A stretch of DNA of 23,137 nucleotides from an uncultured Fibrobacterota bacterium (GCA_963753345.1 CAVWBU010000025.1:1-23137); one strand, 5' to 3'. Shown: positions 1-23,137, numbered from the stretch's first letter. A program made the numbers and translations. Notes: generated from the sequence alone by a model not told the origin.

Positions 1-80
1 ACTACATCATGCCTGCCACTCAAACACAAATTGCCCGATAGCGGACAATCAACCATTCCGAACCCGTTTTCTGGCCTTTT

Positions 81-94
81 CATGGCATACAACG
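81..94 (-). other. Candidate attI/attC-like recombination core (CGTTGTATGCCATG) just downstream of the integrase
   Basis: Minus strand reads AAGGAGC-GTTGTAT-GCCATG about 23 nt after the integrase stop. GTT core resembling integron G/TTRRRY sites with one mismatch. Only one site is visible because the window ends. Confidence 0.3.
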
Positions 95-116
95 CTCCTT
101 TAGTCTGCCCATCTCT

Positions 117-1385
117 TCAGGAAACGTTCAAGGAGGCAAGCGGACTTCTGATTTTTGCAATCTCCTCTCTGCTGACATGCGTGTAAATTTGGGTGGTCTT
201 GATGCTCGAATGGCCGAGCAGCACCTGTATTTGACGGAGATCAACGCCTTGCTCAAGAAGGTGCGTGGCGTAACTGTGCCGTAAGGAATGAATACCTCCT
301 CGGCGCTGGATACCGGCCTTCTTGCACGCATTGTCATAAATCTTTTCTACGGTTCGTGAAGGATAGGGTCGTCCTTTTTCCGAGCCTTCAAAGAAATAAA
401 CCAGATCGGAGTTTCTTGCCAGGTATCGCCGGATCGGCAGTACCATGCATTGATCGAGCGGCATGTCGCGCTCCTTTGATCCCTTGCCATGAATTCGTAT
501 GACTGCGCGGTCCCAGTTGATATCGTTTGGCTTCAACATGACGATTTCATTCAATCGCAGGCCGCAGCCATAGGCCAGCACAAGGACCAACTTATGTTTG
601 GGATTGGATGCAGCCTCAAGGAGCTTTTGCACATCTCCTTGTCCGTAAACCTTTGGAAGACTCTTGCCAACCTTCATGCGAGGTAATCCGGAAACAGCTT
701 CCGCGTTGCCGACAACTTTGCTGTAAAAAAAAGAAATCGCGGCTGCGGCGAGGTTTACCGTTCGGGGAGCCAACCCTCTGTCCGATTTGAGGTGCAGCAA
801 ATGGGTCTTTATCCTATCATCGTCTGTGGGTGCAGGGTGTCTGCCTAGGACTTCAAGATACCGCCTTACCGCGTTGCTGTAAATGGCCAGGGTTCTTTGA
901 CTGAAATTTTGTACCTTCAATTCTTTGGACAGGCGAGAGATCCATTGGTCCAGTTCGGGCTTCCAGTTTGTCGTGGGATTGCAATAGATAGTCTTCTTTG
1001 TTTCAGGCAAGGCAGCCGGAATTTGCGGTACTGTATCGCTCGAATTGATGGGAGTTTCAATCCGATTCTTACGTGTGGGGACCTCTGATGGCTGTCCGGA
1101 TGGCTTACTCAGCGCCGCCAGGTGCTTTTCCGACCGCGCCACGGTCTCGTAAAACATCACCAGGGGCTGCCGGACGTCGTTCTGTTGCCTCCCGATGAAC
1201 GAAAGCAACTTGTCGACGTCGATGTCCCTCGGGTTCCCCGGATTTTCCGATAGAAACTTATTGACAATGGCATAATGGAACCGCGAAAGGTTCTGACCGA
1301 TCCCGCGCGCGGTCAATTCGCGTGACAACTTCTTGAGCCAGACTTCTCGCCATTCGTCGTTTGTGGTAGGGCTGGTCGTTTCCAT
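117..1385 (-). CDS. Tyrosine recombinase/integrase (XerD / integron-integrase-like) with tandem N-terminal SAM-like domains, about 422 aa
   Basis: Catalytic motifs YGCGLRLNE (R), GKGSKER (K), HSLRHSYATH (HxxR), LLGH and TTQIYTH (Y), plus an IntI-like RSPL tail. Start taken at ATG 1385 (METTSP) rather than 1541, which runs into a repeat. Confidence 0.93.
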   Translation of the reverse strand: METTSPTTNDEWREVWLKKLSRELTARGIGQNLSRFHYAIVNKFLSENPGNPRDIDVDKLLSFIGRQQNDVRQPLVMFYETVARSEKHLAALSKPSGQPSEVPTRKNRIETPINSSDTVPQIPAALPETKKTIYCNPTTNWKPELDQWISRLSKELKVQNFSQRTLAIYSNAVRRYLEVLGRHPAPTDDDRIKTHLLHLKSDRGLAPRTVNLAAAAISFFYSKVVGNAEAVSGLPRMKVGKSLPKVYGQGDVQKLLEAASNPKHKLVLVLAYGCGLRLNEIVMLKPNDINWDRAVIRIHGKGSKERDMPLDQCMVLPIRRYLARNSDLVYFFEGSEKGRPYPSRTVEKIYDNACKKAGIQRRGGIHSLRHSYATHLLEQGVDLRQIQVLLGHSSIKTTQIYTHVSREEIAKIRSPLASLNVS

Positions 1386-1509
1386 TCGGGGCCTGATCTC
1401 CCGCGGGTTGGAGTGGGGCGTGTCGCGGGGAATGGTTAAAAAACAATTCATGCGGTGTATGGATGCAAGGATAATTGCAAAAGCGGAAATGGACATATCA
1501 ATCAATCCG

Positions 1510-1545
1510 GAGATTGCTTCGTCGCCTGCAGTTCCTCGCAATTAC
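1510..1545. repeat. REP-like palindromic repeat half-element (GAGATTGCTTCGTCGC...CCTCGCAATTAC)
   Basis: Resembles, from memory, the widespread intergenic family GATTGCTTCGTCGC-N-CTCCTCGCAATGAC. Only one arm is present. Confidence 0.55.
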
Positions 1546-1609
1546 ACCTCTTCGTGATTAGCCGAAAGAAAATTTGCCATCCGATATTCCGCAACAACAG
1601 CTCTCCGCG

Positions 1610-1735
1610 GGTGCCCCCACAACATAGGTTGATACTTGCCAGTTTACTACCTCGGGGTGCACCCAAGAGGGGGTAGCGCAGGACACCGCAGGCCGAAGGC
1701 CGAGGAGTCCGGAGCGAGGGGGATACTTCCCCCCT
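1610..1735. repeat. Dispersed structured element family A, copy 1
   Basis: Shares ordered blocks GGTGCCCCC, CTTGCCA, ACTWCCTMGGGG, ACCCAMGAGGGGGTA and AGGGGGAYACTTCCCCC with 12033-12184. Confidence 0.8.
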
Positions 1736-1797
1736 TGAAATCCGCTTTTCTCTTAGCCTTCAATAACCTCTCTTCAGATAGTATTTTATCTCTACTC

Positions 1798-4275
1798 ATG
1801 AAAAACTCTCCATTTTTTCGTCAGAAAACAGGCTCATCGATCCGTCCTGTCCATGCATTTGTGCTTGTTGCCGCGTGGTCTGCTGCCAGCATGTTCCTTC
1901 TTTCCGGCGGCTGCGGAAACCCGATTGCCGATAAGCGCATTGCGCCTCGCTTTGCCGCGCCTGCCGACACCGCTGTGTTTGTGAAGGACTCCGTTGTTGT
2001 CAAGGCGCACCCGCTCAATGCCGGGACCGGCGGCATGGATTTCGTGTGGTACCTTGACGGAAGCAAGCTGCCCGGCCGCTCGAAGACCGACAGCGCGTGC
2101 GGGCTGTACTTCGGCATCCGCGACACAGGCGGCCACAGGCTGGTGGTGTTTGCAGAGGGGAACAACGGTTTATGGTCGGGTCCGGAAACTTCGACTGTTT
2201 ACGTGCGTCTCGGCAGGCCTGTTTTGCATCTTTCCGTGCGCGACACGATGGTTTTCCCCGGCGAAACTCTTGCGGTTTTCCCGAAGGCGTTCGATACCAA
2301 CGGGACAATCGCCGGGTTCTCGTCGCGCGTTGATTCCGGCGGCCCGGTGTTGTTCGGCCCGCAGGACACCCTTCGTTTCGTGTTTTCGAAACCGGGGAGC
2401 GCTCATCGCATTGTGGTGACCGCAATGGACGACGACAGCCTGGTGTCCGCTCCGGAAAGCCTTGCGGTGGGCGTTCTGTTCGATCCTCCTTCGGTTGCGA
2501 TCTCATGCGCCGGCTCCGTGGCAATTCACGACACCCTCATGCTGCACGCAGCCCGGCGCGACGCCTTCGGCACCACGGTACGATGGCTGTGGGCAAAGGG
2601 CCTCAGGGCGTTTACCGACACGACGCTGGCGGATTCCTTCGGGGTTGTCTTCAACCGCTCCGATTCCGGTCTGCGGCACGTGTACGTGAAGGCCGTGGAT
2701 ACGCACGGTCAGGAATCGAATGTCGACTCCGCGGCCGTTGTGGTGAGGCTCATGGGGCCGGTGGTCGCCATCACGCAGGATACCATGGTGTTCGTAAACG
2801 ACACGGTCACCATAGCCGCGCGCGGCGCTGACACAAACGGCTGGGTAGCCCGCTATGTGTGGGCGTTCGACTCCTTGTTTTCCGACACCACCACCGTGCC
2901 GTTCGTGCGGCACGCATGGCCGCTGGCCGACACTGGCCGGGTGAATCTTGTCCGCGTGAAGGCCATCGACAACGATTCCATCGAATCGCGGCCCGACACC
3001 ATGAGGGTCACCTTGACATATGGGTTTCCTTACATTGCACGTCCCATACCGGACACGGCCATGCGCTGGACCGACACCATCACCGAACGGTGCATTGCCA
3101 ACAGCACCGGCGGCAGAATAGAAAAGTACCTGTGGAATGTCGGCGGCGCGGGCTGGACCGACAGCTCGGAGTCCGATTCAATACGCATCACGGGAAAGCG
3201 GCACGGCCTTCTCACGGTGGTCGCAGGCGCGCGCGATGTCTCCGGGATTGTCGCGGTCGACACGTTTGTCATCAACTGCACTGCGGTGGTATGCTCGGTG
3301 TTTGTCATCAATCCCGGGCAGGCGGATACCCTGTACGTGCCGCTGTGCGGTCTTGGAAAGGGGAAAGTCCGGTTCATGTTCCTGGCCCAGCGCGCGGACC
3401 AGGTCGAAGACGCATTTGTCTACAAGGTTTTCACGGGCACGTCGCCGTCGAGCATGAGCGCGCAGTTCAGCGGCACGGCCAATGCCACGATTCTTTCCGT
3501 GCTTGACACGGGGACATGCTTCTGGAAGGTGCTCGCCGTGGATTCGCATAACGACAGCGGGTGGACCGCCGGCAGCCAGGTGTGCCGCCTCCAGAAACGC
3601 ATGTGCTTTGTCGGCCATTCCATCGTGACCGGGCTCGGCGGCGATGCGGGGCGCGGCGGCTTCCGAAGGTCCGTGATCGACAGTCTGCGCGCGCGCGCAG
3701 GATACCCGCATGGAATAGGCTGCGAGGGCGCGCTGACAACAGGCCAGCTCAAACCCGATGATGACGATTCATGCATGGCAAGGATCGGCGCGATGGCGTT
3801 TGACATTTATGATTCGCTTGCCATGTATCCCGATGTCAACGCGGATATTTGGGTGTTCATGAACGGCGTCAACGACGGATACACCAGGTTTCCCGGCTTT
3901 TTCTACTGCCAGAACACGATCGACATGATGCATTCACGGAACCCGAACAGCGAGATCTACGTCATCAACGGCCTGCCGCTGCCTCACGACACCATGGATG
4001 CGCTGTACGTCATCGATTCCACCGACAGAAAAAACCTCTACACCTTCAACCGGGCGCTCGATTCCCTTGCAATCCAGCGATGCGCGTCCTGGAAGTCGCA
4101 GAAGCAGAACGGCGTATGGCTCGTGGACGCGTTTTCGCCCCTGTCGCTGCCGGACAGTTCGTACAACCCAGCCTACTTCTACGACTTCGTGCATCCGAAC
4201 CAGTCCGGTTACGATCTCATGGCGCAGCGTGATTCAAATACGATGAAGTCCGCGAACAGCGCTTATTTCCGGTAG
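1798..4275 (+). CDS. Probable lipoprotein with several Ig/PKD-like repeats and a C-terminal SGNH/GDSL hydrolase domain, about 825 aa
   Basis: ATG 1798 gives MKNSPFFRQK, a hydrophobic stretch and LSGGC (lipobox-like). Repeated motifs DxxGxIxxYxW and VKAxDxxxxxS. SGNH blocks FVGHSI, MNGVND and DFVHP. Confidence 0.8.
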   Translation: MKNSPFFRQKTGSSIRPVHAFVLVAAWSAASMFLLSGGCGNPIADKRIAPRFAAPADTAVFVKDSVVVKAHPLNAGTGGMDFVWYLDGSKLPGRSKTDSACGLYFGIRDTGGHRLVVFAEGNNGLWSGPETSTVYVRLGRPVLHLSVRDTMVFPGETLAVFPKAFDTNGTIAGFSSRVDSGGPVLFGPQDTLRFVFSKPGSAHRIVVTAMDDDSLVSAPESLAVGVLFDPPSVAISCAGSVAIHDTLMLHAARRDAFGTTVRWLWAKGLRAFTDTTLADSFGVVFNRSDSGLRHVYVKAVDTHGQESNVDSAAVVVRLMGPVVAITQDTMVFVNDTVTIAARGADTNGWVARYVWAFDSLFSDTTTVPFVRHAWPLADTGRVNLVRVKAIDNDSIESRPDTMRVTLTYGFPYIARPIPDTAMRWTDTITERCIANSTGGRIEKYLWNVGGAGWTDSSESDSIRITGKRHGLLTVVAGARDVSGIVAVDTFVINCTAVVCSVFVINPGQADTLYVPLCGLGKGKVRFMFLAQRADQVEDAFVYKVFTGTSPSSMSAQFSGTANATILSVLDTGTCFWKVLAVDSHNDSGWTAGSQVCRLQKRMCFVGHSIVTGLGGDAGRGGFRRSVIDSLRARAGYPHGIGCEGALTTGQLKPDDDDSCMARIGAMAFDIYDSLAMYPDVNADIWVFMNGVNDGYTRFPGFFYCQNTIDMMHSRNPNSEIYVINGLPLPHDTMDALYVIDSTDRKNLYTFNRALDSLAIQRCASWKSQKQNGVWLVDAFSPLSLPDSSYNPAYFYDFVHPNQSGYDLMAQRDSNTMKSANSAYFR

Positions 4276-4340
4276 ACAGGGATGATTATTTGCATGATGT
4301 CAAGAGCAATGGATTAGTCATGCGATGAAGGGGTTAGCCA

Positions 4341-4368
4341 TCCGCATTCCACAATCCGCAATCTGCAA
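4341..4368 (+). repeat. Heptamer tandem array (TCYRCAW x4)
   Basis: tccgcat tccacaa tccgcaa tctgcaa, directly before the terminator hairpin. Confidence 0.75.
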
Positions 4369-4370
4369 TA

Positions 4371-4405
4371 GAAAGGGCCCCGCGGCATTGCCGCAGGGCC
4401 CTTTC
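4371..4405. terminator. Intrinsic terminator hairpin between convergent genes
   Basis: GAAAGGGCCC-cGCGGCA-t-TGCCGC-a-GGGCCCTTTC inverted repeat between stops at 4275 and 4430. Confidence 0.85.
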
Positions 4406-4429
4406 AGTCTGTTAATGCTACGCGTCCGC

Positions 4430-7273
4430 TCAGTGCGTGAGCACGATCTTCTTCGCGGGGCACGCTTCGCCGTTGACGGCAACCGTGACAAAGTAGACGC
4501 CGGCGGCGCGGATTCCCGCCTCAGCCCTTGGAGCGATTGAGACAGAATGCCATCCGGCGGGCTGGCGCGAGGCCGGAATTCGGCTCACCACCTGCCCGTG
4601 GGCGTTGAGGATGTCGATCACAACGTCCGAAACGCCGGGCAGGTAGTACTTGACAAGATGGCCGGCCGTGTAGACCCGCGCGCCCATCGCCCCGCCCGAA
4701 AGCGCATTCGGCAGCGCCGGATTTGCCACCACCGTGATGTCGGACACCGGCTTGATGTCGTAGGTGGTGGATGCCGTTGGCGTGGGAAGGCCGTTTACCG
4801 TCGCGGTCACGGTGATAGTGCCGGTTGCAAACTGCGAGCGAACGGCGACCATCGCCTTGCCGCCTTCGATGTTAAGTTCCGGATCAAGAGGAGCGTGATA
4901 CCCGTACCCCTGTCCCGTCGTTACAAACTGGTCGCTCCCGCCGCGGTAGGTGGCTGGTCCGGCAACGTTCCAGGTGATTTTCCCGGAGTCGGTTGGACAC
5001 CAGTTGCCGTTTGCGTCAACAATGGTGGCAAGAATGAGAGCGACGTCCGTTCCGTTGGCGGTAACGTTGAACGTTTCGCCGTTGGGTTTGGTCGTGTTCT
5101 GTTCCTGGGTGAGCACGATATGATTCGGCGCGCCCGCCGTCACCTTCTGGTCGGTGCATACCACGTTTCCGTTCGCGTCAAGACCTTCGGCCTTGAGCGT
5201 GCCGGCTTGGAATGCGACGTTGGTGAACGTGCACTGGAAAGGTTCCTGCGTGGTTGTGTTGCTCACATCGGTGATGCCGCCTGAGGCGCCAAGCTGGCCG
5301 TTGGGAACCTGTGTGCCCACGACCGTGCTGTTTACGCTGAGGCGGACACTGGGACAGTTGCTCCAAACATCAACCCGAACCGTGCCGGAACGGTTCCAAT
5401 GGTTGGCAATTGCGATCCGTGGCTGCAGCGAATAGGGGATCCAGCACACGCCGTACTGGTAATACAGATATTTCGGAATGCGGTTAAAGTCGGTCATGGA
5501 GGATCCGAAGGAGCGCGCGTTGTTCGAGGCAACGCCTTCCTCATACGGTCCTGTTTCGCCCGGCGTTTCCATCAAATACCATTGGCACATTCCAAAACAA
5601 TTGTTCTTGATGCCGCCCGCCCAGTCACGCAGGAATTCGCCGCAGAAATCGACCTGAAAGTCGTAGGCAAAACGCGAGCTGTGCCTGCCCCAGTATTCCG
5701 AGCCCCACCATGGGAAATTGATGTTGTTGCCGAGCGGTTTCTGCTGCGCATCGCAACCGGTGAGCGTGCACCCATGAAGGTCAATCTTGCCGTTTGTGAA
5801 AGGTTTGCCGCGCAGGGAAATGACTCTGGGTGCCAGCGAGTCCCATGTGTTGCTGATGGTTCGCAATGTGTCGGCATAGAGCGAATCCATGTCGCCGTTA
5901 CTGGCTTCCCAGGCGAGAATGCACGGGTGGCTGCGGTCCCGGATGATCATGTCCCTGTGGATCTCTTTCTTGAGAATAAGACGGGCCGGGGTCGCATTTG
6001 CTCCGTCGGAAAAGGCACCCTCGCCTTCGCCGCTGGGCTGGACGATCATGATGCCGAACGCGTCGCACGCCTCAACGAATGTCTCGCTGCATGACGAGTG
6101 GCCGGGCCTCCAGAGGTTGCCGCCGATGTCGGCGAGGATCTTTGCGTCGCGCCATTGCAGGGCGGGAGGCACGGCCGTACCGAGCGCCGGATAGTCGTAC
6201 CGCGACGCGGCGCCGTACAAGTGATGCACATGACCATTGATATAAGGGAAATTTTTGTCCCAGGTGATCGTGCGGATTCCGAGCGGACTCTGGACAAGGT
6301 CCACAATTGTATTTCCAACCTTGATTATGTGATAAACCTTATAAAGATTCGGTTTCCCGTAGGGACTGTTGTTAGGATACCACAGTTTGGGATTGGCGAT
6401 CGTGCCTGTCTGGTCGAAGATAAAGTTCGAGCCTGCAGCGATGCTTTGCGTTGCGTCCTGCGAAAGGGCTACCATGTTGTTTGAAGCGTCAACCACCTTC
6501 GTGGTGAGCGTCACCGCCTGGGCCGTGGTGTTGTCGTTCTGGACGTTTGTGAGGATGCGCACGGTCGCCTGCGATCCGTCGGTGGAAACGTTGGTGGTGG
6601 CCACATAGGTTCCCCATTGCTGCATGCCCGAGTACTCGTTGCTCGGCACGTGTACCTTGTCGGTGATGTGGAGCCACGCCGGCCGGAAAGGCCCGCCATC
6701 GCCCTGGCCGAACCGGAATACGGTTGAAAAACCAGGGTCCGTAAACCAGGCGGCGTTCATGGCCGCGCGGACCGCGATAACGTTGTTGGTTCCGTCAAAT
6801 CTTACCAGGCTGGTAATGTCATGGGTAAATCCGACAAATCCGATGACATGAGTGGCCTGGGGATTGAGCGCACTTGTGGTGGGCAGCATCGTGCCGTTCA
6901 CATATACCTGGCAGCCCAAATGGACTCCTTCAAATTCCAGAAAAACCTTTCTGCCGGAGTACTTGGCGTCGAGGGTGAAGCTCTTGCGGTACCAGTAGGG
7001 ACCGCCCGGCAGGTTGCCGCCGCCGGAAGTATTATTGACAAATGTCTGGTCTTCAGCCATGCAGTGCGGAATTCCGACGGTCGCGCCGGCTGCGTCGTTG
7101 TAGGCCGGATCCTGTGCGCCCACAGGGTCGGAGGTGATGTATTTCCATGCAGTTGCCCCGAGATTGATTTCCACCCTGTTGCTCGAATCCGGCGCATAAG
7201 TCTGGCCGAAACCGGAAACAGCGCCTGCAATCACCAGCGCAAAGGCCAAGATGCACATTCGTCGAAGAATCAT
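4430..7273 (-). CDS. Secreted glycoside hydrolase family 2 (beta-galactosidase-like; DUF4982/Ig domains; T9SS-like C-terminal domain)
   Basis: Signal peptide. GH2 N-domain motifs WYRKSF and FLEFEGV..VYVNG, LWYP...PNLY, GIRTI..INGH, IRDRSHPCILAW and nucleophile-like SEYW. C-terminal AAGVYFV..KKIVL tail. RBS AAGGGGGG upstream. Confidence 0.9.
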   Translation of the reverse strand: MILRRMCILAFALVIAGAVSGFGQTYAPDSSNRVEINLGATAWKYITSDPVGAQDPAYNDAAGATVGIPHCMAEDQTFVNNTSGGGNLPGGPYWYRKSFTLDAKYSGRKVFLEFEGVHLGCQVYVNGTMLPTTSALNPQATHVIGFVGFTHDITSLVRFDGTNNVIAVRAAMNAAWFTDPGFSTVFRFGQGDGGPFRPAWLHITDKVHVPSNEYSGMQQWGTYVATTNVSTDGSQATVRILTNVQNDNTTAQAVTLTTKVVDASNNMVALSQDATQSIAAGSNFIFDQTGTIANPKLWYPNNSPYGKPNLYKVYHIIKVGNTIVDLVQSPLGIRTITWDKNFPYINGHVHHLYGAASRYDYPALGTAVPPALQWRDAKILADIGGNLWRPGHSSCSETFVEACDAFGIMIVQPSGEGEGAFSDGANATPARLILKKEIHRDMIIRDRSHPCILAWEASNGDMDSLYADTLRTISNTWDSLAPRVISLRGKPFTNGKIDLHGCTLTGCDAQQKPLGNNINFPWWGSEYWGRHSSRFAYDFQVDFCGEFLRDWAGGIKNNCFGMCQWYLMETPGETGPYEEGVASNNARSFGSSMTDFNRIPKYLYYQYGVCWIPYSLQPRIAIANHWNRSGTVRVDVWSNCPSVRLSVNSTVVGTQVPNGQLGASGGITDVSNTTTQEPFQCTFTNVAFQAGTLKAEGLDANGNVVCTDQKVTAGAPNHIVLTQEQNTTKPNGETFNVTANGTDVALILATIVDANGNWCPTDSGKITWNVAGPATYRGGSDQFVTTGQGYGYHAPLDPELNIEGGKAMVAVRSQFATGTITVTATVNGLPTPTASTTYDIKPVSDITVVANPALPNALSGGAMGARVYTAGHLVKYYLPGVSDVVIDILNAHGQVVSRIPASRQPAGWHSVSIAPRAEAGIRAAGVYFVTVAVNGEACPAKKIVLTH

Positions 7274-7464
7274 ACCGTCCCCCCTTTTATTTATATGTTA
7301 GATCAGCTAGAAAAGCGCTTAAGCTTGAAACCTGTTTGTAAACCTGTGCCTCCCGATTTCACTTGCAGAATGCTTATAAATATACGATTATTGTGGCGTT
7401 CTTGTCGGTTTTTTTCGCATGCCCCGCGCTTGAAAGTGACAGCAATCCAATTGTAAAATCTGTC

Positions 7465-8687
7465 TCACTTCAATCCGTCTTCCAGATGCCACAGGTAATA
7501 TTCCCTCAGCATCGGATGAATTTTTGACTTCCGAAGAATTGAAAACGCCATGCCCCGCAGGCGGTGAAACAGGCGCACATCGCTTTTCTCTTCCCGGCGG
7601 TATTTGTCCCACTCCGACTCGACAAGATATTTTGCCTTTGCGGCTTCCAGGAAAGCAGGGTAGAACGACAATGCCTCTCTTGGCTTGAAAGGACGTGGTT
7701 TGAGCGTCGTGGCCAAGGTCGAATCGATGACCGAACATTGCCACCTGACGCAATTCGCATACGTGCGCATGGTTGAATTCGAAGTGTCGAAGCCGGGAAT
7801 CTGGGAAACCGCCCATGCGCAGAAGGACTTTGAGAAAACGCGATCGCGGTGAAATGCCATGCCTTCATCGATTTCCTGGAATACATAGTAGGGATTTCCA
7901 GGGAATTCCGCTTCAAGAGAGCGGAAGACCGCCTGTTTTTCAGCAGCTTCGCCGGTGTCGAATGGGGAGAGAAACTGGATCAAATACTCCCGGGCGCCGT
8001 CCCTGGTGTACAGCAGAGAATCACCGGAACATACGCGCAAATAGGCAAGGCCCGAATCGAGGCTCACGCTGAGGCCGTTGAAGAGATGAACCGCGAAGCC
8101 GATTATCCCGGGTTCGTTTGCAAGCGCGCATTGGAACAGCCCGAGTCCGAGGAAAGCGTCCTTTATCTGCGGAGCAAGCGTTCTCACGGAATCGAGTGTC
8201 CGGAATGACTGAAGCCCGTCCCTGAGCGCGGTAAGAGGTTTAGAGCGTATAATCAGTGTCGCGTTGAATCCATTGATGCCCGCCTCAAGAAACATGCGTG
8301 TGGGGCGCGTCGAATCGGCAAAGTGGCGTTTGTGAAGAATGTCGAGACATTCCGCGCGCAGAGGGCCGAGTTCCAGGAACAGCGAGTCGCCTTGCTCAGG
8401 CGAATCGAATTCGTTGTTGATAATACGCCAGGAGCGCATGGCAAACCGCAGCATTGGACTCAGCGGCAGCGCGGACTCAGTCCTTTCAAGGTTGCGCATC
8501 TCGCAGGCGGTGGATTCCGCCCTTTCCCAGTGCTGGGCGAAGAATTCGTGCATCACTTCAAGCGCAAGAATATGCTGTTGAGGCGTGATGCCGGGGTAGG
8601 GTGAATTTGTGGCAGACAAGGCATGAATGGGGGAAAAAGTCGTTAAAACGAGAAAGAGAAATAAAAATGGGCGCCCCGCCTTTTCAT
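7465..8687 (-). CDS. Secreted helical (TPR-like) hypothetical protein, probable 1-nt deletion next to the start
   Basis: Long ORF with a TPR-like DAFLGLGLFQC segment. Adding one A to the A4 run after ATG 8687 (8681-8684) yields the signal peptide MKKAGRPFLFLFLVLTTFSPIHA. The uncorrected ORF runs to 8781 through heptamer repeats. Confidence 0.7.
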
Positions 8688-8790
8688 TGTAGATTTTAGA
8701 ATGCAGATTGTAGATTGGAAGACAAGGGCGGGATGAAAACGATGAATCCGCATTTGACAATCCGCAATCATCAATCCACAAACCGCAATC
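8687..8790. repeat. Two heptamer arrays in inverted orientation
   Basis: ttgtaga ttttaga atgcaga ttgtaga (8687-8714) and aatccgc atttgac aatccgc aatcatc aatccac aaaccgc aatc (8745-8790). Confidence 0.75.
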
Positions 8791-9128
8791 ATGGGTCCGG
8801 CCTGGCGCTCGGGCCAGAATGACATTGCCCGGCAGCTCTTCAGCAGGGTGAACTGAGGTGAGAATAAAACATGATACAGTTTATCTTGGTCCCAAGGTTA
8901 GGCTATGATTCTATCATAAACCCATCGTTGGCACGTTCATCTCGAATTAGGCTGTATCTCTCAGCCATTCGATGACATCGTCGCCCAAAACTTACATGTT
9001 TATCATCGAATCCATGACGAACGACAACATGACTTGTCATCTGTCTACCGCTCTCGTTAATATGCCACAGCCTAAATCTCTTCGAAAATCTCCAACCCGA
9101 TTACTCCATAAGCCATTTTTCTATCTCT

Positions 9129-10058
9129 ATGGCCGACAAAACCGTCACGGTAGTAAATCTTTGCAAAAGCTTCGGTGAGCACTCTGTTTTTGAAGACACC
9201 TCGGTCGACATCGAGACAGGGTCGGTGTTCGGGCTGGTGGGACTCAACGGCAGCGGCAAGACCACGTTCATCCGGCTGCTGCTCGGACTGCTGCGGCCAG
9301 GCCGCGGCAACGTGCGCGTGCTCGGGTTTGAACCGTGGCTTCACAAACAGGAATACTACCGCCGCATCGGCGTCATTCTGGAACACGACGGATTTGCCGG
9401 CAATCTCACCGTGGCGCGCAATCTCCGGGTGTTCGGCGATGCCAAGGGGCTGCCGTGGCGGCAGGTGGAGGCGTATGTCGATGACCAATGGTTCGGCACC
9501 TTCATTCACCAGGAGCTCCACGGGTCGGCCACCAAGGTCAAACACCTGTCGAGGGGACAGAAAATGCAGTGCGCTCTCTGCCGCGCATTCCTGCCGCGGC
9601 CGGACGCCTTTTTCCTCGATGAGCCCACGGTCGCCCTTGACGTGGACGCCATCGACCATTTCTACTCGTTGGTGAACAGTGCCAGAGACAGGGGAGCGAC
9701 GGTGCTCATCAGCTCGCACCAGCTTTCTGCAATAGAGGAACTTTGCGACACCGTGGGCATGCTGCACGATCGCGGCATTCATATGCTCAAGCCGGATGAC
9801 CGGAAACAAAAATCCCAATCATGGCTTATCAAATGCGCAGGCGATGAAAAGTGCAAAGCAATCATCGAGGCCGGGTGCGGCGCACCGGCTGAGTATTACA
9901 ATGGCTGCTGGCGTTTTTCGGTTGCCGACCCGGAGACTATTGTGCCGAAAATCGTTTCCGGTCTTGCCGCCGCAGGGTGCGACATAACCGAGGTGAGTCC
10001 CGACGAAGAGGCCATCAAGGAAAAAATGCGCACGCTCAGCCGCGGGCCGGGAGGATAA
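9129..10058 (+). CDS. ABC transporter ATP-binding protein (ABC-2/DrrA-like exporter)
   Basis: Walker A GLNGSGKTT, signature LSRGQ, Walker B FFLDEP, H-switch SSH. Confidence 0.93.
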   Translation: MADKTVTVVNLCKSFGEHSVFEDTSVDIETGSVFGLVGLNGSGKTTFIRLLLGLLRPGRGNVRVLGFEPWLHKQEYYRRIGVILEHDGFAGNLTVARNLRVFGDAKGLPWRQVEAYVDDQWFGTFIHQELHGSATKVKHLSRGQKMQCALCRAFLPRPDAFFLDEPTVALDVDAIDHFYSLVNSARDRGATVLISSHQLSAIEELCDTVGMLHDRGIHMLKPDDRKQKSQSWLIKCAGDEKCKAIIEAGCGAPAEYYNGCWRFSVADPETIVPKIVSGLAAAGCDITEVSPDEEAIKEKMRTLSRGPGG

Positions 10059-10065
10059 GACCGCA

Positions 10066-10728
10066 GTGAAACAGGCCGGGATAATAGTGAGAAAAGAATG
10101 GGCTTGCTTTACAGGAAGCGAGAAGGGCGTGTTCGTGGTGTACGCCGTTCTCGTGTTCGTGTGGAGTTTCCTTCCCCGGTACAACGCGGCCGGCGGCCCG
10201 GGATTTCTCTCCGGGCTATGGTGGCTGTCGCTCTCGGTGATCGTGAGCAGCGGTTTTGCCAATTCGGTGTTCGCCGCCGAGCGGATCAGCGGCTCCATGG
10301 AAATCCTTCTCACGTGCGGATTTTCGCGCAATGCCGTTGTGCTGGGCAAGACCGCGTTCGTTGTCCTCGTTTCCGCGGTCTTGGGAGCGGTCTGCTTGTT
10401 GCTTTCGCTGGTGTGGTCCCTTGGAAACCTTCAGTTTGTTCTTGTGCAGTCCACGCTCGCCAACCTGCTCCTGTATTCCGGCGGCGCATTCATGGGCGCG
10501 GCTGCGGGTGCATGGATGTCGATACGGTTCTCAAGTCCGAGGATCATGCCTTTCGCAAACCTGTTCCTGGTCATTATTATTTGCACGGCGTACTACGTTG
10601 CCGCGCAGTTTGTTCCCATGTCCGAATGGGTCCTGTTCCTCATGACTGCCCTTGCGGGAGGCGCGTTCCTGTGGCGGGCAATAAAGGATTTCCATGGCGA
10701 AAAAGTCATTGCACCTATTGACATGTAG
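10066..10728 (+). CDS. ABC-2 type permease
   Basis: About six hydrophobic segments. IIVRKEW N-terminus and FAAERISGSMEILLT...VVLGK motif. Starts 7 nt after the ATPase stop. Confidence 0.87.
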   Translation: MKQAGIIVRKEWACFTGSEKGVFVVYAVLVFVWSFLPRYNAAGGPGFLSGLWWLSLSVIVSSGFANSVFAAERISGSMEILLTCGFSRNAVVLGKTAFVVLVSAVLGAVCLLLSLVWSLGNLQFVLVQSTLANLLLYSGGAFMGAAAGAWMSIRFSSPRIMPFANLFLVIIICTAYYVAAQFVPMSEWVLFLMTALAGGAFLWRAIKDFHGEKVIAPIDM

Positions 10729-11728
10729 GCCCTTCGCACTACTTTTGTGGGTCGCACTCCTTTTATGCTGTGTTTCCCAGAAAAAATTTACACGGCATTT
10801 TGCCGCGCTCGATACTGTTATCTCAGTTACTGTCTATTCCTCTTCTTCTCGCACCGATGAAGATTTAGACTCGCTCCAGGCACTTATTGCAAGACTTGAA
10901 GATAGCTTGTCTATCTCCAAGGCCGAAAGCGAGATATGTCGCATCAACCGCCGGACCGATTCCGTTGTTATTGTAAACGCCTTGGTATGCCGGATTCTGT
11001 CGGTTTGCAGAAGCGAATTCGCCAAAGGCAACGGACTTTTTGACGTGACCGTTGAGCCGCTCAAGTTTCTCTACGGACTTGAATCACATCAGAAAGAGCA
11101 ATATCATGTTCCAACGCAACAGGAGCTCGGCGCAGCGCTCGCAAACATCGGGTTCGGCCGGATCCGTTTTGTTTCGGACAGCGTTCTGGTGATGCCGGCG
11201 GGCATGCACTTTGATTTCGGCGGGATCGCCAAGGGGTACGTGCTTACGCAGGCGAAAAGGTTTCTGTCCGCAAAGGGTCAAAGAAGTTTTCTTGTAAACG
11301 GGGGCGGCGACCTCATCACCTGCGGGACCAAGCCCGACCGACAGCGCTGGAGCATCGGCATCCAGGACCCGCGCAGGCCCGACAGCCTTGTCGCCACGCT
11401 CGCGTGCACCACTGGGTGCGTGTTCACCAGCGGCGATTATGAACGCTGCTTTATCGCCGGCGGAAAGCGGTATCACCATCTGTTCGATCCGCGCACCGGG
11501 TTGCCCGGATGGCACAATATGAGCGCCACGGTGGTGGGGAGCGACCCGCTCCAGGTCGACGCTATTGTCAAGACCGCATTCCTCATGCCTGCGCAGCAGG
11601 CGCTGCAATACCTTTCGTCGCGAGGGCTGCAGGGTTTTATGATCGACAGCGCGAAGGTGGGGTGGGCGAGTGCGGGGCTTAAGGATGTGCTTTTGCCAAG
11701 TGCGGGGATGGTGATTAATTTCAGATAA
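10694..11728 (+). CDS. apbE: FAD:protein FMN transferase (ApbE/FmnB), lipoprotein
   Basis: Motifs SEICRIN, GLFDVTVEPL, DFGGIAKGY, VNGGGD, WSIGIQDPR, TSGDYER, YHHLFDPRTG and SATVV. N-terminal LLLCC lipobox-like. Confidence 0.95.
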   Translation: MAKKSLHLLTCRPFALLLWVALLLCCVSQKKFTRHFAALDTVISVTVYSSSSRTDEDLDSLQALIARLEDSLSISKAESEICRINRRTDSVVIVNALVCRILSVCRSEFAKGNGLFDVTVEPLKFLYGLESHQKEQYHVPTQQELGAALANIGFGRIRFVSDSVLVMPAGMHFDFGGIAKGYVLTQAKRFLSAKGQRSFLVNGGGDLITCGTKPDRQRWSIGIQDPRRPDSLVATLACTTGCVFTSGDYERCFIAGGKRYHHLFDPRTGLPGWHNMSATVVGSDPLQVDAIVKTAFLMPAQQALQYLSSRGLQGFMIDSAKVGWASAGLKDVLLPSAGMVINFR

Positions 11729-11751
11729 ATTATCAAATCAATAAAGAAAGA

Positions 11752-11903
11752 TGGGCGTTTCCCTCCCCCTCGACTCCGCTCGGGGTCGGGCCGGCCCTCC
11801 TTCCGGTCTCGGCCATTCGCCTCGGGCGGCCGCCACGATGGCCCTCGCGGCCGTGGTCAAGCCGCACTGCGCTCTAGCGCGGTCTCCAGTCCTGCCTAAC
11901 GCG
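11752..11903 (+). ncRNA. Flavo-1-like structured RNA motif
   Basis: GGGCGTTTCCC-[hairpin]-GGGCCGGCCC...TCTCCAGTCCTGCCTAACGC resembles my recollection of Flavo-1 (GGGCGU.CCC..GGGUCGGGC...CCCUAACGC), with GGC/GCC in place of GGG/CCC. Closing stem GCGTT/AACGC. No covariance search was run. Confidence 0.5.
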
Positions 11904-11990
11904 CGGCAGAAGAAGTCCATTCGGTCAAGTTTTATTATTTCGCCAATCCGAATACGCAATACAAACCCTAATCTTTTTCCCCCAGTCCTG

Positions 11991-12018
11991 CTGTCAACTG
12001 CCAACTGTCAACTTTCAA
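11991..12018 (+). repeat. Heptamer tandem array (CTKYCAA x4)
   Basis: ctgtcaa ctgccaa ctgtcaa ctttcaa. Confidence 0.8.
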
Positions 12019-12032
12019 CATCTAGCTTGCTC

Positions 12033-12184
12033 GGTGCCCCCGCAGCCGGGGTTTCTTTCTTGCCAATAAACTTCCTAGGGGGCTACCCACGAGGGGGTAT
12101 GCCCCCCGGACCGCCGTCGCAGTATAGTTTTGAGAATTGCAACCTGCGCGACGGCAGCCGGGGGCTAGGGGGACACTTCCCCCT
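12033..12184. repeat. Dispersed structured element family A, copy 2
   Basis: Homologous to 1610-1735 in the same orientation, with a longer internal hairpin. Overlaps the last codons and stop of the Gx-EcfT gene. Confidence 0.8.
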
Positions 12185-13371
12185 CCAATAGCTCTTTAGT
12201 ATTACTTGCACCCTTTTCCTCCATCCTTCTCACCACCAGGCTGTACAATCCCTCTGCCCATCTGTCAATTCCCTTCAAACCACCCTTGTTCTGTTCTTTC
12301 ATGACATCCTTCTTTGAAGAGAAATATGACGCGAATTTCTTTCTGACATACCTCTTGCTGTCCTCCGCAATCCCCGGAAAGTATTCCAGCGCCAGCACGC
12401 CCGCGAACAGGGTCTCGTGATGCTTCCTGAACAACCCGTTCAGCGCATCGAACATCACCGCATCGAATCTGAAATAGAAAAGGATCGCCGAAACCTGCAG
12501 CCAGGTCCACAGGCGGAGCCATTGTTCAATGGTAAGGTTGATGCCTTCTCGGGTGAGAAAGGGCAGGTTCTCGATGCGGGCGCCGTACGAGAAGAACACG
12601 TTGACGCAGGCGACAAACACGAAAAGTACCCAGAACCTGGTCAGCGGCTTCACCAGCGCCGGCCACGACCCTTTCAAAATCACCTGCGCGATGAGCGTGG
12701 CGCCTGCGGCGGCTCCGGCAAGCGCGGCAAGCGAGTTTGTAAAGACGATCGCGGTGCATGCCGCGAGCAGCAGCGCCGAGAAAAACCGGTCGCGCGGGGC
12801 GGCGGAAAAACGGGACGAGCTGCAAACGCCCGGACGTTACGAGCGCCGGCGCCGCGCGAAACATGCGGTCGGCAAGAGGCGCAAGCCCTCCCACGATCCC
12901 GCCGAAAACAATCGAGGCCGCCAGCATGACAGGCACCTGGTAAAAGAGGTGGATGTTGGCCGACATGAGACAGTACACGGCGCAAAGCTGTCCGAAGTTG
13001 TGGAACAAGGCGCCGATGATGCCGAGGCCCACGGTGCCCAGCAGCATGTTCTTCCCTGTCAATCGCCACGCAAGCGCCATCGCGCACGTCGCCAGAACGC
13101 CGCCGCTCAGCGCAAGCGACATGGTGAGGAAGGAAAACCCGAAGTAGAACCCCACGATCCAGGTTCTCAACAGCGAATAGACGAGCGCATCCACGCCGCC
13201 GAATTCGACGATCCAGAGAATGGTGATGACGTTTGCGAGCCCGGGCTTGAGCCACGGGAAAAAGGGGAGGCGCGGCACGAAGAATTCCAGCGCGTTGATG
13301 GCCACGGCGCACAGAAGCCATGCCGTTTTCTTTACAAGCTGCGATTGTTCCGTATTACTTTGCAACTGCAT
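12165..13371 (-). CDS. Gx transporter / heptaprenyl-PP synthase component I family (EetB-like) fused to an EcfT/CbiQ-like membrane domain; +1 frameshift at 12806-12810
   Basis: N-half LEFFVPRLPFFPWLKPGLANVIT...LGIIGALFHNFGQL is the Gx-family signature. Removing one T from the T5 run joins it to PRDRFFSALLL...NVFFSYG...LTREGI...WLRL...LALEYFP (EcfT-like). About 401 aa when corrected. Confidence 0.8.
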
Positions 13372-13735
13372 CGACGGTGTTCCCCGAGGGCGATTGGAGT
13401 TCTATAAGAATGTGATTGGGCGCGCACACGATCTGCTGGCCGGTCTGCCGTATTGTACCCGCGTGCACGCATAGCTGCTTGGGGCAGTTGGAACGCAGGA
13501 CGCACGCGCCGCCATCGCGGATGGAAATGGTGATATCGCCGAGCCTGCCTTGGAGCGTGACGATCCTGGAATCGGACAAAGGATATTCCGCGATTTTCTC
13601 GTTGTCGCGGAACACCGCCACCGTGGCAGGCCGGTGCGACAAAAACAGGGGCCAGAACGCAAGCGCGCCGGCCGCGCACAAGGCGATTACCAGCGCGTCA
13701 AGGCCGCCGAACGGCCGAAGAGCCCGGCCGTTCAC
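13355..13735 (-). CDS. NusG domain II-containing protein (DUF1312, EetA-like)
   Basis: N-terminal TM helix, then ISIRDGGACVLRSNCPKQLCVHAGTI...IVCAPNHILIE (CPxxxC...IVCxPN signature). Overlaps the Gx gene start, the usual pairing. Confidence 0.88.
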   Translation of the reverse strand: MNGRALRPFGGLDALVIALCAAGALAFWPLFLSHRPATVAVFRDNEKIAEYPLSDSRIVTLQGRLGDITISIRDGGACVLRSNCPKQLCVHAGTIRQTGQQIVCAPNHILIELQSPSGNTVDAVAK

Positions 13736-13754
13736 AGGGAACGCCTGCGCATAT

Positions 13755-15597
13755 TCATTCTCCTATGAAGCGCGCCGCCCAGCTGCGCACGGTTTTTCCG
13801 TTAAGGACATGAAACTTCCTGATTTTTTGCATGGTCTCGGCGCTGAACGCGGAAAGCGGAATCCACACGAGACGTTTTCCGCAGGACCGCGCGAGCTTCG
13901 TGAGCCGGATGCCGGGCTTTTTCGCGGCCACGTACGCAACGATTTTCTCATGCGAAAAGAGAAGGCCGCCGTACACGAGGTATTCGGCGCGCGTGCGCAG
14001 GTCCGGAAGGCCGGGCAGGGAAAACACATCGGGAACCATCCTCGGCGGAAAAAGCAGCGAGAGGCCGCCGTAGTACGAGCGCGCGACGCCCGGACCGACA
14101 AGGTCGGCAAACGGATCGGTGGCATAGAAGGTGAGCGTCGATTCCTCGTCGTGCTCGGCGTACCAGGTTGCGCAGTGCGGATATTTTTCGTCGTGGTCGG
14201 CGTCGAAGATGATGACGACCGTGTCGAGGTTGCCGTGCGACGGCGGCAGTTCGCGCACGTAAATATCGTTGGTGAACCAGTTGCGCATGGTTTCGCGGAT
14301 GTCGATGCCGTCCTTCACCGACACGGTGAACTTCTCGGTGACGGCCCTGTCCTCGGCTAGGACCTTGTGCGCCTTTGCCCGCAGGTGCGCGTTGAACCGC
14401 TCGATGCGCTCGTCCTCGGGCACGTGCGAGCACGCGCCCGAAGGGTTCCATGCAAAACGGTATTTCCTTTTAGTCAACTGCGACGGATCGGGTCTGAGGG
14501 AGAGCGTGCGCCAGACGAGGGAAACATCGCGCAGCAGGTTCACCGCGGGCCGGGAACACGGTTCCGACGGCAGCTGCATCCTGTCGATGCCGAGCGACAT
14601 GAGGGGAACGCCGAGTTCGAACGGAAGGTACGGGTAATACCGCGCGTTCGCAAGGATGCGCAGCGCATAGGAGTTTCCGCCCACGCCCTTTGCCGCCGCC
14701 ACGATGTCGGGAAGGGTCGGGACGAGCCCGCTGTCCTGCACCGTAAGGTTTCGCAAGAACGTGAGGCCGCGCTGGATCCGGCCCGGGGAAAGCGCGGCTG
14801 CCTCTTCCCGGCTGTCGCCGCAGTCGTCCCGCGTTTCGGTGAACAGGCTCTTGACGCATTCGAGCACATTGACGCGGGAAGAAAACGGATCGTACCGCTC
14901 GCGCTCGAACTTGCCGGTCACATAGGGCAGTTCGCCGAGCGCGAAATACAGATGGTCGGGGTTGACAAATTCCCTGCTTATCGAATATGCGGGCGGTTTG
15001 CCGAACGAGAAGTTCCAGGTCTGCTCCTGACGCAGATGATGCGCAGTGCGGGCGAAATTCCCCAGGTGCACGAGCGCGAGGATGCTGCTGAACTGCGTTG
15101 AGAGCGAAAGCAGCCGGTGCGCGGCGTGGCGGCACGAAGATTCATGTTCGGGCGAAAGGCCGGAGGACGCGGTTGAATCCGGAAAGAACGCCGCATTGAC
15201 AACCAGGAGGCACAGCGAGGCATAGGCATCGAATCCGAGGCGTGACATTGCATGGTCGTCGGGCAGCGGGGGCAGGGGGTGCGGAGCGAACAGCGCAGGG
15301 CCGCCGATGCAGAAGCACGGCACGTGGTTCTGGCGGCTCTGGCGCAGCGCCTCGACGGACGCGTCGCACGGGTCCGACGCGGCGAAATAGGCCGTCTCGC
15401 CGTTGTCGCGGCACACCACCGCCGAAATATAGGGGAGGTCCGACAGCGCTTCGAGAAGCTGCTCCGCCAATGCAGCACGGAAGGTCGACGGCGATGCAGT
15501 CAAACTTTTTTTGCAGGCACAGGTCCCGCACGTGGTGCGTGAACGCGAGACTCCCGTGCGCGTACGGTACCATCGTTATTGATTCGGCCGGCTTCAT
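13755..15597 (-). CDS. Conserved hypothetical partner of the MoxR ATPase (YehM/TraB-like N-terminus); +1 frameshift near 15478
   Basis: ORF 15142-15600 (VPYAHGS...FDCIAVDLP) joins ORF 13755-15503 (AALAEQLLEAL...) after removing one base, giving about 613 aa. Starts about 10 nt after the AAA stop. Confidence 0.72.
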
Positions 15598-15607
15598 CAA
15601 AACGGCC

Positions 15608-16600
15608 TCAGTCGTCCTTGGCGTCGGGATTCAGGTCGTCGTCGTCGGGAAAAAAATAGTCGCCGAGGCTCATGGACGGCAGGTTCATGCCCGACTGCTT
15701 GCGGCGCTCCGCAAGAGCATCAAGATCGAGCGCCTCGCTCCCCAGGATCTGGGCAATCGACCCTTCGAACAGGGTGCCGACGTCTTTCGAGGGATCGTCG
15801 TGTTTCTTCTTGAGCGTATAGCGGATGGCGTTGATGCCGTCGCGCACCGAGTACGGAAGGTCGAGGCCGTGGGCGCGCTGGAGGAACTCAACGCATATGT
15901 CAAGCACTTCCTCGGTGCAGAAGGGCAGGTTGTACGAAAGGATGGCCAGTTCGTCGGGGCGGTCGGGGAACCCGATTTCGATGCCGGGCTGAAGCCGCGA
16001 CATGATGTAATCGGGGATCTCGAAAGTCGAGGAGTCCTCGTTCATGGTCACCACGGCGCGGAATTCCCTGTGCGCCTTTACGACAATGCCGGCCACCAGC
16101 GATTCCGCGGTTCGCCTGTTGTCAAGCAGCCCGGCGAGCGACGCCCAAGATTTTTCGGACATGCGGTTTCCCTCGTCGAGCACGGCGATGCCGCCTTCCA
16201 GCACCGCGGAGAGCAGGGGGCTCGCATGGTACGCGATTTTGCCTTTTTCGGAAAGGACAGGGCTCACAAGAAGGTCTTCGGGCCTGGTATCGGCCGTGCA
16301 CTGCATCACGTATGCGGGCTGGCCGCGCTTGCGCGCCGCGGTGATGGCCAGCGTGGTCTTGCCGATGCCCGGTACGCCGATGAGCCGCGGGGTGAGCGGC
16401 AGGTCCGTTTCTGCCACAGAAAGCCAGCACGCAAGGAGCTGACGCAGCGGTTCCTGCTGTCCTATCCATTCCGCGGCAACGTCCACGGGGTGGGAGAGGA
16501 CGATTTCCACATTGTCAATGGTCACTGATTTCATCGCGCTCCGCGGCGAAATGCGGCATGTGCCGCGGGTGAATCGAAATTGCTGCGGGGAAGCAGTCAT
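15608..16600 (-). CDS. MoxR/CbbQ-NirQ-like AAA+ ATPase (AAA_5)
   Basis: Walker A GVPGIGKT, QCTADTRPEDL, Walker B VLDEGNR, FRAVVTMN sensor and SRL Arg finger. RBS GAGGA before ATG 16600. Alternative start at 16534. Confidence 0.9.
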   Translation of the reverse strand: MTASPQQFRFTRGTCRISPRSAMKSVTIDNVEIVLSHPVDVAAEWIGQQEPLRQLLACWLSVAETDLPLTPRLIGVPGIGKTTLAITAARKRGQPAYVMQCTADTRPEDLLVSPVLSEKGKIAYHASPLLSAVLEGGIAVLDEGNRMSEKSWASLAGLLDNRRTAESLVAGIVVKAHREFRAVVTMNEDSSTFEIPDYIMSRLQPGIEIGFPDRPDELAILSYNLPFCTEEVLDICVEFLQRAHGLDLPYSVRDGINAIRYTLKKKHDDPSKDVGTLFEGSIAQILGSEALDLDALAERRKQSGMNLPSMSLGDYFFPDDDDLNPDAKDD

Positions 16601-17620
16601 CTCTTTTCCTCGTTCAGCTTGTCAAACGCGTCCGATTTTCTCAGCTGCTTTCCCAGTTCATTTCCCAGTTCCTCGCACGCATTGATGAACGGGCTGGACA
16701 TCGTGCCAGTGCCTGTCGCCGGTGGCTTCCGCAGTCACCGAGAAGGCGGGCTGCCCCGCCGAGGGGGACGCGAAGATGGCGAAGGTCATGCGTATGGTGC
16801 CTTCCTTCTGGCCCATGCGCGCCGGCCTGGTCGAATACGATTCGAGATGCGGCCGCAGGACAATCGCCTTGCAGTCTTTCGCATTGTCAAGAGCAATGCT
16901 CGATGCGGTGTCGGCCCCGTGCCGAAGCTCGCGGCCCAGTTTGCCCGCCATCTTGTTGTACGCTTCCTTCCAGTCGGATTCTTCCATGTCAAACCCGAGC
17001 ATTGTCTTGTCGAACGGGACAAGTTCGATAAACGCCCGGCCGTCGCAGTCGAGACTGCCCGGCGTCGCAGGCTGCGGCTCTTCCTTGCGGGGCTCGGCCC
17101 GGCGCTCGGCTTCTTTCGGGGCGGGCTGCGGCGCGGCCGCCTGCTGGACCTGCTCCGGCTCGCACAGCCTCCGGGCCACGTCGGCAAGGCGGCCCACCAC
17201 CTCCTCAAGGTCGCCCTTCACGTCTTCGGAAACGGTCCTGGAAATCTTTGCGGTCTTGATGTCGATGAGACGGACGTTAAGCAGATACAGCGAGCCCACT
17301 TTTCCGATCGAACCGGACACAAGCTTCTTGACGCCGAGAATTTGCCCCATTTCGATGAGGCAGGATTCGTTGGTGCACGCGCCTGACTGCTGGAAGCCCT
17401 GCTCCTTGAGGATTTCCGCCATCTGCTCGCGTTCCATTACGTCAACCATGCCGGTCTTGAAGAACTCGACGCGGAGCCTGTCGGACAGCAGCTCACATTC
17501 GTCCTTGGTGATCCCCGAGCTGCCGTGAAGGGTCATCACCGCAATGGTTTCCTTGGCCGTCTGGCCGCCGAAAGCCATAAGTGCGAATGAGATGATCACG
17601 AAAACGGATGGATTCTTCAT
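16597..17620 (-). CDS. Secreted CsgG/HfaB-like domain protein; +1 frameshift near 16692
   Basis: Signal peptide MKNPSVFVIISFALMAFG. Motif VMEREQMAEILKEQGFQQSGAC...GQILGVKKLVSGSIGKVG..LNVRLID. Removing one C extends it to ...KLNEEKR*, with an ATGA overlap onto the AAA start. Confidence 0.8.
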
Positions 17621-17843
17621 AGGGCTCTCGCGGATGAAGAAGAAGCGGGAAAAGCCGGACGGTTTCATCCGGTGATGGTGAAAATATACCTTATTATGGG
17701 GGAGAAATCCATGACGCGCAGACGGAGGCAGGCAAAATGAGAGGGGAAAATGATGAACACCACAGATTAAAAAAGAATAGTTACAAAAAGTATTGTGCTG
17801 GTATTCATCTGACAAATAAAAATACCATAGGCTTTGAACGAAC

Positions 17844-17950
17844 ATACCATCTTTGCTTCACAACTGCCGCTCCAAGGGTGCGCGCAAGGGTGTTTCGGTC
17901 TTGCCACAGGCCCAACCACGCTGCACCCCGCGAAGCTCCCAAAGGCATTT
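17844..17950 (-). ncRNA. Candidate structured RNA / dispersed element family B, copy 1
   Basis: 17918-17950 is the exact reverse complement of 23029-23061 (33 nt). Folds into nested stems ATGCC/GGTAT, GCTTCGC/GTGAAGC and GGGTGC/GCACCC. Confidence 0.55.
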
Positions 17951-18018
17951 CTAATAATTGTTGCAATCGATTGCTAGGTGAATGCAATATCAATACACCC
18001 TGGAGAACACCCCTACGG

Positions 18019-19857
18019 TCACTTCTTTCCCATCACCTCCATAATCTTCACCCGAAGCTCCGAAAGCGAAAACGGTTTCTGTATGAATGCCATTACGCCG
18101 AGGTCAAGGATGGTTTTAGCCTCACCGTTAAGACTGTAGCCTGAGGCGAGAAGCGCAATGATGCCGGGATTGATCTCCTTCATTGCAAGGAAAGTGTCCT
18201 TGCCGCTCATTGCCGGCATGACCATGTCGAGGATCACAACGTCGATGTGCTGCCAATCGCTGCGGTAGTATTCAACGGCCTCCTTGCCGTTGCCGAAGAC
18301 CGTGGTCGTGCATCCCAGAACGGTAAGGAGTTTTGCCGAACTTGACAGTACGGAAGGCTCGTCGTCCACGAGGAGAACGCGCGCATTGCACTTTTCAACC
18401 GGCGCGGGTTCCGGCATGGTGGTCGCCGGCGGTACCGCAAACTCCGCATCCAGCACGGGAAAATACAGGTTGAATACCGAACCCCTGCCGGGTTCGCTGT
18501 ACGCGGTGATCGCGCCGTTGTGGCTGCGCACGGTCCCGTACACCGCCGCCAGTCCCATGCCGGTGCCTTTGCTCTGTTCTTTTGTGGTGAAGAACGGTTC
18601 GAAGATGCGGTCAAGCGTGGTTTTATCCATGCCGCACCCTGTGTCGGAAATGCGCAGGCGCAGGTACGGTCCGGGCGTGATTTCGCTGTGCGGCAGCGAT
18701 TTGCAATAGTCGTCGTCGAGGTCCGTGTTATCGGTTGCAAAGGTAAGCTCTCCGCTGTCGGACATTGCGTCGCGGGCGTTGAGCGCGATGTTGAGGAACG
18801 CGCTGTGCAGCTGCGACGGGTCGCCGAGGATCACCGGCCGCTGGGCCGCCAGGGTCTGCTTGACCGTGATGCGTTTGTCGAGAGTGCGTCCGAGCAGCGA
18901 GGCGAGATCGGCGAGGAGCCGGTGAATGTCGACGGGCATCTTGAGCAGGTTGCCTTTACGGGCGAACGCGAGCAATTGGCCAGTGAGGTCTGCAGACCGG
19001 CGGGAACTTGCCATGATGTTCTCGGCGTACTGGCGGATGTCGGAATCTTCCTCTGCCGTGATGCGGATAAGGTCGGCAAAGGCCATGATGCCTGCGAGCT
19101 GGTTGTTGAAATCGTGGGCGATGCCGCCCGCAAGGCGTCCAATGGATTCCAGCTTCTCCGCCTGGCGGAGGCGTTCCTGACTTGACATCAGCGATTGCGT
19201 TCTTTCTTCGACGCGCTGGGCAAGCGAACGGTTGAGTGCGTCCAAGTCCCCATGCGAGCGGGCGCGTGAGGCCTCGAAGTAATATGATATCACGGAAATG
19301 ACAAAGAGGACTGCTCCGAAACGGATCGCATATTCCGACGAATACTTGTGCGTCCACAGCATGATATCGACCAGAAAGATAAGCGCGGCGGTGAAATCGT
19401 AGGCCGCTACTGCGGCAAGGCCCTGGTTGCGTCCCAGGAGAAAGAACGCCACGAGCGGAAACAGCAGACACCACAAGGATACTGTCGGGTGGGGAAACTG
19501 GGTTGCCAGAAGGGCAAGGAATCCAATTCCCGTCAAAGCAACAAAACACACGATGATGAATTCTTCAAGGCGGCGGAACACGGAATTCACGATCAGAATC
19601 GCAAGCAGCCCGACAACGGACAACAGCGACATGAGCGCTATGAAGGTGGCATGGTGCAGCGCGTCCCGGATGCCGAAAAAACCGGATGCAAGAATACCCG
19701 CAGTTAAGGCGACATTGAGGGTCACCCTCCGCATCCGGAGGTCTGTAAAATCAAGACCAACAGGACCGGAATTCTGAACTGCGTCGGCTTCGGAGGTTTT
19801 TTCCGGTTGTGCAGGAAGCGTTTCCTGCAAAGGCATGGTTCCGTTCGTTGGCGGCAT
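18019..19857 (-). CDS. Membrane-bound hybrid sensor histidine kinase / response regulator (CckA-like)
   Basis: Multiple N-terminal TM helices. H-box GIAHDFNN, N-box LNIALNARDAM, DTGCGM, IFEPFFTTK and GTGMGL. Receiver domain LLVDDE, ILDMVMP and KPF. Confidence 0.95.
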   Translation of the reverse strand: MPPTNGTMPLQETLPAQPEKTSEADAVQNSGPVGLDFTDLRMRRVTLNVALTAGILASGFFGIRDALHHATFIALMSLLSVVGLLAILIVNSVFRRLEEFIIVCFVALTGIGFLALLATQFPHPTVSLWCLLFPLVAFFLLGRNQGLAAVAAYDFTAALIFLVDIMLWTHKYSSEYAIRFGAVLFVISVISYYFEASRARSHGDLDALNRSLAQRVEERTQSLMSSQERLRQAEKLESIGRLAGGIAHDFNNQLAGIMAFADLIRITAEEDSDIRQYAENIMASSRRSADLTGQLLAFARKGNLLKMPVDIHRLLADLASLLGRTLDKRITVKQTLAAQRPVILGDPSQLHSAFLNIALNARDAMSDSGELTFATDNTDLDDDYCKSLPHSEITPGPYLRLRISDTGCGMDKTTLDRIFEPFFTTKEQSKGTGMGLAAVYGTVRSHNGAITAYSEPGRGSVFNLYFPVLDAEFAVPPATTMPEPAPVEKCNARVLLVDDEPSVLSSSAKLLTVLGCTTTVFGNGKEAVEYYRSDWQHIDVVILDMVMPAMSGKDTFLAMKEINPGIIALLASGYSLNGEAKTILDLGVMAFIQKPFSLSELRVKIMEVMGKK

Positions 19858-20050
19858 GCGACAACCCCCTTTTTATATTCGGGTGGCGACAGGCTCTCCA
19901 ACATAGTGGCGGGTAACTAGGGAGGAATATAAGCGCACGCTGTGCGAAAAGCAAGAGTCGTCTTTGTTCTTTACAGAAACAGCCATGGGAACAATATTCT
20001 TAATCACCCGCCGGTCACAAGATAAAGTTCCTTTATGTAATTGTCAAGTG

Positions 20051-20476
20051 TTACTCCGCCTTGTTGTTCTGAGGAGCGGGTTTGGCCTGCGTGCCGTTTT
20101 GTCCCCCGTCGCCACGTTCCTTCTGCCGCTGTGCGATCATGGCATCGTACTTTTTCCGCTGAACGTCGGTGAGCACCGCGGAAATGTCCTTGTCGGCGCC
20201 TGCGCGAAGCGCGGTCATTTCCTGCCGCATGCCTTGGCGGTCATCACCGTATTTTTGATGCAACGTCTGCATTGCGTCGCGCTGGTTCTGCAGAATTGCG
20301 GTGATTTTTGTCACCTGGTCGGCCGAAAGATCAAGCTGTGTCTTGAGGTGGTTGACCCGGTCTTCCACCGACATCATCTGACGGTGACCGCCTTGGCCTC
20401 CCTGTCCCTGCTGGGCAGAGGCGACAGAGAACAAACCTGCAAGCACAAGCGATGCAAGAACAGACAAACAACGCAT
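20051..20476 (-). CDS. Periplasmic Spy/CpxP-like helical protein
   Basis: RBS GGAGG and signal peptide ending VASA. LDLSADQ and VLTDVQRKKY (LTxxQ-type) motifs. Confidence 0.8.
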   Translation of the reverse strand: MRCLSVLASLVLAGLFSVASAQQGQGGQGGHRQMMSVEDRVNHLKTQLDLSADQVTKITAILQNQRDAMQTLHQKYGDDRQGMRQEMTALRAGADKDISAVLTDVQRKKYDAMIAQRQKERGDGGQNGTQAKPAPQNNKAE

Positions 20477-20629
20477 GGAACCCTCCGATGAAAAATGTGA
20501 AAAAAAGCCATTTCGGTCTTGGATGAACGGCAAGGCCCATTCTAAACCTTGTACTAGAATTCGACAGAGTGAAGTGATGGAATGTTACGGGAAAGACGCT
20601 GTGAAACAGGCGTTGGTTTGTAACCGAGG

Positions 20630-20674
20630 CATAAAAGCGGTCCCTTGCAAAAAACGCAAGCGACCGCTTTTATG
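20630..20674. terminator. Intrinsic terminator downstream of the beta-propeller gene
   Basis: CATAAAAGCGGTCcCTTGC-loop-GCAAGcGACCGCTTTTATG inverted repeat with T-tracts on both strands. Confidence 0.8.
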
Positions 20675-20715
20675 GGCGGCTTCTTCAGGATCGTTTTTCC
20701 ATCACGGCATCCCGC

Positions 20716-21993
20716 TTATTTCGTCACCACGAACGGGGAAGACAGCGTTGCATTATTGCCCCTTATTGACATTAGATAGGTGCCTGTCGACAATCTCGAT
20801 ACTGGAATACTCAGTCTGCCGCTATGAGCCTGAAGTGTGCCTGAATAGATCTTCCTTCCGGCGATATTGACGACATCAACGGTTATTGCGTCATTATTCA
20901 AATCCTGCGGCAACAAAACGGCAATACCTGTTCTGCTGATATCGATTTTGATTCCATTGGCATACGGCTTTGACATTTCCTGCTGCGGGGTAGGATTAAC
21001 TACTGCCAGCATTTCCGAAAGCGGCCTGCGCCAGACACCGGTACCGCCAGCGCCGGCAAAGATGGTGCCGCCGCTTATGGCAAGAGACAAGATTACCGTA
21101 TTCTCGGGAAGGCCGGAATCAACCGCAGTCCAGGTTGCGCCGTTATTGGTGGAAAGAAAAACACCGTCTCCCCAAGTCCCGGCAAAAATCTTGCTTCCGC
21201 TCACAGCAAGACAATTGATCCAAGTGTTCGTGAGGCCGGAATCAACCGCAGTCCAGGTTGCGCCGTTATCGGCGGAAAGGAAAACACCGCCGCCATTGGT
21301 CCCTGCAAAGATATTGTTGCCGCTCACGGCAAATGCGTAGACAGATGCGTTCGTGAGTCCCGTATTGACCGCAGTCCAGCTTGCGCAGTTGTTGCTGGAA
21401 AGGAAAACACCGCCGCCATTGGTTCCTGCAAAGATGTTGTTGCCGCTCACGACGAATGTGTTGACATGGGTATTGGTGAGACCGGCATTGACCGCAGTCC
21501 AGCTTGCGCCGCTGTTGGCGGAAAGAAAAACACCGCCGCCATTGGTCCCTGCAACGACGTTGCCGCCGCTCGCGGCAAGTGCGTGGACATGCGTATTCTT
21601 GAGACCGGCATTGACCGCAGTCCATTTTGCGCCATTGTTGGTGGAAAGAAAAACGCCGCTGCTGTCAGTCCCTGCAAAGATATTGTCGCCGCTCACAGCA
21701 AGAGCGAGGACTTCCGTATCCCTAGTAAGGCCGGAATCAACCGCAGTCCAGATTGCGCCGTTGCTGGAAAGAAAAACGCCGCCGCGACTAGCCCCTGCAA
21801 AAACGTTGCCGCCGTTCACGGCAAGTGTGTAAATGTCTCCACCTTGCGGCGCGTCTGTCTGCACCCATTGAGCACTTGCAGTGAATGTGAACAGGACAAG
21901 CGGCCCTGCACCAAGGATAATGTTCTTCAAGAAGCTTTTCACTAGGAAAGTTTTTGCCCTTCGCATTTCATGTCCGATGGTTGTTTTACTCAT
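20716..21993 (-). CDS. Secreted BNR/Asp-box repeat beta-propeller protein (7 blades) with a T9SS-like C-terminal domain
   Basis: RBS AGGGG before ATG 21993 and signal peptide ending TASA-QW. Seven ~41-aa repeats LAVSG.NIFAGT.GGGVFLS.NNGA.WT.VN.GL. Tail NIAGRKI...LSTGTYLM. Confidence 0.88.
   Translation of the reverse strand: MSKTTIGHEMRRAKTFLVKSFLKNIILGAGPLVLFTFTASAQWVQTDAPQGGDIYTLAVNGGNVFAGASRGGVFLSSNGAIWTAVDSGLTRDTEVLALAVSGDNIFAGTDSSGVFLSTNNGAKWTAVNAGLKNTHVHALAASGGNVVAGTNGGGVFLSANSGASWTAVNAGLTNTHVNTFVVSGNNIFAGTNGGGVFLSSNNCASWTAVNTGLTNASVYAFAVSGNNIFAGTNGGGVFLSADNGATWTAVDSGLTNTWINCLAVSGSKIFAGTWGDGVFLSTNNGATWTAVDSGLPENTVILSLAISGGTIFAGAGGTGVWRRPLSEMLAVVNPTPQQEMSKPYANGIKIDISRTGIAVLLPQDLNNDAITVDVVNIAGRKIYSGTLQAHSGRLSIPVSRLSTGTYLMSIRGNNATLSSPFVVTK
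21030..21850 (-). repeat. Intragenic 123-bp tandem repeat
   Basis: ACCGCAGTCC recurs at 21122, 21245, 21368, 21491, 21614 and 21740 (spacing 123, 123, 123, 123, 126). Confidence 0.9.
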
Positions 21994-22061
21994 GCTTTCC
22001 CCTGGTTTAATATGCGCGTTTTGCGGGTATCGCATTCTAAAAATATGTTCGGTCAACATCT

Positions 22062-22078
22062 TCGGTGTGACTGGATTT
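22062..22078 (-). repeat. 17-bp duplication of the tRNA-Pro 3' end (att-like)
   Basis: TCGGTGTGACTGGATTT is identical to 22216-22232 (T-arm 3' half, acceptor strand and discriminator). Confidence 0.85.
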
Positions 22079-22173
22079 CGCTCCTGGGGCGTAGATGTGG
22101 TCATGGTCGCGTAAGCCTTGGCCTTGCCTGCGGCTTTGAACAAGGCACATCCTCCCGTTCACACCCACCAAAA

Positions 22174-22212
22174 TAATAATGGCCTCCCGCATTTAGCGGG
22201 CGACCATTATTA
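22174..22212 (-). terminator. Terminator hairpin immediately after tRNA-Pro
   Basis: Minus strand TAATAATGGTCGCCCGC-TAAAT-GCGGGAGGCCATTATTA followed by TTTT. Confidence 0.75.
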
Positions 22213-22290
22213 TGGTCGGTGTGACTGGATTTGAACCAGCGACCCCTACCACCCCAAGGTAGTGCTCTAGCCGGGCTGAGCCACACACCG
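22213..22290 (-). tRNA. tRNA-Pro (GGG)
   Basis: CGGTGTG acceptor, D-arm GCTC..GAGC, anticodon arm CTACC-TTGGGGT-GGTAG, T-loop GTTCAAATC and encoded CCA. Confidence 0.97.
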
Positions 22291-22381
22291 ACAAAATTGA
22301 TCCTGTAAAATAGTTTTCGGAAGGACATTCGCGGCAGACAATTTCCTCGGGTGTTGGTCCGGACGCTTCTTTGCGTCGATC

Positions 22382-22954
22382 TCAGCTCTTTGGCACTCGT
22401 CCGACTCTTCTTTTCTCGCTCTCGTCCTTGCTCAGCCTGCACCCGCAGTAATCCTGTCTGTAAAGACCAAGTTCTTTACTCAGCCGGACGCTCTTGAGGA
22501 ACCCGTCGTTTTTCTTGAAATTGAACGGCTCGTACCTTACTCTGAATTCTGCGGCTGCAGCATTTCCGGTCTTGTTAAGCATATCGATGCGCTTGTGCGG
22601 GCTGATGGTCATTACCGTCGTAAAGGCGGGCCAGCCGATGCCTCTGCAGAATTTTGCGGTTTGTCTCAGCCTGAGCAAAAAGCATTGCTCGCACCGCGCG
22701 CCGCCTTCGGGAGTGTGGGAGAAATCCCGAATGGCATTCTCCCAATCCTGTGGAGCGTAAGGGGCCGAGTCGAAAGGCACGCCATAATGGTCTGCAGTAC
22801 GTTTTGCCTCAGCCAGGCGCTTGTCGTATTCCTCCTGCGGCTGGATGTTCGGGTTGCAGAAGAAACAGCGGAGCTCGTATTGCTCGGTGAGGGAATGGAC
22901 GACCCAGGCCTCGTCAGGAGCGCAGCAGATATGGAGGAGGAGGTGAGGTTTCAT
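22382..22954 (-). CDS. queH: Epoxyqueuosine reductase QueH (DUF208)
   Basis: LLLHICCAPD, NPNIQP.EEY, EGGARCEQC..LRL, ISPHK and LYRQDYCGC motifs. Confidence 0.93.
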   Translation of the reverse strand: MKPHLLLHICCAPDEAWVVHSLTEQYELRCFFCNPNIQPQEEYDKRLAEAKRTADHYGVPFDSAPYAPQDWENAIRDFSHTPEGGARCEQCFLLRLRQTAKFCRGIGWPAFTTVMTISPHKRIDMLNKTGNAAAAEFRVRYEPFNFKKNDGFLKSVRLSKELGLYRQDYCGCRLSKDESEKRRVGRVPKS

Positions 22955-23028
22955 GCTATTTGGTTTGTATGTATTGATAATACCATTTGCCAGACATTGA
23001 TTTCTTCAATTAACAATTCAATAAATCA

Positions 23029-23137
23029 AAATGCCTTTGGGAGCTTCGCGGGGTGCAGCGTTCTTTAATCAACATTACGCGCATGCTAAAGTTGCCGCCT
23101 GTGGTGCGCGCGTGTGCGACAAAAACCTGCGTACCTA
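23029..23137 (+). ncRNA. Candidate structured RNA / dispersed element family B, copy 2 (truncated by window end)
   Basis: Begins with the same 33-mer AAATGCCTTTGGGAGCTTCGCGGGGTGCAGCGT. Different interior. Ends in GCGTACCTA, resembling GCGCACCCT of copy 1. Confidence 0.5.

Follow-up and report, generated by a model that had tools for sequence, protein, structure and literature searches.

A dispersed intergenic repeat with a conserved, strand-specific core fold in one genus of Chitinivibrionales

The BOX elements of Streptococcus pneumoniae, with the organization boxA-(boxB)n-boxC, are modular, non-coding and intergenic; they span 100-300 nt, have stable predicted folds and occur in either orientation near unrelated genes. 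In these respects they resemble a repeat that we analyzed in a 23,137-nt stretch of DNA from an uncultured Fibrobacterota bacterium (the whole stretch is hereafter called the window), and the variable number of their internal modules has a parallel in this repeat, with its short and long forms and its 5' parts in tandem. There is no sequence relation between the two, however, and the present repeat differs from BOX in possessing a multi-helix core with unpaired GGCAAGNCCG and CUUGGAGCGGCAG that is better kept than the ends, in its decayed inverted ends, and in its restriction to one genus of Chitinivibrionales. The Correia elements (CREE) of Neisseria and the ERIC/IRU elements of enterobacteria are likewise small protein-less units that are bounded by inverted repeats and scattered between genes, and some of them carry outward promoter-like sequences, comparable to GGTATTTTTA in the tail of the copy denoted copy 1 below. 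The terminal repeats of Correia elements are well preserved and accompanied by a duplicated TA target, whereas in the present repeat the ends are the least conserved part and no duplication was seen; its strand-specific core fold is without counterpart.

Two further comparisons are relevant. The REP/BIME and REPIN-RAYT systems consist, like our repeat, of structured intergenic sequences that are present in many copies and interspersed in a mosaic with other repeat families, and at three loci a copy of the subtype denoted B-type is followed by a weak inverted relative, an arrangement resembling the REPIN doublet. Unlike these 20-40 nt palindromes, the present units are 207-337 bp long and contain at least five helices, no Y1/RAYT gene was found, and the conserved G.U pairs point to an RNA and away from a DNA hairpin. 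Families of sibling small RNAs (Qrr, csRNAs, LhrC) share with the repeat paralogous loci, a structured core, possibly their own promoters and independence of the neighboring genes, and orthologous loci of the repeat are retained between species, as in such families. In contrast to the known families, which have far fewer members, the repeat is present in 17 to at least 48 copies per genome, is often truncated or interrupted by insertions, has inverted ends, and no terminator was called for it.

Copies, range and subtypes of the repeat

The repeat came to attention through a 33-nt sequence, AAATGCCTTTGGGAGCTTCGCGGGGTGCAGCGT, which occurs in the window at 17950-17918 on the minus strand (copy 1) and at 23029-23061 on the plus strand (copy 2). 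A preceding sequence-only reading had reported this exact match on opposite strands, and its coordinates were confirmed. None of 100 dinucleotide shuffles of the window contained any 33-mer match, even at up to 3 mismatches, and around the 33-mer the inverted match extends to 43 nt (91%). The exact inverted match is real and well beyond chance, and the 33-mer is the most conserved segment of a multi-copy intergenic element that is restricted to a single genus.

The window is the entire contig C25 of a genome (G000) that comprises 55 contigs and 4.5 Mb and is 94% complete. In this genome, 17 matches to the 33-mer were found at up to 3 mismatches vs 0 for a reversed control. A whole-unit nhmmer profile identified 17 full copies, 2 head-only copies (copy 2 and C26:134129-134194) and 2 small fragments; separate profiles yielded 19 5' parts vs 17 3' parts, with 0 orphan 3' halves. 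Full units span 207-337 bp, and those of the genome at hand are divided into 8 short and 9 long forms, the latter carrying an extra 50-80 nt GC hairpin and an A/U-rich tract on the 3' side of the apical domain.

BLAST detected the element in 3 of the 5 other congeneric species, and 35 genomes from other genera yielded none. The R1 covariance model detected it in 4 of the 5 congeners (14, at least 48, 9 and 29 matches) and gave 0 matches in the fifth, G003 (99% complete), and in 75 genomes from 32 other genera of the order. Its carriers are G000, G001, G002, G004 and G005, all of a single genus of Chitinivibrionales to which the element is restricted. When 185,579 species genomes were scanned for an exact pattern, 67 loci were returned, of which 37 come from three MAGs titled Fibrobacterota, Fibrobacteres or Chitinivibrionales; the other 30, from unrelated and mostly GC-rich genomes with 1-3 matches per group, are presumably chance occurrences, judging by the pattern alone. 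The same pattern matched 66 loci on metagenome contigs, 37 of them true members according to the model. On viral contigs the core pattern had 0 matches and a second pattern a single match that the model rejected, which gives no link to phages.

The search of Rfam 15 with the whole window at the gathering threshold detected tRNA-Pro only; copy 1 searched at E up to 10 produced two chance-level matches only, of 10-11 bits, and five loci representing the A-short, A-long, B and G005 types produced nothing on the elements at E up to 1. Among the literature matches listed for four Chitinivibrionia taxon names, none concerned repeats or non-coding RNA. The family is real, structured and uncatalogued, and it is undescribed to the extent covered by Rfam 15 and one limited literature listing. 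The earlier suggestions that the locus is a dispersed element with a conserved structure, and that it matches no known family, thus hold: there are many copies, the core helices covary (see below), and no subtype has a match in Rfam 15.

The B-type subtype, found in sister species, has the same center as the A-type, to which copy 1 belongs, and different outer parts. Eight B-type cores within a 50-kb stretch of a sister genome show the same mix of orientations relative to their neighbors as the full copies of G000 (see below), and the stretch contains 16 5' parts per 8 cores, that is, tandem extra half copies. The weak inverted relatives downstream of B-type copies occupy three distinct places (L115:2618-2726 is the same place as L049:714-822). 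Another repeat family, with 81 motif matches in the genome at hand, often adjoins the element.

Boundaries of copy 1 and the deletion in copy 2

Copy 1 is an intact short A-type form of 207 nt on the minus strand at 17790-17996, with the ends read from alignments. The nhmmer match covers C25 18001-17765 (E 2.3e-61) and the R1 covariance-model match 17846-17950 (91 bits). The extent of 17844-17950 originally assigned to the element is too small, the unit being the entire interval between two decayed inverted repeats. All its parts are on the minus strand. The left inverted-repeat end, GTATTGATATTGCATTCACCTAGCA (17972-17996; family consensus (T)GTATTGATATAGTATTCACCTGACA), is followed by an AT-rich head (17951-17971; columns 65-103 of alignment A2) that is about 12 nt shorter than the family consensus, and by the 33-mer, or 5' part (17918-17950), the best-conserved segment, which contains the 5' strands of helices P1, P2, P3 and P4a. 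The core fold, delineated by RNAalifold and pair counts (17855-17936), includes P2, GCTTCGC/GTGAAGC (17936-17930 with 17861-17855), P3, GGGTGC/GCACCC (17928-17923 with 17881-17876), P4a (17921-17919 with 17884-17882) and an apical hairpin, TGG-CAAGA-CCG (17906-17896). Beyond the core lie P5 (17841-17851), a small, fast-evolving hairpin in which pairing is kept despite low identity, a T-rich tail (17814-17840) that includes GGTATTTTTA at 17826-17817, and the right inverted-repeat end, GTCAGATGAATACCAGCACAATAC (17790-17813). In the family, the element ends read (T)GTATTGATAT...CACCTGACA and complement; in copy 1, the two inverted ends match at 10 of 14 core positions.

Copy 1 also contains a reading frame that could be taken for a small protein gene, namely a 47-codon ORF from the ATG in AAATGCC to the right inverted repeat. 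Such a frame of 43-47 codons is present in 9 of the 15 short forms, with one more open to the row end, and copy 1 has lost one nucleotide and gained another farther on, which restores its frame at the end. This is nevertheless the least plausible of the explanations considered, and we regard it as barely credible: the middle third of copy 1 is in a different frame, the ORF is interrupted by stops or a frameshift in 7 of the 9 long forms (the remaining two have 64 and 74 codons) and in the 5 short forms not counted above, the inserts of the long forms are often not multiples of three, and the B-type, which retains the fold, lacks a corresponding ORF or ATG.

Copy 2 (22971-23061, plus strand) consists of the left end, the AT-rich head and the 33-mer, and is a head-only remnant: it is matched by the 5'-part HMM only, the 3'-part HMM matching the 17 full copies only. 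Its left end is 16 nt from the start of the gene for QueH (22385-22954, minus strand; identified by Pfam). The sequence-only reading took copy 2 for a second intact member with a longer interior that reaches GCGTACC as the window ends, and predicted a GTGAAGC-like continuation past 23137. The metagenome contig L219 (Ga0209039_10103805; 1216 nt), which is orthologous to window positions 22695-23137, contradicts this view. The contig shares with the window queH, the head and the beginning of the 33-mer, after which comes a complete A-type element, and about 45 nt after that element the sequence TTCTTTAGTAAACATCCCGCGCATGCTAAAGTTGCCG... matches the window from 23062 onward. Given the full element at the orthologous site and the shared flank, copy 2 is the remnant of a deletion of about 245 bp, in which everything 3' of ...GTGCAGCG(T), including the right end, was lost. 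The segment 23062-23137 (plus strand), with its GCGTACC, is ordinary unique flank that formerly lay beyond the right end of the element, as its alignment with L219 about 45 nt past that end indicates; the predicted continuation fails, and the complementary 3' strands are absent, which concerns copy 2 only. An attempt to explain 23062-23137 as the 3' end of the gene located upstream of queH in sister species was abandoned, the translated tail being unlike the C-termini of those genes. 'Promoter capture' by the head-only copies, both of which have an ATG within 5-22 nt, was dropped for copy 2 once the deletion had been demonstrated.

Copy 2 ends 76 nt from the end of contig C25, and among the other contigs of the assembly none overlaps the last 15-31 nt of the window. 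Public peat-metagenome contigs break within the 33-mer, where the depth jumps from about 11 to 474; those at single-copy depth (about 11; 1175-1551 nt long) start at 23032-23037 and run beyond 23137. In L219, a small hairpin, GCGCCC-TTCCTGTT-GGGCGC, is inserted in the 5' strand of P3, and the same hairpin is found inside one long form of the genome at hand, so the units also gather nested mini-insertions.

Fold, strand specificity and conservation of the core

The fold was derived with RNAalifold from an alignment of 16 A-type and 30 B-type cores (46 copies), in which P3, P4a, two G.U pairs and the small apical hairpin, yGG-CAAGN-CCG, were recovered. Among the 46 copies, the P3 pair 23-76 is GC in 28, CG in 17 and GU in 1, and the P3 pair 24-75 is GC in 40, UA in 4, CG in 1 and AC in 1; in one sister species, P4a changes from GCG/CGC to GCC/GGC. 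In a model-aligned set of 73 distinct copies (A3), 95.2% of the cells are paired and two-sided changes occur in 7 of 14 pairs (44 cells), counts that are favored by the fitting of A3 to the structure of the model and that come from many paralogs, so that the cells are not independent events. Slid controls on the same 73 copies pair 30-57%, and on each of the 5 measures the real alignment exceeded all 500 shuffles.

The individual helices were assessed on 24 A-type copies. P3 and P4a together are paired in 97.9% of the cells and P5 in 86.5%, with two-sided changes in 3 of the 4 pairs of P5; P2 is paired in 93.5% and, being invariant, displays no two-sided change; and pairing falls to 74.8% in P1, a weak helix, and to 60.5% in the outer inverted repeat. 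The nested stems initially noted in copy 1 are present, and the covariation expected of them was found in the core helices, including GGGTGC/GCACCC (P3), but not in P2, for which the A-type offers no two-sided change, and ATGCC/GGTAT (P1) is weak as an RNA helix, given its 74.8% pairing. The divergent metagenome variants L197 and L214 keep GGGAGCTTCGC and lack the GTGAAGC partner strand, so P2 is uncertain outside the main clade. Folding energy was uninformative: it was no better than that of shuffles, the z-scores being -0.60 for this strand and -0.30 for the opposite one. The whole structure within the A-type alone does not beat shuffles either, because the A-type hardly varies.

The strand on which the core folds can be read from the two kinds of single mismatch. 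In the core helices, G.U outnumbers A.C by 157 vs 11 in A3 and by 105 vs 19 in the A-type alignment A2, whereas in the outer inverted repeat the counts are nearly equal, 56 vs 53, with no strand bias. Given this excess, the core folds as a single strand, in the orientation of the sequence-only reading. The outer repeat behaves as double-stranded DNA that is drifting apart; with 60.5% pairing and no strand bias, it was rejected as an RNA helix. The contrast of G.U and A.C between the core and the outer repeat constitutes a reusable test for distinguishing one-strand folds from DNA-level inverted repeats. The strand bias and the conservation gradient are two DISCRIMINATING measurements on the repeat.

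Conservation declines from the core outward. Across 10 intact copies, identity is 0.95 in the 5' part and 0.94 in the 3' core, 0.74-0.75 in the ends, head and tail, and 0.23-0.34 in the flanks; the sequence identity of P5 is 0.68-0.70. Over the two sets of copies, the 10 intact ones and all 24, the mean pairwise identity of the 5' part is 0.94-0.95. A recent transposon burst leaves uniform identity and an old one usually leaves the ends best kept. Here the core is the best kept part and the ends the least, a gradient that speaks instead for selection acting on the core once the copies had dispersed, or possibly for gene conversion limited to the core.

Two explanations bear directly on these observations. 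The first, which we favor tentatively and would put somewhat short of an even chance, is that the repeat is a mobile-element-like unit, bounded by inverted repeats and spread as DNA, with an RNA core under selection. The full unit comprises a decayed inverted end of about 25 bp, the AT-rich head, the 33-nt 5' part, the folded core, P5, the T-rich tail and the second inverted end; it would once have spread at the DNA level, as a miniature transposon does, and its core would now be kept by selection as a single-stranded RNA read from the strand indicated above. Several points weigh against a working RNA core: the appearance of purifying selection could also arise from gene conversion if this were limited to the GC-rich core, many copies are damaged, as expected of selfish DNA, copy 1 lacks about 12 nt of the head, and the family has no consistent promoter register. 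The second explanation, which we consider rather unlikely and over which the RNA-core unit is favored, is that the repeat is purely selfish interspersed DNA akin to REP/BIME, ERIC, BOX or MITE-like elements, the fold serving as single-stranded DNA for a mobilizing enzyme or serving nothing, and any RNA being incidental. The gradient runs opposite to that of a miniature element recognized at its ends by a transposase, and the conserved G.U pairs with almost no A.C in the core, as well as the compensatory change of P5 among paralogs, also speak against this explanation; the evidence from mobility, considered next, falls on both sides.

Mobility, neighboring genes and possible roles of the core

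The unit appears to have spread as DNA, as the favored explanation would have it, on the grounds of its inverted ends, of orthologous sites that are filled in one species and empty in another, and of the copies that are truncated or nested; purely selfish DNA is also served by these observations and by the dispersal in both orientations, the nested small-hairpin insertions, the frequent adjacency of the 81-motif repeat family and the breakage of public contigs in the 33-mer. Orthologous sites, filled in one species and empty in another as with MITEs, were indeed found. At C26:196.7 kb, the orthologous site in G001 is empty, with a 160-nt spacer vs 552 nt here, and the two spacers do not align; queH has no element upstream in G002, G003, G004 and G005; and synteny is broken at the CsgG-like locus in G005. 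No consistent direct repeat indicative of target-site duplication was detected in the flanks of 24 copies, among which 15 left and 14 right ends were recognized. The same flanks contain two possible 6-nt repeats, offset by 3 nt. The inverted-end 14-mer has 30 matches in its own genome at up to 2 mismatches, 16 within family elements and 14 scattered 2-mismatch ones, and this 14-mer search of the genome did not find a longer or autonomous element with the same ends.

No partner enzyme came to light either. In G000 (94% complete), RVT_1 and the PF07282 zinc ribbon have 0 matches each, and PF01797 (Y1/RAYT) has 0 at E up to 0.001; beside 151 family loci, no recurrent transposase or protein family was found, the ORF clusters being repeat-derived pseudo-ORFs and orthologous duplicates. 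The missing target duplication, the lack of Y1/RAYT, TnpB-type and reverse-transcriptase genes and the lack of a recurrent neighbor protein all count against selfish DNA. A domain family of about 160 aa without a Pfam assignment, located near three B-type loci, was dismissed as a partner since it is multi-copy in element-free genomes (10 in G003, 5 in G006, 13 in G007 and 5 in G033).

Several known mobile or RNA-guided systems were dismissed. The core sites R'' and R' of integron attC sites read RYYYAAC ... GTTRRRY and lie in cassette arrays beside intI; the present ends read GTATTG.../...AATAC, and the copies are solitary, with no cassette arrays. Retron ncRNA, group II intron RNA and TnpB omega RNA were rejected on the grounds that G000 has no RVT_1 and no PF07282 gene. 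The segment GCGCACCCTT resembles what we take to be the start of a retron msr; a retron was discarded, there being no reverse transcriptase and no Rfam msr match.

One of the 17 full copies abuts a gene for a 431-aa tyrosine recombinase (Phage_int_SAM_4 and Phage_integrase domains), and this neighbor brings up an invertible promoter, or 'inverton', in which the inverted ends would be the recombination sites that flip the promoter of the AT-rich head. The AT-rich head is indeed promoter-like and enclosed by inverted repeats of about 25 bp, 11 of the 17 copies turn their head toward a divergent gene, and the promoter motif of the organism presumably resembles that of Bacteroidota. We hold this to be very unlikely: the ends match poorly within elements (60.5% of the cells, and 10 of 14 core positions in copy 1), the recombinase is adjacent to only 1 of 17 copies, and the four loci common to G000 and G001, identified by shared flanks, are all in the same orientation. 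At three of these four loci, the two genomes differ in carrying the short or the long form. The shared loci indicate that sites are stable and count in favor of the RNA-core unit, and the differences in form, like the hairpin inserted into P3 in L219, are mobility-like traces.

The gene context of copy 1 raises the question of cis regulation. On the left side of the copy, a gene for a MASE6-HisKA-HATPase-REC hybrid kinase (18022-19857, minus strand; Pfam) ends 22 nt from its left end, and copy 1 points toward a gene for a CsgG/LpoB-like lipoprotein (16661-17668, minus strand; a weak Pfam match), ending about 120 nt before the first in-frame ATG at 17668. This position and the conserved multi-helix fold would suit a cis-acting leader, or riboswitch-like control, of the CsgG-like, AAA and following genes, as would an alternative local hairpin in the 5' part, with the C of column 18 opposite the G of column 29 in 7 of 8 B-type copies. 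Yet the genes downstream of the 17 full copies, which were tabulated as had been proposed, are unrelated to each other. According to a crude ORF list, the head-side gene is divergent in 11 and co-oriented in 6 of the 17, and the tail-side gene is convergent in about 8, with 2 copies lying between convergent genes; gene neighbors and orientations look random. Furthermore, there is no constant position upstream of co-oriented related genes and no expression platform, no terminator-like site was called in 17600-18100, and copy 2 has no 3' strands. A riboswitch or leader is disfavored on these grounds, and control of the CsgG-like operon by copy 1, in particular, strikes us as highly improbable.

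The promoters of the organism bear on the same point. A -10-like motif, GTATATTTTA, is present in 35 of 49 tRNA upstream regions, often 17-18 nt after TTGACA, and from these 35 regions a -10-like PWM was built. The sequence GGTATATTTT, which conforms to this tRNA-promoter motif, lies at 17690-17680, between the element and the CsgG-like gene. In G005, the ortholog of this gene (62% identity) has no element, and GGTATATTTT is kept just upstream of it. The CsgG-like operon thus likely has its own promoter, as suggested by this motif, and the regulatory link between copy 1 and the operon that was originally proposed is unsupported, the more so given the mixed orientations of the copies.

Promoter-like sequences are also present within the element. 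In copy 1, the tail sequence GGTATTTTTA fits the tRNA-promoter -10-like motif and points to the CsgG-like gene; forward matches of the PWM at alignment column 314, in the tail, occur in 7 of 24 copies, and matches on the reverse strand of the head in 6 of 24, with no consistent forward match in the heads of the 24 copies. Promoter-like -35/-10 hexamers in the heads fall in at least two competing registers, in AT-rich DNA where such matches are cheap, and no sigma-70-type promoter was called in copy 1. Under the favored explanation, that of a unit spread as DNA with an RNA core under selection, a promoter in the AT-rich head would be the likeliest source of a small non-coding RNA of about 110-220 nt; we infer from the sequence that the core may be transcribed in this way. 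The RNA would act in trans or bind a protein, rather than switch a downstream gene.

A more specific version, which we consider improbable, is that the core is the RNA partner (scaffold, guide or decoy) of a protein system confined to the genus, or a self-processing RNA, spread by a miniature mobile unit. On this view, a binding or catalytic site would be made up of the unpaired invariant GGCAAGNCCG and CUUGGAGCGGCAG together with the conserved G.U pairs and the apical domain, which is swappable, and selection would keep the RNA at 17 to more than 48 loci in each genome.

Should the core prove to be a working RNA, the repeat would be an undescribed RNA family from an uncultured lineage of peat and wetlands, its fold clear and covarying and its loci numbering dozens in each genome, and would offer a clean case of a mobile repeat that becomes, or delivers, an RNA gene. 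As purely selfish DNA, the repeat would still have practical consequences: assemblies break at it (public contigs end in the 33-mer, and the present contig 76 nt after it), it gives rise to spurious ORFs, it places promoter-like AT-rich DNA by gene starts such as that of queH, and it adds to the view of Chitinivibrionales intergenic space as made up of several unrelated structured repeat families. As a separate observation, the other head-only copy, C26:134129-134194, is followed downstream by a 229-aa ORF without a Pfam match.

Copy 1 and the start of the CsgG-like gene

An ORF of 47 codons (MPLGASRGAAW..., window positions 17806-17948, minus strand) runs through copy 1 of the element, a dispersed folded intergenic repeat. 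Owing to this ORF, the longest reading frame called for the CsgG-like gene (16658-17845) starts inside the element, so that annotation pipelines may set the start of this gene wrongly or call a spurious peptide. The -10-like motif of the CsgG-like gene, GGTATATTTTC, is located at 17690-17680 (minus strand). Genome-wide, 35 of the 49 tRNA upstream regions of G000, the genome to which the window belongs, contain a T-rich -10-like motif, GTATATTTTA, often with TTGACA 17-18 nt ahead of it, which we take to be similar to the Bacteroidota-type TAnnTTTG element; upstream of tRNA-Pro in the window, the sequence is CTATTTTACAGG (22301-22320, minus strand).

B-type layouts and other repeats

The B-type copies represent a second subtype of the element, found in sister species. 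Upstream of them, the 5' part is present as one to three half copies in tandem, at a spacing of about 40-47 nt, each of which can fold into a local hairpin, GCYG-N8-CRGC. At three loci, the B-type copy is followed, about 30-55 nt downstream, by a weak relative in inverted orientation, an arrangement that resembles the doublet layout of REPINs. The half-copy and doublet layouts are found in the sister-genome loci L049, L115, L032, L096, L063 and L084. In a sister genome, B-type elements are also often adjoined by the end of a different GC-rich multi-hairpin repeat, GGGCGCCCCGCNGC-ttcg-GCNGCGGCGGCC..., which has 81 motif matches across the G000 genome (examples are found on contigs C4, C6 and C16). 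This repeat is also found at L010:1210-1260.

Inside different repeat families, and at differing insertion points, two tiny hairpin modules were detected: GCGCCC-TTCCTGTT-GGGCGC, and ACCCC-TTCG-GGGT with CTTCCAAGGGTCG after it. They look like nested mini-insertions. The loci that contain such modules are L012 (the C40 copy), L007 and L013 (the C18a and C47 copies, respectively) and the metagenomic locus L219.

Short tandem heptamer-like tracts, ATCCGCAAT/AATCTACA (window positions 4340-4369 and 8746-8789, and L010:1150-1200), recur in intergenic DNA beside other repeats.

Proteins encoded near the element and in the window

On contig C18 of G000, a gene for a 431-aa tyrosine recombinase (Phage_int_SAM_4 and Phage_integrase domains; L007:1610-2905, plus strand) points away from element copy C18a, whose left end is about 14 nt from the gene start. 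Near three B-type loci lie members of a domain family that is present in multiple copies, is about 150-190 aa long and has the motifs DPYTGD, VDHxDP and FEICSWIVN; no match to it was found in Pfam. Members are encoded at L037:881-1366, L200:1696-2253 and L227:1765-2226, all on the minus strand, and, in G000, at C7:15559-16443 and C24:4346-5188. The domain is often present as a tandem duplicate inside a single ORF. Among 41 related genomes, 8 encode it, with between 1 and 14 matches each, a distribution that does not parallel that of the element.

Within the window, a 475-aa ORF (20716-22143, minus strand) contains five tandem repeats of 123 nt (41 codons) each, with 65-82% identity (21101-21838); its product is a repeat protein.
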